64,000 nt of DNA from Bacteroidota bacterium (GCA_015222055.1 JADFUR010000066.1:7933-71932), one strand, 5' to 3'. Counted from the stretch's first letter, positions 1 through 64,000 are shown. Notes: generated from the sequence alone by a model not told the origin. Made by a program: numbers and translations.

Positions 1-530
1 CCAACAGTAAATTCGTAAGTTACAGAATCAATTTTTGGACAAATGGGCATTGTGCAAGTAGATGTGTATTCATCTCCTTTCCATAAAACAGAAATATTAT
101 AGATATTGCCCGGAACTCCCTGCAATTTTGTTGTCTTATAATAACCGATTTTCCCTCTTGTATTGTCAATCCCAACAAAAGAAGAATCCCATTTATTAGT
201 CTCTGAATTATAAGTATAATCATACTGCTCCGAAAAATCACTTATAAGTGTATCCGAATTGCCGACATTATCAGTAATGATAATTTGAGCATTTAACACA
301 GGTACAAAACGGTTATCAACAAAATAACCCGAAGTATCCATATATTCAAAATTCTCCCCAAATGCGTTTTTCCCTAATGTCAAACGAACAAAATAAGGAG
401 GCTCGCCGTCTGTTATCATTGCATCAATAATAATTTTGGAATCTTGTTCCGGCAAATTCATATTATACTCTTCAGTACAACAGTTGAGCAAAAATAATGT
501 TACGAATAGACATAAATATCTTGTGGTCAT
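1..530 (-). CDS. DUF4249-family lipoprotein (5' part; runs off the window edge)
   Basis: Not in the ORF track. ATG at 530 reads MTTRYLCLFVTLFLLNCCTEEYNMNLPEQDSKIIIDAMITDGEPPYFVRLT...: lipobox Cys and a DUF4249-type N-terminus, directly downstream of a TonB receptor. Confidence 0.8.
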   Translation of the reverse strand, partial: MTTRYLCLFVTLFLLNCCTEEYNMNLPEQDSKIIIDAMITDGEPPYFVRLTLGKNAFGENFEYMDTSGYFVDNRFVPVLNAQIIITDNVGNSDTLISDFSEQYDYTYNSETNKWDSSFVGIDNTRGKIGYYKTTKLQGVPGNIYNISVLWKGDEYTSTCTMPICPKIDSVTYEFTV

Positions 531-535
531 AATTG

Positions 536-2902
536 TTAAAATGATAAATTATAAATTATTGAAGGAACTATTCCATACAAATACATTTTATAAGATTGTA
601 TATTCAAAAAATCGTAATCGTCTTGTTTAAGATATAGAGCAAAAACATTTTTTCTATTATAAACATTGTTAATGGCAAATACCCATTTTGATTTACACCG
701 TTTAGCTTCTTCGCTTTTTTTACTTTTGTAAGTGGCTGCAATATCTAACCTGTGGTATATCGGCAATTTATAGTTATTTCGTTCAGGATAGTCAAAAAAA
801 GTAGCATTATCTACTAAAAATATTTGTGTTGGCACAGTAACAAATCCACCCGATGAAATTTTAAAGGTGGAAGATAACAACCATCTGTTATTGATTTTGT
901 AAATACCAACAGCTGTAAAATTGTGACGAATATCGTAACGTGGTGAATAATCATCATCATTGTTAATACCATTTATTTTATATTTTGTTTTGGCGAGTGT
1001 GTAGCCTAACCAAGCTGTTAGCTTATCAGAGTGTTTCTCTAATAAAAATTCTATCCCAGTACTCCAGCCTTTACCTGCCAATATTTGTGTCTCAACATTT
1101 TTATTCATAAACAAATCTGCATTGTCAACAAAGTCAATAATGTTGTGTAACTGTTTGTAATAAGATTCTATTGTTAATTCTAAGCCTTGATAAAATGTTC
1201 TATAAAATCCTAAAACGTATTGATGTGAAGATTGAGGCTTTATATAGCTGTCAGCAGGCAGCCATACGTCTGTCGGCAAACCTACTGAAGAATTACTAAG
1301 CATATGTAAATATTGCTTGGTGTAGGCATAAGCCAACTTAATAGTATTGTTATTGTTTATCTTAAATCTTACAGAAAATCTTGGTTCTAGTCCATGATAA
1401 AAATTTATTATTTCTCCTTTTGCATAAACAGTGCTGTCAGTAATATTATTCATTAAAGGTGTATAATTGTATACAGTAGCCTGCCCATAATTCATAAAAA
1501 CAGTGTAACGTAAGCCATAGTTTAATGTAAGTCTTTTAGTTATTTTTTGCTCATTATTAAAATATCCTATTAACTCTACAGACCTTTTACCATCCAAAGA
1601 GAAAGGCACTATAATGGAAGTAGTATCTTTGGGTGATATTTTACCGGGTTCAAAGTAGTGATAAACGCTTGACAAGCCTGTTTTTATTCTGTTTTTCTGA
1701 TTTGGATAATAAGTGAAATCATATTTTAAACCTAACTCTTGTATATTAGATTTCCACTCATAGTTGCGAATGTCTTCTTTGATAGACGAATTGTAATTAT
1801 AGTTACTATAATAGGTGCTTAGGTTTGAAAAAAGTTTGCCTGAAAAAAGGTGATTCCATCTTAATGTGCTGGTTAAGTTACCCCATTCCAATTGGTTTTC
1901 ATTATTTAGCGAATAGCAATAAAAATGGTCACGACCTGTATATGTGCTTAAATAAATGTGATTATTCTCGTCTACTTTGTAGTTGATTTTAGCATTGAAG
2001 TCATAAAACGAAATATCGTTTTGATCGTTAAAATCATTTAACGACCTTAATTTCAATGCGTCGCCTCCTATTTTACCTCCAAACAAATTTAATGTTGTGC
2101 CTGCATAACTATATCTACCGGATACAATAAACGATGCTTTTTCTTTGACAATAGGAGCTTCTATACTCAGCCTACTTGCTAAAAGACCAACACCTGCATT
2201 TACTTTCATTTTGTTGTAATTCCCTTCTTTCATTGTAATATCTACTACTGAAGATAATCGACCACCATATTGAGAGGGAAATGCCCCTTTGTAGACAGTT
2301 ACGTTTTTAATTGCATCGGAATTGAAAGTAGAAAAAAAACCTAACGAATGTGTAGGGTTGTAAACAGGTGTTTCGTCTAATATTATCAAATTCTGGTCAT
2401 AATTCCCTCCCCTTACATAAAGGTTACTTGTTCCCTCGTTAGCCACCTGAATACCAGGTAGTAATTGCAAAGACTTTATCACATCCGGCTCACCAGTAAT
2501 TGTAGGAATTGCTTTTATTGTATTGATTGCTATTTTATTTTCACTTGTGCCTACTTCTTCAACACGTGCCCTTTGGGCTGTAACTTTGACCTCTTGCAGT
2601 TTCATATTTTGAGGTGAAAGCAAAATATCTTTTAACATATTGCTTTTTAATTCAACTTTAACTTCAAGAGATTGATATCCAATATAAGAATATACTATCG
2701 TATAATTCCCTCTTGACAAACTTGCAGAATAGAAACCATATTCATTTGAAACAGTCCCCTGTTTCATTTCTTTAACATAAACGGTTGCTCCGATTAGCGT
2801 TTCCCCATTTATAGAATCTCTGACTGTTCCATATACAATATTTATTTGGGAGAATAATCCAATTGAAAAAAAATTTAATATTATTGTTATATATAATCGC
2901 AT
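536..2902 (-). CDS. TonB-dependent receptor with N-terminal carboxypeptidase-regulatory-like domain (copy 3)
   Basis: Signal peptide, GTVRDS..GETLIGATV, plug motif GEPDVIKSLQLLPG..YVRGG..DQNL, YKGAFPSQYGGRLSSVVDI, C-terminal YHRLD..NVYNRKN..YNLSF. Confidence 0.9.
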   Translation of the reverse strand: MRLYITIILNFFSIGLFSQINIVYGTVRDSINGETLIGATVYVKEMKQGTVSNEYGFYSASLSRGNYTIVYSYIGYQSLEVKVELKSNMLKDILLSPQNMKLQEVKVTAQRARVEEVGTSENKIAINTIKAIPTITGEPDVIKSLQLLPGIQVANEGTSNLYVRGGNYDQNLIILDETPVYNPTHSLGFFSTFNSDAIKNVTVYKGAFPSQYGGRLSSVVDITMKEGNYNKMKVNAGVGLLASRLSIEAPIVKEKASFIVSGRYSYAGTTLNLFGGKIGGDALKLRSLNDFNDQNDISFYDFNAKINYKVDENNHIYLSTYTGRDHFYCYSLNNENQLEWGNLTSTLRWNHLFSGKLFSNLSTYYSNYNYNSSIKEDIRNYEWKSNIQELGLKYDFTYYPNQKNRIKTGLSSVYHYFEPGKISPKDTTSIIVPFSLDGKRSVELIGYFNNEQKITKRLTLNYGLRYTVFMNYGQATVYNYTPLMNNITDSTVYAKGEIINFYHGLEPRFSVRFKINNNNTIKLAYAYTKQYLHMLSNSSVGLPTDVWLPADSYIKPQSSHQYVLGFYRTFYQGLELTIESYYKQLHNIIDFVDNADLFMNKNVETQILAGKGWSTGIEFLLEKHSDKLTAWLGYTLAKTKYKINGINNDDDYSPRYDIRHNFTAVGIYKINNRWLLSSTFKISSGGFVTVPTQIFLVDNATFFDYPERNNYKLPIYHRLDIAATYKSKKSEEAKRCKSKWVFAINNVYNRKNVFALYLKQDDYDFLNIQSYKMYLYGIVPSIIYNLSF

Positions 2903-2909
2903 TCTTTTT

Positions 2910-3320
2910 TTATTTTGAGAGTTCTCTTACTATGGCATTTTCGATTTCAGTTTCAGAAAAAGCATCAAACATTTTTCTGTTATTAATAACTATTGTAGGA
3001 GTACCATAAAATCCTAAATCATTTATGTGTTTAAAATTTTGAATTATCTCTTCATAAATAGTAGAATCTTGCATATCTGATGAAAATTGATAAATATCTA
3101 AATCAATTTCTTGTGCTATTGACAATATCTGTTCTTGTTCAAGATTTACAGGTGATTTTTTTAGGTGTGTTTCCATTTTCACACTTTTCATCTCCCTCCA
3201 TATAAGAGGTTCCCACTTTATTAATTAACTCTGTAATAATCTCTTTATTGTTGTTTGTGTCTGTATTTTTTATTACCTCATCTTTTTGACAAGCATAAAA
3301 CCGAGCAATTATTTTATGTT
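2910..3320 (-). pseudogene. Chimeric remnant: lipoprotein N-terminus joined out of frame to the C-terminal half of a DsbA/thioredoxin-fold protein
   Basis: One frame reads IIARFYACQKDEVIKNTD (lipobox-like). The other reads SPVNLEQEQILSIAQEIDLDIYQF...LGFYGTPTIVINN (DsbA cis-Pro GTPT motif) with no CxxC. Confidence 0.6.
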
Positions 3321-5689
3321 TAAAAAATAATTGTATATCCAAGATTAATTAAAACCGGAAATAAGCTTTTTTGGTATAATTTAGTCTCTCCATTTGATGT
3401 TTTAAAAAACAAAAAATATGCATTTTGTCTATTATATAAATTATAAACACCTATTGTCCATTTACTTGATCCTTTTCTCTTTAATTTAACATAATTTAAT
3501 CCCAGATCTAACCTATGATAAGCTGGCATACGATAGCCATTCTTTTCAGAATATATGTGTACGTCATCTAATACAGTACGGTTCCCAATGTAAGAATCAG
3601 AATAATTCACATTAGCAAGCTGATACTTGCCGGAAGGTAGTGTTACACTATTTCCAGAATGATAAAGCCAAGTTCCGGAAAGTGTTATCCTATCATTAAT
3701 TTTCCAATTACATACTACTGAAATATTATGTCTTTGATCATATTTAAAAGAAAAATCCCTACCATTATTTAAATTATCAAAAGTTCGTTGGTTTTTAGAG
3801 AGGGTATACCCAATCCAACCAGTTATAATACCTTCTTTTTTCTGTATTAACAATTCAATTCCTTGGACTTTACCGACACCTCCTGTCTCAACTTTCTCAT
3901 CCCAATTTAGAGAACCATTAAAAACAAGAATTCCTTCTTTATACTCTATTAAATTGTTAAGTTTCTTAAAATACCCTTCGATACTAATTTCATAATTTTT
4001 TTTTGTTGTATGAGCAAATCCCAAAGTAATTTGTTCTGAAGATTCTGGAATTATTTTATTAGTGGAAGGAATCCACAAATCCGTTGGCAAACCCGTATTT
4101 GAATTTGTAAGTAGATGAATATTTTGTTGCATTGAGCAATATGAAGCTTTCACTGAAAATGAGGAGAATAGTAAATAGTTTATAATTATTCGTGGTTCAA
4201 CGGATTGAAACTTTTTATCATTTACAAGATAATAACCTGCCCGCAAGCCAATATTGCCGGACATTTTGTTAAAATCAAAATGATATTCTCCGTAAACAGA
4301 TATATCATCAGCATACAAATCAGTTTTTTGCTCTGGATTGTTTAAAACTGTATCGCTATCATTAAAATTGTTGTTTTGTGAATATGATACCGAACTTGGG
4401 ATGTAATAATGCTTACTGTATTTACCACCTATGCGCAAACTATTTCTAACAAACGGGATTTCAAAATCCGTTTTAATAATTACATCCTGTACTGCTGAAT
4501 TAATCAAATATTCATCCTTTAAAACCGAATTATCTGTCTCGTCAGACCTTTCTGAAAAATTAATACTTTTATATTGATATTTAGTATATGCTAACGTAAA
4601 ATTATTAAATATCTTACCACCAAAAACATGATACCAACGAAGACTTGCAGAACTATTCCCCCATTTTAGTTCAGATTCAGCATTATATATATAACTCTCT
4701 ACAGGATCTTTATTTTCCTTTTCTTTATAAAAAAATTTATCCTTGCCTTGATAAAAATTAACAAATAGTCTATCATTCTTGGATAATATATAATTGGACT
4801 TTAAATTGATATCATAAAATGTATATCCTGAGTTATATGGATTTGATACAAACCAATTATAGAAAGATGAATATAAGTCAAGATTACTTCTCCTTATTGA
4901 AAAAGCAAAGGAAGCTTTATCTTTTATTATTGGACCTTCAATAAAAAGCTTGCTTAATAATAAACTTAAACCAAGTTCCCCTTTATAGTTATACATATTA
5001 CCATCTTTATTACGCACATCCACTACAGAAGATATACGTCCGCCATATCGTGCAGGAAAACCACCTTTATATAATTCAACACTTTTAACCATTGAAGGAT
5101 CAAATACAGAATAAAGCCCACCCATATGGCTAACATTATATAATGGAACATCATCAAGTAAAAATAAATTTTGATCAGGAGTACCACCACGAACATACAG
5201 TCCATTGTTACCTTCGGAACCGGATTGTATGCCGGGCATTAATTGATAAACCTTTAAAATATCTGGTTCGCCTGTTATACTCGGTAATATTTTTATTTGT
5301 TCTAATGGAATTTCAAGTTTGCTTATTTCACATAAATTTTCTAGCTTTTTTTTATTTGCAGTTATTTGCACTTCTTTAAGGTTTATTCCTGCAATAAGAT
5401 ATATATTTACTGCTGTATCTGATTGCGGTCTTACAGTTAAATACAAAGAGCCATACCCAACATATGAATATTGGAAAGTGTAAGTTTCCCTTTTTGTTAA
5501 AACAATGGAATAAAAACCAAATTTATTGGTTACATGTCCAATATGTTTTGTCGTATCATAAATGGTTGCTCCAATTAAATATTCTCCTGAATTTTGATCT
5601 ATGATATAACCACTAAGTGTTAATTTTTGCGAGAATGAAAAAAAATTTAAAATGAATATAAAACTAATACTTAAAATTATTTTTTGCAT
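3320..5689 (-). CDS. TonB-dependent receptor (copy 2)
   Basis: GEPDILKVYQLMPG, YVRGGTPDQNL, YKGGFPARYGGRISSVVD, YRMPAYHRLDLG, terminal F. Confidence 0.9.
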   Translation of the reverse strand: MQKIILSISFIFILNFFSFSQKLTLSGYIIDQNSGEYLIGATIYDTTKHIGHVTNKFGFYSIVLTKRETYTFQYSYVGYGSLYLTVRPQSDTAVNIYLIAGINLKEVQITANKKKLENLCEISKLEIPLEQIKILPSITGEPDILKVYQLMPGIQSGSEGNNGLYVRGGTPDQNLFLLDDVPLYNVSHMGGLYSVFDPSMVKSVELYKGGFPARYGGRISSVVDVRNKDGNMYNYKGELGLSLLLSKLFIEGPIIKDKASFAFSIRRSNLDLYSSFYNWFVSNPYNSGYTFYDINLKSNYILSKNDRLFVNFYQGKDKFFYKEKENKDPVESYIYNAESELKWGNSSASLRWYHVFGGKIFNNFTLAYTKYQYKSINFSERSDETDNSVLKDEYLINSAVQDVIIKTDFEIPFVRNSLRIGGKYSKHYYIPSSVSYSQNNNFNDSDTVLNNPEQKTDLYADDISVYGEYHFDFNKMSGNIGLRAGYYLVNDKKFQSVEPRIIINYLLFSSFSVKASYCSMQQNIHLLTNSNTGLPTDLWIPSTNKIIPESSEQITLGFAHTTKKNYEISIEGYFKKLNNLIEYKEGILVFNGSLNWDEKVETGGVGKVQGIELLIQKKEGIITGWIGYTLSKNQRTFDNLNNGRDFSFKYDQRHNISVVCNWKINDRITLSGTWLYHSGNSVTLPSGKYQLANVNYSDSYIGNRTVLDDVHIYSEKNGYRMPAYHRLDLGLNYVKLKRKGSSKWTIGVYNLYNRQNAYFLFFKTSNGETKLYQKSLFPVLINLGYTIIF

Positions 5690-5693
5690 TTAA

Positions 5694-6647
5694 TTATTTT
5701 ATATAAATTAATTCTTTTGTTGTTCCCCAATATCCTGCAAAAATCCCATAACCATTTACAACATTAGTATACATTGATCGAGGTTCACCCATAAAAATAA
5801 AATCTCTCAGGTCTTCACCTTGGAGTTGTTGATTGAAAACATGCCGAGTGTAATACTTACGATATAGATAATAAGATTTACTAACAGAACGAAGTTCTGC
5901 ATAACATCCACTATTTGTTTCAAACCTAGTATTATACCCCCCTCTTTTAACTTTTAGGGTATAGGTTTCCCCATTAAATAATTCGTCTGAAAAAAATAAG
6001 GATGAAGGTAAATAATCAACATCCCCTTCGTTAAGCAGAACTGGATCGGTAATTTTAACATCTCCATCCCAATTCCAATAATTTTTCTCATTGTCATATT
6101 TATGAAGATGATATATAAGTAGTTCATAATAATTTTCTTCTTGAGGAGGATCAGTAAAAGTTATCATAGCTTCCACACAAAAATCACCATATTCATCAAC
6201 ACCCGCCGGGTAAATTAATATTGCTTTGTCAATATTTACTATGTTTGGTATTGAATCGGATGTGATTATTGATGGTAGCTTATCGGATAACACTTCAACT
6301 TTATATTCCTTATTAGGAATTGGTCGAATATTCGTTTCTAAAATTCCAGATTGTAAAAACGTATCAATTATCAGGTTATTTTCTTCATAAAACAAAAAAT
6401 GCAGCTTCTCATTTATTGAATCATAAGAATTTAAAGGTGAAGTAGTGTATGATAAATTGAAGGTGAAATAATTTTTCGGGTTAAAAACAGAATTTATAAC
6501 CAATGATTTTGTGTCTTCTAATTTGCAATTTAATTCTTTAGTGCAGGATGTATATAGAATTAAAAAAACAATTATTAATACGTTTATTAATGTTAATTTC
6601 CGCAACAAATTTTTGCGGGTATTTTTATTAAAATAGGATTTAAGCAT
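5694..6647 (-). CDS. DUF4249-family lipoprotein
   Basis: Lipobox YTSC, FTDPPQEENYY, FFSDELFNG, LRSVSKSYYLY, EPRSMYTNVVNGYGIFAGY. Confidence 0.85.
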   Translation of the reverse strand: MLKSYFNKNTRKNLLRKLTLINVLIIVFLILYTSCTKELNCKLEDTKSLVINSVFNPKNYFTFNLSYTTSPLNSYDSINEKLHFLFYEENNLIIDTFLQSGILETNIRPIPNKEYKVEVLSDKLPSIITSDSIPNIVNIDKAILIYPAGVDEYGDFCVEAMITFTDPPQEENYYELLIYHLHKYDNEKNYWNWDGDVKITDPVLLNEGDVDYLPSSLFFSDELFNGETYTLKVKRGGYNTRFETNSGCYAELRSVSKSYYLYRKYYTRHVFNQQLQGEDLRDFIFMGEPRSMYTNVVNGYGIFAGYWGTTKELIYIK

Positions 6648-6877
6648 AGGTAAAATTTATGTTAAAAAATAAAGAGCTAATTATAATAACTACCTAACTC
6701 TTTATTAAAATTATTTAGTCATTAAAAATTAAACAAATTGAAAGCAAAAAAAAACAAAATAAAAATTCACAATTCTTAAAGATTTTAAAGAATAAAATAG
6801 ATCTTTCAATTTGCAATTTAGCTTTTCTAAATTTTTTCTTTAATCTTTTATTAATATAATTTGCTATTTTATTTCAA

Positions 6878-9214
6878 TTAAAATATCACAGAATAACTTA
6901 CAAAAGGGGTTATTGGCGCATAAGATATACCAGTTAAAGCATTTCGTTGCGAAGATCTCTCCATATAGAATGGATTTAATCTATTATAAATATTATATAT
7001 TCCCAAATACCATATCCTTGTTGTTTTTTCACGCTTATTAGTATAATTAAAGGCTAAGTCCAGACGATGATATATTGGTAAACGAATATTATTGTAATCT
7101 GAAATATAGCTATATGAAAGACTCGTATTAAGCTCACCAATGTCCTCAATAACAAACCGTTCATACCCATAGGTCTTATTTTGTCCTGACATTAATATCC
7201 AATTAGCTACAAACATAATCTTTTTATTTAATTGATATTCAGTCTGAATGTTCAGATTATGCGGTCTGTCATATATATAGGAAAATTCTTTACCATTGTT
7301 GATATATTCATAAGTCCTGAAAGAGCGGGAATAAGTATATGAGATTTGTCCTTTGATTTTTCCATTGTTCTTTTGTGCAAAAAATTCTATTCCGTATGCT
7401 CTGCCATTTCCAATAGTTACTTTATCTTGCCAGTCTGTTTTTACATCCATAAAATCTGTTCCTTGTTTGTATTTAATAAGATTATCAAGCGTTTTGTAAT
7501 AAATAGAAAGTCCAACATATATATTTTTAAGTAATTTTAGCTTACATCCGGCATCATAAATTTCAGCACTTATTGGGTTTAGGTTTTCTGTTGACGGAAC
7601 CCATAAATCTGTCGGCATCCCCAAACTTGAATTCGTTAGTAAATGCAAATATTGATGAACTTGAGAATATGAAGTCTGAATATTTATATTTTTTGATATA
7701 TTGCAAATCAGGTTCATACGTGGCTCAATAAAATAATAAAGTTTTCCGTTGACATAAAAAGCATTGGCATTAACTCCAAATATTGTATTGAATTTGCCAA
7801 TGGACAAATTATCCTGTGCATATAAAGAATATTCGTAAGCTGTTGCAGTAGCTGAACTTATTTGTTTATCTTTAACAATAGTATCTTTCAAACTCGAATT
7901 ATCAAAAAATTGTTCACTCGTAAAATTTGGAAAAAACTTTTTTTGAGAAACAGTAGCACCAAATTTTATCTTGTTGTTTTTTGACATAAAATAATCTACA
8001 TTTAATTTATAACCCAAATCTTCGATGCCTGAACCATTGTAAAGATCATACTGTTTTGTTACTATGTCGTCTTCAATTTTTTCTTGCACGAAATATTCAT
8101 TTGCCGAATTATATTTATATTTTGTGTAAAATAATGTATTATTCATTGACAATTTATGACCAAATATTTTCATCCAACGTAAAGTTCCGGTATTATTTCC
8201 CCATGCTATTTCTTGTTTTGTATTTATTTTCAAAATATCCGGATCATGATTGTCTTTTTTATCATTTTTAACAAAACCCTTGTCTTTACCGCTATAAAAA
8301 CTTAGATATAAATGGCTTCTTTCCGAAAGTTTATAATTCCACTTAGCATTGACATCATAAAAATAATAACCTGTTATTGTATTATCTGCAATAGCTTTAG
8401 ATATCGGACGAAATAAAGCATCAATGTAAGTCCGTCTCGCTGTAACTATAAAAGAAGATTTATCTTTAATTACCGGCCCTTCAAGTATAAATTTTGACGA
8501 AATAAGACCTATTGTGAATTTTCCTCTTATTTTTCCCAAATCTCCTTCTTTCATATATAAATCAACAACCGACGATACATGTCCATGATATTCTGCCGGC
8601 ATACCGCCTTTTATAAGTTTTACTCTTTTTAGGGCGTCTGTATTGAAAACAGAAAAAAAACCAAAAACATGATTTACATTATAGACAGGTACACCATCAA
8701 GTAAAAATAAATTTTGGTCAGGACTACCGCCTCTCACGTTTAAGCTGGCACTTCCTTCATTGCCACTTGTTACGCCCGGTGCAAGTTGTAATGCCTTTAA
8801 CACATCTGTTTCGCCACCGATAACTGGCATTTTGCTTATTTTTGCCATTGGCAAATTATAATAATTCATTTGTGGAATATCTGCTTTAACAATTATTTGT
8901 TGTAGGCTTATGTCTATTTGATATAAATCTATATTCAATACTGTATCATTCTGACTGTTGATATTTATGGTTTTTTTTCTGTATCCTAACAAAATAATAT
9001 CTAATGTGTTTTTTCCCTTTGGTAAACTTATGCTGTAAAAGCCATATTCATTACAAAAAGTGAATATATTTTTACTTCTTTCAACAATTGCTACACTTAT
9101 TAGACTTTCCCTTGACAATGAATCACGAATTATTCCGCTTACGGTGTGGTTTTGTGCAGTAATTGATGATATATAAATAAAAAAAAGTGTAAAATATAAT
9201 ATTGCTTTTTTCAT
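6878..9214 (-). CDS. TonB-dependent receptor (copy 1)
   Basis: GETDVLKALQLAPGV, NVRGGSPDQNL, RLPIYHRLDL, NIYNRLNPF, terminal YSVIF. Confidence 0.9.
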   Translation of the reverse strand: MKKAILYFTLFFIYISSITAQNHTVSGIIRDSLSRESLISVAIVERSKNIFTFCNEYGFYSISLPKGKNTLDIILLGYRKKTININSQNDTVLNIDLYQIDISLQQIIVKADIPQMNYYNLPMAKISKMPVIGGETDVLKALQLAPGVTSGNEGSASLNVRGGSPDQNLFLLDGVPVYNVNHVFGFFSVFNTDALKRVKLIKGGMPAEYHGHVSSVVDLYMKEGDLGKIRGKFTIGLISSKFILEGPVIKDKSSFIVTARRTYIDALFRPISKAIADNTITGYYFYDVNAKWNYKLSERSHLYLSFYSGKDKGFVKNDKKDNHDPDILKINTKQEIAWGNNTGTLRWMKIFGHKLSMNNTLFYTKYKYNSANEYFVQEKIEDDIVTKQYDLYNGSGIEDLGYKLNVDYFMSKNNKIKFGATVSQKKFFPNFTSEQFFDNSSLKDTIVKDKQISSATATAYEYSLYAQDNLSIGKFNTIFGVNANAFYVNGKLYYFIEPRMNLICNISKNINIQTSYSQVHQYLHLLTNSSLGMPTDLWVPSTENLNPISAEIYDAGCKLKLLKNIYVGLSIYYKTLDNLIKYKQGTDFMDVKTDWQDKVTIGNGRAYGIEFFAQKNNGKIKGQISYTYSRSFRTYEYINNGKEFSYIYDRPHNLNIQTEYQLNKKIMFVANWILMSGQNKTYGYERFVIEDIGELNTSLSYSYISDYNNIRLPIYHRLDLAFNYTNKREKTTRIWYLGIYNIYNRLNPFYMERSSQRNALTGISYAPITPFVSYSVIF

Positions 9215-9220
9215 TTTTTT

Positions 9221-10162
9221 TTAATTTTGAGAAGGAACTATTAAAAAGGAATCTTCGACAGATGATATTCCGGCGAAAACTCCGGTTCCGTTTTTTACGT
9301 TTGAATATATTATAACCGGTTCTGTAAAGGGATTGTCTAACGATTTTAAATATAAATATGAGCTTTTATAAAAAGCATAGGCATCATAAGACAATGAATT
9401 TAACCCCAATTTTATGGGAAATTCTGAAATGTAATCAAATTTATAATCATCAATTTTAAATTTGGTATTTATCGCATAAGTATGACCGTCAAATATCTCA
9501 TCCGAAAAAAAGGCAATTTTTAAAGCAGCTAAAGAAATATTTTCATAGTATTCTCTATTGTAACGGGGTTCAATAGCCGGATCATAAGATATAAAAAACT
9601 TATTACTCCAAAAATCATAATAGTTTGTGGTTCCGGATTTATCTTTAAAAAAAATATTTACTGAAAAATCTAAAATTCCGTCAGGAACAGAAGAAGCTAA
9701 ATTTCTGTCAAAAATAATAGAGTCTTTTAAGGCTTCCCCGTTTATTTGAATAGAATCTATTGGTATTGCTTCCGGAATATATGTTTCAGCATAAACAGTA
9801 TCATAGTCCGGCACATGTATTTTTAAATTATAATGATGTTTTTCTGTCGGTATAAAATATTGCGAATAATACCAACCTTTTTCTACAAAATTAATTTGCG
9901 GAATTTCTTTATAAGTTAATTTTTCCTGAAAAATATTGTCTTCGTATAAATAAACATCGGCTTTGCTAATATAATCTTTATCTGCAAGAATAGTTCCAAA
10001 AAGAGTATCGCCTACTAAATATGATAATCTCACCCTTACAGTATCGCCTGCCTTAAGAAAACAACTTACATTTACCTGAGGTATATGATCAAAGTCATAA
10101 TAAAAATCTTTTCTGCATGACAAAACAGATATAATTATTAAAATTAGAATTGTTTTTTTCAT
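9221..10162 (-). CDS. DUF4249-family lipoprotein
   Basis: Lipobox VLSC, FKDKSGTTNYY, FFSDEIFDG, NPFTEPVIIYSNVKNGTGVFAG. Confidence 0.85.
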   Translation of the reverse strand: MKKTILILIIISVLSCRKDFYYDFDHIPQVNVSCFLKAGDTVRVRLSYLVGDTLFGTILADKDYISKADVYLYEDNIFQEKLTYKEIPQINFVEKGWYYSQYFIPTEKHHYNLKIHVPDYDTVYAETYIPEAIPIDSIQINGEALKDSIIFDRNLASSVPDGILDFSVNIFFKDKSGTTNYYDFWSNKFFISYDPAIEPRYNREYYENISLAALKIAFFSDEIFDGHTYAINTKFKIDDYKFDYISEFPIKLGLNSLSYDAYAFYKSSYLYLKSLDNPFTEPVIIYSNVKNGTGVFAGISSVEDSFLIVPSQN

Positions 10163-10180
10163 AAGTTCTTATTTTAATAA

Positions 10181-10216
10181 AAGGGCTGTCTAAAATATTT
10201 TTTATAAACAGCCCCT
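10181..10216 (-). terminator. Hairpin (GGGCTGT...ACAGCCC) between the 374-aa lipoprotein and the first DUF4249 gene
   Basis: 7-bp GC-rich inverted repeat, followed on the minus strand by TTTT. Confidence 0.6.
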
Positions 10217-10224
10217 GTAATATA

Positions 10225-11349
10225 TTAATGCTTAATGTATAACACTAAATTAGAATTAGTATATTTTGCGGTAGAAGGATCACTTTTTAATATCATATAA
10301 GTTCCCATATCATCATCCCCTTCTTGATATTTTGATTGAATAGACAATTCTTTGCTAAGAGTGACAATTCCAGCCAATGTAATAGCTGCTTTAATTTTAA
10401 TACTGCCCGTTATAGTTATATTATTATCTTTTTCATAACATTTAACATACAACCTACTATCATTAGAAGGCCAACTACAAAATTTATGATTATATGTTTT
10501 ATATACCTCATCAACTTTGCTTCTTGTAGGGTGCGAATACAATTGTCCATAAGGATATTGTGAATTGTCGCTATGTATGTCTATGTATATTTCAGGCTTT
10601 CCATAAAACCATGGTTCATAATTACTTAAATCATTAAATTTTAATTTAATTAAATATAAAGAGTTAGGAATATAATCAAAGTTATCATAAACACCTGTAG
10701 CACCACCACTACCATCATCAGGAGGAAGAGCCATATCTTTCAATTTTCCATTTTCATCAATTCTTTCGCAGCGACCAAGAACTATAACAGGAAAATCAGG
10801 TGCTTTGTCTAAACTAAGCCAAACAACATTACCATCTTGGTCAAATGCTTTAATTTTGGTAAACGTTTTCTCATCAAAATTAGCAGGTATGTAAGTAACC
10901 AAAGGAACATAATTTTTTGTATCCCATTTGTCGCAATTAACAGGTACAGATATTTGAAAATCCGGAATATTATTTACCATTTGTTCCAAATTATCTTGAG
11001 CTTCATTTTCGCTTTTTTGCTCTTTTTGGCTTATGCTCTTAACAAAAAAGTCGTTAATGCTCACACTATTACTGCTTTTCAATTGACGTCTTGCTATTCG
11101 TTCGTAAAGAACATCATAATCACCATCAAATTGCTTATCCGCTTCTTGTTTTATCAATTCGCGAAATTCTTCGTTTTTCACAGCATCTACAACAAGAAGT
11201 GCCATTTTTTCTAATGCAACATTTCTTTGAGTGATTGCATCACTATTTTCTGTTTCCCTATTAACAGGATTAATCTCTTCGTTTTTATTACAACTTGAGA
11301 TAATTAAAACTGTCAGCAAACAGAAAAATAATTTATTAATTTTTCTCAT
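10225..11349 (-). CDS. Uncharacterised lipoprotein, DUF3103-like
   Basis: Lipobox ISSC. N-terminal domain FDGDYDVL...AFDQDGNVVWLSLDKAPDFPVIV, linker PPDDGSGGATG, and C-terminal EPWFYGKPEIY resembling the DUF3103 EPWxxGxxEIY motif. Confidence 0.6.
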   Translation of the reverse strand: MRKINKLFFCLLTVLIISSCNKNEEINPVNRETENSDAITQRNVALEKMALLVVDAVKNEEFRELIKQEADKQFDGDYDVLYERIARRQLKSSNSVSINDFFVKSISQKEQKSENEAQDNLEQMVNNIPDFQISVPVNCDKWDTKNYVPLVTYIPANFDEKTFTKIKAFDQDGNVVWLSLDKAPDFPVIVLGRCERIDENGKLKDMALPPDDGSGGATGVYDNFDYIPNSLYLIKLKFNDLSNYEPWFYGKPEIYIDIHSDNSQYPYGQLYSHPTRSKVDEVYKTYNHKFCSWPSNDSRLYVKCYEKDNNITITGSIKIKAAITLAGIVTLSKELSIQSKYQEGDDDMGTYMILKSDPSTAKYTNSNLVLYIKH

Positions 11350-11490
11350 TTTAAATTAATTTTAAGTTAATAAAATAGTTATCAGAAATCTTTTCGGCCA
11401 AAAAGAAATTTCATAACAAAAGAATGAAAAAAAAGTATTCTTTCAATATTCGTTAAACGACAAAAAACCAAGAGGTTAAAAGTAGTTCAT

Positions 11491-11519
11491 AAACGGTACG
11501 TTTTAAGTCGCAATCGGTA
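11491..11519 (-). promoter_or_regulatory. Candidate LytTR binding direct repeat TACCGATT-N13-TACCGTTT
   Basis: aaacggta at 11491 and aatcggta at 11512 (21-bp period), about 140 bp upstream of the lipoprotein start and next to a LytTR gene. Confidence 0.55.
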
Positions 11520-11910
11520 AAAATCGAGACCTAATCGATTCGGAAAACCCTAATTGCCTGACGTAGTGAATTTTACCCCCCCCATTTTTATTGTATGAAT
11601 TTAATAATTTTATTAATTTCGGTTTTTGCCTTCTCGAAACTTTAATTTCTTTATTATTTTGAAAAATTATTTTTAATTCTCCGGGTAAAAACTTTTTTAT
11701 ATAGCAAATGTTTATCAGATGGGATTTATGGCAACGAAAAAAATTCTTGCCAAGAGATTCGCTAATTTGTTTTAAACTCTTATTAATTGAATAACTATTA
11801 TCTCCTTCACAAAAAATCTCGGAAAGATGATCTTTTACTGTGCAATAAATAATTTTGCCTGTGTCAATACTATAATAGTTACCAAATGAATTTATAAATT
11901 TATGGTGCAT
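11503..11910 (-). CDS. Stand-alone LytTR DNA-binding protein (no receiver domain)
   Basis: IIYC..KDHLSEIF, SLKQISESL, FFRCHKSHLIN, IKVSRRQK motifs. Confidence 0.85.
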   Translation of the reverse strand: MHHKFINSFGNYYSIDTGKIIYCTVKDHLSEIFCEGDNSYSINKSLKQISESLGKNFFRCHKSHLINICYIKKFLPGELKIIFQNNKEIKVSRRQKPKLIKLLNSYNKNGGGKIHYVRQLGFSESIRSRFLPIAT

Positions 11911-12165
11911 GCTTATTAAACTTTTATTAATTTTTTAAACTTCAAACAAATTGAAGGCAAAAAAATGAGAAAATCAAATTTTTTTGGCTTTTAGCAATAT
12001 GTTTAAAAACAGTTTTTGATAAAAATTTAGAATCAAATAAAAATCAATAAAAAAATTTATAAAACACTTAATAATACTTTAGATTTGCATCTTATTTTTA
12101 GTTTTTTGATTATTCAAAAATCATTTGTACTTTAGTTTCAATTTAAATCCCCAAAAAACATAATT

Positions 12166-12780
12166 ATGCACATTGCAATTGCAGGTAATATTGGTTCAGG
12201 AAAAACCACACTAACAAGATTGTTATCAAAACATTACAACTGGGAAGCCCGTTACGAAGATGTTGATGAAAATCCTTATTTAAATGATTTTTATGAAGAT
12301 ATGCAACGATGGTCGTTTAATCTTCAAATATATTTTCTTAACAGTCGTTTTAATCAAATTCTAGAAATAAGAAAGTCAGGGAAAACAGTTATTCAAGACC
12401 GTACAATATATGAAGACGCACATATTTTTGCTCCCAACTTGCACTCAATGGGCTTAATGACAAGTCGTGATTTTAATAATTATTCATCTCTGTTTCAATT
12501 AATGTGTTCTTTGGTAAAGCCTCCCGATTTATTGATATATCTTCGAGCTACAGTGCCTACCTTAGTCAGTCAAATTCAAAAAAGAGGCAGGGAATATGAG
12601 AATTCTATTCGTCTCGATTATCTTAAAAGATTAAACGAAAGATACGAAGCCTGGATAAGTTCTTATAATCTTAGTAAATTATTAATTGTTGATGTCGATA
12701 ATCGTAATTTCATTGACAAACCTGAAGATTTAAGTTCTATTATTGATAAAATTGATGCTGAAATTCACGGTCTTTTTTAA
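12166..12780 (+). CDS. Deoxynucleoside kinase
   Basis: P-loop GNIGSGKTT, DRTIYED, RGREYE. Confidence 0.95.
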   Translation: MHIAIAGNIGSGKTTLTRLLSKHYNWEARYEDVDENPYLNDFYEDMQRWSFNLQIYFLNSRFNQILEIRKSGKTVIQDRTIYEDAHIFAPNLHSMGLMTSRDFNNYSSLFQLMCSLVKPPDLLIYLRATVPTLVSQIQKRGREYENSIRLDYLKRLNERYEAWISSYNLSKLLIVDVDNRNFIDKPEDLSSIIDKIDAEIHGLF

Positions 12781-12902
12781 TTTTTTTATAATCAAGCATC
12801 AACATACTTTTCTGAGAGTATTAATAAGTTAAGTAATTAATTTTTGCTGAATTTGTTGTATTAAGTTAATTTTGTAATTTTTATCGTTATATACAATTAT
12901 AG

Positions 12903-14723
12903 ATGAATATTAAATCGACCAATACTCTAACATCAAAAATAAGGCTTTACTCATTTATTGCTATAATATTATTTACGGCATCGTGTGCTAAAATTGTTAT
13001 GCCTACAGGTGGCAAAAAAGACATCACACCTCCACAAATTTTAAAAAGCTCTCCAGAAAATTTTTCTGTTAATTTTAAAGAAAAAAAAATTTATGTCAAA
13101 TTCGATGAGTTTTTCCAATTAAAAAATCTAAATAAGGAATTATTGGTTTCTCCACCATTAAAGGAGCAACCCAAAATTAGAGTAGCCGGGAAAAACCTTA
13201 TTATTGAAATAAGCGACACCTTAAAAGAAAACACAAGCTATAACATTAATTTTCATGAGGCTATTTCAGATTTAAACGAAAATAATATTTTGGAAAACTA
13301 TCAATATTGCTTCTCAACAGGCGATTATATTGATTCCCTTTATGTTGACGGACTTGTTTTAGATGCTTTCAGCTTAGAACCTAAAGAATTTGTTAAAATA
13401 ATGTTGTATGAAAATTACAGTGACTCAACACCATATAAAAAAATTCCTGATTTTGTTTCGCAATCAAATAAAAACGGACAGTTTTCAATTAACAATATAA
13501 AACCCGGCAATTACCATATGTTTGCTTTAAACGATGCAAACAACAATCTTTTATTTGACCAGCCAAGTGAAGAAATTGCATTTATCGATTCGTTAATAAC
13601 ACCCAATTTGGAAAAAGTCGAGCTTATTGATACTCTTAAAATTATTGAAGCAATTGTTGAAAACGACACAACATATAAAGATTCGATTGTTAGGCATACA
13701 GAATTTGTTTCAACAATAAAAAATCTTGAATTAAATATGTTTCAAGAAGATTATAAGAAGCAATATATTACTGAAAGCAAAAGAGATAAAAAAGAAATAT
13801 GCACTTTTATATTCAATAAACCGTCAGACAAAAAATGTGAAATTTCTCCACTTAATTTCGACACAAAATCTGAAAAATGGAATATTATAGAAAAGAACAT
13901 TACTAATGACACAATAATTTGTTGGCTCATTGATTCAACAATTTACAAAAGAGACAGCCTTATTTTTGAATGCAAATACAACAAAAAAAATATTTTAATG
14001 CAAGATTCTCTTATTACAGACACCTTAATTTTTGCTTACATTGAAAAAGAAAAACCAAGAAAAAAAAGGAAACGGAAAGATAAAAAAGCTGAAGAACCAA
14101 AAAAAGAAATTTTTTTAAACATCGTTTCTAACATAAAAAGTGCATTTGACTTAAACAAAAATATTGTTTTAACAACACCATCGCCTGTTAAAAATTACGA
14201 TTCAACAAAAATCCAATTATTTTTAATAGCCGATTCTACAGAAACACTTCAAGCAACAAAATTCTCAAAGGATTCAATTTTTTTGCGAAAATTCAGCATA
14301 ACCAACAAATGGGAAGAAGAAACAACGTATAAATTAATAATCTATCCTAAAGCATTTACCGACATATACAATTATGCGAACGACACAACTATTATAAATT
14401 TCAAAACTAGGGAGACTGATTATTATGGCAACATTAAATTAGAGATTACAAATATCAGCACAAATTCAATTATTCAGCTGTTAAATGATAAAGAAAAATT
14501 ATTACGACAATATTTCATATCAAACGACACAACTTTAAACATAAATTATCTTTATCCAAAAAAATATATTATTAAATTAATTTCTGACAAAAACAATAAT
14601 AAAAAATGGGATAGCGGTAATTTATTAAAAAATAATCAACCCGAAAAAATCTATTATTACAAAGACGCAATAGAAATTAAATCAAACTGGGATAATGAAA
14701 TAGGATGGGATATTGACAAATAA
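12903..14723 (+). CDS. Conserved Bacteroidota lipoprotein with an Ig-like (Big_5) domain
   Basis: ASCAKIVMPTGGKKDITPP, FSTGDYIDSL, DKNNNKKWDSGN..QPE. Confidence 0.8.
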   Translation: MNIKSTNTLTSKIRLYSFIAIILFTASCAKIVMPTGGKKDITPPQILKSSPENFSVNFKEKKIYVKFDEFFQLKNLNKELLVSPPLKEQPKIRVAGKNLIIEISDTLKENTSYNINFHEAISDLNENNILENYQYCFSTGDYIDSLYVDGLVLDAFSLEPKEFVKIMLYENYSDSTPYKKIPDFVSQSNKNGQFSINNIKPGNYHMFALNDANNNLLFDQPSEEIAFIDSLITPNLEKVELIDTLKIIEAIVENDTTYKDSIVRHTEFVSTIKNLELNMFQEDYKKQYITESKRDKKEICTFIFNKPSDKKCEISPLNFDTKSEKWNIIEKNITNDTIICWLIDSTIYKRDSLIFECKYNKKNILMQDSLITDTLIFAYIEKEKPRKKRKRKDKKAEEPKKEIFLNIVSNIKSAFDLNKNIVLTTPSPVKNYDSTKIQLFLIADSTETLQATKFSKDSIFLRKFSITNKWEEETTYKLIIYPKAFTDIYNYANDTTIINFKTRETDYYGNIKLEITNISTNSIIQLLNDKEKLLRQYFISNDTTLNINYLYPKKYIIKLISDKNNNKKWDSGNLLKNNQPEKIYYYKDAIEIKSNWDNEIGWDIDK

Positions 14724-14915
14724 AAACATTAAATTCGAAAAATTATTTTTTCCATTTTATAAATATAAAAATGCAACAATTATTTACAAAAGAACACCCA
14801 CCACCGTTTTTGTTATAAATTACGAAAGCATATCTTATTACACATTTTATATTTTAAAATAAATATCATACTTTTACAACTAATTTTTTTACAAAAAATT
14901 TGATTTTCTAATATC

Positions 14916-16310
14916 ATGAATGAAAAACAAAAAACCATAAAAAGCCCTATTTCTGTTGAAGGTAACGGTTTACATACAGGAATACATGTTAAATTAACAT
15001 TTAAACCTGCTCCCGAAAATTTTGGATACAAATTTCAACGTATAGATTTAGAAGACAAGCCTGTTATACAGGCAGTTGCTGAATATGTTGTTAGCACCTC
15101 AAGGGGTACAACAATTGAAAAAAACGGAGTTCAAATTGCAACCATCGAGCATGTTTTATCAGCCGTTTATGGTTTAGGCATTGACAACATACTTATTGAA
15201 ATTGATGGTCCTGAAATTCCAATAATGAATGGCAGTTCAATACGATTTGTTGACGCTTTAAAAGAAGCTGAAATTGTAGACCAAAAAGCTGAAAAAAATT
15301 ATTTCGAAATAAAAGAAGAAATTCGCTATTGTGATGAAGATAGAAATTCTGAAATTGTTATTTTTCCCGACGACCATCTAAACCTTAATGTGCTTGTTGA
15401 TTACGATTCTTATTTTTTAGGAAATCAATATGCTCTTTTAGACAATATCGACAATTATGAAAAAGAGATATCTCCATGCAGAACATTTGTTTTCTTTAAT
15501 GAATTAGTACCATTGCTAAACAAAAATTTAATTAAAGGTGGTGATTTAGACAATGCTATTGTTATAATGAATAAAGATGTTGAGCAAGACAAAATTGACC
15601 AAATTGCAAAACTCTTTAATAAAAAAAGTGTTAAACCTCATCCTAACGGAATATTAAATAATATTGATTTACGATTCAGCAATGAGCCTGCTCGACACAA
15701 ACTACTTGATTTAATTGGAGACTTATCATTAATTGGAAGACCTATTAAAGGAAAAATCGTTGCAACACGCCCCGGCCATTCAGTAAACACAAAATTTGCT
15801 AAACAAATACGTCATTTTATCAGAATTGCAGAAAAAAGAGGTATAGCACCAGACTATGACCCAAATGAAAAACCTTTGCTTGATATTAATCAAATAAAAA
15901 AATTATTACCACATCGTTACCCATTTCTTTTAGTTGATAAAATTTTAAGAGCAGACGAAACCTCAATTATTGGATTAAAAAATGTATCGATGAACGAACC
16001 GTTTTTTACCGGTCATTTTCCTGACGAACCAATAATGCCTGGCGTACTTCAGATTGAAGCAATGGCACAGGTTGGTGGAATTTTAATTTTAAATTCGGTT
16101 CCTGATCCAAAAAAATATTCAACTTACTTTTTAAAAATTGACGATGTTAAATTTAAACACAAAATTGTTCCCGGCGACACCATCGTATTTAAATTAGTAT
16201 TTGTTGAACCTGTTAGAAGGGGTTTGGCACATATGAGAGGACAAGCATTTGTGGGAAAAACTCTAGCTATGGAAGCCGATTTGTTAGCACAAATAGTTAA
16301 AAATAAATAA
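14916..16310 (+). CDS. lpxC/fabZ: Bifunctional UDP-3-O-acyl-GlcNAc deacetylase / 3-hydroxyacyl-ACP dehydratase
   Basis: GNGLHTG, TIEHVLSA and HKLLDLIGD (LpxC); LPHRYPFLLVD and GHFPDEPIMPGVLQIEAMAQ (FabZ). Confidence 0.97.
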   Translation: MNEKQKTIKSPISVEGNGLHTGIHVKLTFKPAPENFGYKFQRIDLEDKPVIQAVAEYVVSTSRGTTIEKNGVQIATIEHVLSAVYGLGIDNILIEIDGPEIPIMNGSSIRFVDALKEAEIVDQKAEKNYFEIKEEIRYCDEDRNSEIVIFPDDHLNLNVLVDYDSYFLGNQYALLDNIDNYEKEISPCRTFVFFNELVPLLNKNLIKGGDLDNAIVIMNKDVEQDKIDQIAKLFNKKSVKPHPNGILNNIDLRFSNEPARHKLLDLIGDLSLIGRPIKGKIVATRPGHSVNTKFAKQIRHFIRIAEKRGIAPDYDPNEKPLLDINQIKKLLPHRYPFLLVDKILRADETSIIGLKNVSMNEPFFTGHFPDEPIMPGVLQIEAMAQVGGILILNSVPDPKKYSTYFLKIDDVKFKHKIVPGDTIVFKLVFVEPVRRGLAHMRGQAFVGKTLAMEADLLAQIVKNK

Positions 16311-16321
16311 AAACAAATAAA

Positions 16322-17104
16322 GTGAAACAAGCACTATCATATATTCATCCTGAAGCAAAAATTGCTTCAAACGTTACAATAAGCCCATTTGTGACAATTG
16401 AAAAAAATGTTGAAATTGGTGAAGGAACTTGGATTGGTCCTAATGTAACAATTTTTGAGGGGGCTCATATTGGAAAAAACTGTAAAATTTTTCCCGGTGC
16501 TGTTATCGCAGCTATTCCTCAAGACCTTAAATTTAATGGAGAAATTACTACTGTAAAAATTGGAGACAACACAACCATTCGAGAGTGTGTTACTATTAAT
16601 AGAGGAACAGTTGCCGCAAACGAAACTTCTGTTGGAAACAATTGTCTGTTAATGGCTTATGTTCATATAGCTCACGACTGTGTTATTGGTAATAATTGTA
16701 TTCTTGCGAATGTCGTTCAGGTTGCCGGTGAAGTAAAAATTAACGACTGGGCAATTATAGGTGGTACAGCCGCAATTCATCAATTTGTTCATATTGGGGC
16801 TCATGTCATGATTTCTGGTGGCAGCTTAGTTCGTAAAGACGTACCTCCTTATGTTACAGCAGCTCACGAGCCCTTGTGTTATGTCGGAGTCAACGCTATT
16901 GGTTTAAGACGACGCAAATTTACGGTTGATCAAGTTCGTGATATTCAAGAAATTTATAGGATTATATATCAAAAAGGCCACAATAACGCTCATGCTCTTG
17001 AAATTATTGAAACGGAAATCCCTTCTTCAGTGCAAAGAGATGAAATAATTCAATTTATTAGAAACTCGAAACGGGGCATTATGAAAGGATACGAAACCAA
17101 ATAA
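16322..17104 (+). CDS. lpxA: UDP-N-acetylglucosamine acyltransferase
   Basis: Hexapeptide repeats, PQDLKF, IRECVTINRGT, HIAHDC; GTG start. Confidence 0.97.
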   Translation: MKQALSYIHPEAKIASNVTISPFVTIEKNVEIGEGTWIGPNVTIFEGAHIGKNCKIFPGAVIAAIPQDLKFNGEITTVKIGDNTTIRECVTINRGTVAANETSVGNNCLLMAYVHIAHDCVIGNNCILANVVQVAGEVKINDWAIIGGTAAIHQFVHIGAHVMISGGSLVRKDVPPYVTAAHEPLCYVGVNAIGLRRRKFTVDQVRDIQEIYRIIYQKGHNNAHALEIIETEIPSSVQRDEIIQFIRNSKRGIMKGYETK

Positions 17105-17130
17105 ATTATATTTAGAATATTTATAAAAAT

Positions 17131-17158
17131 AAAACCGTCTGTTTTTCAGGCGGTTTTA
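17131..17158. terminator. Bidirectional intrinsic terminator between lpxA and thiL
   Basis: aaaaccgtctg-tttt-caggcggtttt hairpin between convergent genes. Confidence 0.7.
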
Positions 17159-17215
17159 TTTTTCATTACTAACATCCTCGATTAAAATCAGAGGCTAATT
17201 TTATTTCATTTTTAA

Positions 17216-18256
17216 CTAACTTTCTTCCATCGCATTCCACCCCTGTGCAGTTATCGGAATATCTTTATTATCATTAGTAATTAAATTCACACCATCGCCT
17301 TCTTTGGTAATATGACCAATTATAGATATATTTTGTAAATTTTTAATCTTCTCATAATCATTAATCGAAACAGTAAATAAAAGCTCATAATCTTCACCGC
17401 CATTTAATGCACAAACAACCGGGTTAATATTTAACTCAAGAGCCATGTCTTTTGTTTGTTGATTTATTGGTATTTTTTCTTCATAAATGCTACAACCAAC
17501 CATAGAATCTTTACAAATATGCAAAACTTCTGAAGATAAGCCATCAGAAATATCAATCATTGATGTTGGACAAATATTATTATCTTTTAACAGCTTAACA
17601 ATATCTCTTCTTGCTTCGGGTTTTAGTTGACGCTCAAGTATGTAATCATATTTATCAAGCTGAGGTTTAAAATTCGGGTCTGTTTTAAAAACCTGCTTTT
17701 CTCTTTCTAATAATTGCAAGCCCATATATGCACCACCCAAATCGCCTGAAACACAAACTATATCGTTAACTTTTGCAGTATTTCTATAAACAATATTTTC
17801 ATCATCACATTCTCCTATGGCAGTAATACTTAATGTCAATCCTGTTATTGATGAAGAAGTGTCTCCCCCAACAAAATCAACATTATAATTCTCACATGCT
17901 AAACGAATACCTGAATATAACTCTTCAATAGCTTTTAGGGTAAATTTACTCGACAATGCAATTGCAACTATAATTTGTTTTGGCTGAGCATTCATTGCAT
18001 ACACATCGGAAAAATTTACGACTGCTGCTTTATATCCCAAATGCTTTAATGGTGTATATGTGAGATCAAAATGAATACCTTCGACTAACAAATCGGTTGT
18101 AACAACAATTTTCTTGTTCTGATAATCTAATACAGCGGCATCGTCTCCAATACCTTTAAATGTTGATTTGTTTTTAATTTCAATATCTTTTGTCAAATGG
18201 CTTATCAAACCAAATTCACCTAATTCAGATATTGTTCTTATTTTATCGTCGCTCAT
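17216..18256 (-). CDS. thiL: Thiamine-monophosphate kinase
   Basis: GEFGLI, GIGDDAAV, NFSDVYAM, IDISDGL, GGEDYELLFT. Confidence 0.96.
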   Translation of the reverse strand: MSDDKIRTISELGEFGLISHLTKDIEIKNKSTFKGIGDDAAVLDYQNKKIVVTTDLLVEGIHFDLTYTPLKHLGYKAAVVNFSDVYAMNAQPKQIIVAIALSSKFTLKAIEELYSGIRLACENYNVDFVGGDTSSSITGLTLSITAIGECDDENIVYRNTAKVNDIVCVSGDLGGAYMGLQLLEREKQVFKTDPNFKPQLDKYDYILERQLKPEARRDIVKLLKDNNICPTSMIDISDGLSSEVLHICKDSMVGCSIYEEKIPINQQTKDMALELNINPVVCALNGGEDYELLFTVSINDYEKIKNLQNISIIGHITKEGDGVNLITNDNKDIPITAQGWNAMEES

Positions 18257-18455
18257 TTAATATTAATTTTGACTGCAAAAATACAACAAACAAACAAAAA
18301 ACACATATGAATGAATATGTTTTTGCATCATTCAATAAGTCATCCTTTCTGCTGTTTATTTTATTTGCAATATTTAAAACAAAACAAAAAACATTTCGTA
18401 TTAAATAATACGATTTTTACAAGATTTACCTTAATGGAAAACAAAAATTTATCTA

Positions 18456-18463
18456 TATATTTG
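18456..18463 (+). promoter_or_regulatory. Bacteroidota -7 promoter element (TATATTTG) of the suf operon
   Basis: Matches TAnnTTTG, about 40 nt upstream of sufB. Confidence 0.55.
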
Positions 18464-18499
18464 CATATCTAAACAATAAATATAAACAAGCACATTTTT

Positions 18500-19948
18500 A
18501 TGTCTGAGAAAGAAAAAAATATCATTAGCGAAGTCACAAACAGCGATTATAAATACGGTTTTGTAACTGATATTGAAAACGATATAATTCCTAAGGGATT
18601 AAACGAAGAAGTTATTCGATTGATTTCTGCAAAAAAGAACGAACCTCAATTTTTATTAGATTTTCGTTTAAAAGCTTATAATCAATTACTAAAAATGGAG
18701 ATTCCAAATTGGGCACATTTAAAGTTACCAAAAATTGATTTACAAGACATAATATATTATTCTGCCCCAAAAGAACTAAACCCTGATAAAAAATTTGAAG
18801 ATATTGATCCTGAATTAGTAAAAACATTTAACAAACTGGGTATTCCTTTAGAAGAACAAAAAATATTATCGGGCGTTGCTGTTGATGCAATTATTGATAG
18901 TATGTCTATAAAAACCACTTTCAAAGAATCTCTGGCAGAACGAGGAGTAATTTTTTGCTCATTTAGTGATGCCGTAAAAGAACATCCTGATTTGATTCGA
19001 AAATATATGGGCTCTGTTGTCTCATATAACGACAATTATTTTGCCGCTTTGAATTCAGCAGTATTTAGCGATGGGTCATTTTGTTATATTCCTAAAGGTG
19101 TAAGATGCCCTATGGAATTATCAACTTACTTCAGAATAAACGCTGCCAACACAGGTCAATTTGAAAGAACACTGATTATTGCCGATGACGATAGCTATGT
19201 AAGTTATCTTGAAGGATGCACAGCACCACAAAGAGACGAGCATCAATTACATGCTGCAATTGTAGAAATTGTTGTTAACACTAATGCAGAAGTAAAATAT
19301 TCAACTGTTCAAAACTGGTATCCGGGCGACAAACAAGGCAAAGGCGGAATTTTAAATTTCGTTACTAAACGTGGCATTTGCAACGGCGACAATGCAAAAC
19401 TATCATGGAATCAGGTTGAGACAGGATCAGCAATTACTTGGAAATATCCGAGTTGTATTTTAAAAGGAAATAATTCAATTGCCGAGTTTTACTCAGTTGC
19501 GGTTACTAACAATTACCAACAAGCTGATACAGGAACAAAAATGATTCATCTTGGCAGCAACACAAAAAGCAGAGTTGTTTCAAAAGGAATATCTGCAGGA
19601 CACAGCAATAACAGTTATAGAGGACTTGTGAAAGTTGTAAAAAAAGCTAAAAATGTTCGAAATTATTCTCAATGCGATTCGTTGCTATTAGGTGATAAAT
19701 CTGGTGCACATACTTTTCCTTATATCGAAGTTAAAAACAAAACTGCTATCGTTGAACATGAAGCGACAACATCTAAAATTGGCGAAGACCAAATATTTTA
19801 TTGCAACCAAAGGGGAATTTCAACCGAAGATGCTATTGGACTTATTGTAAACGGATATGCTAAGGAGGTTTTAAACAAAATGCCAATGGAATTTGCTGTG
19901 GAAGCACAAAAACTACTTCAAATAAGTCTCGAAGGAAGTGTTGGTTAA
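18500..19948 (+). CDS. sufB: Fe-S cluster assembly protein SufB
   Basis: [48 protein letters not shown]. Confidence 0.98.
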
Positions 19949-19949
19949 A

Positions 19950-20029
19950 AAAGTATAAAGTATAAAGCTCAAAGTTCAAAGTTGAGCGAAGCGAAATCCC
20001 GAGACTTCGGGATTGAAAGTTTAAAGTAA
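19950..20029 (+). repeat. Degenerate heptamer tandem repeats (AAAGT(A/T)N) interrupted by a palindrome AATCCCGA-gact-TCGGGATT
   Basis: aaagtat aaagtat aaagctc aaagttc aaagttg [31 nt containing the hairpin] aaagttt aaagtaa. Confidence 0.7.
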
Positions 20030-20051
20030 GAGATCAAAAATTAAAGGCAAA

Positions 20052-21119
20052 ATGGATACAAAAAAAGTCTTAGTAGCAATGAGTGGAGGTATCGACAGTT
20101 CAGTTACTGCCATGCTTCTCCAAGAACAAGGATACGATGTTCTTGGAGTTACTTTTGTTTCGTGGCTTGCTCCTGATAAAAACATTGAAGAAGCCACAGA
20201 TGTTGTTGATGCTAAAATTTTAGCCGAAAAACTTAGCATTCCACATTATGTTCTCGACTTAAGAGAAGACTTTAAAAATACGGTAATAAAAAATTTTATT
20301 GATAATTATTTAGCAGGAATTACACCTAATCCTTGTGTGTTTTGTAATCCTATTATTAAATGGCAACGATTATTAGAAAAAGCAGATGAATTAAACTGCG
20401 AATTACTTGCAACAGGTCATTACGCACAAATAAGGGAAGAAAAAAACCGATTTATACTTTCTAAAGGTGTTGATGAGAATAAAGATCAATCATACTTTTT
20501 ATGGAAATTAAAACAAGAACAGCTTAAAAAAACTATATTTCCTCTGGGTAAGTACAAAAAAGAAGAAATACGAGAACTTGCTAAAAAATTTGGGTTCGAA
20601 TATCTTGCTCAAAAAAAAGAAAGTCAAGAAATTTGTTTTATTGCTGATGATGATTACAGAGCATTTATAAAAAATAATGTAAAAAACATTGAAAAAAAAA
20701 TTGGCTCGGGTAATTTTATATCAACCGATGGTAAAATATTAGGAAAACATAAAGGACATCCATTTTATACAATAGGTCAACGTAAAGGTTTAGATATTGC
20801 TATTGGTCACCCTTTGTATGTTCTTAATATTAATGCAGAAAAAAACACAATAACTCTTGGAAAAAAAGAAGACTTATTAAAACACGAATTGTTTATTAAC
20901 GAAATAAATTTAATAAAATATAAAACTTTGCCTGAAGACATCGAACTAAATACTAAAATACGATATCGCACCAAAGCAGTTTTAAGTAAACTAAGCAAAA
21001 CAAACAACACTGTTAAAATAACATTTAACAATGATGTTTCTGCAATAACTCCAGGGCAGTCGGCTGTTTTTTATGAAAATGACGACCTTGTTGGTGGAGG
21101 AATTATTATTAAAAAATAA
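20052..21119 (+). CDS. mnmA: tRNA 2-thiouridine(34) synthase
   Basis: SGGIDSS PP-loop, TPNPCVFCN, ATGHYA, KDQSYFL, ESQEICF, TIGQRKGL, AITPGQSAVFY. Confidence 0.97.
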   Translation: MDTKKVLVAMSGGIDSSVTAMLLQEQGYDVLGVTFVSWLAPDKNIEEATDVVDAKILAEKLSIPHYVLDLREDFKNTVIKNFIDNYLAGITPNPCVFCNPIIKWQRLLEKADELNCELLATGHYAQIREEKNRFILSKGVDENKDQSYFLWKLKQEQLKKTIFPLGKYKKEEIRELAKKFGFEYLAQKKESQEICFIADDDYRAFIKNNVKNIEKKIGSGNFISTDGKILGKHKGHPFYTIGQRKGLDIAIGHPLYVLNINAEKNTITLGKKEDLLKHELFINEINLIKYKTLPEDIELNTKIRYRTKAVLSKLSKTNNTVKITFNNDVSAITPGQSAVFYENDDLVGGGIIIKK

Positions 21120-21139
21120 GAATTAAAAAAACAACAAAC

Positions 21140-21889
21140 ATGTTAAGTATAAAAAATTTGCATGCATCAATTGATGGAAAAAAAATACTAAACGGCATTA
21201 ATCTGGAAGTAAAACCTGGTGAAGTACATGCAATAATGGGTCCAAACGGATCTGGCAAAAGCACACTAGCTTCAGTTTTAGCCGGTAGAGAAATTTTTAA
21301 TGTTACTGAGGGCGAAATACTCTTTCACGGAAAAAGCATATTTGACCTTAATCCTGAAGAAAGAGCCAAAGAAGGATTATTTTTAAGTTTTCAATATCCT
21401 ATTGAGATACCTGGTGTAAGCATGGTTAATTTTATGAGAACTGCTGTAAACGAACATCGCAAATATCAAAATTTAAAACCCTTATCTGCTCAAGATTTTT
21501 TAAAACTAATGCGAGATAAAAAGAAACTCGTTGATATAGATTCTCGTTTAACAAATCGTTCTGTTAACGAAGGTTTTTCTGGTGGTGAAAAAAAGAAAAA
21601 TGAAATTTTTCAAATGGCAATGTTAGAGCCCAAACTTTCAATTCTTGACGAGACAGATTCTGGCTTAGACATTGATGCTCTCAGGGTTGTGGCAAATGGA
21701 GTTAATAAACTTAAAACAAAAGACAATTCCACTATTGTTATTACACACTATCAGCGTTTGCTTGATTATATTGTTCCTGATGTTGTTCACATTCTTTATA
21801 ATGGTAAGATTGTTAAAACAGGCGGAAAAGACCTTGCTCTTGTACTTGAAGACAAAGGGTACGATTGGATTAAAAATGGTAATTATTAA
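21140..21889 (+). CDS. sufC: Fe-S cluster assembly ATPase SufC
   Basis: GPNGSGKST, VNEGFSGGEKK, LDETDSGLDID. Confidence 0.98.
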   Translation: MLSIKNLHASIDGKKILNGINLEVKPGEVHAIMGPNGSGKSTLASVLAGREIFNVTEGEILFHGKSIFDLNPEERAKEGLFLSFQYPIEIPGVSMVNFMRTAVNEHRKYQNLKPLSAQDFLKLMRDKKKLVDIDSRLTNRSVNEGFSGGEKKKNEIFQMAMLEPKLSILDETDSGLDIDALRVVANGVNKLKTKDNSTIVITHYQRLLDYIVPDVVHILYNGKIVKTGGKDLALVLEDKGYDWIKNGNY

Positions 21890-21900
21890 GAAATTTTAGT

Positions 21901-23280
21901 ATGAGTAACAAAGCTAATAAAACAACAGATAAATTGGTCGCTCTTTACGAAGATAACAAAGCCGATTTATTTGAAAATTCTTCCGATTTTATAAATCAAG
22001 AGAGAAAAATTGCCATTGATTATTTTAAGAAGACAGGAATTCCAACAACTAAAAACGAAAGTTATAAATACACTGATCTTGAACCTGTTTTTGCTAATGG
22101 CTACACAAAATTTTTTGAACGCCAAAAATTCAATGTTGAATTAAATAAAGCTTTTCAATGTCAAGTTCCAAACTTAGACACATATACTGTTTTGTTTTCG
22201 AACGGTTGGTTCTACGAAAAAAACTCAGAATATAACAGTTTACCCAAAGGTGTAATTTTACAAAGTTTCCAAAAAGCTTCGAAAGAGCATCCTGAATTAG
22301 TTGAAAAATATTATTCAAAAATTGCAAAGCCAAACGATGATAGCATAGTTTCCTTAAACACTGCATTATCTCAGGACGGTTTTTTTCTTTATGTTCCAAA
22401 AAATACCATTATTGATAAACCAATACAGGTTATTAATTTATTGCGGTCGGAAAAAGATCTTATGGTAACTCAACGAAACCTGGTTGTTCTTGACGAAAAC
22501 AGCAGTGCAAAATTAATTATTTGCGACCACGCATTAAGCATTTGCCGATTTTTAACCAACACTGTTACTGAAGTTAATGTTGGAGAAAATGCAATTTTCG
22601 ATTATTACAATCTTCAAAAACAACACAATCTGACAACACAATTAAGCTCTGTTTTTATTCGTCAGAAAAAAAATAGTAATGTGCTGACAAATACTCTTTC
22701 TTTGCACGGTAAATTAATAAGAAACAATGTTTCTATTTTACTTGACGATGAAGGTTGTGAGAGTAATGTTTTTGGTTTATTCTTAGCTGACAAAGACCAA
22801 CATATTGATAATTACACCTTTATTGACCATGCAAAACCAAATTGCCACAGTAATGAATTGTATAAAGGAATTCTTGATGATGAAGCAACCGGTGGTTTTA
22901 ACGGAAAAATAATTGTAAGACAAGACGCTCAAAAAACCGAAGCGTTACAGTCTAATAAAAATATTTTACTTACAGATAATGCTGAGATGAATACAAAACC
23001 TCAGCTGGAAATTTATGCAGATGATGTAAAATGTAGCCACGGTGCAACAATCGGTCAGATAGACGAAGACGCATTATTTTATTTACGGTCACGAGGCATT
23101 AACGAAAAAGAGGCAAGGATGATGCTCATGTATGCATTTGCTCATGAAATACTGAAAAAAATTCGCGTTGATTCTCTTGATGTTCAATTAATAGATCTAG
23201 TTGAAAGTCGTCTAAGAGGCGAATTCTCAAAATGTGATTTCTGTAATTATAATGTTAAAGCAGCAAATTGTCCGAAATAA
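21901..23280 (+). CDS. sufD: Fe-S cluster assembly protein SufD
   Basis: KPQLEIYADDVKCSHGATIGQ, FYLRSRGI; C-terminal CxxC. Confidence 0.97.
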   Translation: MSNKANKTTDKLVALYEDNKADLFENSSDFINQERKIAIDYFKKTGIPTTKNESYKYTDLEPVFANGYTKFFERQKFNVELNKAFQCQVPNLDTYTVLFSNGWFYEKNSEYNSLPKGVILQSFQKASKEHPELVEKYYSKIAKPNDDSIVSLNTALSQDGFFLYVPKNTIIDKPIQVINLLRSEKDLMVTQRNLVVLDENSSAKLIICDHALSICRFLTNTVTEVNVGENAIFDYYNLQKQHNLTTQLSSVFIRQKKNSNVLTNTLSLHGKLIRNNVSILLDDEGCESNVFGLFLADKDQHIDNYTFIDHAKPNCHSNELYKGILDDEATGGFNGKIIVRQDAQKTEALQSNKNILLTDNAEMNTKPQLEIYADDVKCSHGATIGQIDEDALFYLRSRGINEKEARMMLMYAFAHEILKKIRVDSLDVQLIDLVESRLRGEFSKCDFCNYNVKAANCPK

Positions 23281-23301
23281 TAAAATTTACAAACTAAAAA
23301 A

Positions 23302-24522
23302 ATGGACTTTGATATAAAAAAAATTCGCTCTGATTTTCCAATACTCAGTCATACGGTTTATGGCAAACCTCTTATCTATTTTGACAATGCAGCCACAACT
23401 CAAAAGCCTGAATGTGTAATTAATATTATTAGCGAATTTTATAAAAATTACAATTCTAATGTTCATCGCGGTGTTCATCTCTTGAGTGCCAAATGCACAG
23501 AAGCAAATGAAAATGCCCGAAAAACAATTCAAAAATTCATCAATGCAAATAGCTCAAAAGAAATAATTTTTACTCACGGCACTACAGATTCAATAAATCT
23601 TATTGCCACATCTTTTGGCGATAAATTCATTAATAAGGATGACGAAATAATTGTTTCTGAACTTGAACACCACTCAAACATCGTTCCTTGGCAATTGCTA
23701 TGTGAACGCAAACAAGCAAAAATAAAAGTTTTGCCCTTTAACGAAAAAGGAGAACTCATTGTTGATAAATTAAAAAATCTCATCTCGAAAAAAACAAAAT
23801 TAATCACATTAAATCAGGTCTCAAACTCATTAGGAACAATAAATCCCATAAAAAAAATTATTGAGATAGCTCATTCTAACAACATTCCTGTTATGATTGA
23901 CGGAGCACAAGCTATTCAGCATCAAAAAGTTGATGTAAAAAAATTAGATTGTGATTTTTATGTTTTTTCGGGGCATAAAATTTATGCACCAACAGGCACA
24001 GGTGTTCTTTACGGAAAAGAAAAGTGGCTTGAACAAATGCCTCCATATCAAGGTGGCGGCGACATGATTGATGTTGTTACTTTTAAAAAAACGACTTATA
24101 ATGAACTGCCTTTTAAATTTGAAGCAGGCACGCCAAATTATATTGGTAACATTGCTTTAGGGAAAGCTTTAGATTATGTTAGTTCTATTGGAATTAGCAA
24201 TATTGCCAAACACGAAAAAGAACTTTTAGAATATGGCACACAAAAGTTAAGTGAAATTGAAAATCTAATAATTTACGGCAATGCCAAAAATAAAACAAGT
24301 GTTATTTCTTTTTTAATTAACGGAATACATCCTTACGACACAGGCATGGTTCTTGATAAACTTGGAGTTGCAGTTCGAACAGGAAATCACTGCACTCAAC
24401 CAGTTATGGATCATTACAAAATTCCGGGTACTGTTCGTGCTTCATTTGCTTTTTATAATACTATTGAAGAAATTGATGTGTTGTATGAAGGATTATTAAA
24501 AGTTGTTAAAATGTTTAATTAG
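23302..24522 (+). CDS. sufS: Cysteine desulfurase
   Basis: DNAATTQKP, EHHSNIVPW, FSGHK, VRTGNHCTQP. Confidence 0.97.
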   Translation: MDFDIKKIRSDFPILSHTVYGKPLIYFDNAATTQKPECVINIISEFYKNYNSNVHRGVHLLSAKCTEANENARKTIQKFINANSSKEIIFTHGTTDSINLIATSFGDKFINKDDEIIVSELEHHSNIVPWQLLCERKQAKIKVLPFNEKGELIVDKLKNLISKKTKLITLNQVSNSLGTINPIKKIIEIAHSNNIPVMIDGAQAIQHQKVDVKKLDCDFYVFSGHKIYAPTGTGVLYGKEKWLEQMPPYQGGGDMIDVVTFKKTTYNELPFKFEAGTPNYIGNIALGKALDYVSSIGISNIAKHEKELLEYGTQKLSEIENLIIYGNAKNKTSVISFLINGIHPYDTGMVLDKLGVAVRTGNHCTQPVMDHYKIPGTVRASFAFYNTIEEIDVLYEGLLKVVKMFN

Positions 24523-24645
24523 TCTTTGCAAAAAAACGCCAAATACTGCGTTATTCTTGTGTTGAAAACCGTTATTTACAAAAGTAGACTCCTTGATTTT
24601 CAACACTTCGAAAGCCTTGTCTTTGACATTTTCTTATCAAAGACT
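24521..24645. repeat. Long imperfect palindrome, MITE/REP-like, inside the suf operon
   Basis: Outer arms AGTCTTTG/CAAAGACT and inner arms GTGTTGAAAA/TTTTCAACAC. Confidence 0.6.
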
Positions 24646-24697
24646 TAAAAATAGATAGTTTTCTTTCTGACACTAATTAATAAATTTATACAAAAAA

Positions 24698-25117
24698 ATG
24701 ACTATTAAAGACAGACAACAAGATATAGTAGAAGAGTTTGAAATATATGATGATTGGATGGATAAATACTCTTATCTTATTGAATTAAGTAAAGATTTAC
24801 CAATTATTAATGAAAAGGACAGAAAAGAGGAAAATCTAATAAACGGCTGTCAATCAAAAGTTTGGTTAGATGCAAAATTTACCGACGGAAAAATTTCTTT
24901 TTCTGCCGATAGTGATGCAATAATAACAAAAGGAATTGTTGCTTTGCTTATACGTGTATTATCAGAAAGCACTCCTCAGGAAATTATTGATGCTGACTTA
25001 CATTTTATTGACAAAATTGGATTGAAAGAAAATTTATCGCCTACTCGTTCAAACGGTTTATTGTCAATGATAAAACAAATGAAACTTTATGCAATTGCAT
25101 TTAAATCAAAAGAATAA
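24698..25117 (+). CDS. sufE: Sulfur acceptor SufE
   Basis: GCQSKVW, ADSDAIITKG, LSPTRSNGL. Confidence 0.96.
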   Translation: MTIKDRQQDIVEEFEIYDDWMDKYSYLIELSKDLPIINEKDRKEENLINGCQSKVWLDAKFTDGKISFSADSDAIITKGIVALLIRVLSESTPQEIIDADLHFIDKIGLKENLSPTRSNGLLSMIKQMKLYAIAFKSKE

Positions 25118-25120
25118 ATT

Positions 25121-25441
25121 ATGGAAGCAACAGAACACTCAAAAATAGAATCGGAAATTATTATTGCATTAAAACAGGTTTTTGACCCTGAGATTCCGGT
25201 TAATATTTATGCTTTAGGTTTAATATATAAAATTGATATTGACGACGATTACAATGTTGAAATTGAGATGACTTTAACAGCACCGAACTGTCCTGCTTCA
25301 ACTCAAATTATTTCAATGGTAAACGAAAATGTATCATACGTACCTAAGGTTAAAGAAGTATTTGTAAATTTGGTTTTTGAACCTGCATGGAATAAAGACC
25401 TGATGAGTGAAGAGGCTAAACTAGAGCTTGGATTTTTATAA
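25121..25441 (+). CDS. DUF59 / SufT-like Fe-S assembly protein
   Basis: VFDPEIPVNIYALGLIY, MTLTAPNCP, FEPAW...MSEEAKLELG. Confidence 0.92.
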   Translation: MEATEHSKIESEIIIALKQVFDPEIPVNIYALGLIYKIDIDDDYNVEIEMTLTAPNCPASTQIISMVNENVSYVPKVKEVFVNLVFEPAWNKDLMSEEAKLELGFL

Positions 25442-25445
25442 TTTT

Positions 25446-26150
25446 TTAATAAACATTACCAATCTTTATTATTTTCTTCTCATCAAGAATTCTTATTCTT
25501 CTGCCATCAAGTTCAATTATTTTTTCAGTTTTGAATTCTGATAAAAGACGAATAACAGATTCTGTTGCCGTGCCAACCAAATTCGCTATTTCTTCTCTTG
25601 TAAGTGATATCTGAAGAATATTATTCTCATCTACACCAAAAATATCTTTTAGGATTAATAATATCTCTGCCAATCTTTCACGAACAGATTTTTGAGCAAT
25701 ATCAGTTATTAATTTATTTGCCGTTCCAAGCTCATTACATGCAAGTCGCATAATTTTTATTGAAAACTTCGAATTCGTTTTCACTAAATTAATAAAAACA
25801 TCGGCAGGTATAAAACACAAAACAGACTCTTCAATAACCTGAGCGGTAGTACAAGCAACCTCATTACTCAACACCGAACGATAACCAATAATATCTCCTT
25901 TTTTTGCAAATGAAACAATTTGTCCTTTCCCTTCAATTCCTGTTTTATATAATTTGAGAATTCCTTGACTTATGCAAAACAATCCGGGCATTCTATTGCC
26001 CTCGTGATAAACAATATCACCACGTTTGTAAGAGTTGCAGTTCTTCTCTATCGACAACATCAACAATTCATCTTCAGATAAATTATTAAAAACAGAATCG
26101 CCCTTTAAAACACATTCAGAACAATTTGGTATTCGTCTTAAATTTCCCAT
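25446..26150 (-). CDS. Crp/Fnr-family transcriptional regulator with N-terminal CxxC
   Basis: PNCSEC, cNMP-binding fold, HTH LTREEIANLVGTATESVIRLLSEF. Confidence 0.92.
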   Translation of the reverse strand: MGNLRRIPNCSECVLKGDSVFNNLSEDELLMLSIEKNCNSYKRGDIVYHEGNRMPGLFCISQGILKLYKTGIEGKGQIVSFAKKGDIIGYRSVLSNEVACTTAQVIEESVLCFIPADVFINLVKTNSKFSIKIMRLACNELGTANKLITDIAQKSVRERLAEILLILKDIFGVDENNILQISLTREEIANLVGTATESVIRLLSEFKTEKIIELDGRRIRILDEKKIIKIGNVY

Positions 26151-26425
26151 TAAATAATAATCACTTTAAATTAAAACGTGCATTCAACAAAAAACAAATA
26201 TAGCAAAATAAATAGCCAGAGCAAAAGACTCATAACATTTTACATCTCAATCAGATACAATCATTTTACGACAATTATTTAAACTACATACAATTACACC
26301 CTCATTATTAATTCCTTAGCAAGAAAAACGCTACATATTAAACAATATGAAAATGTTTTTTCTTCTAAACTATAAAATTAAATCATTATATTCATATATT
26401 TGCATATATGAATAAAAATTTTATT

Positions 26426-26845
26426 ATGAAAAATAAAATTAACATTTCTTGGGATAAAGGCATGGCTTTTGAAACCGAACTAAATGGTCATAAATTAATA
26501 ATTGATGCTGACGAAAAAAGTGGCGGTAATGATAGGGGCCCTCGCCCTAAAGCTTTAATGATGCTTGCTTTGGCAGGATGTACAGGTATGGATGTTATTT
26601 CAATATTAAAAAAAATGAGAGTTGATATTGAAAATTTTAATGTTAAAATTGAAGGCGACGTAACCGAAGAACCACCAAAGCATTATTATAAAATGCACAT
26701 AATTTATGAATTCACTGGCAAAAGCTTGCCTATTGAAAAATTAAAAAAAGCTGTAAATCTTTCAAAAGAAAGATATTGCGGAGTAAGTGCTAATTATAGC
26801 AAAGCGATGGAACTAAGTTCTGAAATAATAATTATTGAAAAATAA
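26426..26845 (+). CDS. OsmC-family protein
   Basis: GPRPKALMMLALAGCTGMDV and SKERYCGVS. Start moved to the second Met because a -7 element (TATATTTG, 26395-26402) lies just before the first. Confidence 0.9.
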   Translation: MKNKINISWDKGMAFETELNGHKLIIDADEKSGGNDRGPRPKALMMLALAGCTGMDVISILKKMRVDIENFNVKIEGDVTEEPPKHYYKMHIIYEFTGKSLPIEKLKKAVNLSKERYCGVSANYSKAMELSSEIIIIEK

Positions 26846-26876
26846 TGTTTCAGCACAAAGAACCTGTTAATGGTGA

Positions 26877-26956
26877 AAGCGTCTTCGCTTGTACCTTGCT
26901 CTCTGAAAAAATTCCGAAACAAATTTAGAAATATCTAAGTACAAGCGAAGACGCTT
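26877..26956. repeat. REP-like 18-bp perfect inverted repeat
   Basis: AAGCGTCTTCGCTTGTAC (26877-26894) and GTACAAGCGAAGACGCTT (26939-26956), between convergent genes. Confidence 0.8.
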
Positions 26957-26985
26957 GCACTAGTAAAAACATGTCGTGTTTTGTA

Positions 26986-29664
26986 TTAACCTGCATTTAT
27001 TGTAGCACTGCCCGAGAAAATTGGAAGAACAATTTTTATTCCTGTAAACTTATGTTTCCAGTTTTCAAATCCTGTAAATATTTCAACATTAAACAATAAA
27101 AAAACCTGATCAAGGCCATATCCCATTTCAAAATAATCTTTGTTATCTGCTGTTTTTAAATAATTGAGATAAAGATTTTCTCTTATTAACGATTTATTCA
27201 TTATTGGCAGGCGTTTTATTAGAATTCTATCATTATCGAATTTCAAACTAGCCTGAATAAAATAATCATTCGTATTATGTGAATAATAGTTCAACAAACG
27301 AAAAGACCTAAAATCTGAATTACCTGAAATAAATGATGGATGAACCTGAAAATTTTTATAATCGGAAAAATGCATATTTGTTTTGTTAAAGAATAAGCCT
27401 GTGCTTACATTATATCGCAAATAACCAATAAAACCAATGCTTTTCCCTTGATATATTGAAGCTTGTAAAAACTGAAACGATGAGCTTGAATTAAAAAAAT
27501 TATTTATTCCTTGTTTATAATCAACAGTAAACCTCGGGTATTTTGAATACATCATTATCTTCATATTATTTTTAACCCTATAATAATACCTTGGCGTATA
27601 ATTTATTTTAGCATTAAAAACAAAAGTTGATTGGTTTTCAAAAGCATTGGCATTTACAAAATCATTATCAGGAATATTGCTTGTAAAAACAGTGTCGAAA
27701 GGATTTGTTAAATAAAAATAAGAATTATTATTTAGCTGTTTTTTGTAATTATATTCTAATCCGGTTGTGAGCGTTAATCCGTTAACGATATCAAATTTAT
27801 GCTCAAGTTTAACAAAACTTTTCTCATATAAATTTACATAATTTTGTTTTAACATAAGTGTTGTAATCATATTAACCGAAGGGAGCATGCTATTATCTCC
27901 ATTAAAATCAAGAGTTTTAACACCTCCCGAAATATTTACAGAAGCACGCTTCATTGAATTATATCTATAACTAAAAACGCCTGATGCAAGCAGTTTGTTT
28001 CTAGCTGTTGAATACGAAAAATTTTGTTTTATTAATATTCTTTTTCCACTTTCATATTTCTTTTTAAAAGAAAATTGTTTTTTCAACAGTAATCCTTCTA
28101 CAGTATTGTATGAAGAACTATTAAGACCAAGCAATGCACTTGAAAAAAACTCAGCATCGGCATCTTCATAAATATAAGTATTGCCAAAAAGTATGTGTAT
28201 AAATTTGAATTGTTTTTTGGCTCGTTTAACAGAATCTTTATATTGCGGATTATTAAGAAGTATTGCAATGGAATCTTTATTACGATAGCTGTTTTTTTCT
28301 GATTTGCTAAGAGTAACTGGCCTTATTGAATCCCAAAAAGAGAGGTCTCTATTTTTTGCATTGTCTAAAATTGTATAATTTTCTTTTATTTCCAATGGTC
28401 TTAATTTCGCTGATGATTTTGCGTCTTTTTCCATTATTCGCTTTAATTTTCGGGCATCTCTATTTTTAAGATTTTGTTTTTGTGTGATTTTATCAACTGC
28501 TCTTTTACTTGCATTTTGGTTCTCATAAATTAACTTTCTTGCTTTCTCATCTTCATTTTTCGATTTAATTATACTATTACGAATCTGAGCCATTATTGTG
28601 TTGTCAATATTTTTATTGAGTTTTATATTCTTATAACTTACAGATGCAACATATTTATAATTTAATTTAACACCCATAACATCAACATTAGCATCAAAAT
28701 TAAAACTTATTGGCATCCAGATATCTTTTTTAACGGGTGCATAAAGTTGTTTAATTATTACTGAAAACATCTTTTGTTCAAGCTCAAGATCAACACTATG
28801 AATATTCCAATAATCATCAGCAATATAGATGTAACCTGAAAACAAATCATAACCTTTTCGGCGAGGCATTACTTTTATTTTATTTATTCTTCGTCCTTGG
28901 TCAGAAAAGGTGTTCTCTAATCGGAATGTATAAACAGAAAAGGCTCTCTTATCTAAAGGTAAGATTGGCGTTTTCATTTCATTATAAAGGCTTAGAGTAA
29001 TATAATCCATTGGTTCAACATTTGAATTCCTGAACGAACTCTTCATTGCCACAATTTTTTTTTGAATACCATTTGGAATGTCGTAATGAATATCTGTAAT
29101 GTTTTCAAGCGTATATGATTTTCCCTCTTCAATTCCCTCCTTCTTCAAAATTTTCGTTAACAAGAAAGGTATGTTGTTAAAAAATGCAGTGCCTTTCAAA
29201 TAAACCCTGCAATCGTAATAAGAAACCTGTTTAAGGTAATATTGACTCATCGCCATTGCCCTTCTCATAACATAATAAGCTGGGTCTTCTTTTTTTGCAC
29301 TTACTCTGATATCGGGAATTTGAAAACTTTGTGGTTTTAAAGTAATATCAATTGTTGAAAATTTATTAGCTAATATATTAAGCTTTATTGTTTGTGTTTT
29401 ATACGACAAATGTTTAATAATAATATTATAACTCCCCTCGGGCATTTTAAAACTATAGCAACCACTAGCATCTGTTGTTGTGCCCCTTGTCAACTCTTTT
29501 ACAAAGACAACAACAAAAGGTACTAATTTACCAGCCTCATCCCTAACAACACCTTTAAACCCTTGTGATGTAACCTTATTACCAAATTCTTTTGTTTGTG
29601 AATAAACTCCTGTTGTAGTAATAATATTTATCAAAAATAAAGTAGCAAAAATCTTATTCATCAT
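26986..29664 (-). CDS. Outer-membrane protein with carboxypeptidase-regulatory-like and DUF5686-type domains
   Basis: GVVRDEAG..VPFVVV..GTTTD..G.Y N-terminal domain, EDPAYYVMRRA, WDSIRPVTL, YNTVEG, YFEMGYGL. Confidence 0.75.
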   Translation of the reverse strand: MMNKIFATLFLINIITTTGVYSQTKEFGNKVTSQGFKGVVRDEAGKLVPFVVVFVKELTRGTTTDASGCYSFKMPEGSYNIIIKHLSYKTQTIKLNILANKFSTIDITLKPQSFQIPDIRVSAKKEDPAYYVMRRAMAMSQYYLKQVSYYDCRVYLKGTAFFNNIPFLLTKILKKEGIEEGKSYTLENITDIHYDIPNGIQKKIVAMKSSFRNSNVEPMDYITLSLYNEMKTPILPLDKRAFSVYTFRLENTFSDQGRRINKIKVMPRRKGYDLFSGYIYIADDYWNIHSVDLELEQKMFSVIIKQLYAPVKKDIWMPISFNFDANVDVMGVKLNYKYVASVSYKNIKLNKNIDNTIMAQIRNSIIKSKNEDEKARKLIYENQNASKRAVDKITQKQNLKNRDARKLKRIMEKDAKSSAKLRPLEIKENYTILDNAKNRDLSFWDSIRPVTLSKSEKNSYRNKDSIAILLNNPQYKDSVKRAKKQFKFIHILFGNTYIYEDADAEFFSSALLGLNSSSYNTVEGLLLKKQFSFKKKYESGKRILIKQNFSYSTARNKLLASGVFSYRYNSMKRASVNISGGVKTLDFNGDNSMLPSVNMITTLMLKQNYVNLYEKSFVKLEHKFDIVNGLTLTTGLEYNYKKQLNNNSYFYLTNPFDTVFTSNIPDNDFVNANAFENQSTFVFNAKINYTPRYYYRVKNNMKIMMYSKYPRFTVDYKQGINNFFNSSSSFQFLQASIYQGKSIGFIGYLRYNVSTGLFFNKTNMHFSDYKNFQVHPSFISGNSDFRSFRLLNYYSHNTNDYFIQASLKFDNDRILIKRLPIMNKSLIRENLYLNYLKTADNKDYFEMGYGLDQVFLLFNVEIFTGFENWKHKFTGIKIVLPIFSGSATINAG

Positions 29665-29782
29665 TTATTTCAAATCATTTACCTTCACCATAATACAATT
29701 AATAGCATTATGAATAATAATAATTAAAACATGTGTTGTAAGTGAAACGGTCAACTTATAAAATTGTTACTTCTATCGAAAT

Positions 29783-29855
29783 CTATTCATCCTCAACATA
29801 ACCCAACACAGCATTAGAAACAGCTCTTGGCTTAAAAGGTAGCGAATAAATATTA
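29783..29855 (-). repeat. Duplicated 3' end of the 1393-aa gene (direct repeat of 30853-30920)
   Basis: 62/68 nt identical; reads NIYSLPFKPRAVSNAVLGYVEDE* versus NIYSLPPEPRAVSNAVLGYVEDV*. Confidence 0.92.
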
Positions 29856-29977
29856 AAAAAAAATTAAATCCACCTAGATTAAACAAAAAAAATTATAAAT
29901 TAGCATTGTGTATAATCTGATTTTTTTCTTTACATTGAATTCTCAAATTTGCTTATAAAAATATTAATTTAAATCTT

Positions 29978-30841
29978 ATGCAACAAAAAACAACATCTTA
30001 TTCTGTCTATAAACTTATAATTCCTTTTTTTCTTATTGCAATAATTGTTCTTTCTTCTTGTAAAAAAAACGAAATATTACCTGATGAAATAAAAACATAT
30101 ATTCATATATCACATACAAGAACAGATAAAAATCCATATATGGACATCATTGTTGAAAATATGAATTTTAAAAAATTCGATATGTTGTGGTTTGGTGGTG
30201 ATATGGCTACATTAACTTCAGCAGATACGGTAACAATGCAACATGTTGATAGTATATTTAATTTAGGAGATGAAAACACATTATGGTCATTAGGTAATCA
30301 TGATTATACTAATTTAGATCTTATTCAGAATTTTACTCACAGACCTAATTATTACACCTTTCATAAAGATAAAATAACTTTTTTTGTAACAGACACTCAA
30401 GACAGTCTAAGTAATCTGGTTAATGAACAGAAAGCATTGTTTCAACAAATTGTTGATACGATTCAGAATTCAAATTATTTTATTCTTTTACACCACAAAT
30501 TAATCTGGATGTATGGCAATCCAAATTTAGAGCCGCTCATCAATTCTGTTTCAAATGCAGGATTGGGTAGCTGTTTTTATTGCATTAATCCAAACAACTT
30601 TTACTCCGACATTTACCCTGGTCTAGTTGAAATGAAAAAAAGAGGAATAGAAGTTATTTGTATTGGCGGGGATATCGGATTTAATACAAAAAAATTTGAA
30701 TATAAAACTAAAGATGGAATATATTTCCTTGCTTCAGGAATTAATTCAGGAGATCCCGACAATAAAATTCTTATTTTTAAAAATAATTTAACTACAAATC
30801 AATTAAAATGGCAATTCAAGCTATTGTCTGATTATCAGTAA
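29978..30841 (+). CDS. Metallophosphoesterase-fold lipoprotein
   Basis: Lipobox LSSC, HISHT, GGDM, LGNHD, LHHK motifs. Confidence 0.75.
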   Translation: MQQKTTSYSVYKLIIPFFLIAIIVLSSCKKNEILPDEIKTYIHISHTRTDKNPYMDIIVENMNFKKFDMLWFGGDMATLTSADTVTMQHVDSIFNLGDENTLWSLGNHDYTNLDLIQNFTHRPNYYTFHKDKITFFVTDTQDSLSNLVNEQKALFQQIVDTIQNSNYFILLHHKLIWMYGNPNLEPLINSVSNAGLGSCFYCINPNNFYSDIYPGLVEMKKRGIEVICIGGDIGFNTKKFEYKTKDGIYFLASGINSGDPDNKILIFKNNLTTNQLKWQFKLLSDYQ

Positions 30842-30847
30842 ATACAC

Positions 30848-33800
30848 TTACACATCCTCAACATAACCCAACACAGCATTAGAAACAGCTCTTGGCTCGG
30901 GAGGTAATGAATAAATATTACTTTCGTAATTATGATTATATGGAGAGATATTTAATGTTTTATCATCAACAACTAGAGTACTGCTACCGCCCGGGTCAAA
31001 CCCCATAGCTTTCACTATGTCAAATTTCAACATTATATCTGCCATATCAATATGTGTAGCACCAACAGATTCTCTAATTCGTCCATTTATTGTCAATACA
31101 CATAAATTTCCTTTTTTATCAATTCCAACAGCAATTTTAGGCCCTCTCATATCTGTATAATCTAATCTTGCAGCTTGGGTTTTTATTGAATTTTTTGTTT
31201 TCCATCCTTCTCTAATCATATTAAGAACATTCTTACCATGATTAACCAACATTGGTCCTGCTTCAACGGCATGTTGAATATTTTTCAATCCTTTAATTTT
31301 AATAGTTAGTTTCTTGCCAATCTTATCCCACGATTTTGGAAACTTCTTTTCTGGGAAAGAAAGAGTAATCCCAACAGGTATAATTTTAACTTCTTCGTTC
31401 TGTTTTGTATGAATAACTTCTTTAATTGTATTTCCGGCTAACCTAACAACTACGCGTCCATTTCCTTCAATACTTTCTTTTTCGTGTAATAAATCATAAT
31501 ATGCAATATTATTTTCGGGTATTATCATATTATAACTATCTGAAGATAATTCAATTGTTTTTTTCGAATCAGAAATTGTAATTCCTTTACTTGCATTAAC
31601 CCTTTTAATATCTATAGAGCCATCTTTATAAATTAACAGTGCTGGTTTATTAAACAAAGGAGGACTAACTAATTTACCATCAGAAATAAGCAATCCAAGA
31701 GGAGAGCCAATATAAGATTCGGGCAAGCCTAATTTACCAACAAGCTCTGCATTAAGAATATATCCACCATTCCAAGCAATTCTTGTATTCTTTTTAAATT
31801 CCTTATTAAACTCTTTTACAAAAGTTGTTACTTTTTTAGTTTTGTCAATGCTTGTTTTAATAACAAAGCCCCATTTTTTGTCATTTAAATTAACTTTAGC
31901 AATAACTCCGTTCCATGGCATACCATCTTTATATAAACCACTTACAAATGAATATTCGACATCTTCTTTTTCGGTTTTATTCTTTTTTAATTTAGCCAGC
32001 ACTAAGCTAATTGGCGAACCATTTTGTTCTGCATCTTTTTTTAATATTGAAAAAATTTTCTCTTCGCCATGTTCTTCACAGAGATTTTTAAACAAATCAC
32101 TTTTTAATGTTTCGCTAAAATTTTTTGATGTTTGAATAGGAGTTGGATAAGCTAAGGTTGTCCTCATTCCTGCAGGAACGTATTGTATATAACCACTATC
32201 TGAAGGTATCCCCATAAAATTAGCAGTTAATTCATTCGTAATTTTACCAATATGAAACCTATCAATATCAACAATATCTGTCATTAAAGCTGCATTACGA
32301 CGTACAGAAATAATAAATCCATTTTCATCTTTTATTTGATGTAAAATTTTTAAAGCTTCCTCTCCTATCTGAGGAAAATGAATTCCCACACTATATTGCT
32401 CACTACTAACAATTCTAATTATCTTCTTTTCATACAAAAGTGTTAATTCTTTATCATGTCCACCAATAAAATAATTTGTTATGTCTTTAATTGTTAACCA
32501 CTTACCTAGACGGTTTTTTTGAGCAAAAATGTATATTGGCGCAATTGGTTTTTTAAAATCTGTAATATGTTTCTCTGTTAATTCATCATTTATTGACAAT
32601 TTTAAACGAGCTCTCACAGGCTGCAATGCAAAAAATTCCAATTCGTATTTAATATACTTTCCGGGGAAATAAGCAATGGGCAAATTAGCTTTTAACTTCT
32701 CAATTAATTTATATCTATCGTCAATTGCAAGATAATAGCTTGATGTTAATTGCGATAATGCCAAATTCCAGTCGGTAAAAAAATGCGAACTTTGAATAAC
32801 TTGTTTACTATGACTAGGCTTAATAATTTGAATATACATCATATTTATAAGCCCTGTTAACTCCTGAAAAGTAAAATCTTGATAAGGATAATAATTCTTA
32901 TTTCGATGTCTGTATGAAAACGAATGGTCGTGCCTTATAGAGACCTCCCCTTTTTTATAATTAAAAATATTATCGACAGCATTATAAAAACTAAAAATTG
33001 TTTTTTTAGGGACTTCCTCAATATTGGGATTATAATTACATAATTTATAAGCAAAATCAAAAGTACGTCCTCTTATTTTTTGCTGCTCGGCTCTAAAATA
33101 ACTTGGGTCAATAAGCGATTTTAGATAAATCATAAAAGCTAATCGTCCATATCCCGGCAAATATTGCCTGTTTTCATCATTAATAATACTTTTTAAATCA
33201 TCATTAGTAAATTCTACTATGTTTTTATATTCGCTTAATGATTTTTTAGCTGTTTGAATAGATTTAGTATTTGGTTTTAATTGCAAATACAACTTATAAA
33301 AAATATCTTCAAAATTTTTCGACAACGATTCTATACTATATCTTTTTTGAACAACATTTTTATTTTGTTCAATCTCATCAATAAATTTATGTGGAAATAA
33401 TACTCTTAATATAATATCATGAACATGTTTGCTTGTTATTTCTTTCCCAACGAACTCAATTACTTTAAGCCTTTCTTTTTCGGGCAAATGCTCACCAATT
33501 ACTTCTGAATAAACATTCTCGGGGTAATATCTTCGGCAAAAAATTGGCACTCCGGCTGCTGCAGCCTCAATTATTGGCAAGCCCCGCCCCTCGGTTTTAC
33601 TAGGCAATAAAATTAGCGAAGCAATGCTGTATAAATTCGGAATATTTATTGGTTCTTTAAATTTCAGTTTAAAGTGTTCTTTGTCAAGCTCACTAAACAT
33701 AAATGCCAAATGTATTCTTTCGTGAAATTCCTGAGGAATCTCATCTGCCATCTCATAAAAATGAACTAACAATTTATTAAAATAGCTATACTGTCCGAGA

Positions 33801-35029
33801 GGAATTGGTCCGGTAACAAGTATTGTTAATTTTAGTTGTGACGATTCTTTAAATTTATTTATAAAAATTTTATTGTTAAATAATTTTTTAACAAGAGAGA
33901 ATCCTGTTTCAATTCTTTTTCGTGAAATAATTCTTGTTGGCTGCAAAAACATGATGTTCTCATCCGTAAAACCATTTGCAATTTTTGACTTCCCTCCTAA
34001 TTTGAGCAAAATAGGTTCAGGATTCTCTGGATCGACAAGCGATGAATTTATTACATCTTTAACAGAATAGGCAATTAATGAATCTTGATATCTGCTTAAT
34101 ATTTTTTTAATTTGAATAAATGTGTTTATTTTTTCACGTTTTGTGATATTAAGGTATTCTTGAGTATCAACAGCTGTTCCAAGTTCAGCTACGTTAGCAG
34201 GATTATGACCGTTTTCACATATTAAATGCCGAGTCTGTCGTTTATTAATATTTATTGAAACCCACGAACGAGATTCCCATGGGAACAGAACTTCAATCTG
34301 CGAAAAGAATTCTCCCACATCGGAATTTTTGAAAAAGAAATCGCGTGGTCCTTCTTTCGCTTTTTTATTTTTTATATCAACCTCTTTGCTACCGCCCTCC
34401 CAGTAATAATCATGACTGTTATTCAATACAGGAATGCCAAGATATTCAGAAACCAAAACTGTTGCAAGGCTTAAAGATACATTTCCCGGATTTGAACAAA
34501 TATTTATTAAATAAAGCAATCTTATATTGTTTTCTTCAATATAATTACCTAGTTTTCCGGCAATAATTAAAACCTGTTCCCAAAATTTTATAATTAAAGC
34601 ATTATACTCTTTGCTGCCACGCTCAAGTTTTGTGAAGAAAAAATCTTTGTATAATGTCCAATCGTCAAAGCCTTTTATCTCTTCAATTTCGAGTTTTTTT
34701 ACATCGGGTTGAATAAATTCATCTGCCTCAGGGTGTATTTCTCCTGCAATATAGTGCATCGTGCTTTGCGGAAAAAACTGACGAAATATACGTGCATACT
34801 TATCAACTTCAATTGTAACTCCGTCTATTGAAAAATAAAAAGTAATAAATGCTATTGCAGATTTGTTTAATTCTTTTTTAAAATCATTGAATGTGCCGTT
34901 ATATTTTGCTGTGGGTATTGGCTTTTCTTCTTTTACCCTGTCAATAAACAAACCTAAATCAAACCAGGTGTTAATTTTTTCATTTTTTAATTGTCTTAGC
35001 ATCTCTTTTACAGCCATTCTTTGCTCCAT
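30848..35029 (-). CDS. Fusion of a GT4 glycosyltransferase, an unknown middle region and a phosphodiester glycosidase (NAGPA-like) domain
   Basis: GT-B motifs DGVTIE, HDYYWE, LQPTRIISRKRIE, PSKTEGRGLPIIEA. C-terminal NGGY, EAGPMLV, GPKIAVG, FDPGGSSTL, RAVSNAV. Confidence 0.8.
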   Translation of the reverse strand: MEQRMAVKEMLRQLKNEKINTWFDLGLFIDRVKEEKPIPTAKYNGTFNDFKKELNKSAIAFITFYFSIDGVTIEVDKYARIFRQFFPQSTMHYIAGEIHPEADEFIQPDVKKLEIEEIKGFDDWTLYKDFFFTKLERGSKEYNALIIKFWEQVLIIAGKLGNYIEENNIRLLYLINICSNPGNVSLSLATVLVSEYLGIPVLNNSHDYYWEGGSKEVDIKNKKAKEGPRDFFFKNSDVGEFFSQIEVLFPWESRSWVSININKRQTRHLICENGHNPANVAELGTAVDTQEYLNITKREKINTFIQIKKILSRYQDSLIAYSVKDVINSSLVDPENPEPILLKLGGKSKIANGFTDENIMFLQPTRIISRKRIETGFSLVKKLFNNKIFINKFKESSQLKLTILVTGPIPLGQYSYFNKLLVHFYEMADEIPQEFHERIHLAFMFSELDKEHFKLKFKEPINIPNLYSIASLILLPSKTEGRGLPIIEAAAAGVPIFCRRYYPENVYSEVIGEHLPEKERLKVIEFVGKEITSKHVHDIILRVLFPHKFIDEIEQNKNVVQKRYSIESLSKNFEDIFYKLYLQLKPNTKSIQTAKKSLSEYKNIVEFTNDDLKSIINDENRQYLPGYGRLAFMIYLKSLIDPSYFRAEQQKIRGRTFDFAYKLCNYNPNIEEVPKKTIFSFYNAVDNIFNYKKGEVSIRHDHSFSYRHRNKNYYPYQDFTFQELTGLINMMYIQIIKPSHSKQVIQSSHFFTDWNLALSQLTSSYYLAIDDRYKLIEKLKANLPIAYFPGKYIKYELEFFALQPVRARLKLSINDELTEKHITDFKKPIAPIYIFAQKNRLGKWLTIKDITNYFIGGHDKELTLLYEKKIIRIVSSEQYSVGIHFPQIGEEALKILHQIKDENGFIISVRRNAALMTDIVDIDRFHIGKITNELTANFMGIPSDSGYIQYVPAGMRTTLAYPTPIQTSKNFSETLKSDLFKNLCEEHGEEKIFSILKKDAEQNGSPISLVLAKLKKNKTEKEDVEYSFVSGLYKDGMPWNGVIAKVNLNDKKWGFVIKTSIDKTKKVTTFVKEFNKEFKKNTRIAWNGGYILNAELVGKLGLPESYIGSPLGLLISDGKLVSPPLFNKPALLIYKDGSIDIKRVNASKGITISDSKKTIELSSDSYNMIIPENNIAYYDLLHEKESIEGNGRVVVRLAGNTIKEVIHTKQNEEVKIIPVGITLSFPEKKFPKSWDKIGKKLTIKIKGLKNIQHAVEAGPMLVNHGKNVLNMIREGWKTKNSIKTQAARLDYTDMRGPKIAVGIDKKGNLCVLTINGRIRESVGATHIDMADIMLKFDIVKAMGFDPGGSSTLVVDDKTLNISPYNHNYESNIYSLPPEPRAVSNAVLGYVEDV

Positions 35030-35154
35030 AATTTCTCCTTTTTATTTTCCCGAAATAAATTTAATAAAATTTATGGGTTTTTTTGGATTTTTGAAGAATA
35101 TTTTTATTAAAAAATTGTTGCTGGAAATAAAAATCTTTATCAACAAATGAATAT

Positions 35155-35169
35155 GGCATATTATTTGTT
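35155..35169 (+). promoter_or_regulatory. Sigma54-like -24/-12 motif TGGCAT-N5-TTGT
   Basis: Correct spacing, about 55 nt upstream of the beta-barrel gene; the -12 box is imperfect. Confidence 0.35.
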
Positions 35170-35223
35170 TGAACAAACAATAGTTCTCTTTTATAAACAA
35201 TTAATTAATTTAAACTTTTAAAA

Positions 35224-35826
35224 ATGAAAAAAATATTTTTAACTTTAGCAACACTCAGTTTTTCTTTACTTGTTATATCACAAGAAGTTACAAAACAAAA
35301 AGAAGTTGGACTGGCTTTTCGCAATTTAGACAATTTTGGTTTTACCTTTAAAACAGGAACAAACAACTCTTTATGGAGGTTTAATACTCTCTTTATTAAT
35401 GGTGATAATATTGATGAAATAGAGGATAGTTTAACAACTAAAAGAAAATCTATGGGATTTGGTATAACAATTGGTAAAGAATACAGAAAAGTTATAGTAA
35501 AAAATTTGGAATTTAGATATGGGGCTGATTTATCATTTAACTATCGTTATTCAAAATATGATTATGATGATAAAACTATAAATAATTTTGATAATTCAAG
35601 TGAACAAACAAAATATACACCAGGAATAAATTTAGTGCTTGGCATTAATTATGTCTTTAATAATAATCTTATTGTAGGTGCAGAGGTCTTGCCATATTTT
35701 AGTTATTCAACAGGCTCTGTAACAAAAAAGCATTCTTCTGGCGATAAGATTAAAAGTGATCTTTCACAATTTAATTATGGATTGTCAAACACTTCAGTTT
35801 TAGTGTCTTTAGCTTATAGGTTTTAA
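35224..35826 (+). CDS. Small outer-membrane beta-barrel protein
   Basis: Signal peptide, alternating beta-strand pattern, C-terminal LAYRF. Confidence 0.75.
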   Translation: MKKIFLTLATLSFSLLVISQEVTKQKEVGLAFRNLDNFGFTFKTGTNNSLWRFNTLFINGDNIDEIEDSLTTKRKSMGFGITIGKEYRKVIVKNLEFRYGADLSFNYRYSKYDYDDKTINNFDNSSEQTKYTPGINLVLGINYVFNNNLIVGAEVLPYFSYSTGSVTKKHSSGDKIKSDLSQFNYGLSNTSVLVSLAYRF

Positions 35827-36043
35827 CAAAAAAACAATTTCTACAATGTTAATTTTTTTATCAAATTAACAATTTGTTTTTTTGTAAATGTCAACCCACA
35901 AACAATTGCAGTTTATTAATTTACGAAATAAATTTAGTTGGTTGTTTGTGGTTTAACACTGCTGTTATAAAGTACTTAGAACTACTTGCTAATAGCAAAA
36001 AATTTAATTGAATTAGGCTTTTAATCAATACCATCTAAGGTCT

Positions 36044-36129
36044 TCATTCTGTCCGCCAGCTGGCGGATCAGAATCTGTTTTTATCAATAATTGTTTTTTT
36101 AAGTAGATGCCTAAACAAATTCGGCATGA
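36044..36129. repeat. REP-like element with nested palindrome
   Basis: TCATTCTG-TCCGCCAGCTGGCGGA-TCAGAAT followed by ATGCCTAAACAAATTCGGCATGA. Confidence 0.6.
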
Positions 36130-36260
36130 ATATGGTATTTTTATCATTAAACATAAGCGGTTGAATAGCCTAAAATTGGTATTGTTTTAGTTATTTGTTA
36201 TGTGCTTAATTTACAAATACTTATATTATAATAATCGGAATTTACTAGCTAATAAGCTAC

Positions 36261-36350
36261 CTATTCATCCTTTTTCACTGCCTGAATACCTTCTTTAGCT
36301 TTTGCATAATCGGGATGTTCGAGAAGTTGTTTAAAATTTTCGGGCAAAAA
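36261..36350 (-). pseudogene. Orphan C-terminal gene fragment (possibly a TPR-type tail)
   Basis: Reads FLPENFKQLLEHPDYAKAKEGIQAVKKDE*; coding-like composition with no start. Confidence 0.35.
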
Positions 36351-36377
36351 AGCCTAATATAAAAACAATTAAAATTT

Positions 36378-37898
36378 TCAACCGCTATATTCTAAGAAAG
36401 AAATATTTTTCTTTCTTAGAATTAACAAATTATAATTATCATATACAATCTCAAAAATTTTAGAATTTCTATATTTATTCACTTCCCTTGCAAAATCATT
36501 TTTTACCAAAGGGTAAGTACTTCTTTTTTTACAAATTAGAATAATATATTTTGCATTTTTTACAATCGGAAAGTGATATATTTTTTCTCTAAACGCCAAG
36601 TGCGGTGCCAAGCAAGAACTAACAGAAATTATTTCATCCTCAGGAATATATCTAATTGCTTTATAAATTTTAGAAAGATTTAAATTTGGTTGATAATGCC
36701 TTTTATTGTAAAATACCGTATTTGTTTTATCATACCATTTAGAGGTTCTGTTTTCAAGTTTAGAAAAACTCATAAACAATGTTAATAATGTAATTCCTAT
36801 TGCAATGATCTTTTGTTTTTTATATTTTTTTACACTTTGAATAAAATCAATCAAAATAAGGCTTAATATTGGAACAAATTCAATAGAATATTGTCCATTT
36901 ATACCCCAGAAACCATAATTATTGGATAAAAATTTTTGTGCAAATAATGGTATCATCATAAGTAAATAAACCGGCCTGAAAAATAAAAGAATACCTCCAG
37001 ATGCAAGAATCATTAGGTATGTTTCAAGTTTAATTCCAGAATAAAGGTTGTCGGGAAGGGTGTTTCTAAAAAATATTGAAACAAAATAAGATGGGTTATG
37101 AATAATGTTTGAAAATATTTCTACAATTGAGCTTCCTAAATACGAATATCTACTAAATTGCAAATTACTATTTACTCCTTGAAGTAAAGGCATAACAAAA
37201 AAAATAACAATTACTCCATAGACTATGCAAAAAACAGCAGCAGGTATTTCAAATTTAATATACTCTTTACTATATTTTTTTCTGTTTTTTATCATTAAAC
37301 CTATTATCACAAAGAACAACCAAATAGCCATAACTTCTTTACAAAAAAGAATTAAAATCAAGAATATAAAGGAATAAATTAATTTTCGTTTTTCAAGGTA
37401 ATATATAAACCACATAACCAACATAGCCCCAATAACATTATTATGAAAGCCAACAGACAAAGCTGAATATATTCCCCAAATACTAAAAAAATGAATACAG
37501 ACTATAAAGGGGATAATAGAATTATCATCAAATTTAAATTTAGCATATTTATAAGAGGCAAGCCCCCCCATAAGAATTGCAAATATTTGAATAATAAGTA
37601 AAGTGTATGAACCAAACAGATAATAAAAAGGTGAAAACAAAATAGTTATTAAAGAAAAATGTGTTCCAAGAAACAACATTTCTTTCCCAGAAATTCCTAA
37701 TGTATAATATGCTTGTTTAAAATGTGAAAAATTAAAAATAGCATGATTGAACATCCCAAAATCGAGAGCACAAGTTCTTAATTGATAATGATTTACAATA
37801 GATATTGAGCCGAATATTATAGCAAATAATACAAATACTGATATTAGTTTTATATTATATTTTCGTTTTTTAATTTCTTTAGTTTTTTCAAAACACAT
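36378..37898 (-). CDS. DUF2079-family polytopic membrane protein (GT-C-like)
   Basis: DFGMFNHAI, LGTHFSL, TLLIIQ, FHN, CKE, QYS, LAPHLAFRE motifs; many transmembrane segments. Confidence 0.8.
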   Translation of the reverse strand: MCFEKTKEIKKRKYNIKLISVFVLFAIIFGSISIVNHYQLRTCALDFGMFNHAIFNFSHFKQAYYTLGISGKEMLFLGTHFSLITILFSPFYYLFGSYTLLIIQIFAILMGGLASYKYAKFKFDDNSIIPFIVCIHFFSIWGIYSALSVGFHNNVIGAMLVMWFIYYLEKRKLIYSFIFLILILFCKEVMAIWLFFVIIGLMIKNRKKYSKEYIKFEIPAAVFCIVYGVIVIFFVMPLLQGVNSNLQFSRYSYLGSSIVEIFSNIIHNPSYFVSIFFRNTLPDNLYSGIKLETYLMILASGGILLFFRPVYLLMMIPLFAQKFLSNNYGFWGINGQYSIEFVPILSLILIDFIQSVKKYKKQKIIAIGITLLTLFMSFSKLENRTSKWYDKTNTVFYNKRHYQPNLNLSKIYKAIRYIPEDEIISVSSCLAPHLAFREKIYHFPIVKNAKYIILICKKRSTYPLVKNDFAREVNKYRNSKIFEIVYDNYNLLILRKKNISFLEYSG

Positions 37899-37916
37899 AA
37901 CAAAAAAAATTATTAA

Positions 37917-38075
37917 TTATGAGAAATCTTTAGAATATTCTTTTACAACAGCATACGAATTATCTGTTGAAAAATCATCAACAATAATTATTTCCACTTT
38001 TTTTACAAAATCAGGATAAGAGATACTATTAAGTTCTTTTAAAACTTCTTTAATTAAATTCTCTTGTATGGGTAA
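37917..38075 (-). pseudogene. Truncated GT2 glycosyltransferase N-terminal remnant
   Basis: LPIQENLIKEVLKELNSISYPDFVKKVEIIIVDDFSTDNSYAVVKEYSKDFS*: classic EIIIVDDxSTD motif, no start codon, early stop. Confidence 0.75.
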
Positions 38076-38131
38076 TTATATTTTAAACAAAAATGGCATG
38101 ATTTTTATAATAAAAAGATAACTTCGTTAGG

Positions 38132-38983
38132 TCAATTTATTAATAACCAAAAAGAGCCCCCATGTGTTTCAATATTTTTACATTCTAAATTTTCCCAAAT
38201 TGGCTTAAGAATCTCTTTCAGTTCAGAATCTTTGCTAATAAAATAATTAGGAAGTATTGGTTTGTATTTATCAATGTTTGCTAATAAATAAGCAGCTAAC
38301 ATATATTGCTCAGAATAAAATCTATTACACATAAATTGAGGATAATCATAGGGAAGATATATATCGTGAATATGAACAATAACACCTTTAGGTATTTTTG
38401 GAAATATTTCAGTAAAAAAAACTGTAGCATCCGAATTTGGCAATATCCTATGTGAATTATCAATAAACAAGATATCATTTGGCTTTAAATCAAAAATAAA
38501 CTCAAAATCAGATTTCTCAAGAGGTTTTCTAATTATTTCGTCAGAAATTTGATCAATTTCTGCTCTGGGATAAGGATCTAAAGAAGTGATTTTTGTACTT
38601 AACGAGTTGTCTTTAATTGCTTTATATGCAACTTTTGTTGAATAGCCGGAACCTATCTCAACATAATGTTTTGGCTTAAATTTATTAATAAGTGAATAAA
38701 GTGCGACAATATCTAATCCCGGCAAGAAACCATTGTTCCAACACGGATTAATATTATTTGTTTCTTCATCACAAACTTTGATAGAAGAAAAAATATCTTT
38801 ATAATTTAAAAATTCTTTTAACAGGGCTGAATAATCATTTTTATATCTGTCAATTAAGTTATATAGAATTTCGTGTGGCGGTTTACCATGCCCAAAACGA
38901 GCTTCGAATTTAACAGGATATTCTAAAAATAGGGTTTGGTAATGTGGAGATAAAAATTTGTATATTTTTTTTACTAAATTCAT
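38132..38983 (-). CDS. Class I SAM-dependent methyltransferase (Methyltransf_24-like)
   Basis: VEIGSGYST, DILFIDNSH, VHIHDIYLP, SEQYML, GGSFWL. Confidence 0.88.
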   Translation of the reverse strand: MNLVKKIYKFLSPHYQTLFLEYPVKFEARFGHGKPPHEILYNLIDRYKNDYSALLKEFLNYKDIFSSIKVCDEETNNINPCWNNGFLPGLDIVALYSLINKFKPKHYVEIGSGYSTKVAYKAIKDNSLSTKITSLDPYPRAEIDQISDEIIRKPLEKSDFEFIFDLKPNDILFIDNSHRILPNSDATVFFTEIFPKIPKGVIVHIHDIYLPYDYPQFMCNRFYSEQYMLAAYLLANIDKYKPILPNYFISKDSELKEILKPIWENLECKNIETHGGSFWLLIN

Positions 38984-39023
38984 AATATTTATTTTTTTTA
39001 AAGATAAAAGAATATAATCATAA

Positions 39024-39063
39024 TACTAAAAAAAGGGAACAAAATTTGCTCCCTTTTTTAGTA
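39024..39063. terminator. Strong terminator-like hairpin in a divergent intergenic region
   Basis: TACTAAAAAAAGGGAACAA-AAT-TTGCTCCCTTTTTTAGTA. Confidence 0.65.
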
Positions 39064-39214
39064 CTAGTCATACACAAAAAAAAACACTCACACAAACGCT
39101 TGCCAATGGGCAAGAAAAAAAAACTTAAAATTCAAGTCAAAAAACCAAACAAAAATTTAACCAATAATGTTTTATAAAAAATATTACTTTTGTATAATAA
39201 TTATTCATTCAATT

Positions 39215-42172
39215 ATGATAAAGAAAATTAGAACTACTTTGCCCTTATTGTTTATTTTTTATTTTCTATTGTTGCAAGCATGCCAAGAAAACAAAACAAC
39301 AATTAAACAAGAACATTTTTTTTGCGATGCTGAAACAATAAGCTCTAATGGAAAATATTTTATATCAAACAACATTCGTTTTAAAGCAAATAATGCGAGA
39401 AGTTCAGACTATGCACATTCCGGTAAATACTCAATAAAACTAGACCAGACCCAACAGCATGGAATGGCTCTTGAAATAACTGGAATAAAACATGAAGAGC
39501 ATTACCGGGCAAGCGTTTGGCAATATGGCAATAATGGCATGTTGGTTGCTTCGAATTCCTCCTTTTGGGTGTCTGAGCGAAACAATAATCTTTCTGACAC
39601 AATAGGTTGGCATAAAATTTCTATCGATTTTTTCATTCCTCCGCATAATGCAGAAAATAAAATAAAAATTTATCTATGGAATCCGGATTCTGTTCCTTCA
39701 TATTTTGATGATTTAAAAGTTGACAAAATACCTCCAAAACAATACCCTGAATATAGACAACAAGCATTACGCATTTATGTTGACGAAAAAAACATATCAA
39801 ACTTAAAAGAAAAAAGAAAAAAAGCTTTTGAGAAAAAAATTCTTGAAACAGACGACAGCAGTTATGTTAATGCAATAGTTTTTTGGGGAGGCAAAGACAT
39901 GAAAGCAGAAATTCGATTAAAGGGAGATTGGCTTGATCATCTAAGAGGCGATAAATGGTCGTTCAGAATAAAACTTAAAAAGAAAAAAACATGGAAAGGC
40001 ATGCGAACTTTTTCTATACAAACTCCCGAAGCCCGTTATTTTATTGATGAATGGATGGCACACAAAATTTTCGAAAAAGAAGGTCTTTTAACAACCAGAT
40101 ATAATTTTATTCCTGTATATCTGAATAACAAAAACCTTGGCTTATATGTATATGAAGAACATTTTGAGAAGCAACTTGTTGAAAACAAAAGACGACGAGA
40201 AGGACCAATTTTAAAATTATCAGAGAACCAACTGTGGGCTTCACGTATAGCAAAACAAGAAAACAACTTCCCTTCATTTGAAGCCAGCAAGATAACTGCT
40301 TTTAAAAGTAGCCGTATTCTTAAAAATTCTACTTTGCTTAATAATTTTATTGATGCACAAAACCTAGTTTTTGAATACAAATATGCAACAAATAAAGCTT
40401 CTGAAATATTTGATGTTGATAAACTAGCAAAATATTTTGCTCTAGCTGACTTAACTCGTGCTTATCATGGTTTAATTTGGCACAACCAGCGTTTTTATTA
40501 CAATCCGGTAATTTCGAAACTTGAATTTATTCCTTTCGATTGCTATTGCGACAAAGGTGTTATGCAATGGACAAACCGACCAATTTATGGCAATTACAAT
40601 ATTGGGAATGTAAGAAGACAAAACAATGGGGTTTTTATGATTGACTATCTGTTTTCAGATAAAACATTTGTGAAAAAATATTTTTTTTATCTTCAAAAAT
40701 ATTCTAGTAAAAAATATCTTAATTCAATTTTTGCAAAATTTAAAACAGATATAAAAAACAATGAAGCTCTTATTCAAAAAGAATTTACCGACTATAAATA
40801 TGATTATAATTTTCTTACAAAAAATGCTTTTGAAATAAGAAAATCTCTACCTGAATACAAACAAAAAGTTAAAAAAAATTACTTCAATTTTATTAATAAG
40901 GTTGATACTGTTAAACAAAAAGAATACAAGGCTCAGTATGATAAAGCTTTGCCTTCTTGCTTTATTAATGCATATAGCGAACAAACAAACAAAGTAAGCA
41001 TAACGAATTATTACCCCGGCGACATTGAGCTTGTTGGCATCAGTAATAATCAAAAATTAATTACCACTCTATTCAAGCCAAAAGTATTAATAAACTCATA
41101 TAATGATTCGTTGCACCAAACAACAATTAATGTTGACACTAGTATTGCAAAATATTTATTTTTTGTTGTTAAAGGAGAATCCGACATTTTTAATATCCCA
41201 ATTTTTCAATGGCAATCGCCCAAAAAATGCAATCCTCAACAAAAACTAACGAATAACAATGATTTTAAAAGAAATCGAATTTTTCATATTTCAAAAAAGA
41301 AAAATTTAATTGTGAAAGCCGGTAATTACACAATTAAAAATCGCATTATTATACCTGCAGGTTATAAAGTTATTTTCAAAGCAGGTGCAAACCTAAATTT
41401 CATTAACCATTCATTTTTCTTATCATACTCACCTGTTTTTATGCAGGGTCTGCGAAAACACCCTGTTACTATTAAATCAACCGATGGAACAGCAATGGGT
41501 TTTACCGTTTTACAGGCAAAAGAAAAATCGTTTATTAAAGATGCTGTTTTTGAGAACCTAAACACCCTAAATTACAACAATTGGAAATTAACAGGCTCGG
41601 TTACCTTTTATGAATCAGATGTTGAAATAACAAGTTCGTTGTTTAACCACAACAACTGCGAAGATGCCTTAAACATTGTTCGTTCAAATTTCTTTGTTCA
41701 TAATTCTTCGTTTGACAATATTTTTGCTGATGCTTTTGATTCTGATTTTTCAAAAGGCAAAGTTTTAAAAACTTTTTTCTCTTATATTGGGAACGATGCA
41801 ATAGATTTTTCAGGCAGCAATATTATTATTGACGATTGCGAAATAATAAATGCCAGCGACAAGGGCATTAGTGGTGGAGAAAATTCACAATTAAGAATCA
41901 ATAATGTTAACATATTAAACTCAAATATTGCATTTGCATCAAAAGATTATTCTTTTCTTGATATTACGTCTTCGTCTATTACGAACTGTAATTATGGCAT
42001 TGTAATTTATAAGAAAAAGCCCGAATACGAACCGGCATCAGTTAAAGTAGACAAATTAAAACATCTTAATATCAATAAATTATATTTAATTGAAAAAAAA
42101 TCTAAGTTAATATCAAAAAACGATACTACCTTTGGTTTTGAGAAACATGTGTTTGAAAAACTTTATAATTAA
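39215..42172 (+). CDS. CotH-kinase-family lipoprotein with N-terminal CBM-like domain and C-terminal right-handed beta-helix
   Basis: Lipobox LQAC, AHSGKYSIKL..YFDDLKV, RLKGDWLDHL..KWSFRI, YVYEEHF, WHNQRFYYNP..LEFIPFD, EDALNIVRS/DAFDSDFS/DAIDFSGS repeats. The start at 39215 is supported by a -7 element at 39185-39192. Confidence 0.82.
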   Translation: MIKKIRTTLPLLFIFYFLLLQACQENKTTIKQEHFFCDAETISSNGKYFISNNIRFKANNARSSDYAHSGKYSIKLDQTQQHGMALEITGIKHEEHYRASVWQYGNNGMLVASNSSFWVSERNNNLSDTIGWHKISIDFFIPPHNAENKIKIYLWNPDSVPSYFDDLKVDKIPPKQYPEYRQQALRIYVDEKNISNLKEKRKKAFEKKILETDDSSYVNAIVFWGGKDMKAEIRLKGDWLDHLRGDKWSFRIKLKKKKTWKGMRTFSIQTPEARYFIDEWMAHKIFEKEGLLTTRYNFIPVYLNNKNLGLYVYEEHFEKQLVENKRRREGPILKLSENQLWASRIAKQENNFPSFEASKITAFKSSRILKNSTLLNNFIDAQNLVFEYKYATNKASEIFDVDKLAKYFALADLTRAYHGLIWHNQRFYYNPVISKLEFIPFDCYCDKGVMQWTNRPIYGNYNIGNVRRQNNGVFMIDYLFSDKTFVKKYFFYLQKYSSKKYLNSIFAKFKTDIKNNEALIQKEFTDYKYDYNFLTKNAFEIRKSLPEYKQKVKKNYFNFINKVDTVKQKEYKAQYDKALPSCFINAYSEQTNKVSITNYYPGDIELVGISNNQKLITTLFKPKVLINSYNDSLHQTTINVDTSIAKYLFFVVKGESDIFNIPIFQWQSPKKCNPQQKLTNNNDFKRNRIFHISKKKNLIVKAGNYTIKNRIIIPAGYKVIFKAGANLNFINHSFFLSYSPVFMQGLRKHPVTIKSTDGTAMGFTVLQAKEKSFIKDAVFENLNTLNYNNWKLTGSVTFYESDVEITSSLFNHNNCEDALNIVRSNFFVHNSSFDNIFADAFDSDFSKGKVLKTFFSYIGNDAIDFSGSNIIIDDCEIINASDKGISGGENSQLRINNVNILNSNIAFASKDYSFLDITSSSITNCNYGIVIYKKKPEYEPASVKVDKLKHLNINKLYLIEKKSKLISKNDTTFGFEKHVFEKLYN

Positions 42173-42176
42173 TTTA

Positions 42177-42923
42177 TTGAAAGAAATTAACGAAATATTA
42201 AGCACCTACGAATCTGTCTCTTTAAAAGAAATTGACAGAGTAAAGTTTATGAAAAGGACTGACACTAAATTTGTTTTTCCTATTCAGAAACTTTCAAAAA
42301 TTTTAAAAGACGCAAAACCCTTTTATTATATTTTAGAGATTGATAACAAACGAAGCTTAAAATATGAAACGACATATTTTGATACCGATGATTTTTCAAT
42401 GTATATTGCTCATCAAAACGGAAAATTAAATCGTTACAAAATAAGATCTCGTAAATATATCAACACACAAGACAGCTTTTTAGAAATTAAATTTAAATCG
42501 AACAAAAACAAAACAATTAAGAAACGTATTAAAACTAATGATTTTTTTTCAGAAGCTTCTCGTGATTTTATTAAAAAAAATTCTCCCTATTCATTAAACG
42601 AGCTAAAAGCTAGGGTTGAAACAAAATTTTCGAGAATTACTCTGGTTAGCAACAAATTTGATGAACGATTAACCATTGATTTTAATTTGTCTTTTGAAAA
42701 TAATAAAAAAATTGATAAATTACCTTTCTTATCAATTGCAGAAGTTAAGCAAGAAAAATTTTCTTCTTCGTCTGAATTTATCAAAATATTAAAGAATTAC
42801 GGAATTCGACAAATGTCATTAAGTAAATATTGCACAGGCATAAATTTATTATACAAAAATCTTAAACAGAATAGGTTTAAACCACGATTATTAACATTAA
42901 AAAAATTAAGTAATGATAGCTGA
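42177..42923 (+). CDS. VTC / polyphosphate polymerase domain protein (CYTH-like tunnel fold)
   Basis: MKRTDTKF, YETTYFDT, RYKIRSRKY, FLEIKFK, RITLV..ERLTID, IAEVKQ, SKYC. A TTG start just after the CotH stop is assumed. Confidence 0.88.
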   Translation: MKEINEILSTYESVSLKEIDRVKFMKRTDTKFVFPIQKLSKILKDAKPFYYILEIDNKRSLKYETTYFDTDDFSMYIAHQNGKLNRYKIRSRKYINTQDSFLEIKFKSNKNKTIKKRIKTNDFFSEASRDFIKKNSPYSLNELKARVETKFSRITLVSNKFDERLTIDFNLSFENNKKIDKLPFLSIAEVKQEKFSSSSEFIKILKNYGIRQMSLSKYCTGINLLYKNLKQNRFKPRLLTLKKLSNDS

Positions 42924-43614
42924 AATATTGTTAAAACAGGCTAGTCTATTTGGAATAGAATTAATTAACACCAAAGATTTCTTGGAACTTCTTATACGAT
43001 TTTCTTTAAATCTTATAATAACCGTAATTATAGCTAGATACCTCTATTATTCAATTACAAAACGAAAAGATTATTTGTTCTCGTATGTTATTATAGGAAC
43101 AATGACTTTTTTAATTTGTTACCTTTTGTCGAATGTTAAACTACAAATGGGATTTGCTTTGGGATTATTTGCTGTGTTTGGAATTATTCGATACCGCACA
43201 AACCAGATACGAATAAAAGAAATGTCATATCTTTTCTTGATTATTGGAGTTTCGGTTATTAATGCTCTTGCAAACAAAAAAGTTAGTTATGCCGAATTAA
43301 TTTTTACTAATGTGGCAGTAATTGGAATAACTTATTTTTTAGAAAATGTATGGCTTCTTAAGCATGAGACAAGCAAAACAATTATTTATGAAAACATAAA
43401 ATTAATTAAGCCACAAAAACGAAATTTATTAATTCAGGATCTTGAGAAACGAACAGGTTTAGTAATTAGTAGAATTGAAATTGGGAGAATTAATTTTTTA
43501 AAAGATACTGCCAGAATAAAAATCTTTTTCTTTCGTAGCGAGCAAAAAGACTGGAATGTGTTTGATGAAAATGAAGATGAAGAAAACATTCGTATTGATG
43601 ATGACGATGATTAA
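42913..43614 (+). CDS. DUF4956-family membrane protein
   Basis: GFALGLFAVFGIIRYRT, IKEMSYLF, DLEKRTG. Confidence 0.9.
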   Translation: MIAEILLKQASLFGIELINTKDFLELLIRFSLNLIITVIIARYLYYSITKRKDYLFSYVIIGTMTFLICYLLSNVKLQMGFALGLFAVFGIIRYRTNQIRIKEMSYLFLIIGVSVINALANKKVSYAELIFTNVAVIGITYFLENVWLLKHETSKTIIYENIKLIKPQKRNLLIQDLEKRTGLVISRIEIGRINFLKDTARIKIFFFRSEQKDWNVFDENEDEENIRIDDDDD

Positions 43615-43644
43615 AAAAAAAGGCTGTCAAATATTTGACAGCCT
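43614..43644. terminator. Bidirectional terminator
   Basis: AGGCTGTCAAA-TA-TTTGACAGCCT with flanking A-run, between convergent genes. Confidence 0.75.
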
Positions 43645-43664
43645 GTAATTTTTTCGTATTTATA

Positions 43665-44138
43665 TTAAAAAATATATCTTACAGAAACAGCTCCAACATT
43701 GCCCCAAAAGCCTGAGTAACCAACAATATTTAATGCCGGTTTCCAATCTAAACTTATGTTAATTGGAATTTCTTTAATATTATATTCTATTCCTAAAACA
43801 CCATCAACACCAATAACTGTGTAGCTTTCGTTATCGCTAGCCCAATTAACATTACTACCATCCCAAAAACCGATATGTGCTCCAGCACCATAATACCAAT
43901 TTAAACGAGGCGTTTTGAATGCCTGTTTGTGAATTTCATACAATGCAGTAATATTAAACCCTTGCCAACGAGTTGACAATATGCCTTCATAAGCAATATT
44001 TTTACTAACAAACTGTTTTGCTGTTAAGCCATTTGCCATACCACCTCTTACACCAATAGCGGTTTTATAATCTTGTGCATTTGCTGAAAAACCACCAATT
44101 AAAATTACTGAAAATAATAACAAAACAAATTTTTTCAT
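43665..44138 (-). CDS. Small outer-membrane beta-barrel protein
   Basis: AQDYKTAIGVRGG, WYYGAGAHIG, IPINISLDWKP, terminal VRYIF. Confidence 0.8.
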   Translation of the reverse strand: MKKFVLLLFSVILIGGFSANAQDYKTAIGVRGGMANGLTAKQFVSKNIAYEGILSTRWQGFNITALYEIHKQAFKTPRLNWYYGAGAHIGFWDGSNVNWASDNESYTVIGVDGVLGIEYNIKEIPINISLDWKPALNIVGYSGFWGNVGAVSVRYIF

Positions 44139-44355
44139 ACGTTCATTTTTTAATTATTAATTTATAAAAAACAATGATGAATCAGATTGTCCTGATTTTT
44201 GCAAAAAAAACACTTATAACAAATAAATTAATTATTCCTTTATTGAAAAGTCAGAACAAATAATGGGAACCTTCTGATTAACACGTAGATTCACGTTATA
44301 ATTATAACATATATACAAATATAAACGTTTATATTTGTATTCGCCTAAAAAACAT

Positions 44356-46803
44356 TTAAATATCTATAGGACTTGAAACTTTTTGTTTAAGAAGAGCCAT
44401 ATCTAAAACATCAATAATATTTTTCACATAATGGAACTTCAAACCTTTAACATAAATATCTTTTATTTCAGAAATATCTTTTCTGTTATCTTCCGACAAA
44501 ATAATTTCTTTAATATTTGCACGCTTTGCAGCTAATATTTTCTCTTTAATTCCACCCACTGGTAGCACTTTACCTCGAAGAGTTATTTCACCTGTCATGG
44601 CTAAATTTTTCTTCACTTTTCGTTGAGTAAATGCTGACGCTAACGATGTTACCATTGTCACACCTGCAGACGGGCCATCTTTTGGTATAGCACCTTCGGG
44701 AACATGAACGTGAACATTCCATTTTTCAAAAACATCTTCGTTAATATTCAATTTTTTTGAATGTGCTTTCAAATATTCGAGAGCGAGAATAGCAGATTCT
44801 TTCATTACATCACCCAAATTTCCTGTTAATGTAAGAGTTCCTTTCCCTTTGCTCAAACTTGTTTCTATAAACAAAATTTCACCACCAACAGATGTCCATG
44901 CTAATCCTGTAACTACTCCTGCAAATTCATTACCTTGATATTTATCTCTTGAATATTCTTGCACTCCAAGCAATTTGTTTAAATCCTCAATTGAAATATT
45001 TGGATTATATTCTTCTTTAAATGCAATTTTTTTAGCTGTTCGTCTCGTTAATTTTGCTAATTGTTTATCTAATTCTCGAACTCCAGATTCTCGAGTATAA
45101 TTTTCAATAATATTCTCAACAACTTGTTTCGATAATATTAATTGTTGTTGTTTTACTCCGTGAGCTTCAAGTTGCTTTGGTATTAAATGTCGTTTTGCTA
45201 TTTCTATTTTTTCTTCAACAATATAACCACTCATTTGTATCATTTCCATTCTATCGCGCAAAGCAGGGCTAATTGTACTCAAAGTATTTGCAGTTGCTAT
45301 AAACATTGCCTTTGACAGGTCATAGTCGAGGTCAAGAAAATTATCATGGAAAGTTGAATTCTGCTCAGGGTCAAGCACCTCTAGCAATGCAGAAGAAGGA
45401 TCGCCATGATAATCATTCCCTACTTTATCAATCTCATCAAGAATAAAAACTGGGTTTGATGTTTTTGCTTTCCTTATATTTTGGATTATTCGTCCAGGCA
45501 TTGCACCAATATATGTTTTACGATGACCGCGAATTTCTGCTTCATCGTGCAAACCACCAAGAGACATTCTTACATATTTCCTATTCAAAGATTTTGCAAT
45601 TGATTTACCTAGAGAAGTTTTTCCAACTCCCGGAGGGCCATATAGGCAAATAATTGGGGATTTTAAATCTCCTTTTAATTTCAATACAGCAAGATGTTCT
45701 AAAATACGCTCTTTGACTTTATCCAATCCATAATGGTCATTATCTAAAATCTTTTGAGCATTTTTTAAATCAAAATTATCTTCAGAGTATTCATTCCACG
45801 GTAATTCGAGCAAAATCTGCAAATAATTTAACTGCACAGAATATTCACCCGCAGCCGGATTCATTCTTTGAAGTTTGTTTCTTTCTTTGTTAAAAAGTTC
45901 TTCAACTTCTTTGCTCCACTTTTTATCTTTTGCTTTTACCTTCAGTTCCTCAACTTCTTGCTCTAAAGGGTTCCCTCCTAATTCATCGCGAATAGTCTTC
46001 ATTTGCTGATTAAGAAGAAATTCTCTTTGTTGCTTATCAAGTTCCGATTTCACTTTTGATTGAATATCGTCTTTTAGCTCAAGCATTTGAAGCTGAGTAG
46101 AAAGATACTCTAATAAAGTAATAGCTCGTTTTTTTAAATCATTTGTTTCAAGTAAATTCTGTTTGCCTTTAATTTTTACATCAGTATTTGAACAAATAAA
46201 ATTGATTAAAAATGTGCTGTCGCTAATGTTTTTTAGGGCAAAAATACCCTCTTGTTGAACATTTGTTGACAGCTTAATAATTTTTATTGCCAAATCGCGA
46301 ACAGATCCAATAATAGCATCAAACTCTTTGTCGTTTTTCTTTGCTTTAATATCATTTAATTCTTTTACCGAAGCTGTAATATAGGGCTTAACCGACTCAA
46401 TTTTTTGTATCTCAAAACGTTTCTTGCCCTGAATAATAACCGAGGTCGTATTGTCAGGCATTTCAAGAATTTTTATAATCTCTGCTGCTGTACCAACCTT
46501 ATAGATATCTTTTTCTGTAGGGTTTTCAACATTCTTGTCAATTTGTGTTACTGTACCAATAATTTTGTCTTTTTTAAAAATCTCTTTTATCAACTTCAAA
46601 GATTTCTCTCTGCCAACAGTTATAGGTACAACAACACCCGGAAAAAGAACCGCATTTCTTAAAGGTAAAATAGGTAACTTTTTAGGCATTTTAAATTTCC
46701 CCATATCTCCATCAAAATCAGTTATTATTGGAACAATCTCAGGTGCATTATCATCTCCTGATAATAATATATTCTTAAAATCTATTTCTTCAATATTACT
46801 CAT
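44356..46803 (-). CDS. lon: ATP-dependent Lon protease
   Basis: [37 protein letters not shown]. Confidence 0.98.
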
Positions 46804-47008
46804 AAAACATAAAAAAATTTATTTGTCAATTTGACAGATAAATGTAAAACAATAAATTTATTCATTCACTCAAAACTAAAAATCTCACGATTGTATAAAC
46901 CAATCACAAGCAAGGATAAACTCCTTATTATTAAACAACAACCTTATTCTCTTCTCTTTTTAGATTGTTATTTTTATTTTTTTACATAGAACTTATCTAT
47001 GTTGTTTG

Positions 47009-47024
47009 TCAATAGTTATGCCAA
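47009..47024 (-). promoter_or_regulatory. Sigma54-like motif TTGGCAT-N5-TTGA upstream of lon
   Basis: The minus strand reads TTGGCATAACTATTGA with -24/-12 spacing, about 205 nt before lon. Confidence 0.45.
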
Positions 47025-47026
47025 AA

Positions 47027-48229
47027 TTATTTAAAATTCCTATACTGTTCTGTTATATTAAAAATGTGTGATAATATTTCTTTGTCAACATCTTTAAGTT
47101 TAACATTTCGTCGTGCCATTACTTTCTCCGCAACCTGAAACACTTTATTTAATCGATAAGTCATAAAACCACTTGTACCACCCCATGCAAACGAGGGTAT
47201 AAAATTTCGTTGAAACCCAGAACCAAAAATATTTGCACTAATGCCAATAATAGTACCGGTATTAAACATTGTATTTATTCCACATTTTGAATGGTCTCCC
47301 ATTATTAATCCACAAAACTGCAAACCGGTATCAGCAAAATGATTTGTTTTGTAATCCCACAATTTCACGCTTGCATAATTATTTTTTAAGTTCGAATTAT
47401 TACTGTCAGCTCCAATATTACACCACTCACCAACAACAGCATTTCCTAAAAATCCGTCGTGAGCTTTATTTGTATAACCAAAAAATACAACATTGCTTAA
47501 CTCGCCACCAACTTTAGAATGAGGACCAACTGTTGTTGGACCGTAAATTTTAGCTGACATTTTAACAACCGAATGTTCACACAAAACAAAAGGGCCTCTT
47601 ATAACTGCACCTTCCATAACTTCGGCGTCTTTGCCAATATAAACGAAACCTGTTTGGGCATTTATTGTTACAAATTCAAGTTTTGCTCCTTGTTCAATAA
47701 AAATATTTTCTTTACCAATAACATTATTTGTTTTACTTATTGGCTGACTTTTTCGTCCTTTGGTGATAAGTTGAAAATCAGACTTTATTGCCTGTTCGTT
47801 TAAGCTAAAAATGTCCCATGAATAATTTATTTTTACAAATTCTGAAACACAGTTTACAAGGGCAACGTTATTATCTTCAAAATTATTTTGAACTTGCTTA
47901 AAATTTTTTGCTAATTTTTCAGACAATCTTACAGCAAGCAAAACATCATTTTTTATTAAAGCACAATTAATTTTTAATGAGTTTATTTCATTCACCAAAT
48001 TTTCTTCCGGCAAAACTGAAGCATTAATAAAAACATTATCATCAGAATACTCTGCTACATATTTTTGTTGCAAATAATCTTGAGTATAATATGAGCAGTT
48101 TTGGTTTAAATGTTTTTCCCATTTTTCTTTTATGGTAAGAATCCCAATTCTTATTTCAGCAATCGGGCGTGTATAAGTTAATGGCAAAAGATTAATCCAT
48201 GTCTTGTCGTCAAATAAAATATAGTTCAT
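47027..48229 (-). CDS. GlmU-family putative sugar nucleotidyltransferase
   Basis: LLPLTYTRPIAEIRIGILTI, hexapeptide repeats, NKAHDGFLGN, NNSNLKNNY. Confidence 0.88.
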   Translation of the reverse strand: MNYILFDDKTWINLLPLTYTRPIAEIRIGILTIKEKWEKHLNQNCSYYTQDYLQQKYVAEYSDDNVFINASVLPEENLVNEINSLKINCALIKNDVLLAVRLSEKLAKNFKQVQNNFEDNNVALVNCVSEFVKINYSWDIFSLNEQAIKSDFQLITKGRKSQPISKTNNVIGKENIFIEQGAKLEFVTINAQTGFVYIGKDAEVMEGAVIRGPFVLCEHSVVKMSAKIYGPTTVGPHSKVGGELSNVVFFGYTNKAHDGFLGNAVVGEWCNIGADSNNSNLKNNYASVKLWDYKTNHFADTGLQFCGLIMGDHSKCGINTMFNTGTIIGISANIFGSGFQRNFIPSFAWGGTSGFMTYRLNKVFQVAEKVMARRNVKLKDVDKEILSHIFNITEQYRNFK

Positions 48230-48332
48230 TTCTTCTAATATTTGATTGGTATTTGCAAAATTACTGTTTATTTTTCAACAAGCAAATGCAGTAGGTCTAT
48301 TTGCTTATTTTTTAAAAATAAAAATTGTAAAA

Positions 48333-48358
48333 AAAAAGCCTCTCATATTGAGAGGCTT
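48333..48358 (-). terminator. Terminator downstream of tRNA-Gln
   Basis: AAGCCTCTCA-TAT-TGAGAGGCTT with a U-run on the minus strand. Confidence 0.75.
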
Positions 48359-48361
48359 ATG

Positions 48362-48434
48362 TTGTCCGACCAGGGCTCGAACCTGGACTCTTATGTACCA
48401 AAAACATACGTGTTGCCAGTTACACCATCGGACA
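48362..48434 (-). tRNA. tRNA-Gln (TTG)
   Basis: TGTCCGA/TCGGACA acceptor stem, anticodon stem TATGT/ACATA with loop TTTTGGT, GGTTCGAGCCC T-arm; CCA not encoded. Confidence 0.95.
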
Positions 48435-48605
48435 ATTATTATTTGAGGTTGCAAATTTAATAAAAAATTTAAATTTTCAAACAATTTTTATTAATTTTTA
48501 TTGTTAGAATAATTTATTTTTTATTCGTTAAAAATTTCAATCAGAATAAAAACAAATTAGTTGTTTTTTACAAAAAAATGAAGGTGTTGAAAATACAAGG
48601 TAGAA

Positions 48606-49170
48606 ATGATTAAAAATGCCTACATAGATTTATATGTAAATGGAAACTTTAAAGAAAAACTATTGTTCAATAATAAAGCATACATATCAAATTACACACC
48701 AAAAACAAACGACCATCTCAAAATTTTTTCTTCTACTCAAACATACGATACCATAAATGCTGAGGCAACAATACCGAACAAAACGCTAATAAACAATGAA
48801 GCCGTTGAATTTACTAAAAATGGCTTTATTGACAAGGAAGGATTTCTTAATGATTTGATAAAATTCCAATTTGAAGACCCAGCAAATACTGAAAATTTCT
48901 ACGAAGCTTTTATTTCTTTTACGGTTGAAACAGATTCAACAATAAACACATACCAACCCTATTTATATTATAGCAACAATCCAATAATTGAAAACGAAGA
49001 TCAACTTATTTATGAACTAAGATCCATTTTATTTTCAGATGAACTTTTTGATGGTAAAACTGCATTTATTGATATTGCATTTGAAAAACACTATATCAAT
49101 AATAATGAAAGAATAAAACAAACTCGTCTAATTTTTATGTCAATATCAAAAGAATACTACTTGTATAAAA
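48606..49170 (+). pseudogene. DUF4249 lipoprotein remnant (no signal peptide, C-terminus lost)
   Basis: FEDPANTENFY, LFSDELFDG and SISKEYYLYKKS match the DUF4249 copies at 5.7 and 9.2 kb. Confidence 0.8.
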
Positions 49171-49413
49171 AGAGCAGAAGCTTATCATCGACTCGATTTA
49201 GGATTAAATTTCCGAAAAGAAATAAAATGGGGTACACGAACGTTGAATTTAAGTGTTTATAATCTTTACAATCGCAAAAACCCTTATTTTTATACTCTTA
49301 GTACAAAGCCTACATCTAACATTAACAGTAACGGTAACGAAAAAGTTTATTTACTTCGTAATAGTTTATTTCCTTTTATACCATCAATAAGCTATTCTAT
49401 TAAATTTAAGTAA
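49171..49413 (+). pseudogene. C-terminal 80 codons of a TonB-dependent receptor
   Basis: A shifted frame reads RAEAYHRLDLGLNFRKEIKWGTRTLNLSVYNLYNRKNPYFY...SLFPFIPSISYSIKFK*. Confidence 0.88.
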
Positions 49414-49445
49414 TGGTTAAATAAAAATTTGATACAGAGTTGCTT

Positions 49446-51779
49446 TTATTGTTTAATAATTCTGTAGGAAATGAACTTTTCTTTATCTAAAAGTTTTAGT
49501 ATATAAATTCCTTTAGGAATATCAGAAAAATTCATAGTAATGTTCTTAAATTTATTAACATTTATGCTTTTCAATAGTCGTCCCATAATATTATATAACT
49601 GAACTTTTTCCGGTTGCCATTCATCAGACAATTCAATATTTACCTGATTATTAACTGGATTTGGATAAATGTTTATTCTTAGTTTATGAATATCTTCAAT
49701 ATTAGAATTATCAACTAAAAAATTTATTGTAATATTTTCTGACCTACAGCTAAAGGAATTTATTGCATAAGCGTTTTTCATTTCACCCTCATTAACAACA
49801 ATATATGTTGTGTCATCTATAATATTACCATATTCAAAAAAGTATGTAACATCCTGATAATTAGAACTTAAAATTAAAGCAACCGAGTCCCCTTTTGTTA
49901 CAATAGTATCAGAAAAATTTGAATAAATATAAACTGAATCTGGATTAATCAATTCAATAGTATCGCATACTTGAGTACCTAATGCATCTGTAATTTGAAT
50001 GCTATAAAAACCTGCAGAAAGCTCACTTCTGATAATTAGATTAGTATCATTTTCCCAAAGATATTCATATGGATAAATACCACCAAAAACTTTTATTTTT
50101 ATTTCTCCATCTTCATCATTATGACAAAAAATATCTTTATTTACAAATATTCTTGAAAATAATGCATCTATAGGATAGCTTTCATTTAATTGTGTATAAT
50201 CAACATTGTCTTCAATATATTCCTTATAAGTACTTACAGCAAAATAACAACTATCACATAATTCACCTGAATATGTATAACTCAAATCATTTTCTACATT
50301 AATGTTCTCAATTAAGGAATCATTATTAACAATATAAAGTTTGTATCCTTCAATAGTTTCATTGAGTGATTTTTCCCAGCTTAAAATATAATTTTCATTA
50401 TTTTTTATTGCTTTTACTTTTAAAGGAGGGACAATTGTGATAGAATCAATTAATTGTGATAAATTATTTATATAATTTACTTTCCCATAATTAAAATTAT
50501 CGTAAAAATCAAAAATCATATCGTCAACGGATTGCCCTAAAGAAGAATACCAAAAATTGGAATCAATTTCAATATCAGCCTCCCCACGATACTCTATATT
50601 ACTGTTAATAAAATTATTATTACTGATATTTGTACTATCAAATTCTTCTATTGAAATTCCATAATATGAATTATTAATAAAAGTATTGTTTTTAATGTAT
50701 GTATTGGCTATTGTATATACACCATTATACTTATCAATATATAATCCATAACCATTACTTATGAATTGATTATTATATATTTCAGCTCTGCCACTTAAAT
50801 TTCCGTATATACCACAAGCGTTTTTTATAAAAATATTATTTTTAATTGTACCGTGATATTTATAACCACTGCTTTCTCCAAATTCTATTCCCTTATCACA
50901 TTTTATAAAAATATTATTTAAAACATTTCCATTTATATCATTAAAAGAAATATAAGAATTATAAAATGTATTTGATTCAATAGAAATATCATGTGATGAA
51001 TTAGATTCACTATGAAACATATAAATATATGAATTAACAAAATAATTGTTCTTTATCGATATATCATTATAATTTGGGAGACTATAAATTCTATAATTCT
51101 CAAATTTTGAGTTTTCAATTAGTATATTTCTTAAATTTTTAATTCTTAATTCATAATATTTACAATACTCCGTTATTTCATTCGTAAAAAATAAGCAATT
51201 ATCAATTAAAATTTTGCTGCTACTATATTGTATAAGATTATAAAAAAAATATTTGACATTTGTGATATTTGTGTTTTTAATCACAAGTGTATCTTTTAAA
51301 TTGCCATAAATCCCATTTTCACAAGCAAATAATTCGCAATAATTAAAGTATGAAGAGGAAGCAGTATCCAAGTTTATTAAATTTTCAGCATTAGATAATT
51401 TACAGTATTCAAATTTATTTCCTGACAAATAATTTAATTCCGAATCAAATTTAGTACTTGATTCTTCAAAAGAGAATCCTTGCCAAGAATATGTTATACT
51501 ATTCGATTCTCCCTTTATGATGATTGAATCATTTATTGTACCAATAGCATGAATTTCTCCCTTAATGTAAAAAAATTTGCTATTGCTTACAAATATTTCA
51601 ACACCTGGTTCTATTTCCAAAATAATATTATCTTCAACAAATATATTTTCAATAACCAAATATGGACTATTTTCTTTAGTCCAGATTGTATTTTCTGAAA
51701 TTATTCCTCCAACCTCTGTGTATTGTGCCCAAGAGTTAATATTTATAAAAATAAATAGAATAAATAATAATTTTTTCAT
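49446..51779 (-). CDS. T9SS-secreted protein: right-handed beta-helix, SprB-like repeat and type A CTD
   Basis: GGIISENTIWTKENSPY..IEPGVEI, NxFxxN repeats, CHNDEDGEI..GGIYPYEY, IYPNPV..KGIYILKL..RIIKQ. Confidence 0.85.
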   Translation of the reverse strand: MKKLLFILFIFININSWAQYTEVGGIISENTIWTKENSPYLVIENIFVEDNIILEIEPGVEIFVSNSKFFYIKGEIHAIGTINDSIIIKGESNSITYSWQGFSFEESSTKFDSELNYLSGNKFEYCKLSNAENLINLDTASSSYFNYCELFACENGIYGNLKDTLVIKNTNITNVKYFFYNLIQYSSSKILIDNCLFFTNEITEYCKYYELRIKNLRNILIENSKFENYRIYSLPNYNDISIKNNYFVNSYIYMFHSESNSSHDISIESNTFYNSYISFNDINGNVLNNIFIKCDKGIEFGESSGYKYHGTIKNNIFIKNACGIYGNLSGRAEIYNNQFISNGYGLYIDKYNGVYTIANTYIKNNTFINNSYYGISIEEFDSTNISNNNFINSNIEYRGEADIEIDSNFWYSSLGQSVDDMIFDFYDNFNYGKVNYINNLSQLIDSITIVPPLKVKAIKNNENYILSWEKSLNETIEGYKLYIVNNDSLIENINVENDLSYTYSGELCDSCYFAVSTYKEYIEDNVDYTQLNESYPIDALFSRIFVNKDIFCHNDEDGEIKIKVFGGIYPYEYLWENDTNLIIRSELSAGFYSIQITDALGTQVCDTIELINPDSVYIYSNFSDTIVTKGDSVALILSSNYQDVTYFFEYGNIIDDTTYIVVNEGEMKNAYAINSFSCRSENITINFLVDNSNIEDIHKLRINIYPNPVNNQVNIELSDEWQPEKVQLYNIMGRLLKSINVNKFKNITMNFSDIPKGIYILKLLDKEKFISYRIIKQ

Positions 51780-52007
51780 AATATTTTGACGTGTTTATTG
51801 TTAATTAGTAAAATGTAAAATTAATCAACAAACGACACAAAATCAAACAATTTTTATTGTTAGAATAATTAATACCAATATTTTATTATATATTCGCTAA
51901 AATTTTTACTAATTAAGTATAAAATAAACTTTCTTTGTAGAAACTCAATACCCAAAATCAAAAAACATTAATTTACTTAATAAAAGCAATTTATGGAATT
52001 CAAACAA

Positions 52008-55000
52008 ATGAAAAAATACAATCTTTATAACAATATTTTTGGCTGGGGAGCTTTTTTAATAGCAGCTATTGTTTATTTACTCACCATTGAACCTACAACA
52101 AGTTTCTGGGATTGTGGTGAATTTATTGCAACTTCGTTTAAATTAGAAGTAGGACATCCTCCCGGAGCTCCTTTATTCATGATAATAGCCCGTTTCTTTT
52201 CTCTATTTGCAAAAGATACTGCACATGTTGCAATTATGATAAATTCAATGTCTGCCTTAGCAAGTGCATTTACCATAATGTTTTTATTTTGGACTATAAC
52301 TCATCTTGCAAAAAGAATAATTATAAAAAACAATGAAATAACACCAGGCAATTTAATTGCTGTTTTAGGCAGTGGTTTAGTTGGTGCTTTAGCTTATACT
52401 TTTTCCGATTCTTTCTGGTTTTCAGCTGTTGAAGGGGAAGTCTATGCTTCTTCGTCATTGTTTACAGCAGTTGTTTTTTGGGCTATCTTAAAATGGGAAG
52501 ATGTAGCCGACGAAAAACATGCAAACCGTTGGATTATTTTAATTGCTTACCTTATGGGACTGTCAATTGGGGTGCACCTTCTTAACTTATTAGCAATTCC
52601 GGCATTAGTATTTATTTACTATTTCAAAAAATATGAAGTTACAAAAACAGGAATAGTAAAAACCATAATTCTTTCGATATTGATTCTTGGTGCAACAGTT
52701 TATGGAATAATACCGGGAGTAGTAAAACTTGCCTCTTATTTTGAACTTCTTTTTGTTAATGGTTTTGGAATGCCTTATAATTCTGGCGTTGTTTTTTATA
52801 TACTATTATTAATAAGCTTAATTGTTTGGAGCTTACATTACACCTTTAAACACAAAAAAGTTGTTTTAAACACCATTATTACAGCTTTTACTGTTATTTT
52901 AATTGGTTATTCTTCTTTTGCAATGATTATTATTCGTTCGGCAGCAGACTTACCAATGGATGAAAATAATCCCGAGAATGTATTTTCATTTTTATCCTAT
53001 CTTAATCGCGAACAATATGGCGACAGACCTTTAGTTAAAGGTCAATATTTTAATTCACCTTTAGACAAAGAAAAACCATACTCTGACAAAACGACTTATG
53101 TAAAAAAAAACAAAAAATATGTTTTAATAAAAATCGGACAATCATACAATTATGACAAGCGATTTACAACATTTTTCCCTCGTATGTTCAGCTCTCAAAA
53201 ACCCGAACATATTAAAACATATAAAGATTGGGCAAAAATAAAAGGAACACCAATAACAATTACAAACCGTCAAGGCGAACGAGAAACTATTAACAAACCT
53301 ACTTTTGGTGAAAATTTAAAATTCTTTTTCAAATACCAAGTAGGCTATATGTATTTCAGGTATTTTATGTGGAATTTTTCGGGACGTCAAAACGACATAC
53401 AAGGAAATGGTGACAATATTAATGGAAACTGGATAAGCGGTATTAATTTTATTGACAACGCAAGAATAGGGTCACAGGAAAATCTTCCGCAAAGCATGTT
53501 AAACAATAAAGCACGTAACAAATATTATATGCTTCCATTTTTATTAGGCTTAATAGGTTTCTTTTTTCAATATAAGAAAGATGGCAAAAATTTTTGGGTT
53601 GTTTCTTTACTTTTCATTTTAACAGGTATTGCAATTGTTGTATATCTTAATCAAGCTCCGCAACAACCACGCGAACGTGATTATGCCTATGCTGCATCTT
53701 TTTATGCTTTCGCTATTTGGATTGGCCTCGGAGTACTGGGTATTCACAACTTTTTGAGCAAAAAAACACCAGCCAAACTTAGTGCAATAGTTACAACTAT
53801 TTTATGTCTTGCCTTTGTTCCGGGACTTATGGCTAGCGAAAACTGGGACGACCACGACAGATCTAACAGATATACTGCCCGAGACTTTGCTTCAAACTAT
53901 TTGAATTCGTGCGAAAAAAATGCAATTATATTTACAAATGGCGATAACGACACTTTCCCATTATGGTATGCTCAGGAGGTTGAAGGAATTAGAACCGACA
54001 TAAGAGTTATTAACTTAAGTCTTTTACAAACAGACTGGTATATTGACCAAATGAAACGAAAGGCTTACGATTCTGAAGCCGTTCCCTTTTCTCTTACCTC
54101 CGACAAGTATATTCAAGGAACACGAGACATTGTATATGTTATTGAAAGAATAAAAAGCCATATTGATTTAAAAGAGGCTATTAATTTTGTTGCAGATGAC
54201 AATCCTAAAACAAAAATACCTCAAGCTCCTGACTTAGACTATTTTCCATCGAAAAAATTTAGTATTTCTGTTGATTCAGCAAAAGTTATTTCAAACGGAA
54301 CGGTAAATATAAAAGATGCCGATAAGATTGTTAAAACAATTAAATGGGACATAAAAAAAGACTACGTTCTAAAAAACAACTTAATGGTTTTAGACCTTTT
54401 GGCAAATAATGAATGGGAACGCCCAATTTATTTTGCAATTACTGTTGGTTCCGACAATTACTTACAACTGGAAGAATATTTCCAATTAGAAGGCTTAGCC
54501 TACAGACTGGTTCCTATAAAAACGAAAAGCAGAGATGGCCAAATAGGAAGAATTGCAACAGATATTATGTATAACAATATGATGAACAAATTCAAGTTTG
54601 GCGGCATTAACGATTCTACTGTTTATCTTGATGAGAACAATTTAAGAATGACCATGAATCTAAAAAGCAATTTTGCTCGTTTAGCAAATGCTCTTATAGA
54701 TGAAGGTAAAAAAGATTCTGCTGTTGCTGCTCTCGACAGATGTATGGAGTTGATGCCAGATAAATTAATCCCTTTCAATTATTTTAATGTTCTTGTTACT
54801 GATAGCTATTATAAAGCAGGAGAATATAAAAAGGCAAATAATATTGCAAAACGCTTATCAAAAATTTCACAAGATAACTTACAGTACTTTTTATCTTTAC
54901 CAAAAAAATATCAGATGTCTAATGATTTTGAGATAAGAAAAAACATTTCTGTATTGCAAGAATTGGCACGACTTTCAGGACTATACGACCAAAAGGAGCT

Positions 55001-55058
55001 AAACGCCAGTCTTGAAAAAGATTTTAGAATGTTGTTTACTAAATACTATTCAAAATAA
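52008..55058 (+). CDS. DUF2723 / TMEM260-like polytopic membrane glycosyltransferase
   Basis: SFWDCGEFI, VGHPPGAP, WFSAVEGEVYA, QPRERDYAY, FTNGDNDTFPLWY. Confidence 0.88.
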   Translation: MKKYNLYNNIFGWGAFLIAAIVYLLTIEPTTSFWDCGEFIATSFKLEVGHPPGAPLFMIIARFFSLFAKDTAHVAIMINSMSALASAFTIMFLFWTITHLAKRIIIKNNEITPGNLIAVLGSGLVGALAYTFSDSFWFSAVEGEVYASSSLFTAVVFWAILKWEDVADEKHANRWIILIAYLMGLSIGVHLLNLLAIPALVFIYYFKKYEVTKTGIVKTIILSILILGATVYGIIPGVVKLASYFELLFVNGFGMPYNSGVVFYILLLISLIVWSLHYTFKHKKVVLNTIITAFTVILIGYSSFAMIIIRSAADLPMDENNPENVFSFLSYLNREQYGDRPLVKGQYFNSPLDKEKPYSDKTTYVKKNKKYVLIKIGQSYNYDKRFTTFFPRMFSSQKPEHIKTYKDWAKIKGTPITITNRQGERETINKPTFGENLKFFFKYQVGYMYFRYFMWNFSGRQNDIQGNGDNINGNWISGINFIDNARIGSQENLPQSMLNNKARNKYYMLPFLLGLIGFFFQYKKDGKNFWVVSLLFILTGIAIVVYLNQAPQQPRERDYAYAASFYAFAIWIGLGVLGIHNFLSKKTPAKLSAIVTTILCLAFVPGLMASENWDDHDRSNRYTARDFASNYLNSCEKNAIIFTNGDNDTFPLWYAQEVEGIRTDIRVINLSLLQTDWYIDQMKRKAYDSEAVPFSLTSDKYIQGTRDIVYVIERIKSHIDLKEAINFVADDNPKTKIPQAPDLDYFPSKKFSISVDSAKVISNGTVNIKDADKIVKTIKWDIKKDYVLKNNLMVLDLLANNEWERPIYFAITVGSDNYLQLEEYFQLEGLAYRLVPIKTKSRDGQIGRIATDIMYNNMMNKFKFGGINDSTVYLDENNLRMTMNLKSNFARLANALIDEGKKDSAVAALDRCMELMPDKLIPFNYFNVLVTDSYYKAGEYKKANNIAKRLSKISQDNLQYFLSLPKKYQMSNDFEIRKNISVLQELARLSGLYDQKELNASLEKDFRMLFTKYYSK

Positions 55059-55083
55059 TTAAAAAACATTTAAACTACTGCAA

Positions 55084-56352
55084 ATGAATGTATTATTGTT
55101 AGGATCGGGAGGCAGGGAACATGCTCTTGCCTGGAAAATTTCTCAAAGCAATAAATTAAAAAAACTTTTTATTGCTCCGGGAAATGCCGGGACATCTACT
55201 ATTGGCAAAAATATTAATATTGATCCCTGCAATTTTGCATCTGTTAAACAAATTGCACTCGAAAAAAATATTAATCTAGTTGTTGTTGGCCCTGAAAACC
55301 CTTTAGTAAATGGTATACAAGACTTTTTTATTGAAGATGCTGAGCTAAAAAACATTCCGATAATTGGTCCGGGTAAAATTGGTGCACAACTTGAAGGAAG
55401 CAAAGAATTTGCAAAAAAGTTTATGTTAAGGCATAATATTCCAACAGCCAAATATTTAAGTGTGTCGTCAAAATCAATTGACGATGGTTTAAGCTTTTTA
55501 CAACAGCTTTCTCCCCCATATGTTCTAAAAGCTGACGGTTTAGCTGCCGGCAAAGGCGTACTGATACTAAACACCCTATCTGAGGCAAATCAGGCATTAA
55601 ACAAGATGTTAAATGGTCAGTTTGGGGAAGCAAGCAAGCGTGTTGTTATTGAAGAATTTTTATCCGGCATTGAAGTTTCTTTTTTTGCAATAACAGATGG
55701 CAACTCATACAAAATTTTGCCCGAAGCAAAAGATTACAAAAGAATTGGCGAAAACGAAACAGGACTCAATACCGGCGGAATGGGTGCAATTTCTCCTGTT
55801 GCTTTTGCAAACAAAGAATTTAAAGATAAGGTAGAAAAACAAATTATTATTCCTACAATAAAAGGATTAAAAAAAGATAAAATATACTACAAAGGATTTC
55901 TCTTTTTTGGTCTGATGAATGTTAACGGAAATCCTTTTGTTATTGAATACAATGTGAGATTAGGAGACCCTGAAACAGAGGCAATTACACCTCGCATTAA
56001 ATCAGATATTCTTGATCTTTTTGAAGGTGTTGCAAATAATACTCTTGAGAATAAAAATTTACAAATATCAGACGAAACAGTTAGCACTATTATGTTAGTG
56101 TCTGGAGGTTATCCCCAATCATACGAAAAAGGAAAAGAAATAAAAAATATTGATTCTGTTAAAGACAGTATTGTTTTTCATGCCGGAACAAAGACATCAA
56201 ATAATAAAATTGTTACAAACGGTGGAAGAGTATTAGCAATAAGTTCATATGGAAATAACATGAATAGTGCTTTATCTAAATCATACAAAAATGCCGAAAA
56301 AATTCTTTTTGACGGCAAATATTACAGAAAAGATATTGGTTTTGATTTATAA
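55084..56352 (+). CDS. purD: Phosphoribosylamine-glycine ligase
   Basis: GSGGREHAL, KADGLAAGKGV, NTGGMGA, EYNVRLGDPE. Confidence 0.98.
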   Translation: MNVLLLGSGGREHALAWKISQSNKLKKLFIAPGNAGTSTIGKNINIDPCNFASVKQIALEKNINLVVVGPENPLVNGIQDFFIEDAELKNIPIIGPGKIGAQLEGSKEFAKKFMLRHNIPTAKYLSVSSKSIDDGLSFLQQLSPPYVLKADGLAAGKGVLILNTLSEANQALNKMLNGQFGEASKRVVIEEFLSGIEVSFFAITDGNSYKILPEAKDYKRIGENETGLNTGGMGAISPVAFANKEFKDKVEKQIIIPTIKGLKKDKIYYKGFLFFGLMNVNGNPFVIEYNVRLGDPETEAITPRIKSDILDLFEGVANNTLENKNLQISDETVSTIMLVSGGYPQSYEKGKEIKNIDSVKDSIVFHAGTKTSNNKIVTNGGRVLAISSYGNNMNSALSKSYKNAEKILFDGKYYRKDIGFDL

Positions 56353-56372
56353 ATTTTAAAAAAATAGCAAAA

Positions 56373-57350
56373 ATGATACTTAGTGTATTAAAAAAACAAC
56401 ACCCTTATATAATTTTTTTTATTCCTTTAATAACTTTTATTGCATGGGGTAAAACAATTTTTTTTCACACTCAATCAAGTATTATATTTAAAACAATGCC
56501 TCTCTTTGATTTTGTAATAAAATTTATTCCTGAAAACTCTTACTTATCATTTATTATAGCAATTATATTAATTATTATTGAATCTTATATAATTATCAGA
56601 TTAAACTTTCAGTATATGTTCTTGTCTGTTAGAACATATTTACCGGCTGTTTTTTTTGTAATAATATGTAGCATTTATCTGCCCCTTCAAACCTTGCATC
56701 CAATTTTAATTGGCAATCTGTTCTTTATTTTAGCTTTCGATAAAGCATTAACAAGCAATAAACAATGCAATATATTTTCAAGCTACTTTATATCTGGATT
56801 TCTGCTATCTATTGGGAGCTTATTTTATTTTAATCTTATATTTTTCCTCCCCATTATTTGGATTAGTAAAATAATCTTGCGTGGATTTAATTTAAGAGAA
56901 TGGCTTGTTTCAATTATAGGATTAATTACACCTTATTTCTTCTTATTCTTTTATTACTTTTATTTTGACAAAATTGATTTATTAATTCAAATATTATCTG
57001 AAAACATCTTTTTTAAAAACAGCATACCAACATTTAATATCAGTTATTTAATATTATTTTCATTTTTTTGTATATTAATAATTATATCTTCATTTTATTT
57101 ATTATCCACGGTTAATACAAAAAAAATTATTACCCGTAAATATTTCAAAATATTATTCTGGTTGTTTGTACTTTCTTCAACACTATTTATTTTAGTTCCT
57201 TCGGTATCTATTGAATCTATAATAATTTTAGCCATTCCTTTATCTTTACTTATTGCGAATTACTTTGCATCAATAAGGTCAAAATGGTGGGGCGAAAGTT
57301 TATTTACAATCCTGATTTTATTAATTACTTATGTGATAATTGTTAATTAA
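56373..57350 (+). CDS. Conserved polytopic membrane protein (DUF6427-like)
   Basis: About 9 hydrophobic segments, RTYLP and LREWLVSIIGLITPY, downstream of purD. Confidence 0.65.
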   Translation: MILSVLKKQHPYIIFFIPLITFIAWGKTIFFHTQSSIIFKTMPLFDFVIKFIPENSYLSFIIAIILIIIESYIIIRLNFQYMFLSVRTYLPAVFFVIICSIYLPLQTLHPILIGNLFFILAFDKALTSNKQCNIFSSYFISGFLLSIGSLFYFNLIFFLPIIWISKIILRGFNLREWLVSIIGLITPYFFLFFYYFYFDKIDLLIQILSENIFFKNSIPTFNISYLILFSFFCILIIISSFYLLSTVNTKKIITRKYFKILFWLFVLSSTLFILVPSVSIESIIILAIPLSLLIANYFASIRSKWWGESLFTILILLITYVIIVN

Positions 57351-57581
57351 CAACACACTTGATTTATAAAAATGCATCTTTTCATTAAGGTTTTTTATTC
57401 CTATTTTATTGATAAACTTGCTTTGTGGACTACTAATTATTAAAAAAACAAAAATAAGCTCTAAAAAATGCGTTCAGATCTTTCTAATAATAAGGCAACT
57501 AAAAAATAATTAGTTTTTTCTTTCAATTTTGTTTTGAAAAATAATTTTTTTATTTACTTTTGCGTTGCCAAACCGTAATGG

Positions 57582-57654
57582 GGTGCCATAGCTCAGTTGG
57601 TAGAGCAATGGACTGAAAATCCATGTGTCCTTGGTTCAATTCCAAGTGGCACCA
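57582..57654 (+). tRNA. tRNA-Phe (GAA)
   Basis: GGTGCCA/TGGCACC acceptor stem, TAGCTCAGTTGGTAGAGC D-arm, CTGAAAA anticodon loop; -7 element at 57555-57562. Confidence 0.96.
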
Positions 57655-57657
57655 CAT

Positions 57658-57696
57658 AAAAAAAGATTGAAGAAAAATTTCTTCAATCTTTTTTTA
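57658..57696 (+). terminator. Terminator after tRNA-Phe
   Basis: AAAGATTGAAGAAA-aa-TTTCTTCAATCTTT followed by a T-run. Confidence 0.8.
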
Positions 57697-57724
57697 TGCA
57701 CTTAATCTAAACAAAAAAAAATTT

Positions 57725-57895
57725 AAAGTCCAAACTTGACTGTACAAAATTGCTGTATGATTATCAATTATATCATGTAGTGCTTATTGAAGTTGTGTTC
57801 CGGGTTTTACACTTACATCATCATAATATCGTGTAGGTATTTGTAAAAATAATAATTTCGCAGATAATAAAAACCAAACAATAATAAATAAATAA
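57725..57895 (-). pseudogene. N-terminal remnant of a secreted endonuclease-I-family gene
   Basis: LFIIVWFLLSAKLLFLQIPTRYYDDVSVKPGTQLQ*ALHDIIDNHTAILYSQVWT, with an internal stop at 57784-57786. Confidence 0.6.
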
Positions 57896-57921
57896 AATAC
57901 ACCTTAAAAAACAATACAAAA

Positions 57922-57961
57922 AAAATGGGGCTGTTCAAAAATTTTTGAACAGCCCCATTTT
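57922..57961 (-). terminator. Terminator of the aminopeptidase P gene
   Basis: AAAATGGGGCTGTTCAAAA-at-TTTTGAACAGCCCCATTTT long palindrome. Confidence 0.8.
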
Positions 57962-57977
57962 ATTCCAATAAAAAAAA

Positions 57978-59366
57978 TTATATACTTGCAGCTTCTTCAA
58001 CTTCCTTAACTGTTTTAGGAATTGGTTTACCAAGCACACGACAGGCATCTTTTGTAACAAGCAAATCATCTTCTAGACGAACACCTCCAAAATCTTTATA
58101 TGTTTCTAATTTATCGTAATTAATAAACTGAGTGAATTTCTTCTCTGCTTTCCATTTATCAATTAACTCAGGAATAAAATAAATTCCCGGTTCATCAGAC
58201 ATCAGGAATCCTGTTTGTAATTTTCTACCAAGTCTTAATCCTGACAATCCAAACTGAGTGCTTCTTTTAATTTCTTCGTCGTAACCAACGAAATCTTCAC
58301 CAAGACTTTCCATATCGTGGCAATCAAGTCCCATCATATGACCTAATCCATGAGGACAGAAAATTGCATGAGCACCTGCAGCAACAGCTTCGTCAATATC
58401 ACCTTTCATAATTCCAAGTTGTGACAAGCCATTGGCAATAACTTTCATTGCTTCAAGATGAACATCGCGATAAAAAATTTCCGGTTTAGCAATATCAATA
58501 ACTTTCATATTTGCTGCTAAAACAATTTCATAAATTTCTTTTTGTCGTTGGTTAAATTTCCCTCCAACAGGAGTTGTTCTGGTAATATCTGTAGCATATC
58601 TCATAGGAGATTCTGCACCGGCATCACAAAGTAACATTCTGCCAACTTCTAATACATTTTCATGATAAGGGTTGTGCAAAGTTTGTCCGTTAACAGAAAC
58701 AATTGGTGGAAACGACATTAAACCGCCATGAGCAAGACCAATACCTTCAATTGCTCCGGCAATCTCTTGTTCAACAACTCCTGGTTTTGCCATTTTCATT
58801 GCAGTAACATGCATCTCATAAGCTACGTCTTCAAATTTTTCCAAGTCTTCAATTTCGCAAGCTTCTTTTATTGAGCGCAAACTAACAACTGCTTTAATAA
58901 GTTCTGTTGATACATAATTTGCGGTTTGCGAAGGATGAATTCCCAACAAATGTTCGAGTAATATAACATTCTCTCCTCTGTATTGAGGCAAGAAGTGAAT
59001 TTTACGACCTTTTTGGATAGCAACATTTAAAAAATTGAACAATTTTGAAAAAGATTCGGAATTTTTTACTCCAATTTCATTTGCTCTTTCTTTAATACTT
59101 TTTTGTGGTCCCATCCATATAATATCATCAATATCAACATCATCACCAAAAAGATAGTCTTCATTATTATCAATATCAAGAACTCCTGCAAGATTTTCAA
59201 AATTCAAACCAAAAAAATAAAGGAAAGAACTGTCTTGACGAAAATGCAAATGGTTTGCAAATGTATTTTGTGTAGAAGGTGGATTTCCTAATATTAATAT
59301 TAATCCGCTCTGTACTTTTTCTCTAAGTCTGTTTCTTCTATTCGTATAAATTGCCTTATCAAACAT
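57978..59366 (-). CDS. pepP: Xaa-Pro aminopeptidase (aminopeptidase P, M24B)
   Basis: FRQDSSFLY, DAGAE, TDITRT, HGLGHMMGLDCHD, EPGIYF, GVRLEDD. Confidence 0.92.
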   Translation of the reverse strand: MFDKAIYTNRRNRLREKVQSGLILILGNPPSTQNTFANHLHFRQDSSFLYFFGLNFENLAGVLDIDNNEDYLFGDDVDIDDIIWMGPQKSIKERANEIGVKNSESFSKLFNFLNVAIQKGRKIHFLPQYRGENVILLEHLLGIHPSQTANYVSTELIKAVVSLRSIKEACEIEDLEKFEDVAYEMHVTAMKMAKPGVVEQEIAGAIEGIGLAHGGLMSFPPIVSVNGQTLHNPYHENVLEVGRMLLCDAGAESPMRYATDITRTTPVGGKFNQRQKEIYEIVLAANMKVIDIAKPEIFYRDVHLEAMKVIANGLSQLGIMKGDIDEAVAAGAHAIFCPHGLGHMMGLDCHDMESLGEDFVGYDEEIKRSTQFGLSGLRLGRKLQTGFLMSDEPGIYFIPELIDKWKAEKKFTQFINYDKLETYKDFGGVRLEDDLLVTKDACRVLGKPIPKTVKEVEEAASI

Positions 59367-59536
59367 AATTTTAAATTTAAATTAAAAGTTTCCTAAATTA
59401 CTACTAAAAATTTTATTATCAAACGGCATCTTAAAAATTTTGTTTTTCATAAGCAAATTCACCTGCGAATAGTTTTGTTGTTTTTAGAATTTTTCATATA
59501 TTCGCATTTTATCAACAAATTGTTAACAACCTAGTT

Positions 59537-60262
59537 ATGCCATATCGACGATTACCAAACAACGATAGTGCGAGATACAGAGCTTTAGAAACTGCTCAAC
59601 AAAAAGTCAACAACTCCACAACAGAAGACCTTGCCTTGTCGCAAAAGACTATACAGAGATTAAAATATTTTTTACCCACATATAAACAAGCAAACATATA
59701 TGTAAATCAATCTCGAACAAATCGCATTCAAAAAAACAAGCAATATTTAGACAGGCAAAAAAAAGTTAGATTATATATTTCGCATTTTATTCAGGTATTA
59801 AACCTTGCAATTATTAGGGGGGAATTATCTCCTCTGATTAGAAAATTTTATGATTTACAAAACTTCGATAAAAAAATTCCACCATTAAATACAGAACAAG
59901 ATATTATTCTTTGGGGGAAAAAAATTATTGAAGGCGAAGCCGAAAGACTATCTACTGGAGGAAGTCCAATAACAAACCCAACAATTGCCTTAGTTAAAGT
60001 CCAGTATGAAAAATTTATTCAGTCGTTTAATAATCAATCCGATTTACAAAGAATTTATATAAAAGCTCAAAAAAAAATTTCTTTATTAAAAGAAGAGGCT
60101 GATGATATTATTTTAAACATTTGGAATGAAACAGAAGCCCATTTTCAAAACATTCCCGATGACCTAATGCGTGAAAAAAGTATTGAGTATGGAATTATTT
60201 ATGTCTATCGTAAAAACGAAACCTCTTATTTTTCGAATGTTAACTTAAATTTAACTGCATAA
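59537..60262 (+). CDS. Conserved Bacteroidota hypothetical helical protein
   Basis: MPYRRLP.D..R.RAL start, YISHFIQVLN..RGE, PITNPTIALVKV, IWNETE. Confidence 0.75.
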   Translation: MPYRRLPNNDSARYRALETAQQKVNNSTTEDLALSQKTIQRLKYFLPTYKQANIYVNQSRTNRIQKNKQYLDRQKKVRLYISHFIQVLNLAIIRGELSPLIRKFYDLQNFDKKIPPLNTEQDIILWGKKIIEGEAERLSTGGSPITNPTIALVKVQYEKFIQSFNNQSDLQRIYIKAQKKISLLKEEADDIILNIWNETEAHFQNIPDDLMREKSIEYGIIYVYRKNETSYFSNVNLNLTA

Positions 60263-60447
60263 CATACAATTACCTCTTGTTTTACTTTTCATATAACATC
60301 ATCAAGATTCATTGTCAGTGATTTGGGTTGATTTTTATTTGTAGCTATTTAGCCTTCTTTTAACGAAATTCACCCTGTGAAATACGAAGCTATATTTAAA
60401 CTGTGACGCCCACACTGTGGAGTATCAGGGTTATTCCTTTCAAATTC

Positions 60448-61389
60448 CTAATTATTAATTCTTAATTCCTTATGAGAAGTCTCTTGTTTATAAATTACAA
60501 AAACTAAATAAGTTACAATTAAGATACTAAATATTAAATACACCATTGTATCAATATTTTTTCCAACATTATCAATTTCCTTACTAACATCATTCTTGTT
60601 TGCAAAAAAATAATAGATAACAGCAAAACTATTGTTAACGAAATGAGCAATAATAGGAAGCCAAATTGTTTTACTCCAAACCAATAAATATCCTAAAAAG
60701 ACCCCCATTATCATTCGAGGAATAAAGCCATAAAATTGCATGTGCATGGCACTAAAAAGAATCGCAGCAATAATAACTCCCCAATGAACATTTTTTGTCA
60801 TGTTAATAAATATTTTTTGAAATACTCCTCTAAAAAGCAATTCTTCACCAATAGCCGGAATTATGGCAATAACAAAAAGATTAATAAAAAGCCCCGCTGT
60901 TGTTGTAGTCGACATAAAAGCCTCGGTAATTTTTTGGGCATTAAGCTCTGATTTTTTCATCCATTCTTCAAATGAAGATAAAAAATCAGGCAAAATAAGT
61001 CTTGAGTTTATTTCAGCTAAAAAATTAATTATTGGCACTGCCGTTATCATAACAAGTGCTGCCAAAATAACTGACATTTGTTTTGGACTAATATTAATTT
61101 TTAAATATTTAGCAACTTTTGTATCAAAACAAAAAGCCATGATAAAAGCGGGTAAAATAAAAAGTCCAATTGTTTGAACAACTTGAAAATATTTTAAAAC
61201 ATTGATACTTTCGGCTGAGATATTTGAAATTGCATACGGATTTTGGAAAATATTTACTTTGAAAAACGGTATAGCCAAAACAGCACCAGCAAGAAAAATA
61301 AACAAAAATGACACTACAATAATAAACAATGAAAAGAAAAATTTTTCTATTGGCTTACTTTTTGACAACAATCCTTTATGAATAAACAT
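60448..61389 (-). CDS. CPBP-family (CAAX/Abi) intramembrane metalloprotease
   Basis: PAIGEELLFRG, FSAMH, HFVNN. Confidence 0.92.
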   Translation of the reverse strand: MFIHKGLLSKSKPIEKFFFSLFIIVVSFLFIFLAGAVLAIPFFKVNIFQNPYAISNISAESINVLKYFQVVQTIGLFILPAFIMAFCFDTKVAKYLKINISPKQMSVILAALVMITAVPIINFLAEINSRLILPDFLSSFEEWMKKSELNAQKITEAFMSTTTTAGLFINLFVIAIIPAIGEELLFRGVFQKIFINMTKNVHWGVIIAAILFSAMHMQFYGFIPRMIMGVFLGYLLVWSKTIWLPIIAHFVNNSFAVIYYFFANKNDVSKEIDNVGKNIDTMVYLIFSILIVTYLVFVIYKQETSHKELRINN

Positions 61390-61443
61390 TTTATAATAAA
61401 TTATTTTTAATACTTTTGTTGCGAAAATACAAAATATATTAAC

Positions 61444-62427
61444 ATGATAAAAATTGGAGGTATTACACTTAAAAAAAAACCTCTTCTGCTTGCTCCAATG
61501 GAAGATATTAGCGACCCTCCATTTAGATTTTTATGTAAACAATATGGTGCAGATATAATGTTTACTGAATTTATTGCTTCGGAAGGGCTAATTCGCGATG
61601 CAACAAAAAGCATAAAAAAATTACAAATTTCCGATTATGAAAGACCAATAGCAATTCAAATTTTTGGCAATAAAATTTCTTCAATGGTTGAAGCTGCAAA
61701 AATTGCAGAACAGGCAAATCCGGATTTTATTGATATAAATTACGGATGTCCTGTAAAAAAAATTGCGATGAAAGGCTCTGGAGCAGGTATGCTTAAAGAT
61801 ATTGATTTTATGGTTGAGATGACAGCAGAAATTGTAAAAGCTGTTAAACTTCCCATAACAGTAAAAACCCGCTTAGGTTGGGACAATAGCAAAAAAAATA
61901 TTGTAGAAATTGCGGAGAGACTTCAAGACGTTGGTATTGCTGCAATCACAATTCATGGACGAACAAGAGCTCAGATGTATAAAGGCGAAGCCGATTGGAC
62001 GTTGATTGGCGAAGTAAAAAACAATCAACGCATGAACATCCCCATTTTTGGCAACGGTGATGTTGACAGTCCCGAAAAAGCAGAATTAATGTATAATAAA
62101 TATGGTGTTGACGGAATTATGATTGGCAGAGCTTGCGTTGGAAAACCTTGGCTTTTTAATCAAATAAAACAATACTTAGATAAAGGGGAAATAATTCCAG
62201 ACCCATTAATAAAAGAAAAAGTAGAAATGGTTAAAACACATTTTAAAAAATCGCTTGAGTGGAAAGGTTTACCAACAGGAATTTTTGAAATGAGACGACA
62301 ATTTGCCAATTATTTTAAAGGACTTCCAAATTTCAAAACAACAAGACTTAAGCTATTAACCTCAGAAAACACAACAGAAATAATTGATATTTTGGATAAA
62401 ATCGCAATTGATTATAAAAATTATTAA
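61444..62427 (+). CDS. dusB: tRNA-dihydrouridine synthase B
   Basis: LAPMED, DINYGCPVKK, TVKTRLGWD, IHGRTR, GNGD, MIGR. Confidence 0.95.
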   Translation: MIKIGGITLKKKPLLLAPMEDISDPPFRFLCKQYGADIMFTEFIASEGLIRDATKSIKKLQISDYERPIAIQIFGNKISSMVEAAKIAEQANPDFIDINYGCPVKKIAMKGSGAGMLKDIDFMVEMTAEIVKAVKLPITVKTRLGWDNSKKNIVEIAERLQDVGIAAITIHGRTRAQMYKGEADWTLIGEVKNNQRMNIPIFGNGDVDSPEKAELMYNKYGVDGIMIGRACVGKPWLFNQIKQYLDKGEIIPDPLIKEKVEMVKTHFKKSLEWKGLPTGIFEMRRQFANYFKGLPNFKTTRLKLLTSENTTEIIDILDKIAIDYKNY

Positions 62428-62539
62428 AAATATCTGTTCTAAACAGAAAAAATTTTGCAATAATTTAAATGAATTAAATATCTTTGTATAACTTTTTATT
62501 TATTAAAGATTAAAAAAAATAAAACAAAACCCAAAAATT

Positions 62540-62917
62540 ATGAATATACCTGAAAATTTAAAATACACGAAAGACCATGAATGGGTACGTGTTGAAGGAA
62601 ACGAGGCTTATGTAGGAGTTACTGATTTTGCACAAGGCGAATTAGGAGACATTGTTTTTGTTGAAATTGAAACCGAAGGTGAACATCTTGACAAAGAAGA
62701 AACTTTTGGAACTATAGAAGCAGTAAAAACTGTGTCTGACATTTTCATGCCAATTTCTGGCGAAGTTCTTGAAGTAAATCCAAAAACTGAAGAAACTCCT
62801 GAAATTGTTAACAAAGATCCTTATGGAGAAGGTTGGTTAGTTAAAATTTCTATTAAAGATGCATCTCAGCTTGAGGAATTATTAACTCCTGAGCAATATA
62901 CAGAAGCAACAAAATAA
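62540..62917 (+). CDS. gcvH: Glycine cleavage system H protein
   Basis: [30 protein letters not shown] (lipoyl Lys), DPYGEGW. Confidence 0.97.
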
Positions 62918-62929
62918 TTTTATTACAAA

Positions 62930-62961
62930 AAAAATCCCGACAAAAAGTCGGGTTTTTTTTT
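62930..62961 (+). terminator. Terminator after gcvH
   Basis: CCCGAC-aaaaa-GTCGGG followed by a T-run. Confidence 0.75.
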
Positions 62962-63050
62962 GTCTAAAAAATTCGCAATACAAAAATAACACAATAATTT
63001 TTTACTCATTCTTGTTTTAATATTTCTGCATTTATATTAAATTCGCATAT

Positions 63051-63530
63051 ATGAACAATAATATTACAATTTATACTGATGGTGCTGCTCGCGGAAATCC
63101 CGGGCCAGGAGGTTATGGCATTGTTTTGAAAACCGACAAACACAGAAAAGAATTATCACAAGGATATAAATTAACTACCAATAATCGCATGGAACTCTTG
63201 GCTGTTATTGTTGCTCTCGAACAACTGAAAAACAAAAACAGCAATGTTACAATTTATACAGACTCAAAATATGTTGTTGATGCTGTTGAAAAAAAATGGC
63301 TTTTTAATTGGGAAAAAACAAATTTCAAAAAAAAGAAAAACCCAGATTTGTGGAAACGCTTTTTAAAAATACATCCCAATCACACAGTTAAATTTATATG
63401 GATAAAAGGACATAACGATATTGTTGAAAATGAAGTGTGCGACAAATTAGCTGTTGAAGCTTCAAAAAAAGCTAATCTTCTTATTGATGAAGAATATGTA
63501 AAACAAAAAGGGGGCAACACTTTTTTGTAA
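63051..63530 (+). CDS. rnhA: Ribonuclease HI
   Basis: YTDGAARGNPGPGG, TTNNRMEL, TDSKYV, WIKGH, NEVCD. Confidence 0.97.
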   Translation: MNNNITIYTDGAARGNPGPGGYGIVLKTDKHRKELSQGYKLTTNNRMELLAVIVALEQLKNKNSNVTIYTDSKYVVDAVEKKWLFNWEKTNFKKKKNPDLWKRFLKIHPNHTVKFIWIKGHNDIVENEVCDKLAVEASKKANLLIDEEYVKQKGGNTFL

Positions 63531-63592
63531 TTGAATTTAGAACTTGTCTTTAATCACTTTCGCTTTTTATTTTGTCTTAAAAAAAACAGAAC

Positions 63593-64000
63593 ATGAAAAA
63601 AATTGCCATTTTTGCTTCAGGCTCAGGAACAAATACACAAAACATTATTGAATATTTCAAAGACAACAAAAACATTAAAGTTCAAACAATTTTATCAAAC
63701 AATAAAGATGCTTATGTAATTGAACGTGCAAAAAAATTTAATATACCAGACCTAGTTTTTGACAAACATAAATTTTACGAAACGAATATTATTGAAAATT
63801 TTCTGCTCGTAGCAAAAACTGACTTTATCGTTTTAGCCGGATTTTTATGGCTAATACCCGAAAAATTCATTAACACATTCGAAAATAAAATTATAAATAT
63901 TCATCCAGCACTACTTCCAAAATATGGCGGTAAAGGAATGTATGGAGCAAAAGTTCATGAAGAAGTGCTTAAAAATAAAGACAAAGAAACAGGCATAACA
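63593..64000 (+). CDS. purN: Phosphoribosylglycinamide formyltransferase (partial; runs off the window)
   Basis: Not in the ORF track: MKKIAIFASGSGTN...IVLAGFLWLIP...IINIHPALLPKYGGKGMYG. Confidence 0.95.
   Translation, partial: MKKIAIFASGSGTNTQNIIEYFKDNKNIKVQTILSNNKDAYVIERAKKFNIPDLVFDKHKFYETNIIENFLLVAKTDFIVLAGFLWLIPEKFINTFENKIINIHPALLPKYGGKGMYGAKVHEEVLKNKDKETGIT

Follow-up and report, generated by a model that had tools for sequence, protein, structure and literature searches.

Three stacked TonB-dependent transporter/DUF4249 pairs with private accessory lipoproteins in a Bacteroidota genome

Gene content of the locus

The first part of a 64,000-nt stretch of DNA from a Bacteroidota bacterium (GCA_015222055.1, JADFUR010000066.1:7933-71932; hereafter, the window) is taken up by nine units, all on the minus strand (Table 1). 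These nine units had been described by a first-pass annotation from the sequence alone, and all of them are real. Read along the minus strand, they are a LytTR gene, the gene for a 374-aa DUF3103-like lipoprotein (P), two pairs in which a DUF4249 gene (D) precedes the gene for a TonB-dependent transporter (T), a scar, and a third pair in which the transporter comes first (LytTR, P, D1-T1, D2-T2, scar, T3-D3). D3 is cut by the edge of the window: the gene continues for 423 nt outside it and encodes 317 amino acids in all (G000:C33:7509-8462). Past D3, a convergent gene for a 216-aa protein ends the locus, and housekeeping-looking genes follow.

Table 1. Features of the locus, in positions of the window
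Feature	Position	Strand	Description
18-nt motif, copy 1	11944-11961	-	TTTGCYTTCAATTTGTTT; the LytTR start codon lies 34 nt downstream
LytTR	11503-11910	-	135 aa; PF04397 (71.6 bits, E = 6.8e-20); stand-alone; possible regulator of the locus
P	10225-11349	-	374 aa; lipobox IISSC; PF11301 (DUF3103, 38 bits)
D1	9221-10162	-	PF14054 (105.9 bits); putative lid of T1
T1	6878-9214	-	778 aa; CarbopepD_reg_2 and Plug; non-SusC
18-nt motif, copy 2	6731-6748	-	in the T1-D2 gap; the D2 start codon lies 83 nt downstream
D2	5694-6647	-	PF14054 (78.0 bits); putative lid of T2
T2	3320-5689	-	789 aa; CarbopepD_reg_2 and Plug
Scar, part 1	3139-3342	-	lipobox and ~40 residues; N-terminal remnant of a ~305-aa lipoprotein
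Scar, part 2	2910-3191	-	C-terminal 74-93 aa of a DsbA-like lipoprotein
T3	536-2902	-	788 aa; CarbopepD_reg_2 and Plug
D3	1-530	-	first 176 of 317 aa; PF14054

The gaps within the pairs are 6 nt (D1-T1), 4 nt (D2-T2) and 5 nt (T3-D3); the other gaps are 62 nt (P-D1), 153 nt (LytTR-P), 230 nt (T1-D2) and 417 nt (T2-T3). Scans for regulatory signals were uninformative: we found 86 sites resembling sigma-70 promoters in this AT-rich DNA, versus 77.9 expected, and two terminator-like sites, both on the plus strand, versus 3.8 expected. A DNA search with the whole locus against 20 relatives gave only fragmentary matches (63-94%), and we did not find an orthologous locus in five genomes of the same family (66-96% complete).

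The LytTR protein has no receiver domain according to Pfam and so falls outside the AgrA-type response regulators (20 bits, versus a cut-off of 400). It may regulate the locus, because its own gene and D2 are both preceded by an 18-nt motif of which the 3.75-Mb genome has just these two exact copies. Copy 1 of the motif sits inside an element of ~70 nt that is also present ahead of three genes elsewhere in the genome (on contigs C32, C38 and C57). The ~70-nt element probably acts as a promoter, and the 18-nt motif may reflect promoter sequence common to the two genes and not LytTR binding.

The transporter/DUF4249 pairs

The first-pass annotation described diverged receptors of about 780 amino acids that share four motifs. 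Indeed, T1, T2 and T3 are just 32-35% identical to each other, and all four of the quoted motifs are present in their translations. Each contains a plug domain (PF07715) at 48.9, 45.2 and 42.5 bits, respectively (the cut-off is 23.9), and the barrel domain (PF00593) had no match in any of them at E ≤ 0.01. In a profile search of the PDB, only the N-terminal part and the plug of the transporter were matched; the match to the SusC homologue 5t3r covers the first ~240 of the 774 positions in the profile. The plug is followed by some 560 residues, and each of the three proteins has phenylalanine as its last residue.

The locus is like SusC/SusD PULs in that the transporters combine an N-terminal carboxypeptidase-regulatory-like domain with a plug and are accompanied by a putative lid lipoprotein and by extra, presumably surface-exposed, lipoproteins. 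In contrast to those loci, T1-T3 do not match the SusC model (TIGR04056) at E ≤ 0.001, the Pfam scan found no SusD family and no glycoside hydrolase among the nine ORFs (as the first-pass annotation had noted), and the barrels are ~780 instead of ~1000 amino acids long. Given the lack of a match to TIGR04056 and of SusD among the nine ORFs, we do not place the transporters in the SusC/RagA family or the locus among the classical PULs.

All three D proteins exceed the PF14054 cut-off of 28.5 bits, with D3 scoring 44.2 bits over the 176 residues in the window and 86.7 bits as a whole gene. Their lipoboxes read VLSC, YTSC and LLNC. A comparison of D1 to PDB sequences gave nothing below E = 0.13, and NCBIfam has no family for P, D1-D3 or T1.

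For each pair, the best matches of T and D come from a single locus. T1 and the transporter of locus L010 are sisters (57-58% identity) within a group of P-linked transporters (SH-aLRT 97-98), and the best match of D1 in our set of loci is the D protein of L010 (38%). T2 and D2 are nearest to a pair on contig C20 (45% and 38%, respectively). T3 is nearest to a transporter on contig C40 (46%) and is 43% identical to the transporter of genome G300, and D3 is nearest to the D protein on C40 (31%). The C40 transporter, which is the closest paralogue of T3 in the genome, has an STN domain and a neighbouring FecR gene. Receptors that pass on a signal when they take up ligand are built in this way. 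The genome encodes eight T/D pairs in total, and of 201 genomes sampled from the phylum, 134 have DUF4249.

The main text of Price 2023 (PMC11003636; bioRxiv 10.1101/2023.03.17.533168) describes cofitness and AlphaFold-Multimer contacts for BT2172/BT2173 from Bacteroides thetaiotaomicron, with the cofitness being genetic support for joint action of transporter and lid, and states that the subfamily of transporters to which BT2172 belongs almost always adjoins a DUF4249 gene. As at our locus, that pair combines a non-SusC transporter with a putative DUF4249 lid, and there is no SusD. A 2025 preprint names BT2172 a signal transduction TBDT, and the C40 paralogue is likewise a signal-transducing form. 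We infer that the pairs are of the BT2172/BT2173 kind, each a non-SusC transporter with a putative lid, where the kinship of T1-T3 to BT2172 is drawn from DUF4249 adjacency. Because they are of this kind and because the genome has eight of them, the T/D pairs in themselves are not new. Unlike BT2172/BT2173, three pairs are stacked here, in both gene orders, and they come with P and with the lipoprotein/DsbA-like scar, neither of which appears in the main text of Price 2023.

A contig from a close relative bears on whether such pairs are gained and lost. In public metagenome run X1, record 2 covers positions 1362-2910 and then 6878-7087. It is ~98% identical over T3 and connects the T1 end with the beginning of T3 by ~358 nt, so it skips 2911-6877 and has neither D2-T2 nor the scar. 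This suggests that T/D pairs come and go as cassettes, and it lends support to the first-pass proposal that these modules are stacked and exchanged. The bridging contig could be chimeric, because it is a single assembled record that runs through repeat-like promoter sequence. Separately, contig cover in the metagenome runs was low over 3281-4920, which we did not count as evidence.

The accessory proteins

The match of P to DUF3103 exceeds the cut-off of 25 bits, covers only positions 10-145 of the 351 in the profile, and is the sole Pfam match of P at E ≤ 0.01. Our literature searches found no paper on this family. The top row for P in a structure search of the Atlas was a DUF3103 cluster (TM 0.63/0.69). 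The N-domain of P (residues ~38-206) gave a confident predicted model (pLDDT 94.8). This model had no good counterpart in Foldseek (best E = 0.38) or in a VIA-align comparison to 48,161 chains (best Z = 3.2, none at Z ≥ 5), and a profile search had no matches at E ≤ 1 among PDB sequences. The modelled N-domain thus appears to match no solved structure, which does not by itself prove that its fold is new. The C-domain (residues 228-374) is predicted to be a C2-like beta sandwich: VIA aligned 106 residues to 7atp_A (Z = 9.6, rmsd 2.5), dozens of C2 rows had Z of 7-9, and the best Foldseek match had E = 1.2e-3, while the model of the whole of P is of moderate confidence (pLDDT 73.7). Across homologues of P, the N-domain is conserved and the C-terminal parts are variable.

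P and its homologues appear to be lipoproteins: a lipobox was found by pattern match in 76 of 89 homologues, and its cysteine is nearly invariant in the alignment of all 89. Lysine is at the +3 position in 54% of the homologues and aspartate or glutamate is at +4 in 41%. In P itself the region reads CNKNEE, which we take to resemble the surface-export signal of Bacteroidota. AI structure prediction of T1 (115-778) with P (42-374) scored 0.10 and 0.01, where the mark is 0.32, and counts neither way.

Part of the P homologues precede a transporter or a D gene. Of 80 homologous loci, 22 have T and/or D downstream on the same strand; among those with at least 4 kb of sequence downstream, 16 of 51 do. 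This depends on similarity to P (12 of 18 at 250 bits or more, 2 of 13 at 200-250 bits, and 2 of 20 below 200 bits). In an independent sample of genomes, T was downstream in 3 of 9 matches to P, of which 8 were evaluable. L010, with the best matches to T1 and D1, also contains a homologue of P, and a remote second member of the family (414 aa, E = 5e-12) lies upstream of a T/D pair on contig C28. Gene order, either P-(Q1)-T-D or P-D-T, is conserved between the Bacteroidales and the Cytophagales and also on one Calditrichota contig. (Q1 may be lipocalin-like, judging from sub-threshold matches.) From this synteny, P would seem to be a conserved operon partner of T/D pairs, which is new here.

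In the other direction there is no such link. Because DUF4249 is found in about two thirds of the 201 genomes and P in just 9 of them, this type of pair does not need P in general. The first-pass proposal that each pair serves a cognate upstream lipoprotein thus holds from the side of P (22 of 80 loci, and 3 of the 8 evaluable matches) but not from the side of the pairs. Furthermore, 58 of the 80 loci have no T or D nearby, and many of these carry small ORFs instead, so the core function of P is not tied to TonB transport. These small ORFs often start with a signal peptide and end in an aromatic residue; 2 of 10 had sub-threshold matches to PF13505, and there was one lead from the Atlas. They may encode small outer-membrane barrels. 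Among 94 ORFs that neighbour the 57 P loci outside our list of 23 P-T/D loci, no Pfam family was recurrent (the best was Por_Secre_tail, with 3).

The second set of accessory genes survives only as the scar. Part 1 is 43% identical over 51 amino acids to a 305-aa lipoprotein of G300 (lipoprotein X; L111:7824-8741; pairwise E = 5e-7). Part 2 matches only positions 120-190 of 191 in PF01323 and is 57% identical to the end of an intact 337-aa protein of G300, whose CNVC lies ~60 residues upstream of the part that survives here. The CxxC part is missing, so what is left here does not qualify as a DsbA-like oxidoreductase. In G300, the lipoprotein gene and the DsbA-like gene are both intact and lie upstream of a T3-type pair, which bears out the first-pass reading of a lipoprotein/DsbA scar. 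The scar fuses the 5' end of the lipoprotein gene to the 3' end of the DsbA-like gene, and this make-up is new here.

The C20 pair, which is the nearest relative of D2-T2, is preceded by a 381-aa lipoprotein without a Pfam or NCBIfam family. Because the P profile matches its signal peptide only, and because BLAST gives no link to lipoprotein X, it is a third, unplaced accessory protein.

Probable function and alternatives

We lean, by a modest degree, towards the locus being three separately evolved uptake cassettes, stacked together, with each lineage having its own private upstream exported accessory proteins. TonB-driven import aided by private accessory proteins is, in our view, the most likely function. 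Each cassette would comprise a non-SusC transporter with a DUF4249 surface lipoprotein as its lid, as proposed for BT2172/BT2173. Cassette 1 would be the conserved three-gene operon P-D1-T1, with P probably exposed at the surface, where it might capture ligand for the lidded transporter or present it, in the manner of the hemophore-like proteins and surface binding lipoproteins that serve other transporters. Cassette 3 (T3-D3) would have had a four-gene ancestor (lipoprotein X, DsbA-like lipoprotein, T and D) whose two accessory genes shrank to the scar by an internal deletion. Cassette 2 (D2-T2), which is absent from the one close-relative contig, would sit between the others with a promoter-like element of its own, and control of the locus may lie with the stand-alone LytTR protein. 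The working model is shared with BtuB/BtuG, XusA/XusB and HmuR/HmuY, where, as given in the main text of Price 2023, a non-SusD surface lipoprotein binds a small ligand and passes it to a TonB barrel; those belong to unrelated protein families, and ligand binding by D or P is putative here.

Pairs of the DUF4249 type are widespread, and particular lineages carry private conserved accessories, namely P with its unmatched fold, a lipoprotein with a DsbA-like enzyme, or FecR. To our knowledge, no substrate or import assay has been reported for any member, with BT2172/BT2173 having cofitness only. The accessory proteins are handles on the ligands, for instance by pull-downs with P or by mapping the LytTR regulon. 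Our results also tie the unstudied family DUF3103 to outer-membrane transport, and the hint of strain-level cassette loss suggests that these loci are part of a variable surface repertoire.

A broader idea, which we find possible but doubtful, is that DUF3103-like lipoproteins form an unrecognised surface class that needs a barrel encoded directly downstream (either a lidded TBDT or a small barrel). The N-domain, with a new fold, would be the active part, in ligand capture or in attack on a rival's barrel, and the variable C-terminal part would dock the partner. BT2172-type pairs would be a chassis that is gained, lost, and re-equipped with P, with lipoprotein X and the DsbA-like enzyme, or with FecR.

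The first-pass annotation proposed that the barrel/DUF4249 pair exports, displays or protects the upstream lipoprotein and is not a nutrient importer. The restriction of accessory lipoproteins to cassette lineages would fit this, as would the recurrence of P with some barrel, if the small ORFs with sub-threshold matches are barrels. We found nothing for a role in export, display or immunity itself. Against it are the cofitness of BT2172/BT2173 (Price 2023, main text), the plug domains and importer-type N-terminal architecture of T1-T3, the wiring of the C40 paralogue to FecR/STN signalling, and the many genomes in which the pair works without such cargo, and we consider it unlikely. We know of no TonB-dependent transporter that exports lipoproteins.

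It is similarly improbable that P is an antibacterial protein, diffusible or borne by vesicles, with an outer-membrane barrel of competitors as its target, and with the adjacent barrel being the producer's resistant replacement for the target. There is a precedent in BSAP loci, where, as reported in PMC4999547, the gene for the exported protein adjoins that for a resistant orthologue of the target, an outer-membrane barrel. As in those loci, P has a scattered distribution, and a single hint exists that strains gain or lose such genes; moreover, the N-domain of P is conserved while its C-terminal parts vary, and its C-domain resembles C2 domains including perforin's (Z = 8.5-9.6). In contrast to BSAPs as described there, P has no MACPF domain (or other toxin family in Pfam), is a lipoprotein with a nearly invariant lipobox cysteine, and lies in a conserved co-oriented operon. 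The retention of gene order from Bacteroidales to Cytophagales and the Calditrichota contig is what one would expect of a stable machine and not of an arms race, and the strain-variable cassette is D2-T2, not the one with P.

We give no more credence to the idea that the cassettes take in a secreted small protein or peptide, be it a signal, a bacteriocin or a metal-binding peptide, to which LytTR responds. LytTR heads the locus and shares the genome-unique 18-mer with D2, LytTR-family genes flank 4 of the 23 related P-T/D loci, and Peptidase_C39 is near 2 of 23. On C38, an 84-aa ORF whose leader resembles the double-glycine type comes after a paralogue of LytTR, and the dedicated DsbA-like gene of the ancestral cassette 3 suggests a disulfide-bonded partner. 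However, there is no peptide gene in the locus, no sensor accompanies the stand-alone LytTR protein here, and the association of LytTR with related loci is weak and partly due to shared ancestry (three of the four are close kin).

Finally, that P is a mere neighbour of T1 and D1 without a functional link is very improbable, even though most P homologues lack T/D, since same-strand adjacency recurs across several orders and in two thirds of the closest homologues, within our set of loci D1 and T1 both have their best matches in L010, which also holds a P homologue, and by a rough estimate chance alone would place a T/D pair in any one 6-kb stretch far less than 1% of the time.

Kinship of the transporter pairs

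All nine units described by the first-pass annotation were present on the minus strand, in the places it gave. P is a DUF3103-like lipoprotein, T1-T3 are TonB-dependent transporters, and D1-D3 are DUF4249 proteins (putative lids); G-, C- and L-numbers denote genomes, contigs and loci, and G000 is the source genome. The transporters contain CarbopepD_reg_2 and Plug domains and share the four motifs quoted in that annotation, yet are clearly diverged, as it had noted (32-35% pairwise identity). Its statement that SusD and glycoside hydrolases are missing also held: neither family was found in the locus, and the locus transporters had no match to the SusC family at E ≤ 0.001. Within each pair (D1/T1, D2/T2 and T3/D3) the genes are 4-6 nt apart, with wider gaps between T1 and D2 (230 nt) and between T2 and T3 (417 nt). 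The locus ends with D3, which faces a convergent gene and is truncated by the window edge; the full gene on the contig encodes 317 aa.

Genes of the locus in order of transcription, and positions of other features
Feature	Order	Location	Strand	Description
LytTR	1st		minus	stand-alone, 135 aa
P	2nd		minus	lipoprotein, 374 aa; DUF3103 match on N-terminal half (38 bits, profile positions 10-145 of 351)
D1 then T1	3rd-4th		minus	D1, DUF4249; T1, 778 aa
D2 then T2	5th-6th		minus	T2, 789 aa
DsbA C-terminal fragment	7th	window 2910-3191	minus	93 aa
T3 then D3	8th-9th		minus	T3, 788 aa
X-like ORF of the scar		window 3139-3342
~70-nt element		window 11941-12011; G000 C32:40980-41051, C38:10739-10814, C57:59647-59717		76-78% identical
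Degraded unit		window about 48591-49407 (C33:56523-57339)	plus
C20 pair, L002		G000:C20:28547-43837, at 4634-14530
C40 pair, L006		G000:C40:2405-17592, at 4706-9218
LytTR paralog		G000 C38, about 9700-10814
Relatives of C13 transporter		L093 (G202:C169); L094 (G201:C134)
Small-gene cluster, L104		G187:C5:31000-50000
ORFs upstream of P, L018		L018:539-5022

Price, Deutschbauer and Arkin (bioRxiv 2023) propose that DUF4249 lipoproteins are lids on non-SusC TonB-dependent transporters, based on cofitness of BT2172/BT2173 and AlphaFold-Multimer contacts. According to the fast.genomics paper, this transporter subfamily almost always adjoins a DUF4249 gene, across dozens of genera. Given this proposal and this statement, the type of pair is already described, and the pairs of the locus are of a known kind. 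The likeliest reading, which we put at slightly better than even, is that they are three TonB-energized importers with DUF4249 lids, each lineage having private accessory exported proteins; P would be a surface protein that captures or presents a ligand for D1-T1. The suggestion of the first-pass annotation that the pairs serve export, display or immunity seems unlikely to us.

The source genome encodes eight full pairs and one remnant, in both T-D and D-T orders, and its 9 DUF4249 matches top the counts listed for the 201 genomes sampled from the phylum. Partners co-diverge: T2 and D2 are both closest to the pair on C20, T3 and D3 to the pair on C40, and T1 and D1 to a locus from another Bacteroidales genome (L010; 57-58% identity for T and 38% for D). 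Our transporter tree comprised 26 full-length transporters; L028 (a weak match from another family) and the fragmentary transporters of L013, L017, L026, L038 and L042 were left out. On C40, a FecR gene is followed by an 878-aa STN-bearing transporter and then by DUF4249, which is the architecture of a ligand-sensing importer and makes this a signal-transducing version of the pair.

The C20 pair has its own 381-aa Cys- and Trp-rich lipoprotein upstream, of no known family; the genes downstream encode a lipoprotein of the GEVED/DUF4843 type and an M43 peptidase that carries a type IX secretion tail. Among relatives of the C13 transporter from two genomes of one genus, the order is D-T in L093 and T-D in L094, so gene order inside the pair flips over short evolutionary distances. 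Elsewhere in the window, a degraded lid-then-transporter unit retains part of a DUF4249 gene (54.9 bits to PF14054, over profile positions 47-227) and, after it, a 79-aa stretch that is 46% identical to the C-terminus of T2.

The scar upstream of T3 and possible cassette turnover

The lipoprotein/DsbA scar reported between T2 and T3 was borne out, as we matched both remnants to intact relatives in G300. A search for the 93-aa fragment across 100 genomes of the order gave matches in four other genomes, where it aligns with the C-terminal end of open frames that are 128-343 aa long (332-343 aa in three). In G300, the order is a 305-aa lipoprotein (X), a 337-aa DsbA-like lipoprotein (CNVC), T (43% identical to T3) and D (32% identical to D3). 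G225 has another lipoprotein and a DsbA-like lipoprotein upstream of a D-T pair, and there was no transporter/DUF4249 pair near the match in G229. The 93-aa fragment corresponds to the C-terminal 74-93 aa of the DsbA-like protein, with 57% identity. The second ORF of the scar is what remains of the N-terminus of X, to which it is 43% identical over 51 aa (E = 5e-7). Because the remnants are the start of X and the end of the DsbA-like gene, the scar is an internal deletion of about 1.5 kb, as estimated from the G300 gene lengths, in a former four-gene cassette, X-DsbA-T3-D3.

Cassettes (pairs with accessory genes) had also been proposed to be stacked and exchanged. Three pairs are indeed stacked; for turnover there is a hint, one metagenomic record without D2-T2. 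We compared contigs from four public metagenome runs with the locus. In run X1, one 2117-nt record, with a depth of 11 like its neighbors, spans window positions 1362-2910 with 33 differences, continues through about 358 nt of other sequence and then picks up the window again at 6878-7087. The end of T1 and the start of T3 are thus linked on this record, which has no D2, T2 or scar. Some stretches of the 358 nt are similar to the intergenic region on the T1 side and to the promoter-like element that precedes LytTR. T1, D1, P and LytTR are present on other X1 records, at 92-97% identity. This hints at cassette loss in a relative, via a single assembled record that runs through repeat-like sequence.

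Promoter-like elements and LytTR genes

The 18-mer TTTGCYTTCAATTTGTTT has exactly two copies in the 3.75-Mb genome: one lies 34 nt upstream of the LytTR start and the other 83 nt upstream of the D2 start. The motif is part of a promoter-like element, about 70 nt long, which also precedes three other genes, among them a LytTR paralog. The element has TTG and TAnnTTTG-like boxes spaced by about 20 nt, and the four genes that it immediately precedes are unrelated; it resembles a strong promoter cassette that these genes share. Of 23 related loci that combine P with a transporter pair, 4 are flanked by LytTR-family genes: one such gene is stand-alone and follows D, and the other three encode response regulators, accompanied by a histidine kinase, and come from Cytophagales that are close relatives. 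This is only suggestive of LytTR regulation of such loci, and we consider it improbable that the system is one of LytTR-controlled peptide uptake or sensing.

The C38 gene is the only LytTR paralog that we found (149 aa, 35% identity), and it lies behind the 70-nt element. The next gene is an ORF of 84 aa, with a double-glycine-like leader (…NNVQGG) closing its N-terminal part, and it may encode a bacteriocin-type peptide.

P and its neighbors

A model of whole P has two domains with a Gly-rich linker between them (pLDDT 73.7). Residues 228-374 resemble C2 beta sandwiches: a structure-alignment search (VIA) gave Z 9.6 and rmsd 2.5 over 106 residues for 7atp_A and Z 7-9 for many C2 entries, and the best Foldseek E was 1.2e-3. 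The N-domain (residues 38-206), modeled alone with 89 sequences, reached pLDDT 94.8 and pTM 0.89. Against the PDB it matched nothing by Foldseek (best E 0.38) or by sequence-profile search, and VIA found no match among 48,161 chains (best Z 3.2). R63, D75-G76-D77, W142 and E195-R196 are conserved in both alignments, C139 is nearly invariant across the 19 closest homologs, and the lipobox Cys is nearly invariant in the alignment of 89. After that Cys, 54% of 76 homologs have K at +3 and 41% have D/E at +4; compared with the consensus of the Bacteroidota lipoprotein export signal, these residues resemble it. A BSAP-like toxin with a resistant receptor has a published precedent in PMC4999547, and we give this explanation a low probability here. 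We found no mention of DUF3103 in the literature searched, from which the conserved P partner, the unmatched N-domain, the X and DsbA accessory pair and the hint of cassette loss are also absent.

Close relatives of P are few (27 clusters), and 1205 cluster representatives match at E ≤ 0.001. We scanned 80 loci encoding P homologs with profiles from the eight T and eight D proteins of the source genome. A same-strand pair lies within 6 kb downstream of P in 22 loci, and one more locus has the pair in divergent orientation. Where at least 4 kb of downstream sequence was present, a pair follows P in 16 of 51 loci: 12/18 with P scores of at least 250 bits, 2/13 at 200-250 and 2/20 below 200. Both P-D-T and P-T-D orders are seen, the latter also on a Calditrichota contig, and in Cytophagales a small lipoprotein gene, Q1, lies between P and T (16 loci). 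Isolates of Arcicella, Flectobacillus and Hymenobacter (L029, L031, L032) are among those with P-D-T. The independent sample of 201 genomes gave 9 P matches outside the source genome, with T downstream in 3 and one match truncated at the edge of its contig. The association runs in one direction only: P is found in 9 of these genomes and DUF4249 in 134. Upstream of its C28 pair, the source genome encodes another, remote member of the P family (414 aa; E 5e-12 to the P profile, nearly full length), and T1 and the C28 transporter cluster with other P-linked transporters in the tree. That P is a chance neighbor of D1-T1 is very improbable.

P homologs without a pair usually have small ORFs next downstream, many of which start with a signal peptide and end in an aromatic residue. 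Sub-threshold PF13505 matches in 2 of 10 such ORFs, plus one Atlas lead, weakly suggest small outer-membrane barrels.

At L018, same-strand ORFs of 734, 481 and 233 aa lie upstream of P-Q1-T-D. A scan of locus flanks, silent on which ORFs matched, gave two flanking ORFs each for Peptidase_C39 and ABC_tran; assigned from their N-terminal sequences only, the L018 genes would be such a peptide-export set beside the uptake module. At L104, a 529-aa P homolog lies amid a cluster of six or more small genes; their products (167-232 aa) have F or L as the last residue, and five have signal-peptide-like N-termini. Such a cluster may encode an array of small barrels in the outer membrane.
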